From assembly GCA_963764165.1 (NCBI GenBank), contig CAVXRD010000003.1, positions 224,001 through 288,000 on the forward strand: a stretch of 64,000 nt of DNA. Reading direction: 5' to 3'. Position numbers and translations under genes: made by a program. Every line of letters begins with the position of its first letter. Positions within the stretch are counted from its first letter, which is position 1. Under the pieces are notes generated by a model. It was not told the DNA's origin, made no database searches, and saw nothing but the letters and a program-made list of their open reading frames with translations. Below are positions 1 through 64,000 of this stretch, piece after piece. The DNA comes from an uncultured Verrucomicrobiae bacterium. Lineage in GTDB: Bacteria > Verrucomicrobiota > Verrucomicrobiia > Limisphaerales > Palsa-1400.

Positions 1-646
1 GAAGCTCCGCCGCCGGGGTCACCGCTGGATTATCGTGCCCAATGCCGATGAACACCGAACGCTTGCGAACCTGCTTGTCCGCCGATAGCCGCGCGACGAG
101 ATCAATCCAAGTTTGGCTGGTTTTTTCGTATGGCCCGACGTGTCGCAAATAAGCCACACGGATCGGTTCAATCTTTTTGGCAATGACTTTCATAACTTTT
201 GTTGTGATGTGATTTGTGTTGAATGTGGTCAAAGGAATTCCCGGACGGAAATGCACGCCGGACGGCGCGGCGAGAATGGCGATGGGGCCGGCCGCGCGGC
301 GAAATTCCGCCGGCGAAACTCCATAAGCCGCCTTGAACGCCCGCGTGAACGCTTCATGCGCCTCGTACCCGGCGTCCAGCGCCAACTGAATCACCTGCTT
401 CGCGCCCGACCTCAATTCCATCGCCGCCCGCTCCAGCCGCAGCCGCCGCACATAGTCGGCAATCGTCTCCCCCGTCATGGCCGCGAAGATGCGATGAAAA
501 TGGAAACTCGAAAAACACGCCACCCGCGCCAACTCCTCCAAATCCAGGGCGTCATCCAGGTGCTTCTGGATATGCGTGAGCACGCGCAGAATGCGCTCGT
601 GATAATCATTCCACGTTGTTTTATGCTTTGGCCGTGTGGCGTTCAT
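1..646 (-). CDS. AraC-family transcriptional regulator with GyrI-like effector domain (3' end runs off the window)
   Basis: Manual minus-strand translation from ATG 646 (alternative 652): MNATRPKHKTTWNDYHERILRVLTHIQKHLDDALDLEELARVACFSSFHFHRIFAAMTGETIADYVRRLRLERAA...QLALDAGYEAHEAFTRAFK (double HTH), then ...VAYLRHVGPY...GIGHDNP (GyrI-like). Absent from the ORF track. Confidence 0.9.
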   Translation of the reverse strand, partial: MNATRPKHKTTWNDYHERILRVLTHIQKHLDDALDLEELARVACFSSFHFHRIFAAMTGETIADYVRRLRLERAAMELRSGAKQVIQLALDAGYEAHEAFTRAFKAAYGVSPAEFRRAAGPIAILAAPSGVHFRPGIPLTTFNTNHITTKVMKVIAKKIEPIRVAYLRHVGPYEKTSQTWIDLVARLSADKQVRKRSVFIGIGHDNPAVTPAAEL

Positions 647-783
647 CTGCATCAAAATTAGCAAACGCAATCGTTGGCAGCTTGACTAATTTTGCGGTTT
701 TGAAGTGCCAGCATTTCCAAACGGCCCGCTCAACCACCTGCTGCGTGGGAATTCTTTTATAACGCCTTCTCGGGGCGCACAGA

Positions 784-818
784 TTGACTCGGCGCTGTTA
801 CTCAAGTAAATTTGTCGC
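784..818 (+). promoter_or_regulatory. Sigma70-type promoter, probably giving a leaderless mRNA
   Basis: TTGACT (784-789), 17 bp, TAAATT (807-812), 6 nt, ATG at 819; no Shine-Dalgarno. Confidence 0.6.
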
Positions 819-1007
819 ATGGCAAACACGAGCCAAGTTCAAAAGAACCTGCGAGCCGCAATGAAAGAGGCTTTGCGGATTCAAGACCGATTTTTGCCTG
901 AACCTGTATTTGCCAAGACTGGCCGCGGATACCTGAAAAGCGAAGGTGTCGCGACGATGCAGAAGATCAAAAGCAATCTTCAGCGGCAGCGTTCGAAACG
1001 GAAATGA
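819..1007 (+). CDS. Small basic protein, possible antitoxin/partner of downstream Fic-like gene
   Basis: 62 aa, good promoter, ATGA overlap with next ORF. Confidence 0.55.
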   Translation: MANTSQVQKNLRAAMKEALRIQDRFLPEPVFAKTGRGYLKSEGVATMQKIKSNLQRQRSKRK

Positions 1008-1381
1008 ACAGGGTGTGGCTGCGGGACTGGCCTTGGGATACGGTGGCGACGATTAACGCGGGGCTTTGCCAACAAAAGAACGCGCTCCACAAGCCCACTT
1101 CCGATGGGTTCGAACCAACTCGATCACTCTGGAATAAGACGAGGGAGCGCAACCTGCCGCTGCGGGAGGTTCTCGATATTCTCCGCCAGTGCCATCGATT
1201 GGCGCCATTTTGCTTTTATAATGGAAACACCTTCGCAGCCATCGGCCGGATCATTATTCAAGACCTCCTCCGCAGCATGCCGGCCGAAAAAGCGTTCGCC
1301 CTGCGAAGCGTCGTTGGCCACTACATTGCAGGCACGGCGGGCGCGGACGAACTTGCACGAGTACTTGATGATGTTTTATAG
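1004..1381 (+). CDS. Divergent Fic/Doc-like protein
   Basis: 125 aa; HRLAPFCFYNGNTFAAIGR loosely resembles the Fic motif HPFx(D/E)GNGR; Doc-like size; coupled to a small upstream ORF. Confidence 0.5.
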   Translation: MNRVWLRDWPWDTVATINAGLCQQKNALHKPTSDGFEPTRSLWNKTRERNLPLREVLDILRQCHRLAPFCFYNGNTFAAIGRIIIQDLLRSMPAEKAFALRSVVGHYIAGTAGADELARVLDDVL

Positions 1382-1582
1382 ACCGGCCTGAACCGTCTTC
1401 CGCTTGGCCTTCTTCGTTGCCTTTGTGACCTTCTGTTCAATTTCAGTGGAAACGGCAAAGACTCTCTAAAACAAGGAAACGAAGAGCGCGATGAATTCTG
1501 TTCAGACCCGTGTTTGTCACAGGCGCCGGATTTTTCTTTTTTCATTGGCGGATTTTGGGTCTCCCTTTTACTGTGAAGCCCA

Positions 1583-2647
1583 ATGAGTGATTTATCGTTG
1601 TCCAAGCAACCACTTTCAGGCCCCGTTTCGTCTTCTTCATCGACCCTTTCCGGGGACGATGTGTCCGCGATAGATCAGTTGCGGGCCAACTATAAAGCCC
1701 TCCGCGCCGAACTTGCCAAGGTCATCATCGGCCAGGAAGTCGTGATTGAACGCCTGCTGATTTGCATTCTGGCGCGCGGCCACGGTTTGCTCATGGGCGT
1801 GCCCGGCCTCGCTAAAACCACCATTGTCAATGCGCTGGCGCAAGCGATGTCGCTCGATTTCAACCGCGTCCAATTCACGCCGGATTTGATGCCTTCCGAC
1901 ATCACCGGCACGGACATTTTGCAGGAGACGGATGTCCCCGGACGCCGAGCGTTCGTGTTCGTCAAAGGGCCGTTGTTCGCCAATATCGTTTTGGCGGACG
2001 AAATCAACCGCACGCCGCCGAAAACGCAATCCGCCCTGCTGGAAGCCATGCAGGAACATCGCGTCACGGTGGCCGGGCGATTCTTTCCCCTGCCCGCGCC
2101 GTTTTTCGTGCTCGCGACGCAAAATCCGATTGAGCAGGAAGGCACCTATCCGCTGCCCGAAGCGCAACTGGACCGTTTCATGTTTTTCATCCACGTCGAT
2201 TATCCGAGCCTGGCGGAAGAAGGCCGCATCGCCCGCGAGACGACCAGCGGCGCACCCGCGCAATTAACCAAGCTCATCAATGGCGAGCAAATCATCAGCT
2301 TTCAGGAAGTCGTGCAGCGCGTGCCGGTGCCGGATCATATCTATGACATGGCAGTCGCAATTGTGCGCAAGACCCGGCCCCGCTCCGCCGATGCGCCGGA
2401 TTGGCTCAAGAAATGGGTTTCGTGGGGCGCGGGGCCTCGTGCCGTCCAATATTTGATTCGCGGCGCCAAAGCCCGCGCCGTTCTGCACGGAAGTTATCTC
2501 GTGCGCAAAGAGGATTTGGAATCGGTGGCTGGGCCGGTATTGACGCATCGCATCCTGACGAATTTCCAGGCTCAATCCGAAGGCGTCAGCAGCGCCGATG
2601 TCGTCGTGCGCCTGCTGGCCGAAACGGGAGAAGCCAAACGTGGCTGA
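1583..2647 (+). CDS. moxR: MoxR-family AAA+ ATPase
   Basis: GVPGLAKT Walker A, RVQFTPDLMPSDITG, LADEINRTPPKTQSALLEAM, ATQNPIEQEGTYPLPEAQLDRF. Confidence 0.95.
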   Translation: MSDLSLSKQPLSGPVSSSSSTLSGDDVSAIDQLRANYKALRAELAKVIIGQEVVIERLLICILARGHGLLMGVPGLAKTTIVNALAQAMSLDFNRVQFTPDLMPSDITGTDILQETDVPGRRAFVFVKGPLFANIVLADEINRTPPKTQSALLEAMQEHRVTVAGRFFPLPAPFFVLATQNPIEQEGTYPLPEAQLDRFMFFIHVDYPSLAEEGRIARETTSGAPAQLTKLINGEQIISFQEVVQRVPVPDHIYDMAVAIVRKTRPRSADAPDWLKKWVSWGAGPRAVQYLIRGAKARAVLHGSYLVRKEDLESVAGPVLTHRILTNFQAQSEGVSSADVVVRLLAETGEAKRG

Positions 2648-3545
2648 CACCGCCGAATGGCTCGATTCGCAGGTGCTCAACCGCCTGATGAATTTGACGC
2701 TGATGTCGCGCTCGGCGATGGAAGGCTCCGTTTCGGGCTTGCACAAAAGCCCGCATCGCGGCTCCAGCGTCGAGTTCGCCGAATATCGCAATTACGTTCC
2801 CGGCGACGATATCCGCCGCCTGGATTGGCGCGTGTTCGCCCGCTCCGACCGTTTCTACATGAAGGAATACGAGGCGGAGACGAACATGCGCTGCTACTAC
2901 GTGCTCGACGCCAGCGGCTCCATGAAATACGGCGACACGCCGGGCGGAAAATTGCTTTACGCCAAGCGCCTCATCGCCACGTTGGCATACATCGCCTCGC
3001 ACCAAGGCGACGCTTCGGGATTGATCTGCGCCTCGGGAAAATCCATCACGGAACTTCCGCCGCGCCGAAATCCTGCGCATCTCAAGACGCTTTTTGAAAC
3101 GCTCGGCAATACTGAAGCCAAGGGCGAAACGGGATTGATCACGGCCTTGCACGATTTGGCCGAGCGCGTTCGCCGCCGCGCGCTCATTGTGGTCGTGTCG
3201 GATTTTTTTTGCGACTTGGAACCGCTGTTGAATTGCTTTCAACATTTGCGTTTCCAAAAACATGACCTGGCGTTGTTTCAATTGCTGGATCGCTCGGAAT
3301 TGGAATTTCAATTTGACCGCCCGCTGCGATTCACGGATTTGGAAAGCTCGATGAGCGTGGTGACGGAGCCTTCGGCCATTCGCGACGAGTATTTGCGGCA
3401 AATTGGAGGATTTCTGGATGCCCTTCGCACGGGGTGCAACGAATTCGGCGCGGATTATCGGCGTGTGGTGACGGATCAGGATTACGAGCGGGTCCTGGCG
3501 GATTTCCTGGTGGAGAGGGTCACCGTGGCGGGGAGATCGCCGTAG
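2640..3545 (+). CDS. DUF58 domain protein (vWA-like MoxR partner)
   Basis: GLHKSPHRGSSVEFAEYRNYVPGDDIRRLDW, DASGSM, VVSDF; GTG start at 2640 overlapping the moxR end. Confidence 0.92.
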   Translation: MADTAEWLDSQVLNRLMNLTLMSRSAMEGSVSGLHKSPHRGSSVEFAEYRNYVPGDDIRRLDWRVFARSDRFYMKEYEAETNMRCYYVLDASGSMKYGDTPGGKLLYAKRLIATLAYIASHQGDASGLICASGKSITELPPRRNPAHLKTLFETLGNTEAKGETGLITALHDLAERVRRRALIVVVSDFFCDLEPLLNCFQHLRFQKHDLALFQLLDRSELEFQFDRPLRFTDLESSMSVVTEPSAIRDEYLRQIGGFLDALRTGCNEFGADYRRVVTDQDYERVLADFLVERVTVAGRSP

Positions 3546-3564
3546 GGATCGTCAGACGCAGTCA

Positions 3565-5559
3565 ATGACATTTCTCCAACCATTTGTATTGCTGGGCCTG
3601 CCGCTGATGCTGGTGCCGGTGATCATTCACCTGCTCAACCGGCTCCGCCACCGCCCCAAGCCGTGGGCGGCCATGCGATTCCTGCTGTCGGCCACGCGCA
3701 GTTCAACCAGCCACACGAAGCTGCGGCAATTCCTGATTCTGCTGTTCCGCGTTTTGGCGGTGGCGATGCTGATGACGTTTCTGGCGCGCCCACTGGCGGG
3801 CGGCTGGCTTGGCTGGGCGGTTTCGTCCGCGCCGGATGCGATTGTCATACTTCTTGATCGCTCGGCCAGCATGGAAGCGCAATCGGGCGGCACGACGAAA
3901 CGCGAGCAAGCCATCAAGCTGCTGTCCCAGGCCGCGCAAACGTTTGAAGGCACGAGCCATATTATTCTTATCGACAGCGCGACTCGCACGCCGCAGGAAG
4001 TCGCCAAGGCCTCCAGTCTTTCCACATTGTCCATCACAGGACCGAGCGACACCGCCGCCGATGTGCCCGCAATGCTGCGCGCCGCTTTTGACTGGCTGGT
4101 GGAAAATCGCGCGGGCACGGCGGAAATCTGGCTCGCCTCCGACGATCAGCGGAGCAACTGGCATCCCGACGATCCGCGTTGGAAGAATGTAATCGCGCAA
4201 ATTGGAGGCTTGTCACAGAAGGTTCGCATTCGCCTGCTGCAATTAAATCAACCGCCGGAAGCCAACACTTCCATCGCCATCCGCGAAATGGCCCGGAGGC
4301 CGCGCGGCGCGAAATCGGAGCTTGAGGCTGTGATCGACATCCAGCGCAATCGCCAGGCTGGCGAGAAGGTTCCTGTCTCGATGATTCTGGACGGCCAGCA
4401 TTCCGAGACCGACGTTGCGTGCGAAGGCCAAACCTTCCGGTGGCGGCGAAAGATCGATTTGGGTGGGCGCAAAGACGGCGGCTGGGGCGGTTTCTCTCTC
4501 CCGGCGGATGCCAATCTTCGCGATAATTCAACGTGGTTTGTTTATGGCGCGGACAAGCCGTTGCGCGCGATGGTGGTCAGTTCCGACCCGGATGTTTCGC
4601 GCATCCTTCAATTGGCTTCCGCCTCGCACAATGCCGAGCCGGCCCAGGTCATCACGCCTTCCGATCTCCCGAACGTCAGCTTCACGAATTGCTCGCTGTT
4701 GCTGTGGCAGGCCCCGCTGCCCGAAAATTCGCAAGCCGACGCCGTGCGCACCTTCGCGGATGAAGGCGGTGTGGTGGTCTTTTTTCCTCCCGGCGAAAAT
4801 GCCGCGAGACAATTCGACGGCGTGGCGTGGGGCGACCCGCAAACTTCTGACACCAAGGATGGCTACCGAATTCTGCGCTGGAATGAAGACGAAGGCCCGC
4901 TGGCCAAAAGCGACGAACACTTGAGCATTCCGCTCGCTCAAACGGCGTTTCTCAAACGTCAGTCGCTGATTGGGCAAAAAAATGTCATGGCGTCGTTTGA
5001 AGATGGCGCGCCGTTTCTTACGCGCGAGAATATCGGGCGCGGCACGATTTATTTTTGCGCCTCCCTCCCCCGCACGGATTGGTCGAGCTTGAGCGACGGG
5101 CCGGTGATTGTGCCGATGCTGCAACGCCTGCTCGCCGCCGGCGGGCGCCGATTGCAAATTGACACCACTGCCAACTGCGGCGAATTGGGCTCGGTCGAAT
5201 TGGCCAAGCAATGGGTTTCCGTCGATTCGGCCAAGCCGAAGGATATTCGCGTGGAATCCGGCGTGTATAAGAACGGTGACCGCCTTCTGGCCGTGAATCG
5301 CCCTGCGGCCGAGGACGAAACGGAAGTCGTCACCACGGAGGAGGCGCAAAGTCTTTTCGGCACGCTGCCCGTGCAAACTTTGGAAGAGCGCAAAACGAAC
5401 GTGGAACAAATTCAAGGGGAAGTCTGGCGGCTCTTTGTCTTCGCCATGCTGTTCTTTTTGATCGCGGAAGGCTTTCTGGTGATGCCAGCGAAACAGGCCG
5501 CCCCAATCACGAATGGGCGCACGCCGAAACCGCAGCGGCGGGAGGAGCAGCCCGCGTGA
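3565..5559 (+). CDS. BatA N-terminal domain / vWA membrane protein
   Basis: MTFLQP...PVIIHLLNR...WAAMRFL...LARP (BatA-like), MIDAS DRSASM, C-terminal TM. Confidence 0.88.
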   Translation: MTFLQPFVLLGLPLMLVPVIIHLLNRLRHRPKPWAAMRFLLSATRSSTSHTKLRQFLILLFRVLAVAMLMTFLARPLAGGWLGWAVSSAPDAIVILLDRSASMEAQSGGTTKREQAIKLLSQAAQTFEGTSHIILIDSATRTPQEVAKASSLSTLSITGPSDTAADVPAMLRAAFDWLVENRAGTAEIWLASDDQRSNWHPDDPRWKNVIAQIGGLSQKVRIRLLQLNQPPEANTSIAIREMARRPRGAKSELEAVIDIQRNRQAGEKVPVSMILDGQHSETDVACEGQTFRWRRKIDLGGRKDGGWGGFSLPADANLRDNSTWFVYGADKPLRAMVVSSDPDVSRILQLASASHNAEPAQVITPSDLPNVSFTNCSLLLWQAPLPENSQADAVRTFADEGGVVVFFPPGENAARQFDGVAWGDPQTSDTKDGYRILRWNEDEGPLAKSDEHLSIPLAQTAFLKRQSLIGQKNVMASFEDGAPFLTRENIGRGTIYFCASLPRTDWSSLSDGPVIVPMLQRLLAAGGRRLQIDTTANCGELGSVELAKQWVSVDSAKPKDIRVESGVYKNGDRLLAVNRPAAEDETEVVTTEEAQSLFGTLPVQTLEERKTNVEQIQGEVWRLFVFAMLFFLIAEGFLVMPAKQAAPITNGRTPKPQRREEQPA

Positions 5560-7739
5560 GACATTTGACCATCGCCGCGCCGCTCGTCGTGCTCATCCCT
5601 ACCGTGCTGGTTTGGGCGGGAGCCGCGTGGCTGTGTTACGTGAATTGGCAGCGCGCGGGCAATCGCAAGATCGCCTTTCGACTGGAAGGTTTGCGTTTCA
5701 TTCTAGTTACGCTCCTCGCGCTCACCCTGTTTCGCCCGGAATTTGTCGAAACTCTGGAGCGCTCGTCTGCGCCGGAAATCGCCGTGTTGACGGACGTCTC
5801 CGACAGCATGAAAACGCGCGACATCAGCATGACCAACGGCATCATCAGCCGCGAGGATTGGCTGGCGCGGCAGATTGCGCGCAAATTTTATCTGCCGCTG
5901 CAAGCCAGGGCGAAGGTCTCCGTGGAACCGTTCGCCGCGCCGGACACCAACAAAAACAGCATCATCGGCACAGATCTCAATCAGGCGCTCGATTATACGC
6001 TGCATCGCTACAAAAACCTCAAGGCGGTTTTATTGTTGACGGATGGCGAATGGAACATGGGTTCGTCCCCTCTCGGCGCGGCCACGCAATATCGCGAGCA
6101 GAACATTCCGATTTTCGCCGTGCCGGTCGGGCGCGAAACGCCAGTGCCGGATTTGATTCTCGAGGCGGTTTCCGCGCCGTCCTACGGATTGCTGGGCGAG
6201 GAAATTGCCGTAGCTTTCCGCGTTGTCAGCCATTTGCCGCGCGAAGTCAAAACGACCGTCACCATTGCCGACAACTTTGGCCAATCCGCCAAGAAAGACA
6301 TCGTCATTCCGCCGCTTGGTGAAGTTGAGGATTCCGTGCTTTGGTCGCCACGCGAAGTCGGAACGGTCAAAGCCACGGTGAAATTGCCGGTGGAGGCGGA
6401 CGAAGCCATCGCCGAAAATAACGAACGCGCATTCCAAATGGCAGTGCGCGTCGAGAAATTGAAAGTGCTGGTGGTCGATTCGCTTCCGCGCTGGGAATAC
6501 CGCTACCTTCGCAACGCCCTCGCCCGCGATCCGGGCGTAGATGTTCATTGCCTCCTTTACCTGCCGGGCATGGGAACGGGCGGTGGACTGAATTACCTCT
6601 CTGCCTTCCCGAGCACGAAGGAAGACCTCGCTCCTTACGACGTCGTTTTCCTGGGCGACGTAGGCATTGGCGATGGCGAATTGACGGACAAAGACGCGGA
6701 GTTGATCAAGGGCCTGGTGGAACAGCAAGGCAGCGGATTGGTTTTTGTGCCAGGCCGGCGCGGGCGCGAAGCCACATTGACGAACAGCGTGCTGAAGGAT
6801 TTGTTCCCGGTCGAATTGGATCCCGCCAAGCCCGGCGGCGTCGGAATGGATGACGAATCGCAATTGACGCTGACGAGCATCGGCAAACGCCATTGGCTCA
6901 CGCGCTTCGATTCCGACGAGCAGCGAAACGACGAGTTGTGGAAGCAACTGCCGGGATTTTTCTGGTCTGCCTCCGTCGAAAAAAGCCGACCCGGCTCGGA
7001 AGTTTTGGCGGTGCATAATTCGCTGCGCAACCAATGGGGCCGCATGCCGCTGCTGGTGACGCGCCCTGCGGGGAGCGGGAAAGTTTTGTTCCTCGGCACC
7101 GATAGCGCGTGGCGCTGGCGTCGCGGCGTGGAGGACAAATTTCATTACCGGTTCTGGGGCCAAGTCGTGCGCTGGATGGCCCACCAGCGGCACCTTTCGG
7201 AAAAAGACGGCATCCGCTTGAGCTATAGCCCGGAATCGCCGCAAGCGGGCGACACCGTTTTCCTGCAAGCCACCGTGCTGGACCAATCCGGCTTTCCAGT
7301 GGACAAAGGCCCGGTCAACGGAAAATTGGTTTCGCCCAGTGGACGCTCCGAGCGGCTTGATTTTGCGCAAGTGGAAGGCGGCTGGGGCGTGTTCAAATCC
7401 AGCATTGTTGCGCAGGAAGCGGGCGTCTACAAATTGCAATTGGACTCCGATCCCTACGGCCGCCACCTCCTCACCGAACTCGAAGTCGCGCGCCCGGTCA
7501 TTGAAAAAGAAGGCCTCCCCGTCAACGCGCAGGTGCTTTCCGAAATGGCGTCGCTCTCGCAAGGCGGCGTTTACTCGATGGCGGACATTGATAAAATGGT
7601 CAACCAAATCGCTCTTCTGCCCGAACCCAAACCAGTCGAACGCCGCATCCGCATCTGGAGCGATCCCAAATGGGGCGGCGCAATTTTGGTATTGTTGACA
7701 ATCTATTGGGCCGGGCGGAAGTGGGCTGGATTGATTTAA
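5556..7739 (+). CDS. Membrane protein with vWA and glutamine-amidotransferase-like domains
   Basis: N-terminal TMs, DVSDSM and LLTDG MIDAS elements, PRWEYRYLRNAL, YDVVFLGDV, DSAWRWR, C-terminal TM; typical fourth gene of such MoxR operons. Confidence 0.8.
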   Translation: MRHLTIAAPLVVLIPTVLVWAGAAWLCYVNWQRAGNRKIAFRLEGLRFILVTLLALTLFRPEFVETLERSSAPEIAVLTDVSDSMKTRDISMTNGIISREDWLARQIARKFYLPLQARAKVSVEPFAAPDTNKNSIIGTDLNQALDYTLHRYKNLKAVLLLTDGEWNMGSSPLGAATQYREQNIPIFAVPVGRETPVPDLILEAVSAPSYGLLGEEIAVAFRVVSHLPREVKTTVTIADNFGQSAKKDIVIPPLGEVEDSVLWSPREVGTVKATVKLPVEADEAIAENNERAFQMAVRVEKLKVLVVDSLPRWEYRYLRNALARDPGVDVHCLLYLPGMGTGGGLNYLSAFPSTKEDLAPYDVVFLGDVGIGDGELTDKDAELIKGLVEQQGSGLVFVPGRRGREATLTNSVLKDLFPVELDPAKPGGVGMDDESQLTLTSIGKRHWLTRFDSDEQRNDELWKQLPGFFWSASVEKSRPGSEVLAVHNSLRNQWGRMPLLVTRPAGSGKVLFLGTDSAWRWRRGVEDKFHYRFWGQVVRWMAHQRHLSEKDGIRLSYSPESPQAGDTVFLQATVLDQSGFPVDKGPVNGKLVSPSGRSERLDFAQVEGGWGVFKSSIVAQEAGVYKLQLDSDPYGRHLLTELEVARPVIEKEGLPVNAQVLSEMASLSQGGVYSMADIDKMVNQIALLPEPKPVERRIRIWSDPKWGGAILVLLTIYWAGRKWAGLI

Positions 7740-7929
7740 TTGCGGGAACAATATCCTCCCATTGGCTGGTTTGCATCGTATCCTGCCAAAGAGGCAAAAA
7801 TAGAATTTCTTTGCACCGGTCCGCGGCTGCGGCGCTTCGGCGGTGGGTGCTCAGCGTGGTTTGAGGCGAGTGGCGATAGCAACCGCTTGAATTCGCGCGG
7901 CAAAGGAATTGCAGTCGCCTCTGGCGGAA

Positions 7930-8406
7930 TCAAGCGCGCGCCAGAACAACCGGCGACCGCACCAATTCCAACCAATCTTGCAGACCACTGACGGCATTGG
8001 CCAGATCTATGGGCACGAGAGGTTTCACCAGAAATGATCTGGCCCCCAAGGTATAAGCCCGGCGAAGGACGGTTGTATCGCCAGCCGCGGTCAAAACGAT
8101 GACCGGGACGTAGTTATGCGGCGGATGGTCGCGCAGCCACAAAAGGACATCAAACCCGTCGAGTCCGCCCATTTTAAGATCCAGAAAGACGAGGATGGGA
8201 TATGGAAATTGCTCCCGGTCCGAATACCCGTCGCGGCCCTGGAGGTAATCCAGGCAGGCCTCGCCAGAATAAACGGCGCGGGTGCAAAGCTGTGGGAAGA
8301 TTTTACCGAGCGCACGCTGTGTCAGGCGCACATCGTCGGCGTTGTCGTCCACGATTAAAACGGTCCCCGGCACAGCATCCGGACGTTTCAAATATGTCTC
8401 ACTCAC
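7930..8406 (-). CDS. Single-domain response regulator
   Basis: VLIVDDNADD, FLDLKM, VIVLT, FLVKP. Confidence 0.9.
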   Translation of the reverse strand: MSETYLKRPDAVPGTVLIVDDNADDVRLTQRALGKIFPQLCTRAVYSGEACLDYLQGRDGYSDREQFPYPILVFLDLKMGGLDGFDVLLWLRDHPPHNYVPVIVLTAAGDTTVLRRAYTLGARSFLVKPLVPIDLANAVSGLQDWLELVRSPVVLARA

Positions 8407-8665
8407 TATCCTTTTCTAAATCACCCCCCGCTTCTGAGTCAATCAGGGCGCGCCTCCAAATGCGCCTAAGGGTTTCCCCCCATATTGCGGAGGACACGTC
8501 CGCATGCGATTGTTGAAGATTTTTTGAAACTTTTCGCCTTTATGTGTGTCAAATAGGCTTAACAATGACAAGCACGCATTCGGTGTCAAAAAAATTTGTG
8601 GCAATCTGGCGGGCGGTTTTTGCCGCAGCCGGTGCGCAGTCCCAATTATTCGTGAGTCACGGCCT

Positions 8666-8863
8666 GGCGAGACTGCCAGCGAACTGTCTTATGGACGCAG
8701 GGACGCCTCGCCGAGGCGTCCGGGGCGAGGCGTCGTTGAACGGTGCGGCCCATAAAAACTTTCACGCGCAACCAGACGCCTCGGCGAGGCGTCCCTGCCT
8801 CCAAAGGCGAAATTTGTTCGTCGGAACTCCTCACCGATTCGTTGGTTGGGGCCTCCTGCCGGG
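8666..8863 (-). repeat. Nested palindromic (REPIN-like) element, copy A
   Basis: Inverted hairpins GGACGCCTC-GCC-GAGGCGTCC (8701-8721) and GACGCCTC-GGC-GAGGCGTC (8775-8793); region is the reverse-complement homolog of about 55572-55917. Confidence 0.85.
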
Positions 8864-8931
8864 CAACGCGGTAAATTTGCAATTCCTGGCAATCACCGAT
8901 TCGTTTTGACAGTATTCAAGCGCACGGAGGC

Positions 8932-10497
8932 ATGAGCACACAATCCTTGAGCAACACAGCCGACGCGTTGCCGTCTGGCAACGGACATCGCGCCTCCGCT
9001 TTCGCGCGGCTGGCCATTCCCGCTGAAACCGTCGCCGCTCTTCCAACTGAATTTATAAAGCGCCACCGTGTCCTGCCGATCAAACTCGACGGAGGATGCA
9101 TCGTCATCGCCACTGCCGAGCCGGGGAATCAGCGCATCGTGGAGGACATTCGATTGCTGACGGGGTTGGAGGTCGAGGAACAGGCGGCGGACAAGGAGGA
9201 GCTTCTCCAAAAAATTGCCGAGGCCTGCCAGGTAACTGTCGAGCAGGTCATCGAAAATCTGGATCCGCAAAAGACCACCGCGGCCAACGGAGAGAAAAGC
9301 GCGCATGACATTGAAGTCATGGCCAACGAGCCCACGGTGGTCAACTTGGTCAACGTGATTATCTCCACCGCGTTGCGGGACCGGGCGAGTGACATTCATC
9401 TTGTCCCGTTCGAGAATACTCTTCAACTGCGGTATCGCATTGACGGCATGCTGCAAGAACAGCCTCCGCCACCCAAGCAGCTCCACGCCGCGCTGGTGTC
9501 GCGCATTAAAATCATGGCGGACATGAACATCGCCGAGCGGTTTATGCCGCAGGATGGCCATATTCAAATCAACCATCGCGGAACGCGCGTCGATATTCGG
9601 GTGGGAACGATGCCGACGATTTATGGTGAGAGCCTGGTGCTGCGCTTGCTTGAGAAAAACTCGCGCCCGCTGGGCTTGGAGGAGCTTGGCCTGGATTCTG
9701 AGCGCGCCCGCCTGCTGAAACGGCTGGTCGAAAAACCGCACGGGCTCTTTCTCACGACCGGCCCCACCGGCAGCGGAAAAACAACGACGCTATATACCAT
9801 ATTGCAGGGCGTTTACTCGCCGGAGAAAAAAATCCTCACCATTGAGGACCCGGTCGAGTACGAGTTGGCGGGCGTCGCCCAAATTCCTGTCCGTCCGACC
9901 AGAAATTTTACTTTCGCCACCGGATTGCGGGCCATTTTGCGACAGGATCCCAACGTCATCATGGTGGGTGAAATTCGTGACGCAGAGACGGCGGAAATTG
10001 CCATCCGCGCGGCGCTTACCGGCCACCAGGTTTTCAGCACCTTGCACACCAACGACGCCACCGGCGCGGTCACGCGGTTGATCGATATGGGAATTGAGGC
10101 GTTTCTCGTTTCGTCATCGCTCGAAGGAGTTTTGGCGCAACGGCTGGTACGGCGGATTTGCCCGCAGTGCCGGATTCAGGTGGATGTCGAGCCGGCGATG
10201 CTTGAGAAATTGGAATCGATGAGCGGACAGAAGTTAACCGGCCCCTTTTACACCGGACGCGGCTGCGACGAATGCCACGGCGCGGGATTTCGCGGACGCG
10301 TCGGCATTTTTGAGCTGCTTGCCGTTACCCCGGAATTGCAGGAATTGATTTTGCACAAGAGTTTGAACGCCGCCCTGAAATCGACCGCGCGCAAGACCAT
10401 GATCACGATGCACGAGGATGCGTTGCGAAAGGCCGCCGAGGGCCGCACTTCTCTGGAGGAAATTATCCGCGTCTCGTCGGGCGACAACCTTGAATGA
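8932..10497 (+). CDS. gspE: Type II secretion / T4P assembly ATPase GspE
   Basis: ASDIH, TGPTGSGKTTT, TIEDPVEY, LRQDPNVIMVGEIRD, LTGHQVFSTLHTND, CxxC...CxxC zinc motif. Confidence 0.95.
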   Translation: MSTQSLSNTADALPSGNGHRASAFARLAIPAETVAALPTEFIKRHRVLPIKLDGGCIVIATAEPGNQRIVEDIRLLTGLEVEEQAADKEELLQKIAEACQVTVEQVIENLDPQKTTAANGEKSAHDIEVMANEPTVVNLVNVIISTALRDRASDIHLVPFENTLQLRYRIDGMLQEQPPPPKQLHAALVSRIKIMADMNIAERFMPQDGHIQINHRGTRVDIRVGTMPTIYGESLVLRLLEKNSRPLGLEELGLDSERARLLKRLVEKPHGLFLTTGPTGSGKTTTLYTILQGVYSPEKKILTIEDPVEYELAGVAQIPVRPTRNFTFATGLRAILRQDPNVIMVGEIRDAETAEIAIRAALTGHQVFSTLHTNDATGAVTRLIDMGIEAFLVSSSLEGVLAQRLVRRICPQCRIQVDVEPAMLEKLESMSGQKLTGPFYTGRGCDECHGAGFRGRVGIFELLAVTPELQELILHKSLNAALKSTARKTMITMHEDALRKAAEGRTSLEEIIRVSSGDNLE

Positions 10498-11744
10498 CAA
10501 CCTTCCGCTACCAAGCTGTTGCGCCGGGCGGAAACTCGGTGCAGGGAACGGTCGAAGCGCCCGACCGCCGCGCCGCATTGCAAATGCTTGGCAGCCAGGG
10601 GCTGTTCCCGTCCAATCTCGAAATATCCGGCAGTGCGGTCCTATCCGCCGCGAAAACGGACAAATCGACGCCCGCGCCCGCAAAGATGGAATTTCGGTTC
10701 GGCGGCGGCGTTTCGCGCAAGCAAATCACCGCGTGGACAAGCGAAATGGGCGCCCTGCTCAACGCAGGCATACCGATTCCGCAAGCTCTGGAAGGGCTGG
10801 GCGAAGAGGAAGAACATCCCGGAATGCGCCGCTGCATCTCCGAAATTTCCGAGGCTGTCCGAAAAGGAACCGCATTTTCGGGCGCGCTGGCGGAGCACCC
10901 GGCTCTTTTCAGCCAGTTGTATATAAGCATGGTGCGCGTCGGCGAGGAAGCGGGCGCGCTCCCCAAAGTCATGGCCGATCTATCCGCCCTGCTCGAGCAC
11001 GAGGACGAAATACGAAGCGAAGTGGTCTCGGCGGTGGCGTATCCGATGTTCGTGATGTGCTTTGGCCTTGTCACGGTGACGGTGTTATTGACAGTGGTGA
11101 TGCCGAAGCTCTTCAGCATGCTGACTGAAATGTCCTCCACCCTCCCCTTGCCCACCGTCATTTTGCTGCAAATCAGCTCGTTTGTTCATGCGTATTGGTA
11201 TGTGGTTTTGGCTGTCGTTATCGGCGTTTCGGCGGGCTTGCGCTGGTATGTGCGGACGCCGGACGGCCACGAAAATTGGGATGGGTTCAAATTGAAACTG
11301 CCCGTGCTGGGACAGGTTTACCGCGCCGCCGCGCTGAGCCGCTTTGCCAGAACTCTCGGCACCCTGGCGCATAGCGGCGTTTCGCTTTTGCCATCGCTGA
11401 AAATAGTTGAGGCGACGATTGGCAACGTCGTCCTCGGGAAGATGATTGCGCAAGTGGCGGAGGAGACGCGCGGAGGCGATTCGCTGGCCGCCCCCTTGCG
11501 CAAGCTGGGCGTGTTTCCAAAATCCGTCGTGCAGATGATCAGCGTCGGGGAAGAATCCGGCACCTTGCCCGACATGCTTTTGAAGGTCGCCGACATCGAG
11601 GAACGAACGATGCGCGCCCGCACCAAGACGATGATTTCCCTGCTGGCGCCCGCGTTGATTTTGATAGTGGGCGCGGTCGTCGGCTTCATGGTCATCGCGA
11701 TACTGCTCCCCATCTTCAGCATGAGCCAGGCTCTGCAGAAATAA
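10494..11744 (+). CDS. gspF: Type II secretion inner-membrane platform protein GspF
   Basis: MVRVGEEAGAL, AVAYP, MISVGEESGTL, three TMs. Confidence 0.95.
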   Translation: MTTFRYQAVAPGGNSVQGTVEAPDRRAALQMLGSQGLFPSNLEISGSAVLSAAKTDKSTPAPAKMEFRFGGGVSRKQITAWTSEMGALLNAGIPIPQALEGLGEEEEHPGMRRCISEISEAVRKGTAFSGALAEHPALFSQLYISMVRVGEEAGALPKVMADLSALLEHEDEIRSEVVSAVAYPMFVMCFGLVTVTVLLTVVMPKLFSMLTEMSSTLPLPTVILLQISSFVHAYWYVVLAVVIGVSAGLRWYVRTPDGHENWDGFKLKLPVLGQVYRAAALSRFARTLGTLAHSGVSLLPSLKIVEATIGNVVLGKMIAQVAEETRGGDSLAAPLRKLGVFPKSVVQMISVGEESGTLPDMLLKVADIEERTMRARTKTMISLLAPALILIVGAVVGFMVIAILLPIFSMSQALQK

Positions 11745-11747
11745 TTT

Positions 11748-12182
11748 ATGAACATTCACATTCGCAAAAATGGAAAAGCTGCATTCACCCTCGTTGAAAT
11801 CATGGTGGTGGTGATCGTCATCGGCATTCTTGCCGCGACGATCATTCCCAAATTCATGGGAACAACTCATGACGCCAAAGTGGCAACGGCCAAATCGAAC
11901 ATCGCCGAAATCGAATCCGCTCTCGAACGCTACAACGTCCAGATGGACACCTATCCTTCGACCGAGGAAGGGCTGAAAGCGCTGGTGGAAAAACCCGCCA
12001 ACGACGGGGGCAAATGGCGCGGCCCTTATGTGACATTGCTGCGCCCCGATCCGTGGGGCCACCCTTATCTGTATAAATATCCCGGCACGCACCGAACGAG
12101 CGGGCCGGATGTCTGGGCCAAGGATCCCGACGCAAAGGAAGGCGAAGCCTCGGAGATCGGCAATTGGGTAGACGCAAAATGA
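11748..12182 (+). CDS. gspG: Major pseudopilin GspG
   Basis: AFTLVEIMVV N-methylation motif, YPSTEEGLKALV, WRGPY, DPWGHPY. Confidence 0.93.
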   Translation: MNIHIRKNGKAAFTLVEIMVVVIVIGILAATIIPKFMGTTHDAKVATAKSNIAEIESALERYNVQMDTYPSTEEGLKALVEKPANDGGKWRGPYVTLLRPDPWGHPYLYKYPGTHRTSGPDVWAKDPDAKEGEASEIGNWVDAK

Positions 12183-12757
12183 CGCATTCCCCCAACAACC
12201 ACGCCCGGCGCTCCGCCTTCACCTTGGTGGAGATGCTGATCGTTGTCGTCATTGTCGGTGTCATGAGCCTGGCGATCACGGCGCAAATGCATGGGACGTT
12301 CCAGGACGAATTGCTGCGCGCCACCAGCCGCGATCTTGCATCGGCTTTCAACCTCGCCAGCAGCCGGGCTATTTCGGTAAATCGCCCATATCGAATTCGC
12401 ATTGACACTTTCAAGCACCGTTATTTCCTCGAACGGAGCCGGCGCGGAGGGAAGGAATTCTTCCCCGCGAGAGATACCGCCAGCGGAACCGGAAAACTCG
12501 ATTCGCGCATCGCCATCCAAGTGATGGAGCCGGGCATCAACGCTCCGGACGATGCCGGCCGGCCAGCAGCCGACTCGGCGCCAGAGCAGCCAAGCGCCTC
12601 CGCTGGATTTCCCCAGGACGTGGTGACGTTTTACCCGGATGGCACGGCGGATCGCTGTGAATTGGAGTTGACGGATAAGGATGGATATCGCCTGGCAATG
12701 CGGGTGAATCCTGTGACTTCGCGCATACAGGTGAAAGCTTTGGGGCATCAGCCATGA
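12179..12757 (+). CDS. gspH: Minor pseudopilin GspH/FimT-like
   Basis: AFTLVEMLIV, ASSRAI, VTFYPDG; ATGA overlap with gspG. Confidence 0.8.
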   Translation: MTHSPNNHARRSAFTLVEMLIVVVIVGVMSLAITAQMHGTFQDELLRATSRDLASAFNLASSRAISVNRPYRIRIDTFKHRYFLERSRRGGKEFFPARDTASGTGKLDSRIAIQVMEPGINAPDDAGRPAADSAPEQPSASAGFPQDVVTFYPDGTADRCELELTDKDGYRLAMRVNPVTSRIQVKALGHQP

Positions 12758-13362
12758 GGCGAAACACCCACAGCCTGAGCAAAACGAACCCCAAGGCGGG
12801 GACGCCTTTGGGAAGCCGAACTTCGGCCCGAGGCGTCCGGGGTGAGGCATCATTCACGCGCCAACCCGGACGCCTCGGCGAGGCGTTCCTCCCTACGCTT
12901 GGCAGAAGTGTGCGCGTTGGAAGAAGCATCGCGGCCTTCTCGCTGATTGAAGTCATGTGCGCGATTCTCATCATGGGCATCGCGCTGGTGGCTCTGACTC
13001 GCGGGATCACGACCGCGCTCGCCTCCACCAAGGACGCCGAGGTGGCAACAGTCGTCCCCGATTTGGCCGCGGGGCAATTGGAAACGGTGCGGGCCGAAGG
13101 AGTATTGACCGACCAAACGACAGAGGGCGATTTTGGTGAAACCTTCCACAAGTTCAAATATGAGCAGACCATTTCCCCCACCGAATTGGACGGCTTGCAT
13201 CAAGTCGAAGTGACCATTGAAGACGCGCACACCGGAGCGCCGCTCTACAAACTCACAACGTATCTTTTTGACAATGATTACCCCGGCTCCACCTCCGAGG
13301 ACGAAAAACAGAAGAAGCGCGATCTCGACAAAGCGAAAAAAAGAAATCGGAGGGGCCAATAA
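12754..13362 (+). CDS. gspI: Minor pseudopilin GspI-like with repeat-expanded leader
   Basis: AFSLIEVMCA motif at about residue 61; operon position; leader contains a palindromic repeat. Confidence 0.75.
   Translation: MRRNTHSLSKTNPKAGTPLGSRTSARGVRGEASFTRQPGRLGEAFLPTLGRSVRVGRSIAAFSLIEVMCAILIMGIALVALTRGITTALASTKDAEVATVVPDLAAGQLETVRAEGVLTDQTTEGDFGETFHKFKYEQTISPTELDGLHQVEVTIEDAHTGAPLYKLTTYLFDNDYPGSTSEDEKQKKRDLDKAKKRNRRGQ
12797..12893 (+). repeat. REPIN-like repeat derivative in frame within the gspI leader
   Basis: GGGACGCCT...CCGAGGCGTCCGGGGTGAGGCATC...TTCACGCGCCAACCCGGACGCCTCGGCGAGGCGTTCCT aligns with 8699-8796. Confidence 0.85.
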
Positions 13363-14129
13363 ACACGCACGCGCCGCGCACCCGGGGCTTTACGCTGATC
13401 GAGTTGATGATCAGCGCGGCCATCGCATCCATCATATTAATCGCATCCTATTCGTGCCTCAGCGCCGGAGTCGCCAGCCAGCGCATGATCGAGCCGCGCA
13501 CGGAGGCGATGCAAAGCGCGCGGGTGGCGATGGCGATGCTGACGGCGGATTTGCGCTCGGCGTGCTCGCTTTCGACGGATTTCGATTTCGTCGGCGAAGA
13601 GCGCACCATTGGCGAAATGGAGGCGGACAATCTTGATTTCGCCACCCGCCATTACATGCCGCAGCGCCCGACTGAAGGCGATTACTGCCAGGTCAGCTAT
13701 TATATCGAGAAGTCGCGGGATGGAAAAGGATACAGCCTCTGGCGCAGGCGCAATCCGCACATCGCGCCGGATCCGCTGGAAGGCGGCATCGAAGACGAAA
13801 TTGTCCCCGAAGTGAAAGGGTTCACGCTGGAGTATTACGATGGCCTCGACTGGTATGACACTTGGGGCGATGCCAACGTAAAGAAGAAAACCAAATACAC
13901 TGCCGTCCAGGAGCCCAATATGAGCGGCTTCCCGCAGGCCGTTCGCATTACTCTGTTGCTCGCGAACGATTCGGGCAAATCAGCCTCGAAGTCAAAAGAC
14001 AAGGAGCCGCCGGCTCCCCCGTTTGCTTTCCAAACCGTGGTGCGGCTTGAATTGGCGGGCGGGCAGGATTCATCCAGCGGCTCGTCGCCGTCCGGCGATT
14101 CCAGCCAGAATCCCGGAGGGCAGAACTAG
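13359..14129 (+). CDS. gspJ: Minor pseudopilin GspJ-like (apparent ATA start)
   Basis: In-frame GFTLIELMIS upstream of the ORF-track start; DLRSA; EYYDGLDWYDTW; PQAVRITL. Confidence 0.8.
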   Translation: MNTHAPRTRGFTLIELMISAAIASIILIASYSCLSAGVASQRMIEPRTEAMQSARVAMAMLTADLRSACSLSTDFDFVGEERTIGEMEADNLDFATRHYMPQRPTEGDYCQVSYYIEKSRDGKGYSLWRRRNPHIAPDPLEGGIEDEIVPEVKGFTLEYYDGLDWYDTWGDANVKKKTKYTAVQEPNMSGFPQAVRITLLLANDSGKSASKSKDKEPPAPPFAFQTVVRLELAGGQDSSSGSSPSGDSSQNPGGQN

Positions 14130-15484
14130 TGCGCCAGCGCGGCTCCATTTTGATCGGCGTTCTCTGGTGCATGGTGCTGCTTTCCGTGCTGGTCATCGGC
14201 GTGCTGCACACGGCGCGCATGGATTTAATCGTCGTCAAGAATTACGGCGACCGCGTGCAGGCGCATTACCTCGCGCTGGCAGGAGTCGAGCGGGCAAAGG
14301 CTGTTCTTTACCGGGATCTTGTCAGCCGCCAGGGGGCTGGCAAGAACCACGATGGGAAAGTTTACAATGACGAGAAGGATTTCAAAAATGTCAGGCTTGG
14401 CCGCGGGGAATTCCGCGTGTTCCACCGCGCGCCGCAGGATGAAGGCGGCCAAATCATTTACGGCGTCAGCGACGAGGAAAGCCGCCTTAATATCAACATC
14501 GCCACCGCCAACCAGCTCACGAATCTCACCGGAATGAACCAGGAAATTTTGGGCGCGATCATGACGTGGCGGAGCCCCGCCACGTCGAATAGCGTGTCGA
14601 GCGATTCGCCCGGCGGGGCGAATTCCGAATTTTATATGTCGCAACGTCCGCCTTACATGGCGCGCAATGGACCGTTCCAGACCGTTCGGGAATTGTTGAT
14701 GGTGCGCGGCATCACGCGCCAGCAACTGCTCGGCAATGACGATAATCAAAACGAGTTTCTCGATGACGATGATGATCCGTCTGATCAAGGCGCGATGCCC
14801 CCTCCCAGCCCCATCCCGGGCTGGGAAATATTGCTGACAGTCGCGGGAACGGAGAAGGATGTTGACGCCTCCGGCAAAGATCGCGTGAACGCGCAAAATG
14901 CCGATGCCGCGACTTTATCAACGGTGGCAGGCATCACGCCGCAAATTGCCAGCGCCATTATTTCGTATCGCGGACGAAACCAGTTCAAAACACTGGACGA
15001 TCTGCTGGCCGTCACGCCGCCTTCGCAGAACCAGGCAAATCAGAATCAGGCTAACCCCATGGGCCAGAACAATTCCGCTTCCGGCAACAACGGCCCCACC
15101 GTCATCAGCCAGGATCTATTCGAGCGCGTCGCCGACAACTTCACCCTGGCGGGCGGCGATTTGAAGGGAATGATCAATGTCAACACGGCTCCGCTCGCCG
15201 TTCTCATTTGCCTTCCCGGAATTGACCAGCGGCTCGCGCAGTCGATCATCAATTATCGCAAATCGTCGGGCTACTTTGACAGCGTGGCGGGGTTATTGAA
15301 GGTCAGCGGCATGACGCGCGACATCTTCAAACAAATTGTGCCGATGATCACCGTCCGCTCGGAAACCTATCGCATCACCGCCGAAGGGAAAATCAATTCC
15401 TCGGGTGTCCGCCAGCGCGTGCAGGAAATTGTGCATATCGGCCGCAAGGATATCGAAACTCTCGCTTATCGGGAGGACTTATGA
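14129..15484 (+). CDS. gspK: Minor pseudopilin GspK-like with helix-hairpin-helix motifs
   Basis: RGSILIGVLW, QAHYLALAG, DEESRLNIN, NGPFQTVRELLMVRG, INVNTA...LPGI. Confidence 0.88.
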   Translation: MRQRGSILIGVLWCMVLLSVLVIGVLHTARMDLIVVKNYGDRVQAHYLALAGVERAKAVLYRDLVSRQGAGKNHDGKVYNDEKDFKNVRLGRGEFRVFHRAPQDEGGQIIYGVSDEESRLNINIATANQLTNLTGMNQEILGAIMTWRSPATSNSVSSDSPGGANSEFYMSQRPPYMARNGPFQTVRELLMVRGITRQQLLGNDDNQNEFLDDDDDPSDQGAMPPPSPIPGWEILLTVAGTEKDVDASGKDRVNAQNADAATLSTVAGITPQIASAIISYRGRNQFKTLDDLLAVTPPSQNQANQNQANPMGQNNSASGNNGPTVISQDLFERVADNFTLAGGDLKGMINVNTAPLAVLICLPGIDQRLAQSIINYRKSSGYFDSVAGLLKVSGMTRDIFKQIVPMITVRSETYRITAEGKINSSGVRQRVQEIVHIGRKDIETLAYREDL

Positions 15485-17166
15485 GCAAACCGGAATCCAA
15501 CCTACTCCTCGAAATCGGCCACACCACGTTTCATGCGGCCTGCGGCGCGGATTCGTTCGCTCTTCCCCTTGAGCGCAACGCAAACGGCCGCCTCACAGAA
15601 GCCTGCCGGGAACGGCTGTCGAGCGGCCTCAAGGCATTTGTCGCACAAAAAGCCCGTGGCGCTAAAAATGCCTGGTGCGCCGTCAATGCGCGCGGCGTGT
15701 CCATGCGGCGCCTGAGCCTTCCAGCGTCCTCGCCTGATGAGCTTCAGCGCGTGCTGCAATTGCAGATCGAGAGCGAATTTCCAATCTCCCCCGAGGAATT
15801 GGCTTGGGGCACGCAGCCGCTGGGCAGCAATGCCGGACGGCAGGATGTGCTGGTGGTGGCTGTCAAGAAGGATGCCCTGGAAGAATGCAGTGCCATTTTC
15901 GGTGACTGCGGCCTGGTCGCCCGTTTCACCCTCGCCGCTCTCGCCCGCGCGGAGATTCAGAAGCCGCCGGGCGGCCTGGGGAGCGCCGCCATTCTGGACA
16001 TCGGGCGCGACTTTTCCGAGCTGCTGATATTTGACAACGGCGCGCCTGCGTCGGTGCGCGTCATACCGTGGGGCGGCGGCCACGTCACCCGCGCCATCCA
16101 GGAGAGGCTTTCCATCAGCCACGACGAAGCCGAGAAATTAAAGTTGACGCTTCAGCAGCCCGGGAGCGGGGCTGGCGGCCAGTCTCCCGTCATCCAAGGC
16201 GCGATTGAAGAGGCGGAAGCGGCCCTGGCGCGGAGCCTCAAGTTTCTTCCGGCCGGGACGCGACTTTATTTGACAGGCAAAAGCGCGCGGCAGGCCCAAA
16301 TGGCGCCAACGCTGGGCGCTGCGCTCGGCGGAATCCGGTGCGAGAGTCTCGAAAGCGCTCAATCCCCTTCCCCAACCGCCGCCATTGCGGGGCTTGCAAA
16401 AATGATTGCCCGGCCAGACACATCGCCGGTTCTGGTCTTGCAGGCGGGCGGCGGCCAGCTTGCGGCTGCCGCGCCCCGCTCCGCCGTTTGGAAATGGGCG
16501 GCAGCCGCTGTTTTTCTTGCCCTCGCCACCCTGCTTTTTCCTTACGCGGAAGCCATCGCCCTCAAACCCTTCCTCGAAAAAAAGCTGGCGAAGCTGGAAG
16601 CAGATCGCGGGCGCCTCGCTGTCATCGATCAGGAGTTGGATTTTCTGAAATTTGTCAAACAGAACCAGCCGCCCTATTTTGACGCCATTTATCTGCTGGT
16701 CCGTTCGGCTCCCCAGGGAGCCCGCCTGAACAGCCTGGCCATGGGACGGCACCAGGATCTTTCCATGAGCTTTCGTTTCGGAAACTCCGCGCAAGTCAGC
16801 GATTTTCGAACGAAGCTCATCGAGTCTGGCTGGTTTGCCAATGTCATGGTTGAGGAGCAGAGCCAGCCGCAGCAGGATCGCTCTGTAAACGTACGCATGA
16901 CGGCGGCATTAAAACCCGCCGAGGAGCGCAGGCCAATCCCGACCAATGCCGTTGACAAAGCCGCGGGCAGCGGCAGCGGATGGGGGGGGCCGCAATATTC
17001 AGATTCGCAGCCGCCGCCGATGATGATGCCCCCTCCGTCTGCGGCGCCCATGCCGGCCCCGGCACCGTCCGCAGGGCCCGCTCCAATGACACCGCCCGGC
17101 CCGCTGCCGGGCAACGGGGCCGCCGCCCGCAGACGCGCTCGCCCCCCCATTCCACCAAACCCATGA
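15481..17166 (+). CDS. gspL: GspL/PilM-like actin-fold assembly protein
   Basis: ILDIG, IPWGGGHVTRAI...EAEKLK, YLTG; TM then periplasmic part; Pro-rich tail. Confidence 0.75.
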   Translation: MSKPESNLLLEIGHTTFHAACGADSFALPLERNANGRLTEACRERLSSGLKAFVAQKARGAKNAWCAVNARGVSMRRLSLPASSPDELQRVLQLQIESEFPISPEELAWGTQPLGSNAGRQDVLVVAVKKDALEECSAIFGDCGLVARFTLAALARAEIQKPPGGLGSAAILDIGRDFSELLIFDNGAPASVRVIPWGGGHVTRAIQERLSISHDEAEKLKLTLQQPGSGAGGQSPVIQGAIEEAEAALARSLKFLPAGTRLYLTGKSARQAQMAPTLGAALGGIRCESLESAQSPSPTAAIAGLAKMIARPDTSPVLVLQAGGGQLAAAAPRSAVWKWAAAAVFLALATLLFPYAEAIALKPFLEKKLAKLEADRGRLAVIDQELDFLKFVKQNQPPYFDAIYLLVRSAPQGARLNSLAMGRHQDLSMSFRFGNSAQVSDFRTKLIESGWFANVMVEEQSQPQQDRSVNVRMTAALKPAEERRPIPTNAVDKAAGSGSGWGGPQYSDSQPPPMMMPPPSAAPMPAPAPSAGPAPMTPPGPLPGNGAAARRRARPPIPPNP

Positions 17167-17729
17167 GCCGCCCCATCACAGAAAAAGACAAACGGACGAT
17201 TCGCCTTGCGGCAATCGGTGTGTGCATTTACCTGGCGCTTTTTTACGGGCCAGCCGCGCGAAATTACCTGGTCGGCAAACGCGAGGCTTACGATGCGCTT
17301 CTTCAACAGGAGCGCGAGCTTCGTGATCTTATCAAGCCCTATGAATCGCGGCGCGAGACGGCGGAGACTCTCATGGAGCATTTCCAAATGGACCCCGCCA
17401 AGCTCAAGCACAATTCCGTCCTGGCCGAGGCCAATGCGGCCATTCAAATGGCGGCGGCCTCCGAAGGCGTCGGCGTCGGGCCCGTGCGCGAGTCGGTCGG
17501 GCGGCCGTCTGCCAAAGAAGCGGGAACCATTCAATTCGAGGGCGGCGGATCCATCACCTCGGTGCTCTCGCTCCTGCATCATCTCGAGCGCGTGGGTTAT
17601 CCCGTTGTTATTGACACCATCCAATTCGCCCCTTCCGGCGGCATGCCCAGCGGCCTCAAGGTCACGGTGACGCTGATTGTGTTCGACTTCGACGAATGGA
17701 AGCCGAAGGAGGAAAAATCGCATGCTTAA
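17163..17729 (+). CDS. GspM/PilO-like protein
   Basis: N-terminal TM, coiled coil, ferredoxin-like pattern; operon position; ATGA overlap at 17163. Confidence 0.6.
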   Translation: MSRPITEKDKRTIRLAAIGVCIYLALFYGPAARNYLVGKREAYDALLQQERELRDLIKPYESRRETAETLMEHFQMDPAKLKHNSVLAEANAAIQMAAASEGVGVGPVRESVGRPSAKEAGTIQFEGGGSITSVLSLLHHLERVGYPVVIDTIQFAPSGGMPSGLKVTVTLIVFDFDEWKPKEEKSHA

Positions 17730-18633
17730 GCGCTACGAGCGGCCGTTGAAAATTGTCTGCCTTGGCCTGGCCGCGCTTCTGGTCTGGCAGATGGCAAACG
17801 CGGTGTTTACAGCCGACCCGCTGAAGAATTTGAAGGTCCCTGAGTTGCCGACGCTCAGTTCCGCCACCAACTCCGCAGACAAGAATGGGAGCAAGGGGGC
17901 GAATGGGACTAATGTGATGGTTGCTTCGAAGGACTCGACCAATAAGACGGCCACGAATATCGCAAAGGCCACCGGAGTGACCGCTGGCACGAATACGACG
18001 AACGCTCTCGCCGTTTCTACAACGAACCTTGCTGCAACGAACCTTGCTGCAACGAACCTTGCTGCAACGAACCTTGCTTCAACGAAAGCGGCGCGAAAAT
18101 TGCCGTCCGGCATGACGCCCGAAATGCTGGCTGGCATGCCTCCAGAAGCCATGGCGCAAATGATGGGCGGCGGTGGCAACCCCATGAACGGCTCCGGCGG
18201 CGCCGGACGGCCAGGCCGGCCTAAAAAAATGGAATTGCCCAAGGAGATGAAGGCGCGGCTTAGCGCTATTATTGACAGCGAAGTTCTCGGCCAGGTGATG
18301 CACCCGATGCCAATGATGCTGCAGGGCATAGTGGAGGATGAGGCCTTCATTCAGGCGACCAATGGGCAGTCTGGGCCGGTTAAGATCGGCGCGGAGATGG
18401 CTGGCGTAAAACTGCTCCGCATCGGAGTGAACCGAGTTTTGGTGGATGACCATGGCGAGAAAAAGGAACTCATGATTTTTGGCGGCGCCGGAGGGGAGAG
18501 CCTCATGCCTATTGAGCCGCCTGCCGCCGCGCCCTCAACTAACTCCACCGCGACTAATTCCATTTCCACCGCCAAAACCAAATCCCGCGCCACCAACGAC
18601 ACCCTTTCGATCAAAAACAAGGAGACCCCATAA
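17722..18633 (+). CDS. GspC-like bitopic protein with low-complexity linker
   Basis: TM, Thr/Asn/Ala-rich linker, HR-like segment (LQGI...AFI...VKIG...LLRIGVNRVLV); precedes the secretin. Confidence 0.55.
   Translation: MLKRYERPLKIVCLGLAALLVWQMANAVFTADPLKNLKVPELPTLSSATNSADKNGSKGANGTNVMVASKDSTNKTATNIAKATGVTAGTNTTNALAVSTTNLAATNLAATNLAATNLASTKAARKLPSGMTPEMLAGMPPEAMAQMMGGGGNPMNGSGGAGRPGRPKKMELPKEMKARLSAIIDSEVLGQVMHPMPMMLQGIVEDEAFIQATNGQSGPVKIGAEMAGVKLLRIGVNRVLVDDHGEKKELMIFGGAGGESLMPIEPPAAAPSTNSTATNSISTAKTKSRATNDTLSIKNKETP
18020..18086 (+). repeat. 15-bp coding tandem repeat (CAACGAACCTTGCTG x about 4.5; TNLAA)
   Basis: Units start at 18020, 18035, 18050, 18065, partial at 18080. Confidence 0.95.
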
Positions 18634-21440
18634 TGCAATCATCCAAGCGTCCACTGTTAAAATTCTTTTTGCCCGCAGCCATGCTGCTCATTTGTCTGGC
18701 GGCCGTCATTTTCGCGCAAACCGCGCCGCCCGATGCCGCCGCGCCAACTCCCCTGCCCGCCATCAACGCCGCGACGACCAATGCCTCCGGCACCAACGCA
18801 GCGGCCGCCCCAACCAACGCTCCAGCCGGCACCAACAGCCCCGCGCCGGAGCCCAAAAAGCTGCCCACCGACATGATCCAGTTGAGTTTCCAAAACATGC
18901 AGATTGACCAGGTCATCCAATGGCTTTCGGAAAACACGGGCAAGAGCGTTGTCAAACATCCAAGCGTGCATAGCCAGGTGACCATCATCTCCACGAAGAA
19001 GGTCACGCGAAGCGAGGCAGTCACCATGGTTTACCGCGCGCTGGATATGGAGGGTTTCACAGCCATCGAGACGGATACATCCATCCTTATCGTGCCGACC
19101 GATCAGGAATCAAAATTGAGCCTGAGTCCGCAACTGTCGACCACGACCAACGCCCTTCCCGGCGGGCATCAACGGTTGGTGCGAGTGTTTCCCCTGAAGC
19201 ATCTTCCGGCCGCCGACATCACTGAGAAGGTGAAAACAGTTCTTTCAAAAGAGGCAGTCGTCGTGACAGATGATCGCGCAAACGTTCTCATCATCACTGA
19301 TTACAACGACAACCTGGCGGTGGCGGCCGCGCTGATCGGGGCTTTGGACGTCGAGAAAAATGAGGATGTGATTGTGCGCGCCATCCCGCTGAAGACCGTC
19401 AATGCCACCGAGGTCGTCAAACAACTCCAGCCGCTATACCAAAAGCTGACCGGACGGCAATCGCGCGAGCTGATCGAAGTCTCAGCCAGCGAGACTGGGA
19501 ACAATATCATGGTGCTCTCGAGCGCCGCCAATTTTAAGGAAATTCAAAGCCTCGTCAATTCGCTTGACACGCAAGACGCCCAGGACAAAATCATGCGCAC
19601 CTTCGAGCTCAAAAACGCGGATGCCGAAGATGTCGCCAAGCAATTGACGGATCTGTCTAAAGATTCGGACAACAGCGGCGGCCCGTATCGGATGTTTTTC
19701 TACGGAGGCGGTGGTGGTGGCGGCAGCAGTAAGAAACTCAGCTTTGTGGCCGACCGCCGCAGGAATGCCATCGTGGTGCAAGGCCCGCCGTCTGTCATGG
19801 AGGGCATTTCCAACACCATCGCGGCCCTCGACCTTCCCGTCAACGATAACAGCCTCGCCCCGAAAATTGTGCCGATTGAAAATGTCAGCGCGGGTGATGT
19901 TGAAGATGTCCTCAACGACCTGTTCCTGAAAAAGACGACGCAGCGCTCCTATTATTGGGACGATACGCCGCCGGAACCGGACAAAAATGTCGGACGCCTC
20001 TACGGAAAAGTCCGCGTCAGCAGCGAAGCCGCCGCCAATGCGCTCATCATCACCGCCAATTCGCAGGAGAACCTGGATGCCGTCATCGCCATCGTCAAGG
20101 AACTCGACAAGCCGTCGTCGGCCGGAGACACGACTTACCACGTCCGCCTGAAGTTCGGAAACGCGCAGAAAATCGCCAATCGCATCAACATACTGTTCGC
20201 CAAGAATGGCTCGCAAGCGTTGCGCCCGGTGAACCAGCCAAATGCCAACGGCGCCAACTCTCAGCCCCAGCAGCCACAAAACACCGGGACGCAAACCACG
20301 CCCTCAGCGGATGATTTTTCGCTGGAACAGGTCGTGAAGGAAGATCCGTATTACTCATGGCTGGGCGGCGCGCCGGATGTCACCGGCCGGAACGGCTCGT
20401 CTAGCAGCTCGACCGAGCGCCCTGTCAGCGACCTGGTCGGGCACGTGCGTGTTGTTCCGGACGAGGCCAGCAGTTCGCTGCTCGTGACGGCCAACGTTCA
20501 TCTGTACACGCAAGTCAGCAAAATGATCGAGGACATGGACGTTCCGCCGCCGCAAGTTCTCATTGACGCGCGGTTGGTCCAGATATCCGCCAACTACCTT
20601 GACCAGATTGGCGTTCGCTACTCACCCAACGGCGGCGAGGTTTTCAGCGGGAACGACTATCAAAATTCACTCATGCCGCACCTCGGCGGGACTTACACCA
20701 AGGGCTTCGGCGGAAATACGACTGTGAACAATGCCGGCTCCGGCTCAACGCTCACCGGATCGGGCATTACCGAGGCGCTGACCAGCATGCGCTCCGGCGT
20801 CCTTGACGGCACGATCAGCATGGATTTCCTCATCCAATTCCTCCAGCAAAAGGCCGACGCCACCATTGTTTCCGAGCCGCAGCTCACCATTTCCGACAAC
20901 GACATGGGAAAGCTTTTTGTCGGGCAATCGGTTCCGATTGTCACCGGCAGCGTGAATCCATCGCTGGGCGGCAGTTCCGCCACGTTCACATATCGCAACG
21001 TGGGCGTGATTGTGGAAGTTGAGCCGCACATCAACGACGCCGGTGATGTTCAATTGCGCGTTCGGGCGGAATCCTCCACGCTCGATCCGGTGCTGATTGG
21101 CTCCAACGCTGTGATTGATTCGGCCCAGTTCCGCACCGAAGTGACCGCCAAAGCCGGCCAGACGCTGGTGCTCGGCGGCATCATGCAAAATCAAACGACC
21201 GACAACATCTATAAAACGCCGATTCTGGGAGACATCCCTGGACTGAAATATCTTTTCAGCAAGCACGACAAATCCATCAAGAAAACGGAATTATTGGTCT
21301 TCCTGCGCCCGAAGGTGGTTCGCACCCCTGAGCAAGCGCGCCTGCTTCTGGAAGAATCCCGCAAATCGATGCAGATGATCTACGACTGGGAGAAAAAAGA
21401 AGACAAACGCCTGAACCAAGACAAGCCGCCGACCCAGTAG
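18633..21440 (+). CDS. gspD: Secretin GspD
   Basis: Signal peptide, multiple N-domains (DDRANVLII, ADRRRNAIVV), QVLIDARLVQI, GQTLVLGG, PILGDIPGLKYLF, TELLVFLRP. Confidence 0.95.
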   Translation: MQSSKRPLLKFFLPAAMLLICLAAVIFAQTAPPDAAAPTPLPAINAATTNASGTNAAAAPTNAPAGTNSPAPEPKKLPTDMIQLSFQNMQIDQVIQWLSENTGKSVVKHPSVHSQVTIISTKKVTRSEAVTMVYRALDMEGFTAIETDTSILIVPTDQESKLSLSPQLSTTTNALPGGHQRLVRVFPLKHLPAADITEKVKTVLSKEAVVVTDDRANVLIITDYNDNLAVAAALIGALDVEKNEDVIVRAIPLKTVNATEVVKQLQPLYQKLTGRQSRELIEVSASETGNNIMVLSSAANFKEIQSLVNSLDTQDAQDKIMRTFELKNADAEDVAKQLTDLSKDSDNSGGPYRMFFYGGGGGGGSSKKLSFVADRRRNAIVVQGPPSVMEGISNTIAALDLPVNDNSLAPKIVPIENVSAGDVEDVLNDLFLKKTTQRSYYWDDTPPEPDKNVGRLYGKVRVSSEAAANALIITANSQENLDAVIAIVKELDKPSSAGDTTYHVRLKFGNAQKIANRINILFAKNGSQALRPVNQPNANGANSQPQQPQNTGTQTTPSADDFSLEQVVKEDPYYSWLGGAPDVTGRNGSSSSSTERPVSDLVGHVRVVPDEASSSLLVTANVHLYTQVSKMIEDMDVPPPQVLIDARLVQISANYLDQIGVRYSPNGGEVFSGNDYQNSLMPHLGGTYTKGFGGNTTVNNAGSGSTLTGSGITEALTSMRSGVLDGTISMDFLIQFLQQKADATIVSEPQLTISDNDMGKLFVGQSVPIVTGSVNPSLGGSSATFTYRNVGVIVEVEPHINDAGDVQLRVRAESSTLDPVLIGSNAVIDSAQFRTEVTAKAGQTLVLGGIMQNQTTDNIYKTPILGDIPGLKYLFSKHDKSIKKTELLVFLRPKVVRTPEQARLLLEESRKSMQMIYDWEKKEDKRLNQDKPPTQ

Positions 21441-21503
21441 CAGCCGGGCGAATGATTGGCGGGACCAATCCAGCGGGCGCGCCACTGGGTTATTTGGTGA
21501 TTA

Positions 21504-22256
21504 ATGAAATCATACTCCACTCGAAACGAGGCATTCACTTATGTGGAGTTGATTATTGTCGTTGCCGTGGTGCTTGTCCTGCTGAGTTTGATTCGCACCT
21601 TTCACTTCGCGACGGCGCGCTCACCACGGATAGCATGTATAAACAATCTAAAACAGATCGGCACCGCCTATCGCATTTGGTCAAACGATCATAACGATCG
21701 ATATCCCGCTTTGGAGCCTGTGACCAACGGCGGCTGGAGCGACTTCCTGAAAAAAGCCAATGAAGGATACTCGTGCTGGATAAATTATGCAGTCATGTCC
21801 AACGAACTTGGCGAATCCACAAAGGTTCTCGTCTGTCCCGCCGATGAGCGCAAACCCGCCGGCGAATTTAGCAATTTCACTTCAAACATACATCTGTCAT
21901 ATCTTGTCGGGGCCAGCGCGGACGGCACCTATCCCCAATCACTGCTTAGTGGAGACCGCAATTTAGGCGCGGGAACCAATGCTGACAAAGATTTCGGTTT
22001 TTCTCCAGACGATGGCAGGGGAAATGATGTTTCCATAGCGACAAACTCCAAGTCTGGCCCGGTTTGTTGGTCTTTGCGAATGCATTCAGGAGGCGATTCC
22101 GCTGGCGCGGGAAATATCCTCATGGGAGATGGAAGCGCGCAGCAAGTCAGCTCTGGCAGCCTGCGCGTCAATTGGCAGCCTCACTTTGAACCGACTACAA
22201 ATTGGCCCACCGGCCGCATTCCCCTGTCCCCTTCCATCCGCGTCCTTTTTCCATGA
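21504..22256 (+). CDS. Prepilin-type N-terminal methylation protein with H-X9-DG-like C-terminal motif
   Basis: AFTYVELIIV, CINNLKQIG, VCPAD, H...GNILMGDGSA. Confidence 0.88.
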   Translation: MKSYSTRNEAFTYVELIIVVAVVLVLLSLIRTFHFATARSPRIACINNLKQIGTAYRIWSNDHNDRYPALEPVTNGGWSDFLKKANEGYSCWINYAVMSNELGESTKVLVCPADERKPAGEFSNFTSNIHLSYLVGASADGTYPQSLLSGDRNLGAGTNADKDFGFSPDDGRGNDVSIATNSKSGPVCWSLRMHSGGDSAGAGNILMGDGSAQQVSSGSLRVNWQPHFEPTTNWPTGRIPLSPSIRVLFP

Positions 22257-22335
22257 TCTGAACTGGTGTCCATGCCCAGCTTGATGACTTTGAGCGCAAC
22301 GCGCCACCGCACCGGCTCCGTTTGTTCCGGGACAG

Positions 22336-22362
22336 TTGACAATAGATAGCATCTATTCATCA
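22336..22362 (+). promoter_or_regulatory. -35 box plus palindromic operator of the decayed parD-like gene
   Basis: TTGACA (22336-22341) followed by ATAGAT-AGC-ATCTAT (22342-22356). Confidence 0.5.
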
Positions 22363-22470
22363 ATGAGGACGATGAATATCGCGTTGACCAACGCTTTGAA
22401 GAATTGATCGCGCAATTGATTGCCAGCGGGCGTTACAACAATTCCAGCGAGGTGGTTCGCGCTGGCTTTG
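22363..22470 (+). pseudogene. Frameshifted, truncated ParD-like (ribbon-helix-helix) antitoxin
   Basis: MRTMNIALT, frameshift, RFEELIAQLIASGRYNNSSEVVRAG; SGRYNNxSEVVR is typical of ParD-type antidotes; no toxin follows. Confidence 0.75.
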
Positions 22471-22517
22471 CCGAGGCGGGTCCGAACCCGGCGGTCGTCA
22501 AAAGCCATCCAGATCGC

Positions 22518-23399
22518 GTGGCCCGCGCTCCGTTGGTCAGCGTGTTGATCTGTTCCAGCCAGAGGGCAGGCCGTCCCGCGCGCGATGCTGAAAATTCCGC
22601 TCCTTGGAAGCTTATAAGAAGGAATCGACGCGGAGGTTTTACGTTTGTTGAATTGCTCACGACTATTGGCGTCATTGGAGTGTTGGCCGCACTTGTTCTC
22701 GCGGCCTTGTCGAGAGCGAAAGCTCAAGGTCAAAGCGTTGTGTGCAAAAACAACCTGAGTCAGACCGGACGGGCTTTGGAGATGTTCCTTTCTGACAATA
22801 ATAGTTATCCCTCCGCTTGGGACGACCAGAATTCAATGAAAATATGGGAAGATCAATTAGGCCCTTACAATCCTCTCGTGTGGACGAACGTTTCCTGGCA
22901 CTGCCCAGCGTATATCGCCAACCGCGGCGTTGTCGGGCGGTTCCCTGATAAGCTCAACTCGTGGCTATGGACAAGTTACTCCTACAACAGCTTCGGCATC
23001 GGAGGCTGGCAAGGCAGCCGGAATCTCGGCTTGGGCGTTATCCCCCGCAACACTCCACGCGAGCAGCAAGTCGTGGCGCCGGCGGAGATGTACGCGATAG
23101 CGGATGCCAGAGAGCGTTTCGTTCCGGGCACGGACTACATAGGCGGCACGCAATGGATGGATCCCTATAACACGCTTGGCGTCGGCGGAATTCAAGGCGC
23201 TGGCGGCACAGTTCACGCGGCGGAGGAAGCCCCACCCCACGCTCAGGGCTACAATATGCTCTTCTGTGACACGCATGTGGCTTTGGTCAAGCGCAAGGAT
23301 TATTTGTATCCCCCGCGAACAGCGTCCCACTGGAACCGCGACAACCAACCGCATCCAGAAGCGTGGCCTGCCACCAATCAATGGGCCGTGCAAAACTAA
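22518..23399 (+). CDS. Prepilin-type N-terminal methylation / H-X9-DG-like protein (start uncertain)
   Basis: GFTFVELLTTIGVIGVLAAL, ALSRAKAQ...CKNNL, WHCPA, SYSYN, PHAQGYNMLFCDTHV. Confidence 0.85.
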   Translation: MARAPLVSVLICSSQRAGRPARDAENSAPWKLIRRNRRGGFTFVELLTTIGVIGVLAALVLAALSRAKAQGQSVVCKNNLSQTGRALEMFLSDNNSYPSAWDDQNSMKIWEDQLGPYNPLVWTNVSWHCPAYIANRGVVGRFPDKLNSWLWTSYSYNSFGIGGWQGSRNLGLGVIPRNTPREQQVVAPAEMYAIADARERFVPGTDYIGGTQWMDPYNTLGVGGIQGAGGTVHAAEEAPPHAQGYNMLFCDTHVALVKRKDYLYPPRTASHWNRDNQPHPEAWPATNQWAVQN

Positions 23400-23447
23400 G
23401 GCGGCAACATTATTATTGTCCCCTTTCGGGCTCCGGCAGACATTCAT

Positions 23448-25106
23448 ATGCAAATGCAGTTGCCGGATGACATGGAATTGCTGGAGGAATACGCGTTGCG
23501 CGGGGCGGAGGACGCCTTCGCCGCGTTGGTCTCCCGGCATGTCAACCTGGTTTATTCGGTCGCGATGCGGCAACTCGGAAATCAGCACGACGCACAAGAG
23601 GTGACTCAAGCGGTCTTCATCATTTTGGCGAAAAAATCCAAGTCCCTGCGGCGTGAAGTCGCACTCGCCCGGTGGTTGTTTCAGACTGCGAGACTTACGG
23701 CGGCGAATTACCTCAGAAGCGAAATCCGGCGAATCCATCGCGAACAAGGAGCTTGCATGCAATCCACTTTGCACGAAACGGACGATGCCTCGTGGAAACA
23801 GGTGGCTCCTTTTCTCAACGATGCCATCGCCAGCCTTGGCGAAAAAGATCGCAACGCCATTGTGCTTCGATACCTCCAAGGTAAGAGTTTGAAGGAAGTT
23901 GGCGTGGATTTGGGCTGGTCCGAAGAGGCCGCCAAGAAGCGAGTTTCGCGAGCGGTGGAAAAGCTGCGCCATTTCTTTGGCCAGCGCGGCGTGACACTTT
24001 CAGGCGCGGCGGTAGCCGGATGCATCACCAACCACTCGGTGAAAGCGGCGCCAGCGGGACTGGCGGTTCTAGCCACCGCCGCCGCAATCAAAGGAACCAC
24101 CGTGACGGCGTCAACAACCACCATGGTAAAAGGAACATTGAAATTTATGGCATGGACAAAGGCAAAATTTGCGGTGGGCGCCGCCGTCGCGGCATTGGTG
24201 GCGATTCAATCGTACGAAATGGCGAGGCAGAACAAACAATTGGCGGTGTTGCGCGAGCAAGCGCAAGCGCAAAGCGCGAAACCCGCCGCCGAACCAGCCG
24301 AGGCGGACAACCTTGAATTGGGGCAGCTTCGCGCAGAGAATGTGACTTTGAGCAACGAGGTTTTTATGCTTCATAAAAAATTGGCGATTGCAAGGTCATC
24401 GGTGGCAGCACCGCCGATTGCTGAAGCCAAACCAGCGGCAAACAATCCTGTCGAGGACGTTGGCCGTCAACTGGGATTAGCCGTCGCTTCCGGCGAGCCA
24501 CAGTCGTTGGAAAAATTGCGGGCGCTTGCCAAGGCGGAGGTAGAGTCGTTTAACTCCAAAAGCGTCGGAATGAACGACACGGAGCGCGGCGACCTTGCCC
24601 GCGACACCTTTGCTCCGCTCCGCGCCGCTTTTGACGTGCTGACGGAGGAAGCGGTGAAAGGGAATCCGACCGCGCTCCACGCGATCTCAATCGCAATCCA
24701 TTACCCGGAGCTGGAAGGCGACGCGGTTGAAGCGGTTGGCGTCCCCGCCGGAAATGGGGACGAGGCCGCGCTGCAATTGCTGCTCCACCCAACCCAGTAT
24801 CAAATCCTGCTCTCCAGCGCCGTCGGCGCATTAAAGATGGCGGCCGACAACGGAAATCAAAAGGCAATTGATTCGCTGGCCGCAGTGGCCGCCGATCCGA
24901 CCCAACAAGCCTTGTGGTATATGGCAGCGGACGGTTTGCGCAACGCGGCCGCCGCCCAGAATCCGGCTGCGGTCGACGCTCTGGTTGGCATGTCGCGATA
25001 CACGAACCCAAGCGTGCGAAGAGCCGTCATCTCCGGCCTGCAACAAGCATCCGCAAACCAAAATGTCGCCGCTACCGAAGCCCTGCGCCAGATGAACGCG
25101 CAATAA
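23448..25106 (+). CDS. ECF-type sigma-70 factor with C-terminal TM and helical-repeat extension
   Basis: AFAALVSRHVNLVYSVAMR, DAQEVTQAVFIILAKK, WLF (region 2); AIVLRY...SEEAAKKRVSRAVEKLR (region 4); hydrophobic segment then HEAT-like repeats. Confidence 0.9.
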   Translation: MQMQLPDDMELLEEYALRGAEDAFAALVSRHVNLVYSVAMRQLGNQHDAQEVTQAVFIILAKKSKSLRREVALARWLFQTARLTAANYLRSEIRRIHREQGACMQSTLHETDDASWKQVAPFLNDAIASLGEKDRNAIVLRYLQGKSLKEVGVDLGWSEEAAKKRVSRAVEKLRHFFGQRGVTLSGAAVAGCITNHSVKAAPAGLAVLATAAAIKGTTVTASTTTMVKGTLKFMAWTKAKFAVGAAVAALVAIQSYEMARQNKQLAVLREQAQAQSAKPAAEPAEADNLELGQLRAENVTLSNEVFMLHKKLAIARSSVAAPPIAEAKPAANNPVEDVGRQLGLAVASGEPQSLEKLRALAKAEVESFNSKSVGMNDTERGDLARDTFAPLRAAFDVLTEEAVKGNPTALHAISIAIHYPELEGDAVEAVGVPAGNGDEAALQLLLHPTQYQILLSSAVGALKMAADNGNQKAIDSLAAVAADPTQQALWYMAADGLRNAAAAQNPAAVDALVGMSRYTNPSVRRAVISGLQQASANQNVAATEALRQMNAQ

Positions 25107-25190
25107 TCGCGAACAGACGAATGGAAACGGAGCCAGAATGAAATTTCGGCGAACGGGGCCAGCCGCCGGTTCTTCCCGTAAAATAAATAT

Positions 25191-25286
25191 TTGAACAGGA
25201 GAAAGACCGAGGGCGCAGAGAAGGAAAAACGATTGTTGTGGAAACGGGCCGTTTTTCTCCGCGTCCTCGGTTTTCCTCCTGTTCAA
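25191..25286. repeat. Long imperfect inverted repeat (REPIN-like; possible terminator)
   Basis: 25191-25222 matches the reverse complement of 25255-25286 at 28/32 positions. Confidence 0.75.
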
Positions 25287-25360
25287 TTTCCGGCTCGGGC
25301 AGGTCCCCTTTATAGAGCACGCTCCCTTGACCAGTATCCATGGGGTGGCACAGTTGGGAC

Positions 25361-25591
25361 ATGACTGTGCTTTTTCGATGTCGTGTTGAGAAACCGTTGC
25401 TGGCCAAGGCCAATGCCGTGACCAAATCTCTCGGCACTTCCACCGCCGAGATGTTTCGTGTGTTCGTCGCCGAAATTGCCCGCACAGGCAAAGTCCCTGT
25501 TAATCTGAAAGTTTCAGAAAGCGACGCTTTGGTGGACGTCCCGCGGCGCAACAAAATCTGGAGCCAGCTCGATGACGCCCAAAGTTGGTGA
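25361..25591 (+). CDS. RelB/DinJ-like antitoxin
   Basis: MTVLFRCRVEK...KANAVTKSLGTSTAEMFRVFVAEIARTGKVP matches the DinJ/RelB RHH pattern; TTGACC -35 at 25327. Confidence 0.75.
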   Translation: MTVLFRCRVEKPLLAKANAVTKSLGTSTAEMFRVFVAEIARTGKVPVNLKVSESDALVDVPRRNKIWSQLDDAQSW

Positions 25592-25614
25592 GGTTTACAT
25601 TGTGGATTTGGGGG
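25572..25614 (+). pseudogene. N-terminal stub of a MazF/PemK-like toxin
   Basis: ATG 25572: MTPKVGEVYIVDLG, overlapping the antitoxin end; resemblance stops at the stop codon of the convergent gene. Confidence 0.65.
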
Positions 25615-26850
25615 CTAAATTTTCAAAAACAACTTTCGCCGATACATCCACCAGCAAATAAGCCACAGGATTGCCAACATGAAGAGCAACTCCGTTGCGG
25701 GGGCATACGTCTGGCCGAACACATTGTAGATGCCGGAGCCAAAGAAGATTGGGAGCGTGCTAATAATCCAGTCGCCCCAAAGATGATCCATCACATACAT
25801 CGCGATGGAGTTCATTCCCACGACGATGAGCGGAAAAGCCCACGCTCGCCACCCTTTCCAATCCAAAAGCGCATAGAAAGCCGACAAAATTAATAACGAC
25901 CAACCTCCACTGAAGAGAACCCACGACGGCGTCCAAATTCGTTTGACAGAAGGGCAGATCCCGGCCGCGTCGAGGACCAATCCTGCCGCCATGCAACCGA
26001 GGCCAATGATCGTCATCGTTTTGATTTTTTGAAACTGCGCTCCCGGTTGCCGCAAGTATTGTCCGGTCAAGAGCCCAATGATCATCGTGCCAAGAGTCGG
26101 GATGAAGCTAAGCGTCAGGTAGCCGCCTTCGTTGAAGCGGAAGTGCTTTTCCCTCGGAAAAAGATTCAGGAACCATTGGTCAAAGGCTGCCGCCAAATTG
26201 GTGTTCTTGTCCCAATGCGCGGCAAAACCGGTCAAATGCGGCCAGTTCGCCGGAACCCCGACCTTTGAATAATCAAATCCTGGCGACGGGACAGGATAAA
26301 GCGCAAATGCCGCCCAGTAGCCCACTAAAATCAACGCAAGGCTCGCCAATTGAATTGACGGTTTCGCCCACGCGAGCAGGAACAGAAAGAAGTAACCCAT
26401 GCCGATTTGGCTCAATGTGTCCTCAAACGTAAAATAGGTTTGACGGTGGCGCATGGAGCGCAGAAATACGCCAAGAAATGTCAGGGCAACTGACCGCCAA
26501 AGCGCGTGCGCCAGCATCACCCGCCGCGATTGGCCGGTGGATTGGCGTTTCGCGAGCGAAAACGGCAGCGAAACCCCCACTAGAAACGTGAACGAAGGTT
26601 GAATCAGATCCCACAAGCTGCAACCGCGCCATTCGGTGTGTTCGGTTTGGTATCCGAGAATTTGCCAAAGGCGGCTGTCGGGCAGTTTCGCGGCAATCTG
26701 TGAGCTGGCGAGACCATCTGACGCCATCAGGAGCATGACAAACCCCCGATACGCATCCAGCGATAACAATCTTGAGGAGATCGCCGTTCGCGTTGGCGGC
26801 TCGTCCTGAATTGGCATCGCAGACGCGGCGTTGTCAAGAGTGTTGCCCAC
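25615..26850 (-). CDS. DUF5009 / HGSNAT-like membrane acyltransferase
   Basis: RLLSLDAYRG, HTEWRG...DLIQPSFTFLVG, KRIWTPSW, GMNSIAMY, FLKI terminus. Confidence 0.88.
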   Translation of the reverse strand: MGNTLDNAASAMPIQDEPPTRTAISSRLLSLDAYRGFVMLLMASDGLASSQIAAKLPDSRLWQILGYQTEHTEWRGCSLWDLIQPSFTFLVGVSLPFSLAKRQSTGQSRRVMLAHALWRSVALTFLGVFLRSMRHRQTYFTFEDTLSQIGMGYFFLFLLAWAKPSIQLASLALILVGYWAAFALYPVPSPGFDYSKVGVPANWPHLTGFAAHWDKNTNLAAAFDQWFLNLFPREKHFRFNEGGYLTLSFIPTLGTMIIGLLTGQYLRQPGAQFQKIKTMTIIGLGCMAAGLVLDAAGICPSVKRIWTPSWVLFSGGWSLLILSAFYALLDWKGWRAWAFPLIVVGMNSIAMYVMDHLWGDWIISTLPIFFGSGIYNVFGQTYAPATELLFMLAILWLICWWMYRRKLFLKI

Positions 26851-26922
26851 AACCCATCCCTAGTGCAGGGGTGCGCTCTGGCACAAGCAGAATCGACGCA
26901 TTCCGATGGCTTGCCATTCGAA

Positions 26923-27000
26923 TGTTACCGGTTTGTTACCGCCTTGTCACCATTTGTTACCGCTATATCGTTGAGAATCAACGATGTAACCGATGTTACC
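26923..27000. repeat. Phased TGTTACC heptamers plus palindrome
   Basis: TGT(T/C/A)ACC at 26923, 26934, 26945, 26955, 26985, 26994; ATCGTTGA-GAA-TCAACGAT at 26967-26985. Confidence 0.7.
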
Positions 27001-27340
27001 ACTTTTTGGAGATTATATTATTATCTGCACCGAAAGAGGACGATTCCCTTCCCCTGCTCCACCCTTTCTTCGCCTGTTGGTTCAAGAAATGGTCAGGTCT
27101 CGATCTCAACTGGATGTGTAATTCTGCCGATAGCCTCCTAGTACCGCCAATTGAGCGCTTAGAATGAATGAAGTTGAATGCGATAGTCGTCGGTGACCTG
27201 GATGCCGCAGGCAGTTCAATGGCTGGGCCGCTGGCACGGCAGGTGCTGCAATCGGTGGTTGCGATTATGTCCGATACACATCTTAGCAAAGCCGGATCCC
27301 ACGACGCTTCCTCCAACCCGGACCAGGATTCGAGGGAGCT

Positions 27341-30300
27341 ATGACCCGCCGCCTAAGGAATTTAAGACAATCAGCGCGAGGTCTGCAAATTTTGGGTTTT
27401 GCGTGCTGGTGTGTCTTTGCCGCCGCCGCAGCCGACGAACCTCCCGCCGCAAGGCCGGGAAGGATTGTCACCCATTATGCGCTGACGGCCCCCGCGCACC
27501 TGCATTTAGACTCCCACGACGGCTCTGCGCCAAGGGACTGGCGGCTTTTGGCCTCCAATGACGACGGGCGCACATGGCAGACAATTGATGCGCGCACCAA
27601 TGAATTGTTTGCCACAAATCACCTGCGCCGGGAGTTTGCGGTCACCAATCGAACCTCCTACAACACCTACCGGCTGGAAGTAATTCGCACACGGGATGCC
27701 ACCGAAACGGCCAGTCTTGCCGAACTGGAGCTCATGGGTCCCATCACCGGCTTGACCAACGAGGCGAAACTGAGGACGAAGATTTCGTCATCGCGGGCGC
27801 ACCCCTTAAGGTTGTCAGCGGCTCAGGCATTTGACGGAGATGCGACGACGGACTGGTTTGACTTCGGAGTTGGTCCTGAGGGCGGGCACTGGCTGCAGTG
27901 CGAGTACACGACCAATGCGGACATCGTGGTGGACAATATCGCGCAGTTGAACCTGATCGGCCGCAGTCTTGCCATGCGCGATACATTTGCCGACCAGGCT
28001 TCACAAGTCGATTCTGCCTTTATCGCCCTCTCAAACGGGCCGACGCGCACACTCGTCGGCTATTCTCTGACCTCCGCCAACGATTTTTATCCGCGCGATC
28101 CGACTGACTGGCAATTGCTGGCATCGAATGACCGCGGCAAGACTTGGGACGTTTTGGATGTTCGCCGGAGCGAGACATTTCCGAAACGGCTGCAGAAAAC
28201 GGGATTTTGTCCTGCAAAAACCCGCCTCCTATGCGCTCTACCGGCTTCAGATTGATTCCGTATTCGCGCCGCCTTTGGCCAATTCTGTGCAACTGGCGGA
28301 AATCGAGCCCCACTGGGCGGAAGGAGAAAACACCACTGGGTTGTCGCTGGTTGTCTCGGCGCACGGAGAAAACCATCCTTGGGAAACAATTCAACGCGCT
28401 TTCGACAGAGACTTGACCACCAAATGGCTGGATTTTTCCGGTTCACCGACCAATAGAGCCAGTTGGATTCAATGGCAATTTGCCGCAATCGACGGACCTC
28501 CCGTGGTCAGCTTGGACCGGCTGGGCACGAGCCGGGCGCAGCAGATGAATGCAACCAAGCTCGATTTGCAAGCAGTCGTGGTGGGACGCGGGACCACGAG
28601 CATCAGCCTTGCGGATCGCAGCGGATTCATTGTGATCCGTCTGACTTGGCCGCAGGGGGAGGGACAGCCGGGCGACAAAGTGCGATTGAGGGGCGATGTG
28701 GAATTTGTCAATGGCAAGCCGTTGCTGGCGCATCCTGAATTGACGGTTCTGGGCCGGGTGCCGTCCGCGGCGCCAGCGCAGGCGGGCCAGTCGTCGGAAG
28801 CGAGCCAGGATTACGCATGGGGCACCGTCGAAGGTGATGCAGAAGTTCTGGCCCAGGAATCGGATTATTCAACCATCCGGCTGACGTCCTCGGACGGCAC
28901 GAACGTTGTGCTAGCCCGGCTCCTCAATCCGTATCGGCGTCAGCTTCCCAATCCATTGAATTGCCGTTTGCGGGTTCGAGGCGTGGTGGAATCTGTTTCC
29001 GATGGAAATGGCCGTATCATCCCGGGAATTGTGTGGGTTTCCAAATTCGACGATGTCGCGCTGATTGCCCCGCAGGCCAAGAACTGGAACCGGCGGCGGG
29101 AATACTCCATAGGAGAACTGATTGGCGCAAAGCCAATGCCAACGGGGCTGGTGCGAGTGACCGGGCTCCTCGATGCCCAGGAGGCCGGGAGGTATCTCGT
29201 CCTAAAGGATGGAACGAATGGAATTCTGGTATTCGATAGGGAATCAAGCGCTCTGCCGCTGAATTCGCGCGTTGAGGCGATGGGTTTTCTGGGGCGAGAG
29301 GGCAATCGCACGATCTTAAGCTGGGCTGCTTGTCGGCCTGCCGGGGAGCAGGCCAAGCCGTCCGAAATGGCCATCGATCTGGAGCATCCTGTCATCGACG
29401 CCGCAGAGGTGAACCGGTTGCGCAATGCCGAACCGGACCGCGTATTCCCTGTGCGCCTGCGGGGAGTGGTCACCTACATCTGCGGGTCGTACATTGCCGA
29501 GGAGAACATCTTCTACCTTCAGGATGGCACCAATGTGGTCAAGTTTTTGAGCGCGGCCGCCGCCGGTTTGACTGATGGCATCCAGCAGGAGGGAATGTGC
29601 GTTGAAGTCAATGGAAAGAACACGCATGACGGCATCACCCCCACCGCCTTTGTCAAATTTCTGGACAAGGGCCGAATGCCCGAGCCCATCAGGAATTCGT
29701 TTCATGCACTGATGCTGCCGCAGAACGCCGGGCGATGGGCGCAGGTCGAAGGCGTGGTGAGCGGATACAATGACGGACGTTTGATGCTGCTGGTGGAAGG
29801 AAAGGAACTTACAGTCTGGGTCAATCAGATCACGCTTGACGATCGCTGCCGTGTCCCCGGCAGCCGGCTCCGTGTCCGCGGCGTGTGTGAGCCGATAGTC
29901 AATGGGCGGGACCAAATGCTGGGGTCGCGCCTCCTTGTTCCTACCAGTGAATGCATTGAAATAATCGCTCCCGGGCCGACGGATCCGTTTTTGCTGCCGA
30001 AGGTCGCCATCGCCTCCATCCTGCAGTTGGGTTCCGGCGTGTCAGAAGCGCAAATGCCGGTGGTCAGGAGCGAGGGCATTGTGACCTACAAAGGGCCTCA
30101 GATGCTGTGCATTCAGGATAAAGACACGGGAATGAGAGTCTTCCTGCAGCGAGAAAGCACGGACATCCAGCGCGGCGATTTCGTTCAGGTGGCGGGACTG
30201 GCATTGCCGGACGGCTTTTCTCCCAAGCTGGTGCAGGCTCTCGCCCGCAAAACTGGCCGGGGGGATTTGCCCGCCGCCAAGGTCACTGATTTTTTTCAGG

Positions 30301-32999
30301 CCTCCGACCAGAGTGGGCAGGACGCCACGCGTGGGGAGGTGGATGCGATATTCGAAGGACAAGGCGCGGGCGATTCCGCCCCGAAACTGGAAATGCTGTG
30401 CGAGTCAACACGGCAGTATTTTTACGCCTATCTTCCCGCGGCTGCCTCCTTGCCGGAGTCGTTGCTCCCGGGCAGTCGTGTCCGCCTGCGCGGCGTCATC
30501 AAGCTTCAGGCCGAAGAAGCTCTGGATGCCAATCAGGTGGTAACGGCCTTTGAGATGTATTTGAACTCGCCCGCGGATATCCAGATCCTGGAGGCCCCGT
30601 CCTGGTGGACGGCCCGGCATACATCGTGGTTGTTGGGTGGGGTGGGATCGGTGCTGATCGTTTCGCTGGGATGGATCAGCTCGTTGCGCCGCCAAGTGAG
30701 ACGGCAAACGCGGGCATTGGAACAAGAAAACGCGGAACGCAAGCAGGCGCAGCTCGAACTGGCCGCCTCGAATGCTGCCCTTCAAACCGAGAATCTCGAA
30801 CGCAGGCAGGCCGAAGAAGTCCTCCGCTCCCAAAAGGAAAAAACCCGGTTGATCATTGATCAAGCGTTCGACGCGGTCGTGACCGCGGACATTGACTTCC
30901 AGATCATCGGCTGGAATGTGGCCGCGGAAAAAACGCTGGGGTGGACGTGCGCGGAGATTTTAGGCCGAAACCTGCTTGACACCATAGTTTCTCCGGACCG
31001 GCGGGAAAAGCGTCGCGCTGATCTGGAACGATTTCGCGCGACAGGAGAATGGTCAGATTTAAATCGCCTGGTCCAAACCACCGCTGTGCACCGCGATGGC
31101 CGGGAACTGCCCATCGAACTGACCATAACGCCCATTCGATTGGGCGAAGACTACATTTTCACTCTTTTCATGAGAGAAATTTCCGACCGCCTGAAGGCCG
31201 AAGCAGCGCTGGCTCATGAGCGCCACCTTCTCGAAAGCCTGCTGGAGAACTCGCCGGACTATATTTATTTCAAGGATCGCGATTCGCGTTTTCTGCGGTG
31301 CAGCGCTGCGCTCCGCAAATTGGTGGGCGGCAGCTCGGGAAACCCCATCGGCAAAACCGACTTTGATTTGTTTACCGAGGAACATGCCCGGCCTGCTTTC
31401 GAGGACGAGCAGGAAATCATTCGCACAGGCCGCCCCCTCATCGGCAAGGTCGAACGGGAAGTGGCCAGAAGCTATCGTGTGTTCTGGACCCTCACCTCCA
31501 AAATGCCCCTGCGAAACCAGGCTGGCGAAATCGTGGGCACCTTTGGCATCTCCAAAGACATTACCAAGCTCAAGCAGGCTGAACTTTCCGCGGTGGCATT
31601 TGCCAAGCTGGGCCAGGATTTGTTTTCAGCGGCCACTGTGGAAATCGCATCCCGAATGGTAGCCGAGGTGGCCTATAAATTATTTAATTATGACGCCTTT
31701 GGCCTTTACGTGTATGTTCCCGAGACCGATGAGGCCCAAGTCGTTCTCGAAAGCGATATCGTCGATGGCCAGCGAACATTTGTAACGGGCACTGAAAAGA
31801 AGCGGCCCAGCAGCAACCTTCGGCGGGTATTAAAGGACGGCCCGGAATTGATCTTGAAAGATGCCTTGGATCCCGCCTCGAATCCCTTTGGCGACAAGAA
31901 CCGTTCTTCCGCTTGCATCATGCGGGTTCCGCTTCGAGTGCTGGCCAAGTCCATCGGCGCGCTGGCGCTCCATAGTTATACTCCAGGAGCCTACGATGCC
32001 AACGACTTGAATTTTCTGCAAACTCTGGCGGATTATTGCAGCGGGGCCTTCGAGCGCATCTGGCGGGAGGAAAACGTGGCGGCGCTGCACCAGAAGCTGC
32101 TGGAAACATCGCGGCAGGCTGGCATGGCGGAAGTGGCCACCAGCGTCCTGCACAACGTTGGAAACGTGCTCAACAGCGTTAATATCTCCGCCAGCATGGT
32201 GGATGAACAGGTGAGAAAGTCGCGGGTGGCCGACGTGGGCCGGCTGGCCAAACTGCTCGAGGAACACACCGGAGACCGCGCCGCCTTTTTGAGCAGCGAT
32301 CCCAGGGGGAAAAAGGTTCCCGAATTCATCTCCCTCCTGGCGGAGCAGCTCGGCTCTGAACAAGCGGCGATATTGGAGGAAGTCTCATCTCTGCGCCAAA
32401 ACGTGGAGCATATCAAAGAAATTGTTGCCATGCAGCAAAGCTATGCACGGGTGTCCGGTGTGTTTGACAACATTAAGGTGGCGGATTTGCTTGAAGATGC
32501 CTTGCGGATGAACGAAGGTTCGCTCGCGCGCCACGGCGTCGAGGTTTTGCGGGATTTCAGCGCTCTGCCGGTGATTTGCACTGACAAACATAAAGTGCTG
32601 CAGATTCTCATCAATCTGGTGCGCAACGCCAAGTATGCCTGTGATGAATCAGGCCGCGGCGATAAACAGGTGATTCTGCGCGCAACCAACCAAGGAGACC
32701 GCGTGACAATCTCCGTCATTGATAACGGAGTTGGCATTCCGCCGGAAAACCTCACACGGATTTTCAGCCACGGGTTTACGACCCGAAAGAACGGCCATGG
32801 CTTCGGCTTGCACAGCGGCGCGCTGGCAGCCAGGGAGCTGGGCGGGTCTCTCACCGCATCCAGTGAAGGCCCCGGCCTTGGCGCCTCTTTTACTCTGGAA
32901 CTGCCGTGCCGCCCTCCTTCTTCTGACGACGAAGCCAAAAAGAAAGACGACCGCACCGAATATGCGCTGAGCATTCCCAAGGAATTCCATGCCCAATAA
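27341..32999 (+). pseudogene. Giant sensor histidine kinase (discoidin-like, repeated beta domains, TM, 2 PAS, GAF, HisKA, HATPase) split by a +1 frameshift near 28196-28199
   Basis: ORF 27341-28255 has a signal peptide and repeats (PRDWRLLASND, PTDWQLLASND); the second repeat continues in ORF 28128-32999 (KRDF...YALYRLQI). H-box SVLHNVGN, DNGVGI, GHGFGL. Real frameshift or sequencing error. Confidence 0.8.
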
Positions 33000-35259
33000 C
33001 TTTAATCGGCGAATTCTGGTGGTTGACGACAATCGGGCGATTCACGACGACTTTCGCAAGATTCTCTCGCCTGTGGCGCAAGGGAGTGCTTATGGAGATA
33101 TCGCGACCGATCTTTTTGGCGAAAGCGCGGAGGAAAATGAGTTCGCCGGCTTCGAGCTCGATGTCGCCTCCCAGGGCCGGGAAGGTTTGGAAATGGTCAA
33201 GCGAGCTGTGGCCGAGGACAGGCCATACAGCGTCGCGTTTATTGATGTTCGCATGCCGCCCGGCTGGGACGGGATCGAAACCACGGCCGAGATCTGGAAA
33301 ATTTGCCCTGAAATGCAAGTGGTTATCTGCACCGCTTATTCGGATTATGACTGGGGCGGCATCAACCGCAAACTCGGCAAGACGGACCATTTGCTCATCC
33401 TCAAGAAACCTTTTGACACGGTGGAAGTGCTGCAAATGGCCGAGACCCTGGCCCAGAAATGGAGCCTGGCCCGACAGGCCAAGTGGCGGTTGTCGGATTT
33501 GGATACGATGGTCAATCAACGCACGCAGGAGCTGCGTGTATCCAATGAGCAGCTTGCCGCGTTTTCCAGTCTGGCCCGCCTCCTGAGCGCACCGCAGACG
33601 ATCAAGGCGGCTGGGCAAATTATTCTCGATACGGCCGATCGCTTGCTTCGCTATGATGCCTGCATGCTGGATCTCTATTCGCCAGACACCGACATTCTCA
33701 CGCCTGTTCTGCATGCCGATGTAATCGGTGGCCAGCGTAAAGAATGCCCTGGGGATTACGCAAATCGCTCGCCTTCGCCGCTGGTGCGAAAGACGCTCCA
33801 GGAGGGAGGGCAGTTGGTGTTGAAAAGCGATCCAGCCCGCATGTTGCCAGGCGGCCATCCCTTCGGAGATACGAGCCGTCCTTCCGCCGCGATCATGTTT
33901 GTCCCCATCCACAACGGCACAACGGTCATCGGCGTCCTCTCGATTCAAAGTTACACACCCAACGCCTACGATCAGCGAAGCCTCCACACCCTGCAAGCCC
34001 TTGCCGATCATTGCGGAGCCGCGCTGAATCGCATCCGGACTGAGGAAGCGCTCCAAAGCACGCAAGAACAACTGCGCCAGTCCCAAAAACTGGAAGCTAT
34101 TGGCCAGCTCGCCGGCGGGGTCGCTCATGACTTTAATAATCTCCTGACCGTTATTGGCGGAAACGCCGATCTGGCGCGCAGCCAAGTCCAGGATTCTTCC
34201 CCGGGCATCACCGAATTTCTCGATCAAATCCGCGCCGCAAGTGATCGGGCGGCCAACCTGACGCGGCAATTGCTCGCCTTTAGCCGAAAGCAGATGATGC
34301 GTTCCCAGCCCGTTGACCTGGCTAGTGTCGTTATGAATCTGAGCAAGATGCTAACGCGGCTCATTGGCGAAAATGTTGAGCTAAGCTGCCGTTACGCTCC
34401 CGGGCTGCCCCCGGTGACGGCTGATATCGGAATGCTCGAACAGGCGCTGGTCAATCTGGTGGTGAATGCCCGTGATGCCATGCCGGACGGGGGGCAACTG
34501 CTCATCACAACCGAACAAGTCACCTACAAGGCGGGCGCCACTCCCTCTCACCCGGAAGCGCGCCCCGGCGATTTTGTCTGCATAACCGTGAAGGACACCG
34601 GCACGGGCATATCCCCTGAAAACCTGTCCCGCGTCTTCGAGCCTTTCTTCACGACAAAAGACGTGGGCAAAGGCACCGGCCTGGGCCTTGCCACCGTGTA
34701 CGGGATTGTCAAGCAGCATCAGGGCTGGATTGAATTGTCCAGCCAGGTTGGCGCAGGCTCCGCTTTCGCCATTTGCCTGCCCGCCTTGGAATCCGCCAGA
34801 CCGGCCTCAAACGAACAAACGCCAGCGGTGGCCGAGTCACCCCACGGCAAGGAAACCGTTCTGCTGGTCGAAGATGAAGAGGCTGTCCGCTTGGTCACTC
34901 GCCTCCTGCTGGAACGATTTGGCTATCGCGTCCTGGAAGCGCGTTCCGGGCGTGATGCTCTAAAAATCTGGGAGTCCGCCGCGCCGGAAGTGGATTTGCT
35001 TTTAACGGATGTCGTGATGCCGGATGGAGTCAATGGCCGCAAACTCGCGGAGGAACTTCGTGAGAAGAAGGCGTCACTTAAAGTCATCTTCCAGAGTGGC
35101 TACGGTGGAGAAATCATGGCTGGCAGCAGCGAATTCCTTCGCGAGTCCAATAGCTACTTCCTGCAAAAGCCCTGCGCCCCGCGGGACCTGCTTTGCGCCG
35201 TGCGGCGCTGCCTGGATGGCCTGCCTGACCTTCTCCAGCAGGTTTCTACGCGGGCTTGA
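32989..35259 (+). CDS. Hybrid histidine kinase REC-GAF-HisKA-HATPase-REC
   Basis: RILVVDDN, IDVRMPPGWDG, AGGVAHDFNNLL, FFTTKDVGKGTGLGL, LLTDVVMP. Confidence 0.95.
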   Translation: MPNNFNRRILVVDDNRAIHDDFRKILSPVAQGSAYGDIATDLFGESAEENEFAGFELDVASQGREGLEMVKRAVAEDRPYSVAFIDVRMPPGWDGIETTAEIWKICPEMQVVICTAYSDYDWGGINRKLGKTDHLLILKKPFDTVEVLQMAETLAQKWSLARQAKWRLSDLDTMVNQRTQELRVSNEQLAAFSSLARLLSAPQTIKAAGQIILDTADRLLRYDACMLDLYSPDTDILTPVLHADVIGGQRKECPGDYANRSPSPLVRKTLQEGGQLVLKSDPARMLPGGHPFGDTSRPSAAIMFVPIHNGTTVIGVLSIQSYTPNAYDQRSLHTLQALADHCGAALNRIRTEEALQSTQEQLRQSQKLEAIGQLAGGVAHDFNNLLTVIGGNADLARSQVQDSSPGITEFLDQIRAASDRAANLTRQLLAFSRKQMMRSQPVDLASVVMNLSKMLTRLIGENVELSCRYAPGLPPVTADIGMLEQALVNLVVNARDAMPDGGQLLITTEQVTYKAGATPSHPEARPGDFVCITVKDTGTGISPENLSRVFEPFFTTKDVGKGTGLGLATVYGIVKQHQGWIELSSQVGAGSAFAICLPALESARPASNEQTPAVAESPHGKETVLLVEDEEAVRLVTRLLLERFGYRVLEARSGRDALKIWESAAPEVDLLLTDVVMPDGVNGRKLAEELREKKASLKVIFQSGYGGEIMAGSSEFLRESNSYFLQKPCAPRDLLCAVRRCLDGLPDLLQQVSTRA

Positions 35260-35504
35260 AGTCCGGTTGCGGCCCGGATGACCTCAACCACAGCCTAAAG
35301 GCAGGCTGTCGGCAAAAGGAATTGAAGGGCTGGCCACAGATTCACACAGATCAACACAGATTTCTGAATTGTCTGAAATGCACAAAGACGAAGGTTCGAT
35401 TGCCTCCCACCGGCCATTCAGCAGAAATGCCGGCCGCGATCCTCATTCGCGCGCACCAGCAGAACCTCCTTGTCTTGCCCCCGCCCGGCTGCTTGCATCA
35501 AGGC

Positions 35505-36767
35505 ATGATCTCGAAAGCACTTAGCGCAATTCGACTCCCGCTCGGCCCCGGCAAATTTCTGCTGGCGATGCTGTTGGCTGTTCGGGTCTGTTGCGGGAGC
35601 GACTATTTTCCACCGCCCGACAGCGAAGGCGGATGGCGCCCTGCAAACGATGCGGCTCAAGTCAGGAAGCGCGCCGGCCTTGACCTTCCTCAAATGGAAC
35701 GGGCGTTTGATTTCACCCAGCGCTGCAGCCAGAACGGAGGATTGCTGGTGGTGCGGCATGGATACCTGGCGTTTGAGAAGTATTTCGGACGCGCGTTTCG
35801 GGACGCAAATCCCGACATGGCGTCCACCGGCAAAGCCGTCACGAGCATCGCGTGTGGAATCATGCTCAGCGAGTTCCACGACAAGATTCCTGAGGGTCTC
35901 GATCAAAAGGTATTTACGGAGAAATACCTGCCCGAAGCATTTCCGTTGGATGATCCAAGGAAGGCCGGCATTACGCTTGGCCAATTGCTTTGCATGACGG
36001 CTGGCTATCATGGCGAAGGGTCCAGTCCAGGAATTACCTATGGAAATGTAATCCCATTGACTCCCGTTCCCGGCCAGAACATTCATGACTTGGACATGTC
36101 TTCGCTTCGCACCGTTCTATGGACAAATCCCGGCGCGGGCTATTCCTATTCCTCCCCTTCCCCGCATATCGCTTCGATAGTGCTGCGCCATGTAACCGGG
36201 ATGGAATTGCAGGATTATATCAATGAGCGTCTCGCCAAACCCATGGGCTGGGGACCGTGGGGATATTGTTTGCACCGTGGAGACTTTCTCATGCCGCACG
36301 CCAACGGAGCCGGCAGCATCGCACTGCACGCGACGGACGCCCTTCGTTTCGGCTACTGCCTTTTGCACCAGGGCAAATGGGGCGCGATGCAGTTGGTTCC
36401 GGCGGACTTCGTTGCGTCGTGCGGCAAACCATCGCCGTTTAATCCGCACTGCCCGTTCAGCTTGATGTTCGAGAACAATTCCGATGGCCACGTCGCCGGC
36501 GCGCCGCGCGATGCATTTTACAAATCCGGCGCGGGCGGATTCGGAATTTTTGTGGTGCCGTCTTTGGACATGGTAATCTACAAACTGGGCGGCAACGACG
36601 GTCAATACGATCCGAAATTGACCGGCCTGCCCCAGAATTTCAGCTACGATGGTTCCCGTGATAATTGGCACCCCATCGCACGAACCCCCTTCAACGAGGG
36701 CAGCATGGGCGGCGACGACGGCTTGAGACGCGTGCTCGAAATGGTTTCGGCCGCGGTGAGAGATTGA
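35505..36767 (+). CDS. Serine hydrolase, beta-lactamase/AmpC-like family (start uncertain)
   Basis: SxxK (STGK), ITLGQLLCMTAG, PGAGYSYS, GAGG...VVPSLDMVI. Confidence 0.85.
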   Translation: MISKALSAIRLPLGPGKFLLAMLLAVRVCCGSDYFPPPDSEGGWRPANDAAQVRKRAGLDLPQMERAFDFTQRCSQNGGLLVVRHGYLAFEKYFGRAFRDANPDMASTGKAVTSIACGIMLSEFHDKIPEGLDQKVFTEKYLPEAFPLDDPRKAGITLGQLLCMTAGYHGEGSSPGITYGNVIPLTPVPGQNIHDLDMSSLRTVLWTNPGAGYSYSSPSPHIASIVLRHVTGMELQDYINERLAKPMGWGPWGYCLHRGDFLMPHANGAGSIALHATDALRFGYCLLHQGKWGAMQLVPADFVASCGKPSPFNPHCPFSLMFENNSDGHVAGAPRDAFYKSGAGGFGIFVVPSLDMVIYKLGGNDGQYDPKLTGLPQNFSYDGSRDNWHPIARTPFNEGSMGGDDGLRRVLEMVSAAVRD

Positions 36768-37002
36768 GGTTCCTCATTTGGAATTGAGTTCTTCGCCACG
36801 GAAGTGATTCTTCACATTGACCAGATGCTCAAGCGTCGGTTGAAAGCGAGGTAGCTCCACTGCCCGTGAAATTCAAACAGGTGACGCTGCCCAACATGCC
36901 AGTGCGCTACGCCGTGGAGGTCGTCAGTCCGCAGGGCTGGACGGTTCGATTGCAAAGCGATTCGGAGGTTCAAACTTTGACCCAACTGTTGCAGGCGCTG
37001 CC

Positions 37003-37338
37003 ATGCTAAACGTGTCGGGCACGACGCGGGTGCTGGTGGCCACGACCCCTGTAGATTTGCGCGGCAGCTTCAACCGACTCTACGGAGTGGTGATAGAACA
37101 TCTGAAGGGCAATCCCCTGTCTGGCAATCTCTATCTGTTCACCAATCGGCGGCACAATCGCATCAAGATTCTATGGTGGGATGGAAGCGGATTGTGGATT
37201 TCCGCAAAACGCTTGGAGCGCGGACGGTTCACCATTCCGGTAAGTGAAAATGGACAGGTCAGTTTGCGCGGCGAAGAGTTCAATGCGCTGATTCACGGGT
37301 TGGTAATCAACGCAAAAAAGGATTGGTATCGGCGTTGA
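37003..37338 (+). CDS. tnpB: IS66 accessory protein TnpB
   Basis: PVDLRGSFNRL, LYLFTNRR, IKILWWDGSG...KRLERGRF. Confidence 0.92.
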   Translation: MLNVSGTTRVLVATTPVDLRGSFNRLYGVVIEHLKGNPLSGNLYLFTNRRHNRIKILWWDGSGLWISAKRLERGRFTIPVSENGQVSLRGEEFNALIHGLVINAKKDWYRR

Positions 37339-37390
37339 ATAATATTTTCACCGAGTTTGAACAAAAGATTTCTACTGCCGTCAGAGATGC

Positions 37391-38127
37391 ATGGCCGACA
37401 CCACGCTGGTTCAAACAGTGGAAGAGTTGAGTGCCCGTGTCGTCACATTGGAGACTGAGAACCGGCTGCTGCGGCAAAAGCTCGACCATATATCCGCCAT
37501 TACTTCGGCGGTCAGCGCAATGAAGGTCTGGACAAACACCAACTCGAACTGCTGCTGCAAGGCTTGCCCAACGTCATCGCATTGCCGACGCCTGAACCCA
37601 AACCTGCGGCAACTTCACGTTCAGGCACACCCCATCCAGTGCGCCGAATGCTGGCCGAAGATAAACTGGAGACGCAGGAGATTGTGATTGAACCACAGGA
37701 AGTTCAGGCACAGCCAGATGGTTGGAAGAAGATCGGCGAAGAACGCACCTGCCAACTCGAATGGGTCGCGCCCAAAATTATCAAACGCGTTTATATCCGT
37801 CCGCGTTACGTAAAACAGGAACGCTTTGCCCTAGCCCCAGTGCCGCCACAACCGATTGAACAAGGCATGGTAGGTCCGGGCTTGCTGGCGCAGATTTTGG
37901 TCAGCAAATATGAATACCATCAACCGCTTTATCCTGAAGCCGGTGAACGTAGCGCGGTGATCTACACGTTGTTGGGCAGTTGTCGGCGGCATGGGATCAA
38001 TCCCTTTGAGTATTTGAAGGATTTGTTCACCTGGCTGCCGGTGGCCAAGATTGCCCAGATTAAGGAGTTCATGCCTGTGGCCTGGGCCAAGGCCAAAGCC
38101 GGGGAGAAAATCGCGCAAGCGGCGTGA
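37391..38127 (+). pseudogene. tnpC: IS66 transposase TnpC, frameshifted and lacking the DDE core
   Basis: Frameshift near 37490 (KLDH / IRHYFGGQRNE); GPGLLAQILVSKYEYHQPLY joins directly to EAGERSAVIYTLLGSCRRHGINPFEYL. Confidence 0.88.
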
Positions 38128-38140
38128 CTCCACCTTTATC

Positions 38141-39157
38141 ATGCCGTTTTCTTGTGATAGCCACAGAATTCCTCAATTTACCCAACGAATGATTGCGCCA
38201 TTGGCAAAATTCATTGATTGGTCAGTTCTTCAATTGGCAGGCGCCGTTGTTGGGCTGAGACATGCGCCCAGGCCAAAATGGAAATTGGAGGAAGCGCTTG
38301 AATTCCTAAATGGGCCGGACTTTATCCCCGCCGCAAGCGATCCGGCGCGGATTGAATTTGATGGGCCGCGGCATTTCACATTTCCCACGCCGCGCCCGTG
38401 CGAAGACGAGGAGAACAACATCGTTTATGGCCGGCTCTATCGGTGTGAGGAACGCTTGCAGGAACGACCGGCGATCATTCTCTTGGATGGCGCTTTTTCC
38501 GTCGGTTATCATACCGCCTTTCCATGGCTGGCCCGCCGGATCAATCGGGCCGGATTCAACGTGGCCACATGGGTCGCTCCCTACGATCTTCAACGCCGTC
38601 CGCGCCGACCCATTAAAGAGAATTGTTTGGAGTTTGCGCGGGTTATGGCACAGAACGTCGCCGAGATTCGCGCGCTGATTGGCTGGCTGCTTGACGAAGG
38701 TTGCCCATCTGTGGGGCTCGTGGGTTTTTCGTTTGGGGGATGGACTGCGGGATTGACTGCGTGCAACGACGCACGCATCGCCTGTGCCGTTCTGACTGTG
38801 CCCGCCGTGCGCATGACGCACTCCCCTCTGCCGGTCGTGTGGCGACGGCTTCGGGAAGCGTTCAAGGCTCTGAGGCCGGCACACGAAGCAATGGATGCTA
38901 CCCGGTTAAATTTGATTTCATCCACGCCAGTCATCCCGAAAGATAATATTTTGTTGATTGAAGGAATCCATGATTTGTTCGCGGAGAGGCAACCGATCGA
39001 GGAACTCTGGCAAAAGTGGGAACAACCTGAAATCTGGCGATTGCCTCACGGCCACATTAGCGGGCTGTTCACGCCGGGCTTGACGGGGCGTGTCCTTCGC
39101 TGGCTGTCGCCCCGCCTGAATGCGCCATCCGTTCAAACAGCTCAAGCGCCCCATTAG
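38141..39157 (+). CDS. Alpha/beta hydrolase
   Basis: GFSFGG nucleophile elbow, GIHD, HGH. Confidence 0.8.
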   Translation: MPFSCDSHRIPQFTQRMIAPLAKFIDWSVLQLAGAVVGLRHAPRPKWKLEEALEFLNGPDFIPAASDPARIEFDGPRHFTFPTPRPCEDEENNIVYGRLYRCEERLQERPAIILLDGAFSVGYHTAFPWLARRINRAGFNVATWVAPYDLQRRPRRPIKENCLEFARVMAQNVAEIRALIGWLLDEGCPSVGLVGFSFGGWTAGLTACNDARIACAVLTVPAVRMTHSPLPVVWRRLREAFKALRPAHEAMDATRLNLISSTPVIPKDNILLIEGIHDLFAERQPIEELWQKWEQPEIWRLPHGHISGLFTPGLTGRVLRWLSPRLNAPSVQTAQAPH

Positions 39158-39249
39158 CCAGTAGCGAGCATCAGCGTCGGAAAGTCATCATCTGGCAGAT
39201 GTGCTTCGTCAGCCGGATACGATGAATGACCCGCAGTGAGTCGGGGTAA

Positions 39250-39666
39250 ATGAAAAAGTTGGTCACAAAAGTCTGGCCGCTAATGGCGTTTATTGGTGGA
39301 TTTTGCATTTATGAAGGGTTTCTCTTCGTCAACGACTACATTGCCCCACTTTTTCTAAATTCCCGTCTCGAACGACTCCATGAAACGGGGCTTCCGAAGG
39401 CCTGGATTGAAAACGGAAGCCTTCATTGTCGAATGAAAGCAGACGATTTCTGTTTGCCACTTCCGTACGGCTATCGCGCACTGGCCCCTAGAATTACCTC
39501 GGGCGGTTTTGATACAGTAGATGGGGTTGTCGAGCTTCGCCGAGATAATTCAGCAAAAGGCGCTGCCGGTTCCGAATTTCGCAATGTCCAGATCGGTGGT
39601 GACGTCCAGGTTGAACAAACGCTCGAGGGCATCATCATTCACTTTCATTACTTTGGCGATAAATGA
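39250..39666 (+). CDS. Hypothetical protein with N-terminal TM
   Basis: 138-aa ORF with a hydrophobic N-terminal segment; family not recognised. Confidence 0.5.
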   Translation: MKKLVTKVWPLMAFIGGFCIYEGFLFVNDYIAPLFLNSRLERLHETGLPKAWIENGSLHCRMKADDFCLPLPYGYRALAPRITSGGFDTVDGVVELRRDNSAKGAAGSEFRNVQIGGDVQVEQTLEGIIIHFHYFGDK

Positions 39667-39883
39667 ATCACGCACGTATGCGGACCGGGCAACCAGCAAC
39701 TTAAACCCATCGGCTTTTCCCCTATCGCAAAGGGAGTAGTTCACCCCATGCCGCCCTCAGATTGTCTTTACGAAAATTCCGCATGATGTGCTTGAGGCAA
39801 ATCGCGTGAACTCCGCGTCCGGCTGCAATTAGTGCATTCTTGCCGGGTTCTGAGTCCAGCGTTTTACCTCGGCAGTCTGATTT

Positions 39884-42800
39884 ATGACAAATGGTTCCTC
39901 AAACGATGTCGGCAAGGTAAAATCGAAGAGCCACCTTCTGGGTGGGATTTTCGCGGCGGGGGCGCTGCTCTTGCTCGCGAGCATGTTGATCACATTCCGC
40001 GCCGGGCACGTCTCAATCGAGGCCCAGCGCAAAATGGACGCGCAACTCAAGGTTCTCACGCAGATCAAACAATGGGAATCGACCGTCAAGGATGCCGAGA
40101 CCGGCCAGCGGGGCTATTTGCTCACCGGAGAAGACCGCTATCTTCAACCGTATTTGAATGCCTTGACCAATCTTGCCATCGAGGCGAGCGCCCTGAGACA
40201 AATGGTGGCCGACGGCGAGTTGTCGGGCGGGGAAATGAGCCGCACAGCCGACCTCATCCAGTTGAAACTTTCAGAATTGGCCGAGACTCTCCAGGCGCGG
40301 AAGCAAAGCGGGCTTGAAGCCGCCTTGGCCATCGTGAAAACCGACAAGGGCAAACAGACGATGGATCAGATTCGCGCAAGCTGCGATGACCTTATCCAAA
40401 TGGCCCAGCAAAAATACGACAATGCCAGCGCGCAGGCGGATGATGTTAATTTCTGGCGGACGGTCTTGTTCGTCGTGGTGACCATCTTAAATCTCGGCTT
40501 CTTCGCATGGGCCTTCTCAAGGATTTCGCGCCAGGAATGGCTCCAGCTCGGACACTCCAAGCTTAACGAAAATGTCGTCGGCGACGCCCAGCTTGAGGTG
40601 ATGACCAATAAAGCGCTCGCCTTCCTGGCCGAGTATCTGCATGCGAAAGTGGGGACGATCTTTGTGGAGGACGGCGGCGTATTTCGGCGCACGGCGTCCT
40701 ACGCGCTGGCCCGCAGCCACGGCCTGCCGGATAAATTTGAGTATGGCGAAGGCCTGATCGGCCAGGCCGCCAAAGACAAACGCGCGTTTGTCGTCCACAA
40801 TATTCGCGAAAACCATCTGCCGGTGACGACGGGTCTTGGAACAAGCCAGCCGCGCACGCTGATTGTCGCGCCGTTGAAAGCTGACAGCGTTGTCAATGCC
40901 GTGGTTGAATTGGGATTTTCGAATGTTGCGCCGGGAGGGGCGCTCGACTTGCTGGAACGCGTCAGCGAATCCCTCGGCATGGCGGTGCGCTCAGCGCAAT
41001 ACCGCACGCGCTTGCAGGAATTGCTCGAGGAAACACAGCGCCAGGGCGAAGAATTGCAGTCGCAAAGCGAGGAGTTGCGAGTCTCGAACGAGGAACTTGC
41101 CGAACAGAGCCGCGCGTTAAAAGAATCTCACGCGCGGCTGGAGCAGCAGCAAATTGAACTGGAGCAAACCAATTCCCAACTAGAGGAACAAACGCAAATG
41201 CTCGAGGCGCAGCGCAGCGATCTCGTCCAGGCCAAGGAGGAGCTGGAGAATCAGGCCCGGCTCGTCGAGCAGGCCAGCCGCTACAAATCCGACTTCCTGG
41301 CCAATATGTCGCACGAGCTTCGCACGCCGCTGAATTCCTCCCTCATCCTGGCGAAATTGCTGGCCGACAATCGCGGGGGAAATCTGACGGCGGAGCAAAT
41401 CAAATACGCCAACACGATTCACTCGGCCGGGCATGATTTGTTGAATTTGATCAACGACGTGCTCGACCTCGCCAAAGTCGAGGCCGGAAAGATGGATCTC
41501 AAGACGGAATCCGTCCTGGTCGCCGATTTGCTGGAAAGCCTGCGCGGCATGTTTGAGCCGATGTGCGCGGCGAAGAAGCTGACATTGCGCTGCACTATTG
41601 ATCCGACGGCCCCCGAATCGCTGGAGACAGATCGCCGCCGGCTGGAGCAAGTGTTAAAGAACCTCCTTTCCAATGCTGTCAAGTTTACGGAGAAAGGCGA
41701 AGTGGGGCTGGATGTTTCGCGCGCCCAGAATCGGGCGGTGGCCTTTGCCGTTCGCGACACGGGAATCGGCATCGCTCAAAATCAGCAAAAGATCATTTTT
41801 GAGCCATTCCGCCAGGTCGATCCTACGCCGGACCGAAAATACGGCGGCACCGGGCTGGGGCTTTCGATCTCACGCGAATTGGTGCGCCTGATGGGTGGGA
41901 CAATGACGGTTCGCAGCGAGGTGGATCGAGGGAGCGTCTTCACCCTTATTTTGCCCGAAAAGTATATCGAGCCTAAAGGTGGGGGGGCCGCATCAGCCAA
42001 CGTCGTCACTGCAGTGAATCCGTCGCAATCCTATTATGCCACGCCGCCCCGCCCCGCCCCCGCGCGCCAGCAAAAACCGCAATTGCCTGACGACCGCGAA
42101 ACACTGGGCGGCGGGGACCGCGTCATCCTGATTGTTGAGGACGACGCTTCGTTTGCGGAAATTCTTCGCGATCTCGCGCATGAAATGCAGTTTCAGGCGC
42201 TTATCGGGCAGAGCGCCGAGCAGGCGCTCATCCTGGCGCGGCAATTCAAGCCAAACGCCGTTATACTTGACATCGGCTTGCCGGATAATTCCGGGATGTT
42301 TGTGCTGGAGCGCCTGAAGGCGGACCCGCGCACACGCCATATTCCTGTTCACGTCGTCTCCGCCAATGATTACTCCCAGCCCGCCCTCGCGATGGGCGCG
42401 GTCGGTTACATGCTCAAACCGGTGAAGCGCGACCAGCTCGTGGAAGCGTTTCAGAAGCTGGAAATCAAGCTCACTCAGAAATTGCGCCGCGTCCTTCTCG
42501 TGGAGGACGATGCGGCGCAGTTGGACAGCCTCAAGGAGCTGCTCGGTTCGCGCGAAGTGGAAACCGTCGGCGCCCGCACCGCAAGGGAGTGCCTGGAGAA
42601 ATTGAAGGAGGCGACATTTGATTGCATGGTGCTGGACTTAAGCCTGCCCGACGCGACCGGTTTCTCGCTGCTGGAAACTTTAAGCGCGGAAGAATCCTAT
42701 TCCTTCCCGCCCGTCATTATTTACACCGGCAAGGAATTGACCGATGACGAGGAGCAAAAGCTGCGGAAGTATTCCAAGTCAATCATCATCAAAGGCGCCA

Positions 42801-43303
42801 AATCGCCTGAGCGCCTGCTCGACGAAGTCACCTTGTTCCTCCATCAGGTCGTCTCGCAATTGCCAGAGGAAAAGCAGCGGATGCTCGAAAAAGCCCGCAG
42901 CCGCGATGCCGCGATGGAGGGCAAACGCATTCTCATCGTTGAGGATGACATTCGAAATATCTTCGCCCTGACCTCGCTCCTTGAGCCAAAAGGGGTCGCG
43001 ATAGAAGTGAGCCGCAACGGCCGGGAAGCGCTGCAAGCGCTTGAACGGACAGACGGCAATGAGGGAAAACGAATCGATCTCGTGCTCATGGACATCATGA
43101 TGCCCGAAATGAACGGCATCGACGCCATGCGCGCCATCCGCAAGAATCAAAAATGGAAGGATTTGCCGATCATCGCGCTGACGGCCAAGGCGATGCGTGA
43201 AGACCAGGAGAAATGCATTGAAGCCGGCGCCAATGATTATCTGCCCAAGCCAATTGATGTGGACAAACTCGTCTCGCTGATCCGCATCTGGATGCCCCGA
43301 TGA
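39884..43303 (+). CDS. Hybrid sensor kinase CHASE3-GAF-coiled coil-HisKA-HATPase-3xREC
   Basis: DAETGQRGYLLTG (CHASE3), FLANMSHELRTPLN, GGTGLGL, three receiver domains. Confidence 0.95.
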   Translation: MTNGSSNDVGKVKSKSHLLGGIFAAGALLLLASMLITFRAGHVSIEAQRKMDAQLKVLTQIKQWESTVKDAETGQRGYLLTGEDRYLQPYLNALTNLAIEASALRQMVADGELSGGEMSRTADLIQLKLSELAETLQARKQSGLEAALAIVKTDKGKQTMDQIRASCDDLIQMAQQKYDNASAQADDVNFWRTVLFVVVTILNLGFFAWAFSRISRQEWLQLGHSKLNENVVGDAQLEVMTNKALAFLAEYLHAKVGTIFVEDGGVFRRTASYALARSHGLPDKFEYGEGLIGQAAKDKRAFVVHNIRENHLPVTTGLGTSQPRTLIVAPLKADSVVNAVVELGFSNVAPGGALDLLERVSESLGMAVRSAQYRTRLQELLEETQRQGEELQSQSEELRVSNEELAEQSRALKESHARLEQQQIELEQTNSQLEEQTQMLEAQRSDLVQAKEELENQARLVEQASRYKSDFLANMSHELRTPLNSSLILAKLLADNRGGNLTAEQIKYANTIHSAGHDLLNLINDVLDLAKVEAGKMDLKTESVLVADLLESLRGMFEPMCAAKKLTLRCTIDPTAPESLETDRRRLEQVLKNLLSNAVKFTEKGEVGLDVSRAQNRAVAFAVRDTGIGIAQNQQKIIFEPFRQVDPTPDRKYGGTGLGLSISRELVRLMGGTMTVRSEVDRGSVFTLILPEKYIEPKGGGAASANVVTAVNPSQSYYATPPRPAPARQQKPQLPDDRETLGGGDRVILIVEDDASFAEILRDLAHEMQFQALIGQSAEQALILARQFKPNAVILDIGLPDNSGMFVLERLKADPRTRHIPVHVVSANDYSQPALAMGAVGYMLKPVKRDQLVEAFQKLEIKLTQKLRRVLLVEDDAAQLDSLKELLGSREVETVGARTARECLEKLKEATFDCMVLDLSLPDATGFSLLETLSAEESYSFPPVIIYTGKELTDDEEQKLRKYSKSIIIKGAKSPERLLDEVTLFLHQVVSQLPEEKQRMLEKARSRDAAMEGKRILIVEDDIRNIFALTSLLEPKGVAIEVSRNGREALQALERTDGNEGKRIDLVLMDIMMPEMNGIDAMRAIRKNQKWKDLPIIALTAKAMREDQEKCIEAGANDYLPKPIDVDKLVSLIRIWMPR

Positions 43304-44133
43304 AGAGCGCGGCAGTTGAATGCGAAGACATCGAATTGCGTCTCTTATTGGAGGCGATTTTCCGAAGGTACCATTATGACTTTCGGAATTATTCGATGGC
43401 TTCCGTGAAACGTCGGCTGGCGCAGGCCAAAGACCGATTCCAGTGCGAAAGCTTTTCACAGCTTCAGGACAAAGTCCTTCATGACGAAACGATGCTGCCG
43501 CAGCTTATCAATTACTTGACAGTCCCGGTGAGCGAGATGTTCCGAGACCCGTCCTATTTCCGGTTCCTGCGCCACGATGTCATGCCGCACCTGCGCACGT
43601 ACCCGTCGTTAAAGGTGTGGATCGCCGGGTGCAGCACGGGAGAGGAGCTTTACTCCCTGGCCATTCTTTTCCGGGAGGAGAAGCTGGAAAACCGCACATT
43701 GTTTTACGCCACCGACATCAACGTCCGATCCCTGGAGAAAGCGCAGGCTGGTGTTTATGAACTGGATCGCATCGCGCAATTCACCAGGAACCACCGTGAT
43801 TCCGGATCGAAAACATCCCTTTCGGAATATTACACGGTTGCTTACAACGCGGCGATTTTCGACAAGAGCCTGCGCGAGCGGGCCGTTTTTTCCGACCATA
43901 GCCTTGTGTCGGATTCCGTGTTCGCGGAGGTCCAATTGGTTTCCTGCCGGAATGTGCTGATTTATTTCAACCGTCCGCTGCAGGATCGAGCGATGGGATT
44001 ATTCAAGGATTCGCTTGTGCGGAAGGGATTTCTCGGGCTGGGATCACGCGAGAGCATGCGATTTTCTTCGCACGCAAAATGTTTTACGGATTTTTCCCGG
44101 GAACTGCGCATTTACCAAAAGGAGACGGATTGA
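43300..44133 (+). CDS. cheR: CheR-type protein-glutamate methyltransferase
   Basis: SEMFRDP, WIAGCSTGEE, ATDI, CRNVLIYF. Confidence 0.93.
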   Translation: MKSAAVECEDIELRLLLEAIFRRYHYDFRNYSMASVKRRLAQAKDRFQCESFSQLQDKVLHDETMLPQLINYLTVPVSEMFRDPSYFRFLRHDVMPHLRTYPSLKVWIAGCSTGEELYSLAILFREEKLENRTLFYATDINVRSLEKAQAGVYELDRIAQFTRNHRDSGSKTSLSEYYTVAYNAAIFDKSLRERAVFSDHSLVSDSVFAEVQLVSCRNVLIYFNRPLQDRAMGLFKDSLVRKGFLGLGSRESMRFSSHAKCFTDFSRELRIYQKETD

Positions 44134-44735
44134 GCGCCCGCGCGAAACCAGAAGCCATTGTGATTGGCGCGTCGGCTGGCGCAATAAATGTGCTGTCAAC
44201 CATCCTGCCCCATTTGGGGCCGGACTTTCCCCTGCCCGTCTTTGTGGTGGTGCATATTCCCCCCAACACGCGAAGCATTCTGCCGGAAATTTTTGGCTCC
44301 AAATGCCGGAGCCGAATCAAGGAGGCGGAGGACAAAGAGGCGATTGAACCGGGCGTGGTTTATTTCGCGCCGCCGGATTATCATTTGCTGGTGGAATCGA
44401 ATGGCTCGCTTTCGCTCTCGAGCGATGAACAGGAGATTTTTTCGCGCCCGGCCATTAACGTGCTGTTTGAGTCCGCCGTGGACGCTTACGGCGCGGGATT
44501 GGTGGGAGTCTTATTGACTGGCGCAAGCCACGACGGCGCCCGCGGGGTTCGAGCTATTCTCGATGCAGGCGGGCAGGTCGTCATACAGGACCCGGAGAGC
44601 GCCGAAGCCCGCGCCATGCCGGAAGCTGCGCTGGCGGTCTGCCCGGAGATCAAGCCGATGGCGCTTGAGGGAATTGGCCCGTTTCTCGCCGGGCTCGAGA
44701 CCGAGGCAAAGTCCAATGCAAATGAAGCCTGTTAA
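44130..44735 (+). CDS. cheB: CheB-type methylesterase, catalytic domain only
   Basis: IGASAG, VVH, APPDYHL, SRPAI, LTGASHDG, QDPESA; no receiver domain. Confidence 0.92.
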   Translation: MSARAKPEAIVIGASAGAINVLSTILPHLGPDFPLPVFVVVHIPPNTRSILPEIFGSKCRSRIKEAEDKEAIEPGVVYFAPPDYHLLVESNGSLSLSSDEQEIFSRPAINVLFESAVDAYGAGLVGVLLTGASHDGARGVRAILDAGGQVVIQDPESAEARAMPEAALAVCPEIKPMALEGIGPFLAGLETEAKSNANEAC

Positions 44736-45933
44736 ATTTCTTCTTGTTGACGACTTGGAGGCCAACCTGGACGCTCTGGCGGGATTGCTGGAGCGCGACG
44801 GGCTGGAATTGCTGCGCGCGCGTTCAGGCAAGGAGGCGCTGGAGCTTCTTTTCACCAACGATATTGCCCTCGCCTTTCTCGATGTGCAGATGCCGGGAAT
44901 GAACGGCTTTGAGCTGGCGGAAATGATGCGCGGCACCGCGAAAACGAAACGCGTTCCAATCATATTCCTAACAGCGGGATTGAATGACCAGGAACGGCGG
45001 TTCCGCGGGTATGACGCGGGCGCGGTGGATTTTCTCGGCAAGCCAATTGAGCCGCACATTTTGCAAAGCAAAGCCAATGTCTTTTTTGAACTGGCCCGCC
45101 AGCGGCACGAACTGCAGGCCATCGCCGAAGAGAAAGCCGTCCTGATAACATCGCTGGGAGAGGCGCAGGAGAAATTGCAGCGCCACGCCACGGAACTCGA
45201 CCAGCGTGTCCGCGAGCGCACCGCCTCACTGGAGGAAACGAATAATCATCTCGAAGCGTTCTGTTATACAATTGCGCATGATCTGCGGGCTCCGTTGCGC
45301 GCGCAAAACAGTTTTGCCCATCTCTTGATTGAGGACTTTGGCGAAGTCCTTGGCGAAACAGGCAGGGACCTTGCGCAACGAATTCAAGCTGCGGCGGAAC
45401 GCCAGGAAAACCTCATCAACGATCTGCTGACCTACTCGCGCATCAGCCGCCACGATATTCCCATGGCGGCGGTCAACTTGTGCAAGGCTGTAATGGCGGC
45501 CTCGGAGGATACGGCCTTCCTTATCCGGGAAGCCGGCGCGCACACGGAAGTGGGATCGTGTGATTTTGAGGTGCGCGCGCACGAAACAACCCTCGTTACC
45601 GCCATAAGCAATCTTCTTTCCAACGCGCTCAAATTCAAGCGTCCGAGCGTGGCGCCCCGCGTCAAATTCGAGGCCGAAGGCCGCGGCCAATTTGTCCGGC
45701 TCTGGGTCATCGACAATGGGATCGGCATTGCGCCGCAGTATTTCGAGACGATTTTCGGGGTTTTCGCGCGCCTGCACAAAGTCGGGCAATATGCTGGCAC
45801 CGGCGTCGGGCTTGCCATTGTCAAAAAGGCTATTGAGCGCATGGGCGGACAAGTTGGACTGGAGTCGGTTGAGGGAAGCGGCAGCCGATTCTGGATTGAG
45901 TTGGAGCGAGCGGGAAGCTTGGATCCCAAATAG
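44716..45933 (+). CDS. REC-histidine kinase
   Basis: LLVDDLEANL, LDVQMP, AHDLRAPLR, DNGIGI, GTGVGL. Confidence 0.93.
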   Translation: MQMKPVKFLLVDDLEANLDALAGLLERDGLELLRARSGKEALELLFTNDIALAFLDVQMPGMNGFELAEMMRGTAKTKRVPIIFLTAGLNDQERRFRGYDAGAVDFLGKPIEPHILQSKANVFFELARQRHELQAIAEEKAVLITSLGEAQEKLQRHATELDQRVRERTASLEETNNHLEAFCYTIAHDLRAPLRAQNSFAHLLIEDFGEVLGETGRDLAQRIQAAAERQENLINDLLTYSRISRHDIPMAAVNLCKAVMAASEDTAFLIREAGAHTEVGSCDFEVRAHETTLVTAISNLLSNALKFKRPSVAPRVKFEAEGRGQFVRLWVIDNGIGIAPQYFETIFGVFARLHKVGQYAGTGVGLAIVKKAIERMGGQVGLESVEGSGSRFWIELERAGSLDPK

Positions 45934-45954
45934 CGCCCTTCGCCGCAGGAAGCG

Positions 45955-46356
45955 TCAGTTGGCCTTCTTCAAAAAGTCGACAATCTCCGCGTTTTGAGGA
46001 GTCTTCTTGAAATATTTATCGACGTGAAGTTCCGAGGCGCGCTTCAAATCGCGCGGGTCGTCCGAAGAACTGAGAATCACAACAGGGAGTTTTTCAAATC
46101 CCTCCGCGTTTTTCACCCACTCGAGAACTTCAAATCCAGATCGGCGAGGCATCTTCAAATCAAGCACCAGCAAGTCCGGCAGCGGATGTTTCTGACGATC
46201 GGCAAATTCTCCATCCCCGCGAAGCCACTCGATGGCGTATTCGCCATCGTCCACACACCATAATTTGTCACCCACGGCCGCCCGCTTCAGGGCGATTTTC
46301 AAAATAAAGACATCGTCAGGATTATCTTCGGCGTAAAGAATGTTTTTTGCGCTCAT
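45955..46356 (-). CDS. Single-domain response regulator
   Basis: ILYAEDNPDD, LDLKMP, VILSSS. Confidence 0.92.
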   Translation of the reverse strand: MSAKNILYAEDNPDDVFILKIALKRAAVGDKLWCVDDGEYAIEWLRGDGEFADRQKHPLPDLLVLDLKMPRRSGFEVLEWVKNAEGFEKLPVVILSSSDDPRDLKRASELHVDKYFKKTPQNAEIVDFLKKAN

Positions 46357-46522
46357 CCAAGCAAAAAGTTATAAATTCATCCCCGGGCGGGCTCGTTTCC
46401 GGCGCGGCGGCTTTACTCTCCGCGTTTTAGCTGGAGAAAACGCTCTGCCCTCCAACGAATTATGGCGTAACATGACATTTTCGAGATGGATAGTCAAATG
46501 GAGGGAATAGCCCAGAAGGCTA

Positions 46523-46586
46523 GAACCCATCTCATAAATAGGGGACAGGCGCCCATCTCCTATTCCCCTATTTATGAGATGGGTTC
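46523..46586. mobile_element. 64-bp miniature inverted-repeat element / hairpin downstream of pyrG
   Basis: Perfect 23-bp IR GAACCCATCTCATAAATAGGGGA (46523-46545 / 46564-46586); CTAG at the left junction, CCAG at the right. Confidence 0.6.
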
Positions 46587-46609
46587 CAGTTTCCAGGAGT
46601 GAAACAGCC

Positions 46610-48229
<1,620 letters not shown>

Positions 48230-48973
48230 TTATTTTTCCGCGGCTTTTTTCAGCAGCATTTCGACGCGTTTGACGTCAGCCGGGACATCCACCCCAACGC
48301 TGTCGTAGCTGACCTTGACCACCGCGATGCCAATGCCATTTTCCAAAGCGCGCAGTTGCTCCAGTTTTTCCGCCTGTTCCAGCGGCGATACCGGAAAACC
48401 CACAAGCCGCAAAAGCGTCTCGCGCCGGTAACCGTAAATTCCCAAGTGCTTCAAAAACGGAAACGCCGCCAACTGCTTTTCGCCCGTGGCGGCGTCGCGG
48501 ACATACGGAATCGTACGCCGGGAAAAATATAAGGCACGGCCCGTCGCATTGACAACGACTTTCACAACGTTTGGGCTTTCCAGCTCAGCGAGCGTCTCAA
48601 TTGGCGTCGCGGCGGTCGACATTTCCTCGGTGTTCAAGGCCTCCGCCACCGCGTCAATCACCCGCGGGTCAATCAGCGGCTCGTCGCCCTGGATATTGAT
48701 GATCGCATCGCATTGGCAATTCCTGGCTACCTCCGCGATGCGGTCGGTGCCGCTCGGATGATCGGGGCCCGTCAATTCCGTCCGGCAGAAACCTTGCGTC
48801 ACCTCCATGATCCTCACGTCATCCGTCGCGACGATGATTTCACGGAGCGAATGCGCTTTCTGGCACTGCTCGACAACGTGCTGAATGAGCGGCTTGCCAG
48901 CGATCAACGCCAGCGGTTTGCCGGGAAATCGGGAAGAGCCGTAGCGCGCCGGAATAATGCCAAAGATTTTCAT
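48230..48973 (-). CDS. kdsB: 3-deoxy-manno-octulosonate cytidylyltransferase
   Basis: IPARYGSSRFPGKPLA, SGTDR, NIQGDEP, EKLEQLRALENG. Confidence 0.97.
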   Translation of the reverse strand: MKIFGIIPARYGSSRFPGKPLALIAGKPLIQHVVEQCQKAHSLREIIVATDDVRIMEVTQGFCRTELTGPDHPSGTDRIAEVARNCQCDAIINIQGDEPLIDPRVIDAVAEALNTEEMSTAATPIETLAELESPNVVKVVVNATGRALYFSRRTIPYVRDAATGEKQLAAFPFLKHLGIYGYRRETLLRLVGFPVSPLEQAEKLEQLRALENGIGIAVVKVSYDSVGVDVPADVKRVEMLLKKAAEK

Positions 48974-49521
48974 AGGTCGTTCAAAATCCATTTTGCCGCG
49001 CCGGCCAGATCGTCCACCACAACCGCAGAAGCCAGAGTTTCTGGATGCGCGCTTTCCAATTTGCGGCCATAGCCGGTGCGCACCAGCAGGCTTTTCTTCA
49101 CGCCGGCGTTCCAGCCGCACTCGAGGTCGATGAGTTTGTCGCCAATCATGTAACTGCCGGCCAGATCAAGACCGAATTCGTCGCGCGCGTCAAAAAGAAA
49201 TTGCGGGGAAGGCTTGCGCCCCCGGCTCGGCGCGCCCGGCGCCTCGGGCGCGATGTAAATCTTCTCAAATCGGACGCCGGACGCCAAAAACAATTCCACC
49301 AAGCGCGCATTCACCCGCTCGACCTCCGCCAGCGTAAAATAGCCGCGCCCGACGCCTGATTGATTGGAAACAATGATGAGCGCGAAGCCTGCCTTTTGCA
49401 ACGACAGCAAAGCAGCCGCCCCATCAGGGTAAGGCACGACATTGGCCGGGTCCGACAAATACTCCTTCTCTTCGATCAGAGTTCCATCCCGGTCTAAAAA
49501 AACTGCGCGGCGCAATTTCAA
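48970..49521 (-). CDS. gmhB: D-glycero-D-manno-heptose 1,7-bisphosphate phosphatase (HAD)
   Basis: AVFLDRDGTL, SNQSGVGRG, RKPSP, MIGDKLID; TTG start inferred. Confidence 0.85.
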   Translation of the reverse strand: MKLRRAVFLDRDGTLIEEKEYLSDPANVVPYPDGAAALLSLQKAGFALIIVSNQSGVGRGYFTLAEVERVNARLVELFLASGVRFEKIYIAPEAPGAPSRGRKPSPQFLFDARDEFGLDLAGSYMIGDKLIDLECGWNAGVKKSLLVRTGYGRKLESAHPETLASAVVVDDLAGAAKWILNDL

Positions 49522-49631
49522 GTGACCATTATACACAATGTTCCAAGGATTTCCGCAAGCCCGCATCGGACGCCAGCCCCCATTGATCTTCTGCCCCGCG
49601 TCGTCAATTTGCCCACCCGGACAAAACGCGC

Positions 49632-49667
49632 TTGTCGGCGGCAAGTTTCCCCGTTAATTTACGCCGT
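49632..49667 (+). promoter_or_regulatory. Sigma70-type promoter, probably leaderless
   Basis: TTGTCG (49632), 17 bp, TAATTT (49655-49660), 7 nt, ATG 49668. Confidence 0.5.
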
Positions 49668-49922
49668 ATGAGCGCGGTTGAACTCGCAGTCAAGAAAGTC
49701 AGGAAATTGTCTGCTCCGCAGGCGCGGGAATTGTTGGGCTGGCTGGAGAAGCATCAGGGCAATGGAAAGCCTGTCAAACGGCGGCGCCAGCCTTCGTTGC
49801 GCAAAGGCACGGCCCGCCAGCGCAAGGAAATACTAAAGGCGTGGCTCGAATCAGTGCGCGGAAAGACCGATTGGGAGCCGCCTCGAATGTCCGACGAGTT
49901 GGTCAAACCATTTCGGCTGTGA
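49668..49922 (+). CDS. Putative antitoxin (VapB role)
   Basis: Small basic ORF, GTGA overlap with the PIN gene; family not recognised. Confidence 0.65.
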   Translation: MSAVELAVKKVRKLSAPQARELLGWLEKHQGNGKPVKRRRQPSLRKGTARQRKEILKAWLESVRGKTDWEPPRMSDELVKPFRL

Positions 49923-50326
49923 ACTTCGTGCTGGACACGAATGCCGTTAGTGAAACGAGAAAATCACGGCCCAACCCCGGGCTTCTCGACTGGTTGCGCG
50001 CCCAAGATATTGCCCACCTTTTCATCACCTCCATTTCATTGGGTGAAATATGGAATGGTCTTCATTGCTTGCCACTTGCCCATTCCGACTACGAGAACAT
50101 CAAGCAATTTGCGGATAACCTGCCGAAGATCTACCGCGTATTAAGCTTTGATCTGCGAGCAGCGGCAATATGGGGAGAATTAACCGCGAAGCCAAGCGGC
50201 GGCCCGTTGCCGTTGCGCGATTCATTTATCGGAGCAATCGCCCGTTCGCGTGGCTTCCGGGTCGTTTCTCGAGACGTCGCCCCATTCGAGCGCATGGGCT
50301 GCAAAGTGCTTAACCCGTGGCACTGA
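49919..50326 (+). CDS. vapC: VapC PIN-domain toxin
   Basis: FVLDTNAVSE, SISLGEI, DSFIGAIA, VSRD, LNPW. Confidence 0.92.
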   Translation: MNFVLDTNAVSETRKSRPNPGLLDWLRAQDIAHLFITSISLGEIWNGLHCLPLAHSDYENIKQFADNLPKIYRVLSFDLRAAAIWGELTAKPSGGPLPLRDSFIGAIARSRGFRVVSRDVAPFERMGCKVLNPWH

Positions 50327-50455
50327 GCGACGGATTTTTCCATGGTGGCCTTACCAGTCTTCCAACCCAACATCCTGCATCCAAACGCCTTTCCTGCGTC
50401 ACACAATCGTCACAAAAAACCTGTTTACCGGGCGGACATCCAAGGGTAAATAGAC

Positions 50456-51091
50456 GTGGCTATGTTTTCTCTGCAACAACTGCTCGGCAAGCAGGACAAA
50501 TTCTTTGATCTCCTGGAAGCGGCCGCGCAGGAGGCGCGGTCCAGCGTCGAGGCCCTTGTCAAATTGATAGCCAACCCGAACCAGACGACGCTCGCTTACG
50601 AAGTCGTGCAGCCGCGCCGGAAGGAAAAAGAAATCCGCGCCCAGATCAGCGAAGCCGTTTACACCACTTTCGTCACAGCGCTGGAGCGGGAGGACATTGA
50701 GAGCCTGGCCAACGCGCTTTACAAGATTCCCAAGACAGTTGAGAAATTCGGCGGCCGTTTCATTCTCTCGCCCCAGCACTTGCAGGGCGTCGATTTCACC
50801 AGGCAGGCCAACCTGCTGGCCCAAGCGACTGAAACCGTGGTCGAGATGGTCAAATGCTTGCGCCGCGGCGGAAAGCTCGAGGAAGTCCGCAGTCTGAACG
50901 ATAAAATGCAATACCTCGAAGGCGAAGCGGATAAAACCATCACCGAACTTTTGAAAGACCTCTACTCCGGCAAACGCGACCCGATCACAGTCGTCGTTCA
51001 TAAAGATCTTTATGAGCTGCTGGAGAAAGTCATTGATCGCTGCCGCGACGTCGGCAACGTGATTTCCAATATAGCGCTCAAGAACTCCTGA
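50456..51091 (+). CDS. DUF47 phosphate transport regulator (PhoU-like)
   Basis: KFFDLL, TFVTALEREDI, LEGEAD, LEKVIDRCRDV. Confidence 0.9.
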   Translation: MAMFSLQQLLGKQDKFFDLLEAAAQEARSSVEALVKLIANPNQTTLAYEVVQPRRKEKEIRAQISEAVYTTFVTALEREDIESLANALYKIPKTVEKFGGRFILSPQHLQGVDFTRQANLLAQATETVVEMVKCLRRGGKLEEVRSLNDKMQYLEGEADKTITELLKDLYSGKRDPITVVVHKDLYELLEKVIDRCRDVGNVISNIALKNS

Positions 51092-51097
51092 CACGCC

Positions 51098-52198
51098 ATG
51101 ACGCTCATCGTGACGGTCATCGTGGTCGCATTGGCCTTCGAGTATATCAATGGTTTCCATGATACGGCCAATTCCATCGCCACCGTCGTTTCCACCAAGG
51201 TTCTGACACCGCGCCAGGCCGTCATGCTGGCGGCTGGGACGAATCTTTTTGGCGCGCTGCTGGGAACTGCGGTTGCGGCGACCATCACGAGTGGCCTGAT
51301 TGATACCAAGCTGATCGCGGTGGGATCGGATATCATTGTGTGCGCGCTGCTCGGGGCGATCGGATGGAATTTGCTGACGTGGTGGCAAGGATTGCCCTCC
51401 AGTTCCAGCCACGCACTCATTGGTGGATTATGCGGCGCGGCCTTCGCGGCCGCTCATCACGACTGGCACGTCATCATCTGGTCCCAGCCAAGCGCGGCCC
51501 ACTGGTATGCGGGAAAGGGCCTGGTCTGGAAAGTGATCGTGCCGATGTTCATTTCGCCCGTCCTCGGTTTTGTCGGTGGCTTCGTGCTCATGGCGTTGCT
51601 TTACATTTCGCTCCATAATAAACGGCCATCTGGAATAAACGCCTTCTTCGGCAAGGCCCAGATAGTCAGCGCCGGGGCCATGGGAATCATGCACGGAACG
51701 AATGACGCCCAAAAAACGATGGGCATCATTGCGATGGCCCTGCTTGCCGCCACCAAAGCCGGAACGTTCGATCATCTGCCGGCATTGTTGGAGTTCCTTC
51801 GCATGCCGGAACCCGCGGCGGGCAAGGCGCTCGTTATCCCGACGTGGATTAAGGTGCTTTGCGCGATGACAATGGCCTCCGGAACGGCCGTCGGCGGGTG
51901 GCGCATCATCAAAACGATGGGTCACAAGATGGTCAAATTGCACCCGATTAACGGATTCGCGGCGGAAGCCAGCTCCGCTACCGTCATCGGCCTTGCGTCG
52001 TTGCTGGGCATTCCGGTTTCGACAACTCACAATATCGCTGCCGCGATCATGGGCGTCGGCTCGGCCAAAAGATTTAACGCCATCAAATGGACGGTTGTCG
52101 AACGGATGGTCTGGGCCTGGATTCTCACCCTGCCCGCTTCCGGCGGGCTTGCCTACGCGTTGGTGCGGTTCGGACAGGGCATGGGCTGGATTTCGTAA
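51098..52198 (+). CDS. pit: Inorganic phosphate transporter, PiT family
   Basis: NGFHDTANSIAT, PSSSSHALIGG, HGTNDAQKTMG, PVSTTH. Confidence 0.95.
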   Translation: MTLIVTVIVVALAFEYINGFHDTANSIATVVSTKVLTPRQAVMLAAGTNLFGALLGTAVAATITSGLIDTKLIAVGSDIIVCALLGAIGWNLLTWWQGLPSSSSHALIGGLCGAAFAAAHHDWHVIIWSQPSAAHWYAGKGLVWKVIVPMFISPVLGFVGGFVLMALLYISLHNKRPSGINAFFGKAQIVSAGAMGIMHGTNDAQKTMGIIAMALLAATKAGTFDHLPALLEFLRMPEPAAGKALVIPTWIKVLCAMTMASGTAVGGWRIIKTMGHKMVKLHPINGFAAEASSATVIGLASLLGIPVSTTHNIAAAIMGVGSAKRFNAIKWTVVERMVWAWILTLPASGGLAYALVRFGQGMGWIS

Positions 52199-52207
52199 TT
52201 TGCCAGT

Positions 52208-53626
52208 TTACGGCAGCCCTGCCAATTCCGCCGCAGGATAAGTCCATATTTCCGCCAGCGTCGGATGGTAATGCGGCATCATGGCCAATTCGCGGACCGT
52301 CATGCGCTGGTGCATCGCGGCGATGATTTCATGGATTAATTCCCCGCCTTGCGGGCCAACGCATGTGCCGCCGAGAATCTCGCCTGAAACGGGATCGGCC
52401 ACCAATTTCACAAAACCATCCTTCGCTTCCATGATCAGTGATTTCCCGTGATCGTTGAACGGATAACTGGCCGCGCGATGTGGAATTTTGCGCTCGCGCG
52501 CGGCTTTTTCCGACAGGCCGACCATGGCCGCTTGAGGATCGGAAAAGACAATGCTCGTCAGCAGGCGGTAATCGATTTTTCGCGGCTTTCTGGGATGCGC
52601 AATATTGTGCGCCGCAATCTCCCCCTGCTCCACCGCGATGTGGACAATCTGATAAGGCCCGGTGCAATCTCCCGCCGCGTAGATATGCCTCGCGCTCGTT
52701 TGCATTGCCGCATTGGTCACGATGCGGCCATTATCCAACTCCACGCCCGCCTTGTCCAAATCCAACCCCGTGGTCGCAGGCACACGCCCGAAGGCGTGCA
52801 AAATTTCGTCTGCCATCACCACATGCGGTTTGTCGCCACACAGGATTGAGACGCCCTTTTTGCGTCCCTTGCGAAACGCCTCCGTGATGGTCGCGGATTT
52901 CCATATTTCTACCCCGTCACGTTTCAAGACCGTCTCGACAACCTCCGCCGCCTCCGCATCAAATTCCTTCAGAATCTGCGCGCCGCGAATAATCAAGGTG
53001 ATTTTAACCCCGAACCGGGCGAGGAACTGTGTCAATTCGACAGCCACCGGTCCGCCGCCAAGAACGATAATGGAGCGGGGCAATTTTTTGAGCGAGAGAA
53101 TGTCATCGCTGGTCAGGAAACCTGTCTCCCACAAGTGCGGCACCATCGCCGGCGCCATCACCGAGCCGCCGGAAATGACAAAATGGTTCGACTTGACCAC
53201 CTTCGGCACGGTGCCCTCCACCGCGGTCAGCGCCACCGTGTGGGGATCCAGAAAACTGGCGTTGGCGCGGAGGAATTTGAATTTGCCGGAGTTCAGCCCA
53301 TCGCGGCGATACTGTGCGAAATCGTCAATCATCGCTTTTTTCCGCGCCATCACGGCCTGGAAATCGAAGCCCACTTTGGAAACCTTGATCCCCCACGTCT
53401 TCGCCATTTTCGCGAGATGCAAAACCTCCGCCGTATAGAGCAGCGCCTTGCTCGGCATGCACCCGCGAAGAATGCAAAGCCCACCGACCTCCGCCCCGCC
53501 CTCAATTACGACTGTCTTCAACCCCGCCGCCGCGGCAGTTCGCGCAGCCGCGTAACCCGCGCTGCCCCCGCCAATCACAGCCACGTCAAAATGACTCTCT
53601 CCGCCCGCCGACGCTTTTTTGCTCAT
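52208..53626 (-). CDS. Pyridine nucleotide-disulfide oxidoreductase (dihydrolipoamide dehydrogenase-like)
   Basis: GGGSAG, GGLCILRGCMPSK, YAAGD, HYHPTLAE. Confidence 0.9.
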   Translation of the reverse strand: MSKKASAGGESHFDVAVIGGGSAGYAAARTAAAAGLKTVVIEGGAEVGGLCILRGCMPSKALLYTAEVLHLAKMAKTWGIKVSKVGFDFQAVMARKKAMIDDFAQYRRDGLNSGKFKFLRANASFLDPHTVALTAVEGTVPKVVKSNHFVISGGSVMAPAMVPHLWETGFLTSDDILSLKKLPRSIIVLGGGPVAVELTQFLARFGVKITLIIRGAQILKEFDAEAAEVVETVLKRDGVEIWKSATITEAFRKGRKKGVSILCGDKPHVVMADEILHAFGRVPATTGLDLDKAGVELDNGRIVTNAAMQTSARHIYAAGDCTGPYQIVHIAVEQGEIAAHNIAHPRKPRKIDYRLLTSIVFSDPQAAMVGLSEKAARERKIPHRAASYPFNDHGKSLIMEAKDGFVKLVADPVSGEILGGTCVGPQGGELIHEIIAAMHQRMTVRELAMMPHYHPTLAEIWTYPAAELAGLP

Positions 53627-53717
53627 CCGCACCAACATAGGGGTGAATCTCGATGAATTCGACGCGAAACTAAATCCAGCCGTTTCTCGACCCCGCACCA
53701 AGTCATAGAGAATCGCG

Positions 53718-53943
53718 GTAGGGCGAGGCTCCTGCCGAGCCACGCGTCACAAGACGGCTCGGCAGGAGGCCCAACCAAAAGATTTGGTGAGAAGTGCCAA
53801 TGAACCAAAGATGGAATGCGGGACGCGGGGGCGCGTGCGCTCCCCGGATTCAGAGGCTTGAGGAGCACACGCGCCTCGCGTGTCGCGCTCGGCGCCCTCG
53901 CCGAGCGCTCCCCCGGACGGTTCATTGGCAGCCTCGCCCTGCC
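53718..53943 (+). repeat. Nested palindromic element, copy B
   Basis: Arm AGGGCGAGGCTCCTGCCGAGCC (53720-53741); its complement is split into 53756-53768 and 53930-53940; internal IR GCCAATGAACC (53796-53806 / 53919-53929). Confidence 0.85.
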
Positions 53944-54287
53944 ACAATTGCCACAGAATCCCCATTTTTCCATAAAATTTAAAGATTTCTTGGAAAAATC
54001 GTGCCGAAAAACCTCTGGTAGGTTTTCTGTTTCCAGACGACTGTGCAAATCTGCTTCCATATGCATTATATGTCATATGGAAGCAGTTGGGGGCGGACTG
54101 CCACTGAGCCGGAACAATTCAATTGGCTCCTGGGAGCGCGGTTGTCGATCGCCGTTTTCGGCGTCCCGCCGAAAACTCATCGTGCAATGGAATTTCACCA
54201 AACAATTTCATGCACCCCCGGCCGCGCATTGCCCTCGATGTTGCCGGGCCGCCCACATCGCCAGCGAATCCAAGCAAATCCCGGCTG

Positions 54288-54316
54288 ATGTAACCAAATG
54301 TAGCCAAATGTAACCA
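54288..54316. repeat. 10-bp tandem repeat ATGTA(A/G)CCA(A/C) x3
   Basis: atgtaaccaa atgtagccaa atgtaaccac. Confidence 0.7.
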
Positions 54317-54415
54317 CTTTTTATGAAAAATCGGCCGATGATGCGCGAGTCAAAAAGCGCAATTGGAACCGTCGTGAGGATGACACGCCGGCGGGATTCT
54401 TACCACCGGTCCGCG

Positions 54416-55444
54416 CTACGGCTGAATCACCGTCCGGATGATTTCGGTCTGGGATTCCAGCGCGTCAAGTGTCTGGTTGACCTGGATCGCATCAAGGGGA
54501 ATGGATCGTGTAACGCTGGCGGGAAACTTCAACTTTCCACTCCGGGCGTATTCGAGCAGCAGCGGAATTTCCGAAGCCAGATGGTCGGACACACCGATGA
54601 TTTCGGCTTCGCGGTTGATCACGTTTTCATAGGGCGACACGCTGAAGGACTGCCGCATCAAGCCCGCCAGCGCCGCTCTTCCCAAACGACCAAGGCTCCG
54701 CACCGCGCCGTCCATCGTCACCGGCTTTCCGATGAGTTCCAGCGCGACGTCCACCCCTCGGCCACCGGTGGCATCCCGAATTTGTTCGGCGGCATCGCCG
54801 AGCGCGGGATCGATGGGAATGGCGCCCATTTCCCTGGCCAGCCGCAATTTGGCGGCGTTCGTGTCGACAGCGAAGACTCGGGACGCGCCCATTGCCATGG
54901 CCAGTTGCACGGCGGAAAAGCCAAGGCCGCCGAATCCAAAAATCGCGACCGATTCCCCTGCCCTCATCCGCGCCTTGCGCAACGCGTGCAGAGACGTCGC
55001 GGACGAACACATCATCACCGCGCCTTGCACGAAGGAAATTTCCTCCGGCAGCGCGAACAAACTGCGCGCCGGAATGCGCGCGAACTCCGCGTAGCCGCCG
55101 TCCTGGTGTTTCCCGATCATGCGCCCAGTGGCGCAGAATTGTTCGTGTCCGGCGAAACAGAATTCGCAACAGCCGCAGGTCGCCATGTAATGCACGCAAA
55201 CGCGCGCGCCCCTGGCAATATGTTTGACACTCGCGCCGACTTCTTCGGCCACCCCGGCGATTTCGTGCCCGGGCGTCATCGGCAACGGCTGCACTGGCGA
55301 TACTCCAGCGCGGTAATGCGCATCCGAATGGCAAATGCCCGCCGCTTTCACGCGCACCAACACGTCATCCGGACCGATTTCGGGCACAGGCACCTCGGCC
55401 ATTTCAAGAGGCTTGCCGATTTCTGTCAAACGAACAGATTTCAT
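54416..55444 (-). CDS. Zinc-dependent alcohol dehydrogenase (MDR family)
   Basis: GICHSD, GHE, CGCCEFC...C structural Zn, GFGGLG. Confidence 0.93.
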   Translation of the reverse strand: MKSVRLTEIGKPLEMAEVPVPEIGPDDVLVRVKAAGICHSDAHYRAGVSPVQPLPMTPGHEIAGVAEEVGASVKHIARGARVCVHYMATCGCCEFCFAGHEQFCATGRMIGKHQDGGYAEFARIPARSLFALPEEISFVQGAVMMCSSATSLHALRKARMRAGESVAIFGFGGLGFSAVQLAMAMGASRVFAVDTNAAKLRLAREMGAIPIDPALGDAAEQIRDATGGRGVDVALELIGKPVTMDGAVRSLGRLGRAALAGLMRQSFSVSPYENVINREAEIIGVSDHLASEIPLLLEYARSGKLKFPASVTRSIPLDAIQVNQTLDALESQTEIIRTVIQP

Positions 55445-55530
55445 CAAGCTGATATAGTGCGGAATCTGAAAGCAAAACTCAATGCGCTGCCCGCACGAAA
55501 GCCGGCGTTCGGCGAACCAGCAAGCTCGGC

Positions 55531-55920
55531 AGGGCGAGGCTCCCGCCGAGCCGTCCCCCATCCGCGAAGATGGCTCGGCGGGAGGCCCCAACCATCAAAG
55601 TTGGTGAGAAGTTCCGACGAACAAATTTCGCCTTGGGAGGTAGGGACGCCTCGCCGAGATTGTCTCAAAACTACAAAATCCTCAAAGTGTGTCAATACTA
55701 CGACTCTCTCATTTGCGATATGGCGCATTTTTATTTTCGGCGAGGGTGTTTTTGTGGTGCTTTTTAAAGCCATTTTTGAGTTTTGAGACAGTCTCCGCCG
55801 AGGCGTCCGGTTGCGCGTGAAGGCTTTTGTGGGCCGCACCGTTCAACGACGCCTCGCCCCGGACGCCTCGGCGAGGCGTCCTACCTCCACAAGACAGTTC
55901 GTTGGCAGCCTCGCCCTGCC
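55531..55920 (+). repeat. Nested palindromic element, copy C
   Basis: Arm 55531-55552; complement split into 55572-55584 and 55907-55917; interior homologous to copy A. Confidence 0.88.
55656..55795. mobile_element. 140-bp MITE inserted in a REP hairpin loop
   Basis: 24-bp TIRs, 21/24 identical (GAGA(T/C)TGTCTCAAAACT...); CGCC duplicated at 55652-55655 and 55796-55799; absent from homologous copy A. Confidence 0.88.
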
Positions 55921-55999
55921 GAAACCTGCTTATGACAGCGGCAGTTGCCCCGTAACGCAGATGTTTGACATTCGTAACAATTTCCCATCCACTTGCGCC

Positions 56000-56848
56000 T
56001 TGAAAAATTTGAATCGTGTTGGATTTTCACCGGTCGTAATCGCTCTCTCAATCATGCTGACAATCGCAGCCGCAGCTCGAGCCGACGATGACGATGATCG
56101 CGGCTCGACCAACCGCGTCCGCCGGCCCATTGAAGAATTGTTCAAGACCGATGTCGTCTTCCCGGAGGAGAAAGGGGAATTCGAGGTGGAATTGGCTTCG
56201 ATTTTCCAGAATCATTCGGGCGTCAACACCTGGACGCTGCCAATATCCGCCGAATATGGGGTTACAGACCGGCTTCAATTTGAGGCGGAATGGAATTCCA
56301 TCATCCAGCATTACCGCCGCAACCAATCAACCATGCGCGGGCTGGGAGATGTTGAGATGGGCGCGCAATACAGCTTTCTCAACATTGACGGATCGAATTT
56401 TCACATCGCGCCGCGCTTCTCGCTCAACGTTCCGACCGGCAACGTGAACCGCGACATGAGCGACGGGTTTCTGGAATATGAGCCGGCCATCGTTCTGGCA
56501 AGGGATGTTCCACAATGGCATAAAACCCAATTCTTCACCGAGCTGGGCAGCGGCTGGGTGCAGCGCATCAACCGGCCCAAAGATTCTGACGACGCCGAAC
56601 CTTCCGCGCACGAATTGGATTGGAACGCCGGCGCCTTCGTGCTTTTCAATCACTGTGCGGCCACCTTGGAATATAATCTTGCCAACAGCACCTGGAACCA
56701 TCACGGGACGGAAAATGAAATGTACATCACGCCGGGGTTTCTATACCGCCCCATTGGCCATCTGGAAATTGGCCTGGGCATCCCGGTCGGATTGAATAAT
56801 CACTCGGATAATTTCGAGATCATCTCTCACATTGTCTGGGAATTCTGA
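56000..56848 (+). CDS. Putative outer-membrane beta-barrel protein (MetA-pathway/phenol-degradation transporter-like)
   Basis: Signal peptide ending AARA, EYGVTDRLQ, GLGDVEMGAQY, VPTG, C-terminal WEF. Confidence 0.7.
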   Translation: MKNLNRVGFSPVVIALSIMLTIAAAARADDDDDRGSTNRVRRPIEELFKTDVVFPEEKGEFEVELASIFQNHSGVNTWTLPISAEYGVTDRLQFEAEWNSIIQHYRRNQSTMRGLGDVEMGAQYSFLNIDGSNFHIAPRFSLNVPTGNVNRDMSDGFLEYEPAIVLARDVPQWHKTQFFTELGSGWVQRINRPKDSDDAEPSAHELDWNAGAFVLFNHCAATLEYNLANSTWNHHGTENEMYITPGFLYRPIGHLEIGLGIPVGLNNHSDNFEIISHIVWEF

Positions 56849-56874
56849 TCGCGCAACACTATGCTTGACAATTT

Positions 56875-57366
56875 ATGGCCGAAAATGGAACGTCGAACAT
56901 TATGGCTGCCACTGTTGCAAACTCGGTTAAAACCTATCTCGAATTTCTTCCCGCCGACCGGCGAACCGCGCTGAGCGCCGTGCGAGACGTCATCCGAGCG
57001 CATCTGCCGAAGGGCTATGAGGAATGCATGTTCACCGGGATGATTGGCTATGTGGTGCCCCACAGCATTTACCCCGCTGGCTATCACTGCAACCCGAAAT
57101 TGCCCCTGGTTTACGCTTGGCTCGAAAATCAGAAAAACCACATGTCGCTGCACCTGATGGGAATTTACGGCGACACCGCCACGGCCGAGTGGTTTCAAAA
57201 AGCGTGGAAGGCGGCGGGGAAGAAATTGGACATGGGAAAAGCCTGCGTCCGCTTCAAAAAGCTCGAGGACGTCCCACTCGATGTGGTTGGGCAGGTCATC
57301 GCGCGCATCCCACTAAAAGCGTATGTCGAGCGGGTCGAAAAAGTTGCCGCGTCGCGCCAGAAATAG
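56875..57366 (+). CDS. DUF1801 domain protein
   Basis: LPKGYEE, GMIGYVVPHSIYPAGYHC, QKNHMSL, LDMGKACVRFKK. Confidence 0.85.
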   Translation: MAENGTSNIMAATVANSVKTYLEFLPADRRTALSAVRDVIRAHLPKGYEECMFTGMIGYVVPHSIYPAGYHCNPKLPLVYAWLENQKNHMSLHLMGIYGDTATAEWFQKAWKAAGKKLDMGKACVRFKKLEDVPLDVVGQVIARIPLKAYVERVEKVAASRQK

Positions 57367-57379
57367 CCGCCGTCTTTTA

Positions 57380-57661
57380 TTATACGCCGGTCTTCAGCGT
57401 GTCGCGATGCTCGTCGATCGCGTTCGCGATGGCGTTCACGCTGCTGAGCATGGCGCGGGCTTTCGCGGCATCGGAAATCTTGATGCCATAATTCTTGTCG
57501 AGCGCGACCACAAGCTGCAGCGCGTCCACCGAGTCCAAGCCGAGGCTGTCCGGCCCAAACAGAGGCTGGCCGTCACCGATTTCCTCGGGCGTTACTTTGA
57601 GCATCAGGTCGTCGACCAGCATGCGTTTAATGTCCACTTTGAGCTGTTCCGATTCTGTCAT
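57380..57661 (-). CDS. Acyl carrier protein
   Basis: LFGPDSLGLDSVDALQLVV...YGIKI phosphopantetheine site. Confidence 0.92.
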   Translation of the reverse strand: MTESEQLKVDIKRMLVDDLMLKVTPEEIGDGQPLFGPDSLGLDSVDALQLVVALDKNYGIKISDAAKARAMLSSVNAIANAIDEHRDTLKTGV

Positions 57662-57703
57662 GTCAAACCTTTTTCTTTTCTCGATGCTTATCTTATCACC
57701 ATT

Positions 57704-58720
57704 TCACGCGCCATCAACTACGGACAAAAATCTGGCGCCGATGGCCTGCTGGCTTACTCCCACCACCGATACCGTCGCCGCTGGAAACGCGCCGCGAGCC
57801 AGCGCGTCGCATGCGGTCACGCATTGCCACGCCGCGGACGCTGTGAAGGCTTCGCCAAGCACCGTTTTGGGATGGATGCGCGCGCCGTTCCAATCCTGCC
57901 ACGCGGCAGTTTCCGCCTCGTCGAAACGCCGGCGATTGCAGATGCCATCGCAAAGGAGTTCATCTTGCGCCAGCGCCGGCAGTTGATTCCGCGCCGCGCG
58001 CGCCGCCTTTGCGCGGCATTGGCCGCCGGCCATGGTGAATCCGTCCGTGACGGCATCCAATTCCGCCAGTGCGCCAGCGCCATTCTTTGTCAAATATACA
58101 GCACCAGCGCCGCTGGCGTAAATCGCATCACGCGCAAACAGCCTGAACGCGTCCGCCACCAGCCAGTCCAATTCCTCCGACCCGATGACGATGCAGCCGT
58201 CCACCTGGTCCTGCGCCAGCCATTCTGCCGCGAGGGCCAGGCCTTGCACAAACATCCCATCGTCGCCGACCAGCGTAGCACTGGGCGCGGTGGTTCCAAA
58301 GTAGGCCGCCAGATGGCTGCCGGGCGCGTTGAAAACCGTTTCGGGAAAAATCAGCGGACTGGCCTTCGACGGGTCGCGCAGCACTTCCTCGAAGAACCGC
58401 CTCGTGTAGGGGATCAAGCCGCTGAGCATCGCGACGACGATTCCCAGCCGCGCGGGCTTATTCGAGCCTATGGCTTCCAGCGCTGCCGCGACAATGTGTT
58501 GCGACATGACGCTCACCCTGCGCAGACGGCCGTGGCTGGCAAACTCCAGACGCGTCGGCGAGTTCGGCACCGCCCGAATCCGCAAGGGCTTTGCCCAGCC
58601 CGGGCGCGCAAGATCACGCACCGCGAGTGGCGCGTTGGCGGCCACTGCGTCGCGCATGGCGGGCACGCCCCACCCCGCGGGAGAAACAGCGCCGATTCCA
58701 TTTATGAAAATGCGGCTCAC
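57704..58720 (-). CDS. Ketosynthase-like protein lacking catalytic residues (chain-length-factor-like)
   Basis: GIGAVSPAG, SPLIFPETVFNAPGSH; TLVGDDG where Cys is expected; GEAFTAS in place of GH; GTGA overlap with the KS. Confidence 0.8.
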   Translation of the reverse strand: MSRIFINGIGAVSPAGWGVPAMRDAVAANAPLAVRDLARPGWAKPLRIRAVPNSPTRLEFASHGRLRRVSVMSQHIVAAALEAIGSNKPARLGIVVAMLSGLIPYTRRFFEEVLRDPSKASPLIFPETVFNAPGSHLAAYFGTTAPSATLVGDDGMFVQGLALAAEWLAQDQVDGCIVIGSEELDWLVADAFRLFARDAIYASGAGAVYLTKNGAGALAELDAVTDGFTMAGGQCRAKAARAARNQLPALAQDELLCDGICNRRRFDEAETAAWQDWNGARIHPKTVLGEAFTASAAWQCVTACDALARGAFPAATVSVVGVSQQAIGARFLSVVDGA

Positions 58721-59964
58721 GTCCACCTCCGCATGACCAGTGTTGCGTTCGCGCCACCGAAGCCGAAGGAGTTTGACAGGGCAATTTCGAGCTTCGCGTC
58801 TGTTGGCTCGCGCACCACTTTGAAGTGGCAGGCAGGATCCACCGTTCCAATGGCCGTTTCCGGGGGCTGCCACTGCCCTTGCAGCGCCATCAAACAAACC
58901 ACTGCCTCGACTGCCCCCGCCGCGCCGAGCAAATGCCCGATGCTCGCCTTCGTGGAACTCACCGGGAGGCTTGCCGCCCGCGCGCCCGCCCAGCGATTGA
59001 TGGCGGCTGCTTCGGTCACATCGTTTTGCGGAGTCGCAGTTCCATGAGCATTGACGTAATCAACTTGCTCGGGGGTCACGCCCGCCATCGCACAGGCCGC
59101 ATTCATTGCGCCGAGGGCGGCGTCGCCGTTGGGGTGCGGTTGCGTCAAATGATGAATGTCAGTCGTGGCGCCGTAGCCAATAATTTCACCCAATATTTCC
59201 GCGCCGCGCTTTTGCGCATTTTCCAGCGATTCAAGAGCGAGCATCGCCGCGCCCTCCCCGAGCGTGAGGCCATCGCGCGCCGCGTCGAATGGGCGGCATG
59301 TCGTGGTGGAAAGCGCCTGCAGCGAGTCGAATCCGGCAAAGGTCAGCCGGCAAATCGCGTCGTAGCCGCCGGTGAAAACACGCGAGGCCGCGCCTCCACG
59401 GATCAATTGAAACGCATGGCCAATGGCGTTGCTCCCGGAAGCGCAGGCATTGGAAATGACCGTGACGGTTCCGGCAAATCCAAACGCATTGCAAAGCTCG
59501 AGGCCCTGCCGGTGCAATTGATATTGCATGACGCGCGTTGCCTGTTTTCGCTGGCTGGAGGGTTTTGAAATGGCATGCACCAAATATTCTTCGCCGCACG
59601 ACATCGCGCCGCTGGTCGTTCCGAGCATCACTGGAATATTCTCGCCGGGATTCCACCCAGCCTGCGTCCAGCATTCGTGGGCCGCGATCAATAGGAAGCG
59701 TCCGGCGCGGTCAAGTCGATTTGCAGCTTTAGTTGACAGGAGAGTTTTGGGAAGTTCGCTGGGCAGGTCAATTTCAGCGGCTGACTTGGCTCGCTGCCCG
59801 CTCACGTCAAAAAGTGTCACCGGGCGAAAGGCTTTCCGGCCAGCGCGGAATCCCGCCGCATTCAATTTCCAGCCCGCGCCAAGAGCGGTAATAACACCAG
59901 CGCCGGTTACGACTACTCGGTGCGTCTTGGAGGGGGCGGAATTTTGTGAGCGTGAAAACAGCAC
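58717..59964 (-). CDS. fabF: Beta-ketoacyl-ACP synthase II-like ketosynthase
   Basis: SNACASG (Cys), NAHGTAT (His), STKASIGHLLGAAG (His), SNSFGFGG. Confidence 0.93.
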   Translation of the reverse strand: MLFSRSQNSAPSKTHRVVVTGAGVITALGAGWKLNAAGFRAGRKAFRPVTLFDVSGQRAKSAAEIDLPSELPKTLLSTKAANRLDRAGRFLLIAAHECWTQAGWNPGENIPVMLGTTSGAMSCGEEYLVHAISKPSSQRKQATRVMQYQLHRQGLELCNAFGFAGTVTVISNACASGSNAIGHAFQLIRGGAASRVFTGGYDAICRLTFAGFDSLQALSTTTCRPFDAARDGLTLGEGAAMLALESLENAQKRGAEILGEIIGYGATTDIHHLTQPHPNGDAALGAMNAACAMAGVTPEQVDYVNAHGTATPQNDVTEAAAINRWAGARAASLPVSSTKASIGHLLGAAGAVEAVVCLMALQGQWQPPETAIGTVDPACHFKVVREPTDAKLEIALSNSFGFGGANATLVMRRWT

Positions 59965-59974
59965 AGGGCGCGCC

Positions 59975-61003
59975 TCAGACCGGAACTTGCGCCGCCCCGC
60001 ATTGATAGAATTCCGCCAAGCCCTGCCGCGACGGTTCCAATCCCTCCGCCGCCATTGCTTCGAGAACCCGCTCTTCAGTCATGATGAAACGCTCGCGCTT
60101 GTAAATCACATAGTCCTCGCGCAGCCGGCTCGGGGTCATATTGATGGTGACGAGATTGGCGCCTGCCGCAAGGCCCTGCCGGTAGCCATCCTTGGCGGCG
60201 AGATTCAACGCGCTCACCGCCGGGATAATCCAGCCGGGCCGCATCAAGCGCATGGCGGCGATGCAGTTGAATGTCCATCCGGCGTTCGCCGGCGCCAGGC
60301 CCCGCATTGGCGTGTCCTCGCCGGGAATGAACGGACTGACACTGCAGCCGCCCAGCGGCAGCGAGGCCGCGTATTCCAAATTGCGCAGCCACGAAGCTGG
60401 CGTCTGCCCTGGCAGCCCACCGATAAATCCCGAGCTGACGAACCATCCCGTTTCCGCGAGATGCCGGATGTCGCGCTCCCGTTCCTCCAAGGTTCCAGGC
60501 GCCTTGATGCGGAGAAATTCCTCCGGATCGCCGTTCTCGAATTTCATGATGTAAATGGACGCGCCCACGCTCCGCAATTGCGCGTAGAGATCAGGCTGCA
60601 AATTGCCAAGGCAAACGCTGATGCCGATATTCCGCTCGCGCCGAACCAGCTTGATCAAAGGCAGCACTACTTCGCGCACCGCCACGGGATCCTCGCCGGT
60701 CTGGATGTTGAGGTCGGTCACACTTGCGGGAATATGATTGACGAGCATCTCCGCGATTTCCTCGGCCTTGGCGCGGAACCGGGGGAGCTGCCGATTGTCT
60801 CGCCGCATGCCGCAGTACCAGCAATTTTGCCGGCAAAAATTGGAGACTTCGACCACAGCCCGGACAAAGACACGATTCCCGAATTGGCCGCGGGTCGCGG
60901 TGGCCGCGCGTTCATGAAGCTTCGCCTGCTCGGTTCCGGCAGCGGTCAAGTCGCGCTCGTTTGGATAGTAAACCGTTTCCGACACTCTGTTAAATAAAGT
61001 CAC
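59975..61003 (-). CDS. Radical SAM enzyme, HydE/BioB/PylB-like family
   Basis: EVSNFCRQNCWYCGMRRDN, QTGEDP, GLPGQT, PFIPGEDTP, GANLVTINMTP...YVIY. Confidence 0.88.
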   Translation of the reverse strand: MTLFNRVSETVYYPNERDLTAAGTEQAKLHERAATATRGQFGNRVFVRAVVEVSNFCRQNCWYCGMRRDNRQLPRFRAKAEEIAEMLVNHIPASVTDLNIQTGEDPVAVREVVLPLIKLVRRERNIGISVCLGNLQPDLYAQLRSVGASIYIMKFENGDPEEFLRIKAPGTLEERERDIRHLAETGWFVSSGFIGGLPGQTPASWLRNLEYAASLPLGGCSVSPFIPGEDTPMRGLAPANAGWTFNCIAAMRLMRPGWIIPAVSALNLAAKDGYRQGLAAGANLVTINMTPSRLREDYVIYKRERFIMTEERVLEAMAAEGLEPSRQGLAEFYQCGAAQVPV

Positions 61004-61088
61004 AAATTTGGCACGTATCTATAAGGCAAAACCCTACCGGCATCGGTCGAATCTTGCCGGTATGATGCGACGGAATCGGCGTGAATTG

Positions 61089-62297
61089 TCAAGCCCGGAC
61101 GCTGGAGCGAAGCGTGATGTGAACAATCTCGGCGGGGGCATTGACGCGGAGTGGAAACCAATTCCCGACGCCGTTGGAGACAATCATCTGGCTTTCCGCA
61201 GTCGTGTACAATCCCGACCAATAGCGAAACATGGCGGGACCAAACCCATGCTGGCTGTCAAACATCAATTGCCCGCCGTGCGTGTGCCCCGAGAGTGTTA
61301 GCGGGATCTTCGCCTCCGCCGCCGGATCAAACGCGTGCGGATGATGGGACAGCAGAATTGGAAAAGCGTCCGGCTGCCGGCGCTGCATCATTTTCTGGAT
61401 GGCCGCGTTCGCCGCTTGAACCCGCTTTGGCCCCTCCGCGCGAGTCCAGCGCAGCCCGTAAAGTTCCACAGGACAGCCGCGAATTGGAACGACGACAGAC
61501 TCGTCGAGAAGCAGCGGAATTCCGGCGGCTTTGACGCGGCGCTCGAACTCCTCCCCGTTCTCAATCAAATCGTGATTGCCTTCGATCATCCACGACCCGT
61601 ATTTCGACTCCATGGACTTCACCAGGAAGATGCCTTCGGACAGATCGCTTAATGCGTCATTGATGAGATCGCCTGTCAACATCACGACGTCAGCGCGCAT
61701 TTCATTGGTCACGCGCACCATCTCCTTCAGCACACGGCCGCTCGTCAGTTTGCCGACGTGGATGTCACTCACATGCGCGATGGTCATTCCATCGAGTTGC
61801 TTGGGGAGCGCAGGCAAATTCAGCGTGAACCGGCGCACGCGGAATTGATTTAATTGAGCCAGCGCGACACCAGTAAGGCCGATGCTGAAAATAGCGGGAG
61901 CAACCGCAACGCTGGTTCCGAAGAACTCCCTGCGGGTGAGTGACTCTCCGTTTGCGTTCGACGGTTCGCCCGTCGGACCGGGATGTTTTGCGGCGCGCAT
62001 CAGCAGTCGAAATAATCCCAGCAATCCTGCCGCAACACCAATGACGATAACGAAAGCCAGGCCAAAAAAATGCCATGTGACTATGGACGTGAAGACAATC
62101 TTGGGAGTTTCGTGCAGCCATTGGACACGCCAAATGCGCTCCGCAAAGATGGCCAGGAAGCCGGCCATCTGCGCGGCCATGAAGGCTCCCAGCGCGACGC
62201 GCCAAACCCGCTGCTGGGCCAAACGCGATACCGCCCACCACCACGCCACGTCCAACGCCAGCATCACTACGATGATGCCAATGACAATCTTAAACAC
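61089..62297 (-). CDS. Membrane-anchored metallophosphoesterase (YkuE/YaeI-like)
   Basis: SDIHVG, TGDLI, GNHD, LSHHP, LSGHTHGGQ; N-terminal TMs. Confidence 0.92.
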   Translation of the reverse strand: MFKIVIGIIVVMLALDVAWWWAVSRLAQQRVWRVALGAFMAAQMAGFLAIFAERIWRVQWLHETPKIVFTSIVTWHFFGLAFVIVIGVAAGLLGLFRLLMRAAKHPGPTGEPSNANGESLTRREFFGTSVAVAPAIFSIGLTGVALAQLNQFRVRRFTLNLPALPKQLDGMTIAHVSDIHVGKLTSGRVLKEMVRVTNEMRADVVMLTGDLINDALSDLSEGIFLVKSMESKYGSWMIEGNHDLIENGEEFERRVKAAGIPLLLDESVVVPIRGCPVELYGLRWTRAEGPKRVQAANAAIQKMMQRRQPDAFPILLSHHPHAFDPAAEAKIPLTLSGHTHGGQLMFDSQHGFGPAMFRYWSGLYTTAESQMIVSNGVGNWFPLRVNAPAEIVHITLRSSVRA

Positions 62298-62343
62298 GTC
62301 GCACCATAAGGCCGCGCGCCCAGGCTCGCAATGAGGCGAAACC

Positions 62344-63714
62344 TCACTTCGCGCCGATGGCCACCACGTGGCCTGCGGTGCGGACAAAAATGGTTCCGTC
62401 GGAAATTGCGGGAGTCGCCATGCAGACTTCGTCCATTTTGTTGGTGGCGAGGACGTTGAATTCGTTGCCCGGTTTTACGACGTAAATGGTCCCCTGCTCG
62501 CTCGCAAAATAAAGCTTCCCGGGCGACGCCACCGGCGATGACGTGAATCCGTCATCGCCAGAGCCAAGGCGCTCTTTGTAAATAGAATTGCCGGTGGCGG
62601 CGGCGAAACACGAGAGCACACCGGTTGTCTGGCAGGAATAAAGGTTGTCTCCGTAAATCAGCGGAGTCTCCATGTAAGAGGCGCCACGCGGCGTGCTCCA
62701 CGCGATTTCCGCGTTAGTCGCCGCCCCGTCCTTCAAGGATATGTCTCCGGTCGCGTTCTCGCGCACCGCGAAGATAGGACTGCGCGGCCCGTGGGCGCTC
62801 ATGATAAAAATCAACCCGTGCCACATGACCGGCGTTGGCACCGGGCAATCGCCGCCGCCGGCCAGGCGCCAAATCTCCTCGCCGGTGTTCAAATCGTAAC
62901 CGCCCATGTGCTTCCAGCCGTTGACCACCAATTGCGGCTTCGGTGCCGTCGTGCAGATGTTGGGCGTGCTCCACGTCCCGGTGTCGTCCCGTTTGGTGCG
63001 CCAAATTTCGCCGCCATTTTCAAGATTGAAGGCCGCGACAAAACCGTTGCTGACGATGTCGCATTGGACGAACAAACGATTATTATAAATGACAGGAGAG
63101 CTCGCGAAACCCCAGTCCAGCGACGACATCTCCGGCGCGGGATGATCGTTGTAAACAATAGGACTGGCCCGCAATTTGCCCAGATCTTTTTTCCACCGAA
63201 GATTGCCGTTGAGGTCGTAGCAATAAAGCCCCTCGGAGCCAAAGAACGCCACGAGGTTTGTTCCATCTGTCGCCATCGTGCAATTGGCGTGCGTGGCCTT
63301 TGGATGCCGCGCCACATTCGGCTTTCCTTCGTGGGCCGTCGCCTGCCACAGGATGCCGCCTGATTTCCGATTTAGGCAACACACCTTCCATTCTTGAATG
63401 TCATTGTCCTCGGCGGATTCGGGATCGCCATAGACGCCCACTTTGAGTGGAGCGGTCTTTGCTTTGTTGACAGCCGTCGTGACGAAGAGGCGATCACCCC
63501 AAATGATCGGACTCGAGTGCCCGAGCCCTGGAATCGCCGTTTTCCAAAGTATATTTTCGGATTTGGCGACGTTCCAAGTTGTTGGCGTTGGCGCCCCCTC
63601 AGCGATTCCATTGGCGCCCGACCCGCGAAAGGACGGCCAGTTCGTCTCCGAGGCTTCGGCAAGAGCAATTGAGAGAAGAAGGGCTGTGATGGAGATAACT
63701 TTCGAGTTTGGCAT
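62344..63714 (-). CDS. Secreted PQQ-binding-like beta-propeller protein
   Basis: Signal peptide, NWPSFRG, WKTAIPGLGHSSP, repeated SSP/W motifs, ATPAI. Confidence 0.9.
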   Translation of the reverse strand: MPNSKVISITALLLSIALAEASETNWPSFRGSGANGIAEGAPTPTTWNVAKSENILWKTAIPGLGHSSPIIWGDRLFVTTAVNKAKTAPLKVGVYGDPESAEDNDIQEWKVCCLNRKSGGILWQATAHEGKPNVARHPKATHANCTMATDGTNLVAFFGSEGLYCYDLNGNLRWKKDLGKLRASPIVYNDHPAPEMSSLDWGFASSPVIYNNRLFVQCDIVSNGFVAAFNLENGGEIWRTKRDDTGTWSTPNICTTAPKPQLVVNGWKHMGGYDLNTGEEIWRLAGGGDCPVPTPVMWHGLIFIMSAHGPRSPIFAVRENATGDISLKDGAATNAEIAWSTPRGASYMETPLIYGDNLYSCQTTGVLSCFAAATGNSIYKERLGSGDDGFTSSPVASPGKLYFASEQGTIYVVKPGNEFNVLATNKMDEVCMATPAISDGTIFVRTAGHVVAIGAK

Positions 63715-63840
63715 AAACGACAGCGAAATACTGCTTGCGCTTGTCGCGAGATGCTCGCCGCGCCGCGCCGGAGATGTCAAGCCGCTTGTCAATTTCAGAT
63801 TCAACGGCATGATGACGGCCAATGTTTTCAGAGGCAATAT

Positions 63841-64000
63841 ATGGAGCCGTCCACCGCGCGATCTGAGTTCATAAAGCGCTGGATTCGCAAGGGTGTCACG
63901 ATGGCGCTCGTCACCGTTCTATTCGGATATTTCTACCAATGGGCGGCGCCCAAGGCATTCCCCTCGGCGCCACCACCGGGATTCGCGCTTGGCATGCTGC
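63841..64000 (+). CDS. Hypothetical membrane protein (partial)
   Basis: MEPSTARSEFIKRWIRKGVTMALVTVLFGYFYQW... open to the window end. Confidence 0.45.
   Translation, partial: MEPSTARSEFIKRWIRKGVTMALVTVLFGYFYQWAAPKAFPSAPPPGFALGML

Follow-up and report, generated by a model that had tools for sequence, protein, structure and literature searches.

Aryl polyene clusters are among the closest described systems. The ape cluster of E. coli CFT073 (apeA-R) contains a ketosynthase (KS), an inactive partner, an acyl carrier protein (ACP), an acyl-ACP ligase, a dehydratase, an MMPL protein and a LolA-like protein, all of which it has in common with the cluster described here. FabG, GT2 and a PlsC-type acyltransferase are further ape parts that are found in relatives of this cluster. 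The aryl-polyene ligase ApeH puts a free acid starter onto the ACP (PMC8253772). A comparable core of an active KS with a triad-less partner, an ACP and FabZ is shared with TIGR04072 clusters and with anammox Cluster I (amxACP, amxFabZ and amxFabF2-amxFabFmut; bioRxiv 10.64898/2026.05.19.726425). The same preprint reports a Val at the Cys site of amxFabFmut, and the Cluster I genes given there include no HydE-fold enzyme. In ladderane-type clusters, radical SAM enzymes have been proposed to act in chain tailoring.

The barrel shared by HydE, PylB and BioB has so far been linked to a handful of demanding radical reactions, in hydrogenase, pyrrolysine and biotin synthesis, and the substrates of these enzymes are small and enclosed. 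PylB sets the example for the rearrangement of a free amino acid. Its substrate is lysine (PMC8124187). According to PMC8855341, HydE makes adenosyl-cysteine cross-links and binds an Fe(CO)2CN species via Met224.

The window analysed here is a 64,000-nucleotide stretch of DNA. It carries a four-gene cassette, which forms one arm of a larger aryl-polyene-like cluster and would build the chain; in this genome the cluster is spread over two contigs:

59975..61003, minus strand: 342-aa radical SAM enzyme with the HydE fold, from a clade that is uncharacterised
58717..59964, minus strand: FabF-like KS (415 aa) with an intact Cys174-His307-His344 triad
57704..58720, minus strand: catalytically dead KS homologue, predicted partner resembling a chain-length factor (CLF) (338 aa), with Asp154 at the Cys site
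57380..57661, minus strand: discrete ACP (93 aa) with Ser44 in LGLDSVD
63841..64000, plus strand: 5' part of F10, a small conserved protein (118 aa, with hydrophobic stretches) that runs beyond the window
G000:C3:288181-288891, minus strand: papain-fold protein, just past the window
C3:289030-290289, plus strand: acyl-AMP ligase, just past the window
G000:C4:101505-107572, minus strand: export arm

The initial annotation had described four co-oriented, closely packed genes, and the minus-strand reading frames and their coordinates confirm this: in gene order, they are separated by a 10-bp gap, a GTGA overlap and a 42-bp gap. In the database record of the radical SAM protein (P0005) the start lies six codons later, giving 336 aa. 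The KS was rightly called intact, as Cys174, His307 and His344 are retained in all 51 aligned copies. The same holds for the discrete ACP, which is 39% identical to E. coli ApeE and whose Ser44 attachment site is kept in 40 of 40 aligned copies. For the third gene, the claimed KS homology without the Cys stands, although the residue that replaces it is not fixed. An hhalign comparison with the KS identified a full-length homologue (96.8%, E 2.8e-10, 307 columns) in which Asp154 lies opposite Cys174 and neither His is kept; a BLASTP search of the KS against this protein gave no match, and its Pfam match stayed below the cut-off. Among 52 relatives the commonest residues at the Cys site are D (20), P (12), A (8) and E (5). 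An active KS, an adjoining triad-less homologue and a discrete ACP with its Ser site are the hallmarks of a type II KS/CLF/ACP system. By the gene overlap and by precedent, the KS and its CLF-like partner probably form a functional heterodimer. Promoter and terminator scans gave no usable signal. A predicted complex of the radical SAM enzyme with the ACP scored 0.00, which was counted neither for nor against an interaction.

The export arm encodes a flavin halogenase-like enzyme, a small lipoprotein-like gene, a fusion of MMPL with a lipid-A-type acyltransferase, LolA and a FabZ-type dehydratase. When relatives are included, the cluster shows detectable homology to ApeE, ApeH, ApeM, ApeL, ApeQ, ApeJ and ApeD, and the aryl-polyene parts list of ligase, ACP, dehydratase, reductase, MMPL, LolA, GT2 and acyltransferase is covered. 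An ApeO/ApeC-type pair, a second KS like ApeR and two ACPs were, however, not recovered in pairwise comparison with CFT073. The KS is 34% and 32% identical to ApeR and ApeO, which does not exceed its identity to the housekeeping FabF (36%). The CLF gave no match to ApeC, and there is one KS and one ACP, whereas ape has the second KS ApeR and two ACPs. The same comparison gave no clear counterparts of ApeB and ApeK. The acyltransferase is fused to MMPL here and to GT2 in ape, and the radical SAM, halogenase-like and papain-fold genes are additions relative to ape. Judged by sequence comparison, the cluster is not an aryl-polyene cluster proper. The novel pathway that had been suggested for the cassette needs restating: it does not match the characterised cluster proper, but it is one arm of a larger cluster of a known kind. 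Within this cluster type, the HydE-fold enzyme is uncharacterised.

The second-best PDB match of the CLF (E 6e-5) is chain C of 9s5h, which carries a Val at the Cys site; 9s5h probably represents the anammox amxFabF2-amxFabFmut pair; the similarity of KS and CLF to this entry does not exceed that to generic FabF. In contrast to anammox Cluster I, an export arm is present. Of the 161 genomes surveyed in the order, 23 encode a TIGR04072-type B12 radical SAM homologue, and the genome studied here lacks one.

Several other parts vary. Cluster genes for FabG, GT2 and the PlsC-type acyltransferase were not found in the genome studied here, FabG is encoded in the cluster in some genomes, and no enoyl reductase was seen among the recurring cluster genes. 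F10 has no Pfam match. The papain-fold protein gave no significant Foldseek match and none in a PDB sequence search. Its assignment rests on VIA-align, where many papain-type entries were matched near the tool's background (best Z 8.2, rmsd 4.5, 159 aligned), together with the invariant Cys47/His175/Asp195.

The radical SAM enzyme carries its CxxxCxxC motif at C57/C61/C64. The structure model (pLDDT 94) is a complete barrel that superposes on HydE over 327 residues (2.1 A, Z 44.4, 27% identity), on PylB over 319 residues (Z 37.1) and on BioB with Z of about 31-33. The HydE-type motifs noted earlier are indeed present, except that the spacer between NxTP and YxxY is six residues and not three. 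In spite of its fold, the enzyme is neither HydE, PylB nor BioB, as it falls below all three family cut-offs: 177 bits against 254.6 for HydE (TIGR03956; reference enzyme from T. maritima, PDB 3ciw and 7o1o), 114.5 against 348.2 for PylB (TIGR03910; 3t7v) and 47 against 225 for BioB (TIGR00433; 1r30 and 8vcw), the latter two belonging to the same barrel family as the enzyme. The equivalents of HydE R54, E58, Q107, G109-E110, E161, R180, Y303 and Y306 are kept, which includes the SAM side. Elsewhere HydE residues have been substituted: M224 by G, M291 by T, G226 and G228 by S, S136 by C, R155 by I, V105 by N and T103 by D. In all 47 clade rows the two Met sites are occupied by Gly and Thr, and in all 31 HydE-clade rows by Met. 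Unlike HydE, the enzyme also has a KRxRFIM segment after the YxxY motif. Barrel-strand positions are polar and invariant in the 47 clade rows; D97, N99, S129, C131, K154, S190, G219, S221, S223, S264, T286 and R305 are invariant in the clade, and which residues face the pocket is predicted from the alignment to HydE.

A quick IQ-TREE analysis places the enzyme in a clade apart from HydE (clade support 100). Neither hydA, hydF nor hydG was found in its genome (97% complete) and no PylS scored above cut-off there, so that the reported lack of hyd and pyl genes in the window extends to the whole genome for hydA/F/G and pylS. A true bioB lies elsewhere in the genome, separate from the enzyme. 'HydE' and 'biotin synthase' labels on these genes, the latter given to relatives in databases, are thus wrong.

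Across the order, 161 genomes were surveyed: 87 have the pathway, 74 do not and 64 encode the enzyme. All 64 carriers have the pathway, as recognised by the CLF or the papain-fold gene, and none of the 74 pathway-negative genomes has the enzyme. The acyl-AMP ligase is found in 62 of the 64 carriers. Since 23 of the 87 pathway genomes lack the enzyme, it is optional in the pathway. At the 80 enzyme loci, a cluster gene is nearby in 65 and the KS lies downstream in 54 (within 250 nt in 31); where at least 6 kb of downstream DNA is available, the KS follows in 41 of 53. The linkage to KS, CLF and ACP that had been anticipated is thus conserved. Among 250 further genomes of the phylum, G335 from another order holds the sole clade member, divergent beside a KS-CLF-ACP-halogenase-MMPL-dehydratase run and flanked on the opposite side by acyltransferase, GT2 and ligase. 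The enzyme very probably belongs to the lipid-type pathway.

Other genes seemed to be associated with the enzyme as well, positively or negatively. A B12 radical SAM gene occurs in 8 of 64 carriers against 15 of 23 pathway genomes without the enzyme, a second halogenase in 36 of 64 against 4 of 23, and a methyltransferase in 26 of 64 against 2 of 23. These associations are significant by naive Fisher tests. After control for kinship (KS+CLF FastTree, 82 rows) only four independent pairs remain and significance is lost (sign test for the B12 enzyme), for which reason they were dropped as evidence.

The explanation that is judged best, at a chance just short of even, is that the enzyme acts on a polar acid, small and not bound to a carrier, and thereby supplies a building block of a predicted envelope lipid. 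What is directly supported is which genes are present, how they are linked and how they co-occur, together with the fold class and the altered residues; from there, the following course can be proposed. SAM would be split at the [4Fe-4S] cluster, and the 5'-deoxyadenosyl radical would attack the substrate inside the complete barrel, leading to a rearrangement as in PylB or to an adduct as in HydE. The acid would then be put onto the ACP by the acyl-AMP ligase. Subsequently, KS and CLF would elongate it with malonyl-ACP, FabG (presumably the housekeeping one in the genome studied here) and the FabZ-type dehydratase. The chain would remain polyunsaturated, as no enoyl reductase recurs in the cluster. 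The lipid-A-type acyltransferase domain of the MMPL fusion and/or the papain-fold protein with its Cys-His-Asp would shift the acyl group to a membrane anchor, followed by export via MMPL, LolA and the small lipoprotein. In genomes that lack the enzyme, the unmodified acid would give rise to a congener. The acyl-pocket motifs of the ligase are alike in 21 genomes with and 20 without the enzyme, and no ligase column convincingly tracks its presence (largest frequency difference 0.56). These unchanged motifs and the 23 of 87 pathway genomes lacking the enzyme indicate that its product is not the ligase's sole starter.

The unchanged pocket would equally fit a later step, in which the enzyme tailors the ACP- or lipid-bound acyl chain by H-abstraction and subsequent cyclisation, rearrangement or epimerisation, possibly with Cys131 as H donor. 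The enzyme heads a KS-CLF-ACP run in 31 of the 80 loci, in a slot that it shares with B12 radical SAM genes, one of which scores above the cut-off of TIGR04072 (386.5 against 360), a lipid-biosynthesis/ladderane-type family. Cys131 is invariant in the clade and Ser in HydE. However, the complete barrel, the C-terminal lid aligned to that of HydE and the polar strands favour a small polar substrate over a hydrocarbon chain, the anti-correlation with the B12 enzyme did not survive kinship control, and both enzymes occur together in 13 of the 80 loci, so that this reading is rather unlikely. Slightly less credit still is given to the polar anchor or head group as the target, be it a sugar, a nucleotide sugar or a heteroatom. 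One conceivable reaction is 5'-deoxyadenosyl addition as by HydE on sulfur, for which the adenosyl-cysteine cross-links of HydE offer a precedent. In favour of this reading, the cluster's GT2 glycosyltransferase is present in 58 of the 64 carriers. It neighbours the enzyme in 39 of 80 loci; the two genes are often directly divergent, and they also lie close together where the KS is elsewhere. Yet the genome studied here and five others keep the enzyme with no cluster GT2 match at the threshold used, 19 of 77 GT2-positive genomes lack it, and the adjacency may just mirror ancestral gene order.

A reaction of the BioB or LipA type, in which a second iron-sulfur cluster would be sacrificed to insert sulfur into the chain, is very improbable. 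The fold neighbourhood of BioB, the database labels and the further conserved Cys (C131 100%, C220 96%, C247 85%) could be read in its favour, but C220 is replaced by Asn in G335 and by Ala in one paralogue, the model puts C247 on a helix, and the BioB score is far below cut-off. Moreover, the genome's real BioB has inward barrel residues Cys69, Cys178 and Cys217, the presumed cluster ligands, which align to R48, I150 and S190; the insertion considered in the initial annotation thus found no support. Even less probable is that the gene is a true HydE or just lies beside the cluster. Profile and structure comparisons both place HydE nearest among the characterised families, but Met224 and Met291 are replaced and none of the 64 carriers has HydA. 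The nine HydA genomes of the order have a separate protein, 31-34% identical, that groups with HydE; three of these were placed on a FastTree phylogeny, in another group than the enzyme. A HydE-like protein in a hydAFG genome, unlinked to KS and ACP genes, is therefore not what was found, and the proposed repurposing of a HydE fold holds. No cluster gene is nearby in 15 of the 80 loci, some of them short contigs, though carriers keep the lipid pathway even where the gene has relocated.

A literature search, with subscription journals largely outside its coverage, found no description of the enzyme or the cluster, and a hit for 'HydE-like' in PMC9204691 did not hold up when the text was searched for the words. 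A conserved branch of this barrel that serves a lipid-type pathway suggests that these abundant and for the most part uncultured bacteria have a new reaction and a new envelope lipid. With natural variants that have or lack the enzyme and the minimal gene set of this genome, the question is directly testable.

The enzyme lies within a wider HydE-sister group that has C131 (79%), K154, S221, S264, T286 and R305 in common with the clade. Some members are fused to or flanked by adenylating ligases and carrier proteins, which speaks for the building-block reading. Of 37 relatives that were scanned, 2 are fusions with an AMP-binding ligase; such fusion proteins are only distantly related to the enzyme and have other residues at the positions of D97, N99, S129 and G219. 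For two of four inspected plasmid copies (Streptomyces viridifaciens and Bacillus mycoides), the surrounding cluster also encodes an adenylating enzyme and a carrier protein; around the remaining two, neither a ligase nor a carrier protein was found within 12 kb. Three of the four have glycosyltransferases nearby and the fourth an NAD-dependent epimerase and phosphatases, neighbours that would also suit a head-group substrate. Tentatively, and with some doubt, the sister group of HydE may make non-standard acyl building blocks for carrier-protein pathways in many phyla, the Verrucomicrobial branch starting a new class of outer-membrane polyene-like lipids with new radical chemistry. Of the genomes sampled from this order, which is common in soil and freshwater, more than half possess the pathway.

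A paralogue subgroup of the enzyme, about 55% identical and with N99D/S129T, is located away from any KS, and an MlaA-family gene adjoins it in 9 of 21 loci.

The four open reading frames of the cassette (57380..61003, minus strand) have the strand and spacing given in the initial annotation, as a re-reading of the window sequence agrees. Domain and profile searches also bear out its gene identities: a radical SAM protein (PF04055; 59975-61003, minus strand, 342 aa), here called the enzyme, a FabF-like ketosynthase (KS), a triad-less KS homologue (CLF) and an ACP. Every one of 51 aligned KS copies has an intact catalytic triad, and the ACP serine is kept in 40 of 40. In an hhalign comparison (96.8%) the CLF matches the KS family along 307 columns, and its Asp154 falls at the site of the catalytic Cys. 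The window genome, 97% complete, is assembled into 5 contigs totalling 7.0 Mb.

The enzyme is neither a HydE, a PylB nor a BioB. All three identities were tried and rejected: the enzyme scores 177 for HydE (cut-off 254.6), 114.5 for PylB (cut-off 348.2) and 47 for BioB (cut-off 225). In the whole window genome no HydA domain was found, nor any HydG, HydF or PylS over the cut-off; a true BioB is encoded elsewhere in it. The order was sampled with 161 genomes, each at least 90% complete and the window genome included. A close relative of the enzyme (E <= 1e-55, at least 55% identity) is carried by 64 of these, while 11 further genomes have only a 31-35% match. HydA occurs in nine genomes of the sample, all of them among the 11 with a weak match and none among the 64 carriers. 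On the trees, the enzyme's clade is fully supported and separate from the HydE group, which contains three added HydA-linked proteins and may also include other near-HydE proteins.

The predicted structure of the enzyme (pLDDT 94.4) compares with HydE at Z 44.4 and with PylB at Z 37.1. Residues were compared by alignment to Thermotoga (T.) maritima HydE and by counting residues per column over 47 rows of the clade, 28 of the sister group and 31 of the HydE group. In this alignment the SAM-binding residues are common to HydE and the clade. Other positions differ: Met224 of HydE is replaced by Gly, Met291 by Thr, Gly226 and Gly228 by Ser, Ser136 by Cys, Arg155 by Ile, Val105 by Asn and Thr103 by Asp. 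According to passages in PMC8855341, the iron-carbonyl species of HydE is held at Met224.

The cassette belongs to a larger cluster, of which it makes up one arm. The recurring neighbours in related loci include a flavin halogenase-like enzyme (all six full-length copies have WxWxIP), a small lipoprotein-like gene, a fusion of an MMPL transporter with a lipid-A-type acyltransferase, LolA, a FabZ-type dehydratase, an AMP-binding ligase, a DUF8321/8322 protein, a small hydrophobic protein and a GT2. Optional genes encode FabG, a PlsC-type acyltransferase, a GT2-deacetylase fusion, methyltransferases, a second halogenase-like enzyme and two B12 radical SAM enzymes, one of them above the TIGR04072 cut-off. 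Just past the end of the window, after two unrelated genes, the window genome encodes the small protein, the DUF protein and the ligase; its export arm is located on a separate contig (C4). No cluster GT2, FabG, second halogenase, methyltransferase or B12 enzyme was found in this genome. Its cluster is therefore a minimal version, yet the enzyme is kept intact. A membrane metallophosphoesterase gene and a PQQ-type beta-propeller gene (61089-63837, minus strand) separate the radical SAM gene from the remainder of the cluster; neither recurs in related loci. The DUF protein is located as follows:

G000:C3:288181-288891 (window genome, contig of the window; L040:4182-4913), minus strand: DUF8321/DUF8322 protein, just past the window; core pathway gene, 87 of 161 genomes

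Its Cys, His and Asp are invariant, and a papain-type fold is predicted, with many papain-type rows and a best Z of 8.2, which is near the tool's background. The protein is thus a candidate transacylase or thioesterase, and the invariant residues together with the predicted fold offer a first clue to what this family does.

The enzyme is genuinely linked to the KS cassette. Among the best 80 of 294 loci, a KS follows the enzyme gene in 54, at no more than 250 nt in 31; of the 53 loci with 6 kb of room, 41 have a KS following. Some cluster gene is near the enzyme in 65 of the best 80. By their titles, 73 of these 80 come from Verrucomicrobiota (Limisphaerales, Pedosphaera and similar), six bear other labels and one is unclassified. 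Clade members at L044, L053, L066, L080, L099 and L118 are labelled Bifidobacteriaceae, Methylomirabilota, Limnocylindria or Kapaibacterium, which is likely mislabelling or misbinning, since several show the full Verrucomicrobial gene order.

The CLF is present in 60 of the 64 carriers; the four without it all carry the papain-fold gene of the cluster, three of them together with the KS orthologue. With the CLF or the papain-fold gene as marker (two weak matches to the latter left out), the pathway occurs in 87 of the 161 genomes, including all carriers, and 23 of the 87 are without the enzyme. Related genomes are not independent, but the enzyme's presence switches at least seven times on a KS+CLF tree. 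Among 250 other genomes of the phylum there is a single clade member, adjoining the same cluster in a different arrangement. The simplest reading is an old cluster member that was lost several times, although the tree alone does not separate gain from loss. Within the window genome's own genus the enzyme is found in two of four other genomes (G001 and G004 compared with G002 and G003); G001 is also without the CLF, ligase and papain-fold genes.

E. coli CFT073 apeA-R served as aryl-polyene reference, with functions taken from Table 1 and text passages of PMC8253772. The accessory parts are homologous: the ACP is 39% identical to ApeE, the ligase 23% to ApeH, the MMPL protein 23% to ApeM and LolA 28% to ApeL; in relatives of the cluster, the GT2 reaches 31-36% to ApeJ and the acyltransferase 36% to ApeD. 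The core, however, is unlike. At 32-34% identity, the KS resembles ApeO/ApeR less closely than it does housekeeping FabF (36%), and the CLF gave no match to ApeC of CFT073. In the anammox cluster, as outlined in bioRxiv 10.64898/2026.05.19.726425, an active and a triad-less FabF form a heterodimer and are accompanied by a B12 radical SAM enzyme. The window cassette likewise pairs an active KS with a triad-less partner, the heterodimer being a feature of the anammox pair. Accessory homology, anammox likeness and the unlike core together suggest a system that would work like an aryl-polyene-lipid pathway and touch the ladderane-type family via its optional genes. The feature is real and conserved, a known kind of cluster containing an uncharacterised radical SAM family; a literature search covering mostly titles and abstract openings found no description of the enzyme or the cluster.

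A profile search covered 1.8 billion representatives. Among the best 150 matches listed, a diverse sister group joins the enzyme clade on the tree (53 rows, support 88, not starred) and has Cys131, Lys154, Ser221, Ser264, Thr286 and Arg305 in common with it. Among the 37 scanned matches, an AMP-binding ligase is part of the same protein in two (Roseibium, Omnitrophota) and a methyltransferase in five. Four sister-group copies were inspected from 13 matched plasmid records: two are in clusters that also encode a ligase and a carrier protein, three have glycosyltransferases nearby, and after one comes a gene whose annotation is coproporphyrinogen-III oxidase family.

All chemistry proposed for the enzyme and the cluster is what we infer. 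Tentatively, the enzyme would act on a substrate that is small, free and polar, and the resulting product would be adenylated and loaded on the carrier. This reading is favoured because of the ligase and carrier contexts of the sister group, the complete barrel and the polar strand residues. A point against it is that the ligase's pocket motifs do not differ between 21 genomes that have the enzyme and 20 that lack it; therefore, either the ligase takes both forms or the enzyme acts later. Later action on the chain is a possible but weaker candidate, and action on the head group is slightly less probable again.

Sulfur insertion, raised in the initial annotation, is unlikely; the cysteines in the barrel of the BioB that this genome encodes correspond to Arg48, Ile150 and Ser190 of the enzyme. 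Less probable still is a true HydE or a chance neighbour, set beside the separate clade and the recurring linkage. Correlations of the enzyme with the B12 enzyme, the second halogenase and the methyltransferase were lost once kinship was controlled.

The genome's BioB (G000:C3:572580-573503, minus strand) has a Cys ten residues ahead of its CxxxCxxC motif, which we take to be the pattern of a 4Fe-5S type biotin synthase.

Natural-product-like clusters of Streptomyces viridifaciens (L143, CP090840.1 493171-510148) and Bacillus mycoides (L144, NZ_CP035996.1 427127-439365) combine a HydE-sister radical SAM gene with adenylating enzymes, carrier proteins and glycosyltransferases, and both species are culturable hosts for studying this family. 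At three further sister-group loci (L147:9583-12085, L148:9222-11723, L145:11866-14597), the HydE-like gene is directly ahead of a longer second gene. As the latter is annotated as coproporphyrinogen-III oxidase family in Bradyrhizobium, and protein P0179 has two radical SAM domains and a similar N-terminal part, the arrangement suggests a recurring two-enzyme unit.

A paralogue subgroup of the enzyme (L036, L037, L149-L153, L236-L246) is about 55% identical and shows N99D, S129T and mostly I150Y and N55S. It occurs as a second copy in 5 of the 64 carriers. Its genes lie away from any KS gene, and 9 of 21 loci adjoin an MlaA-domain protein of about 650 aa.
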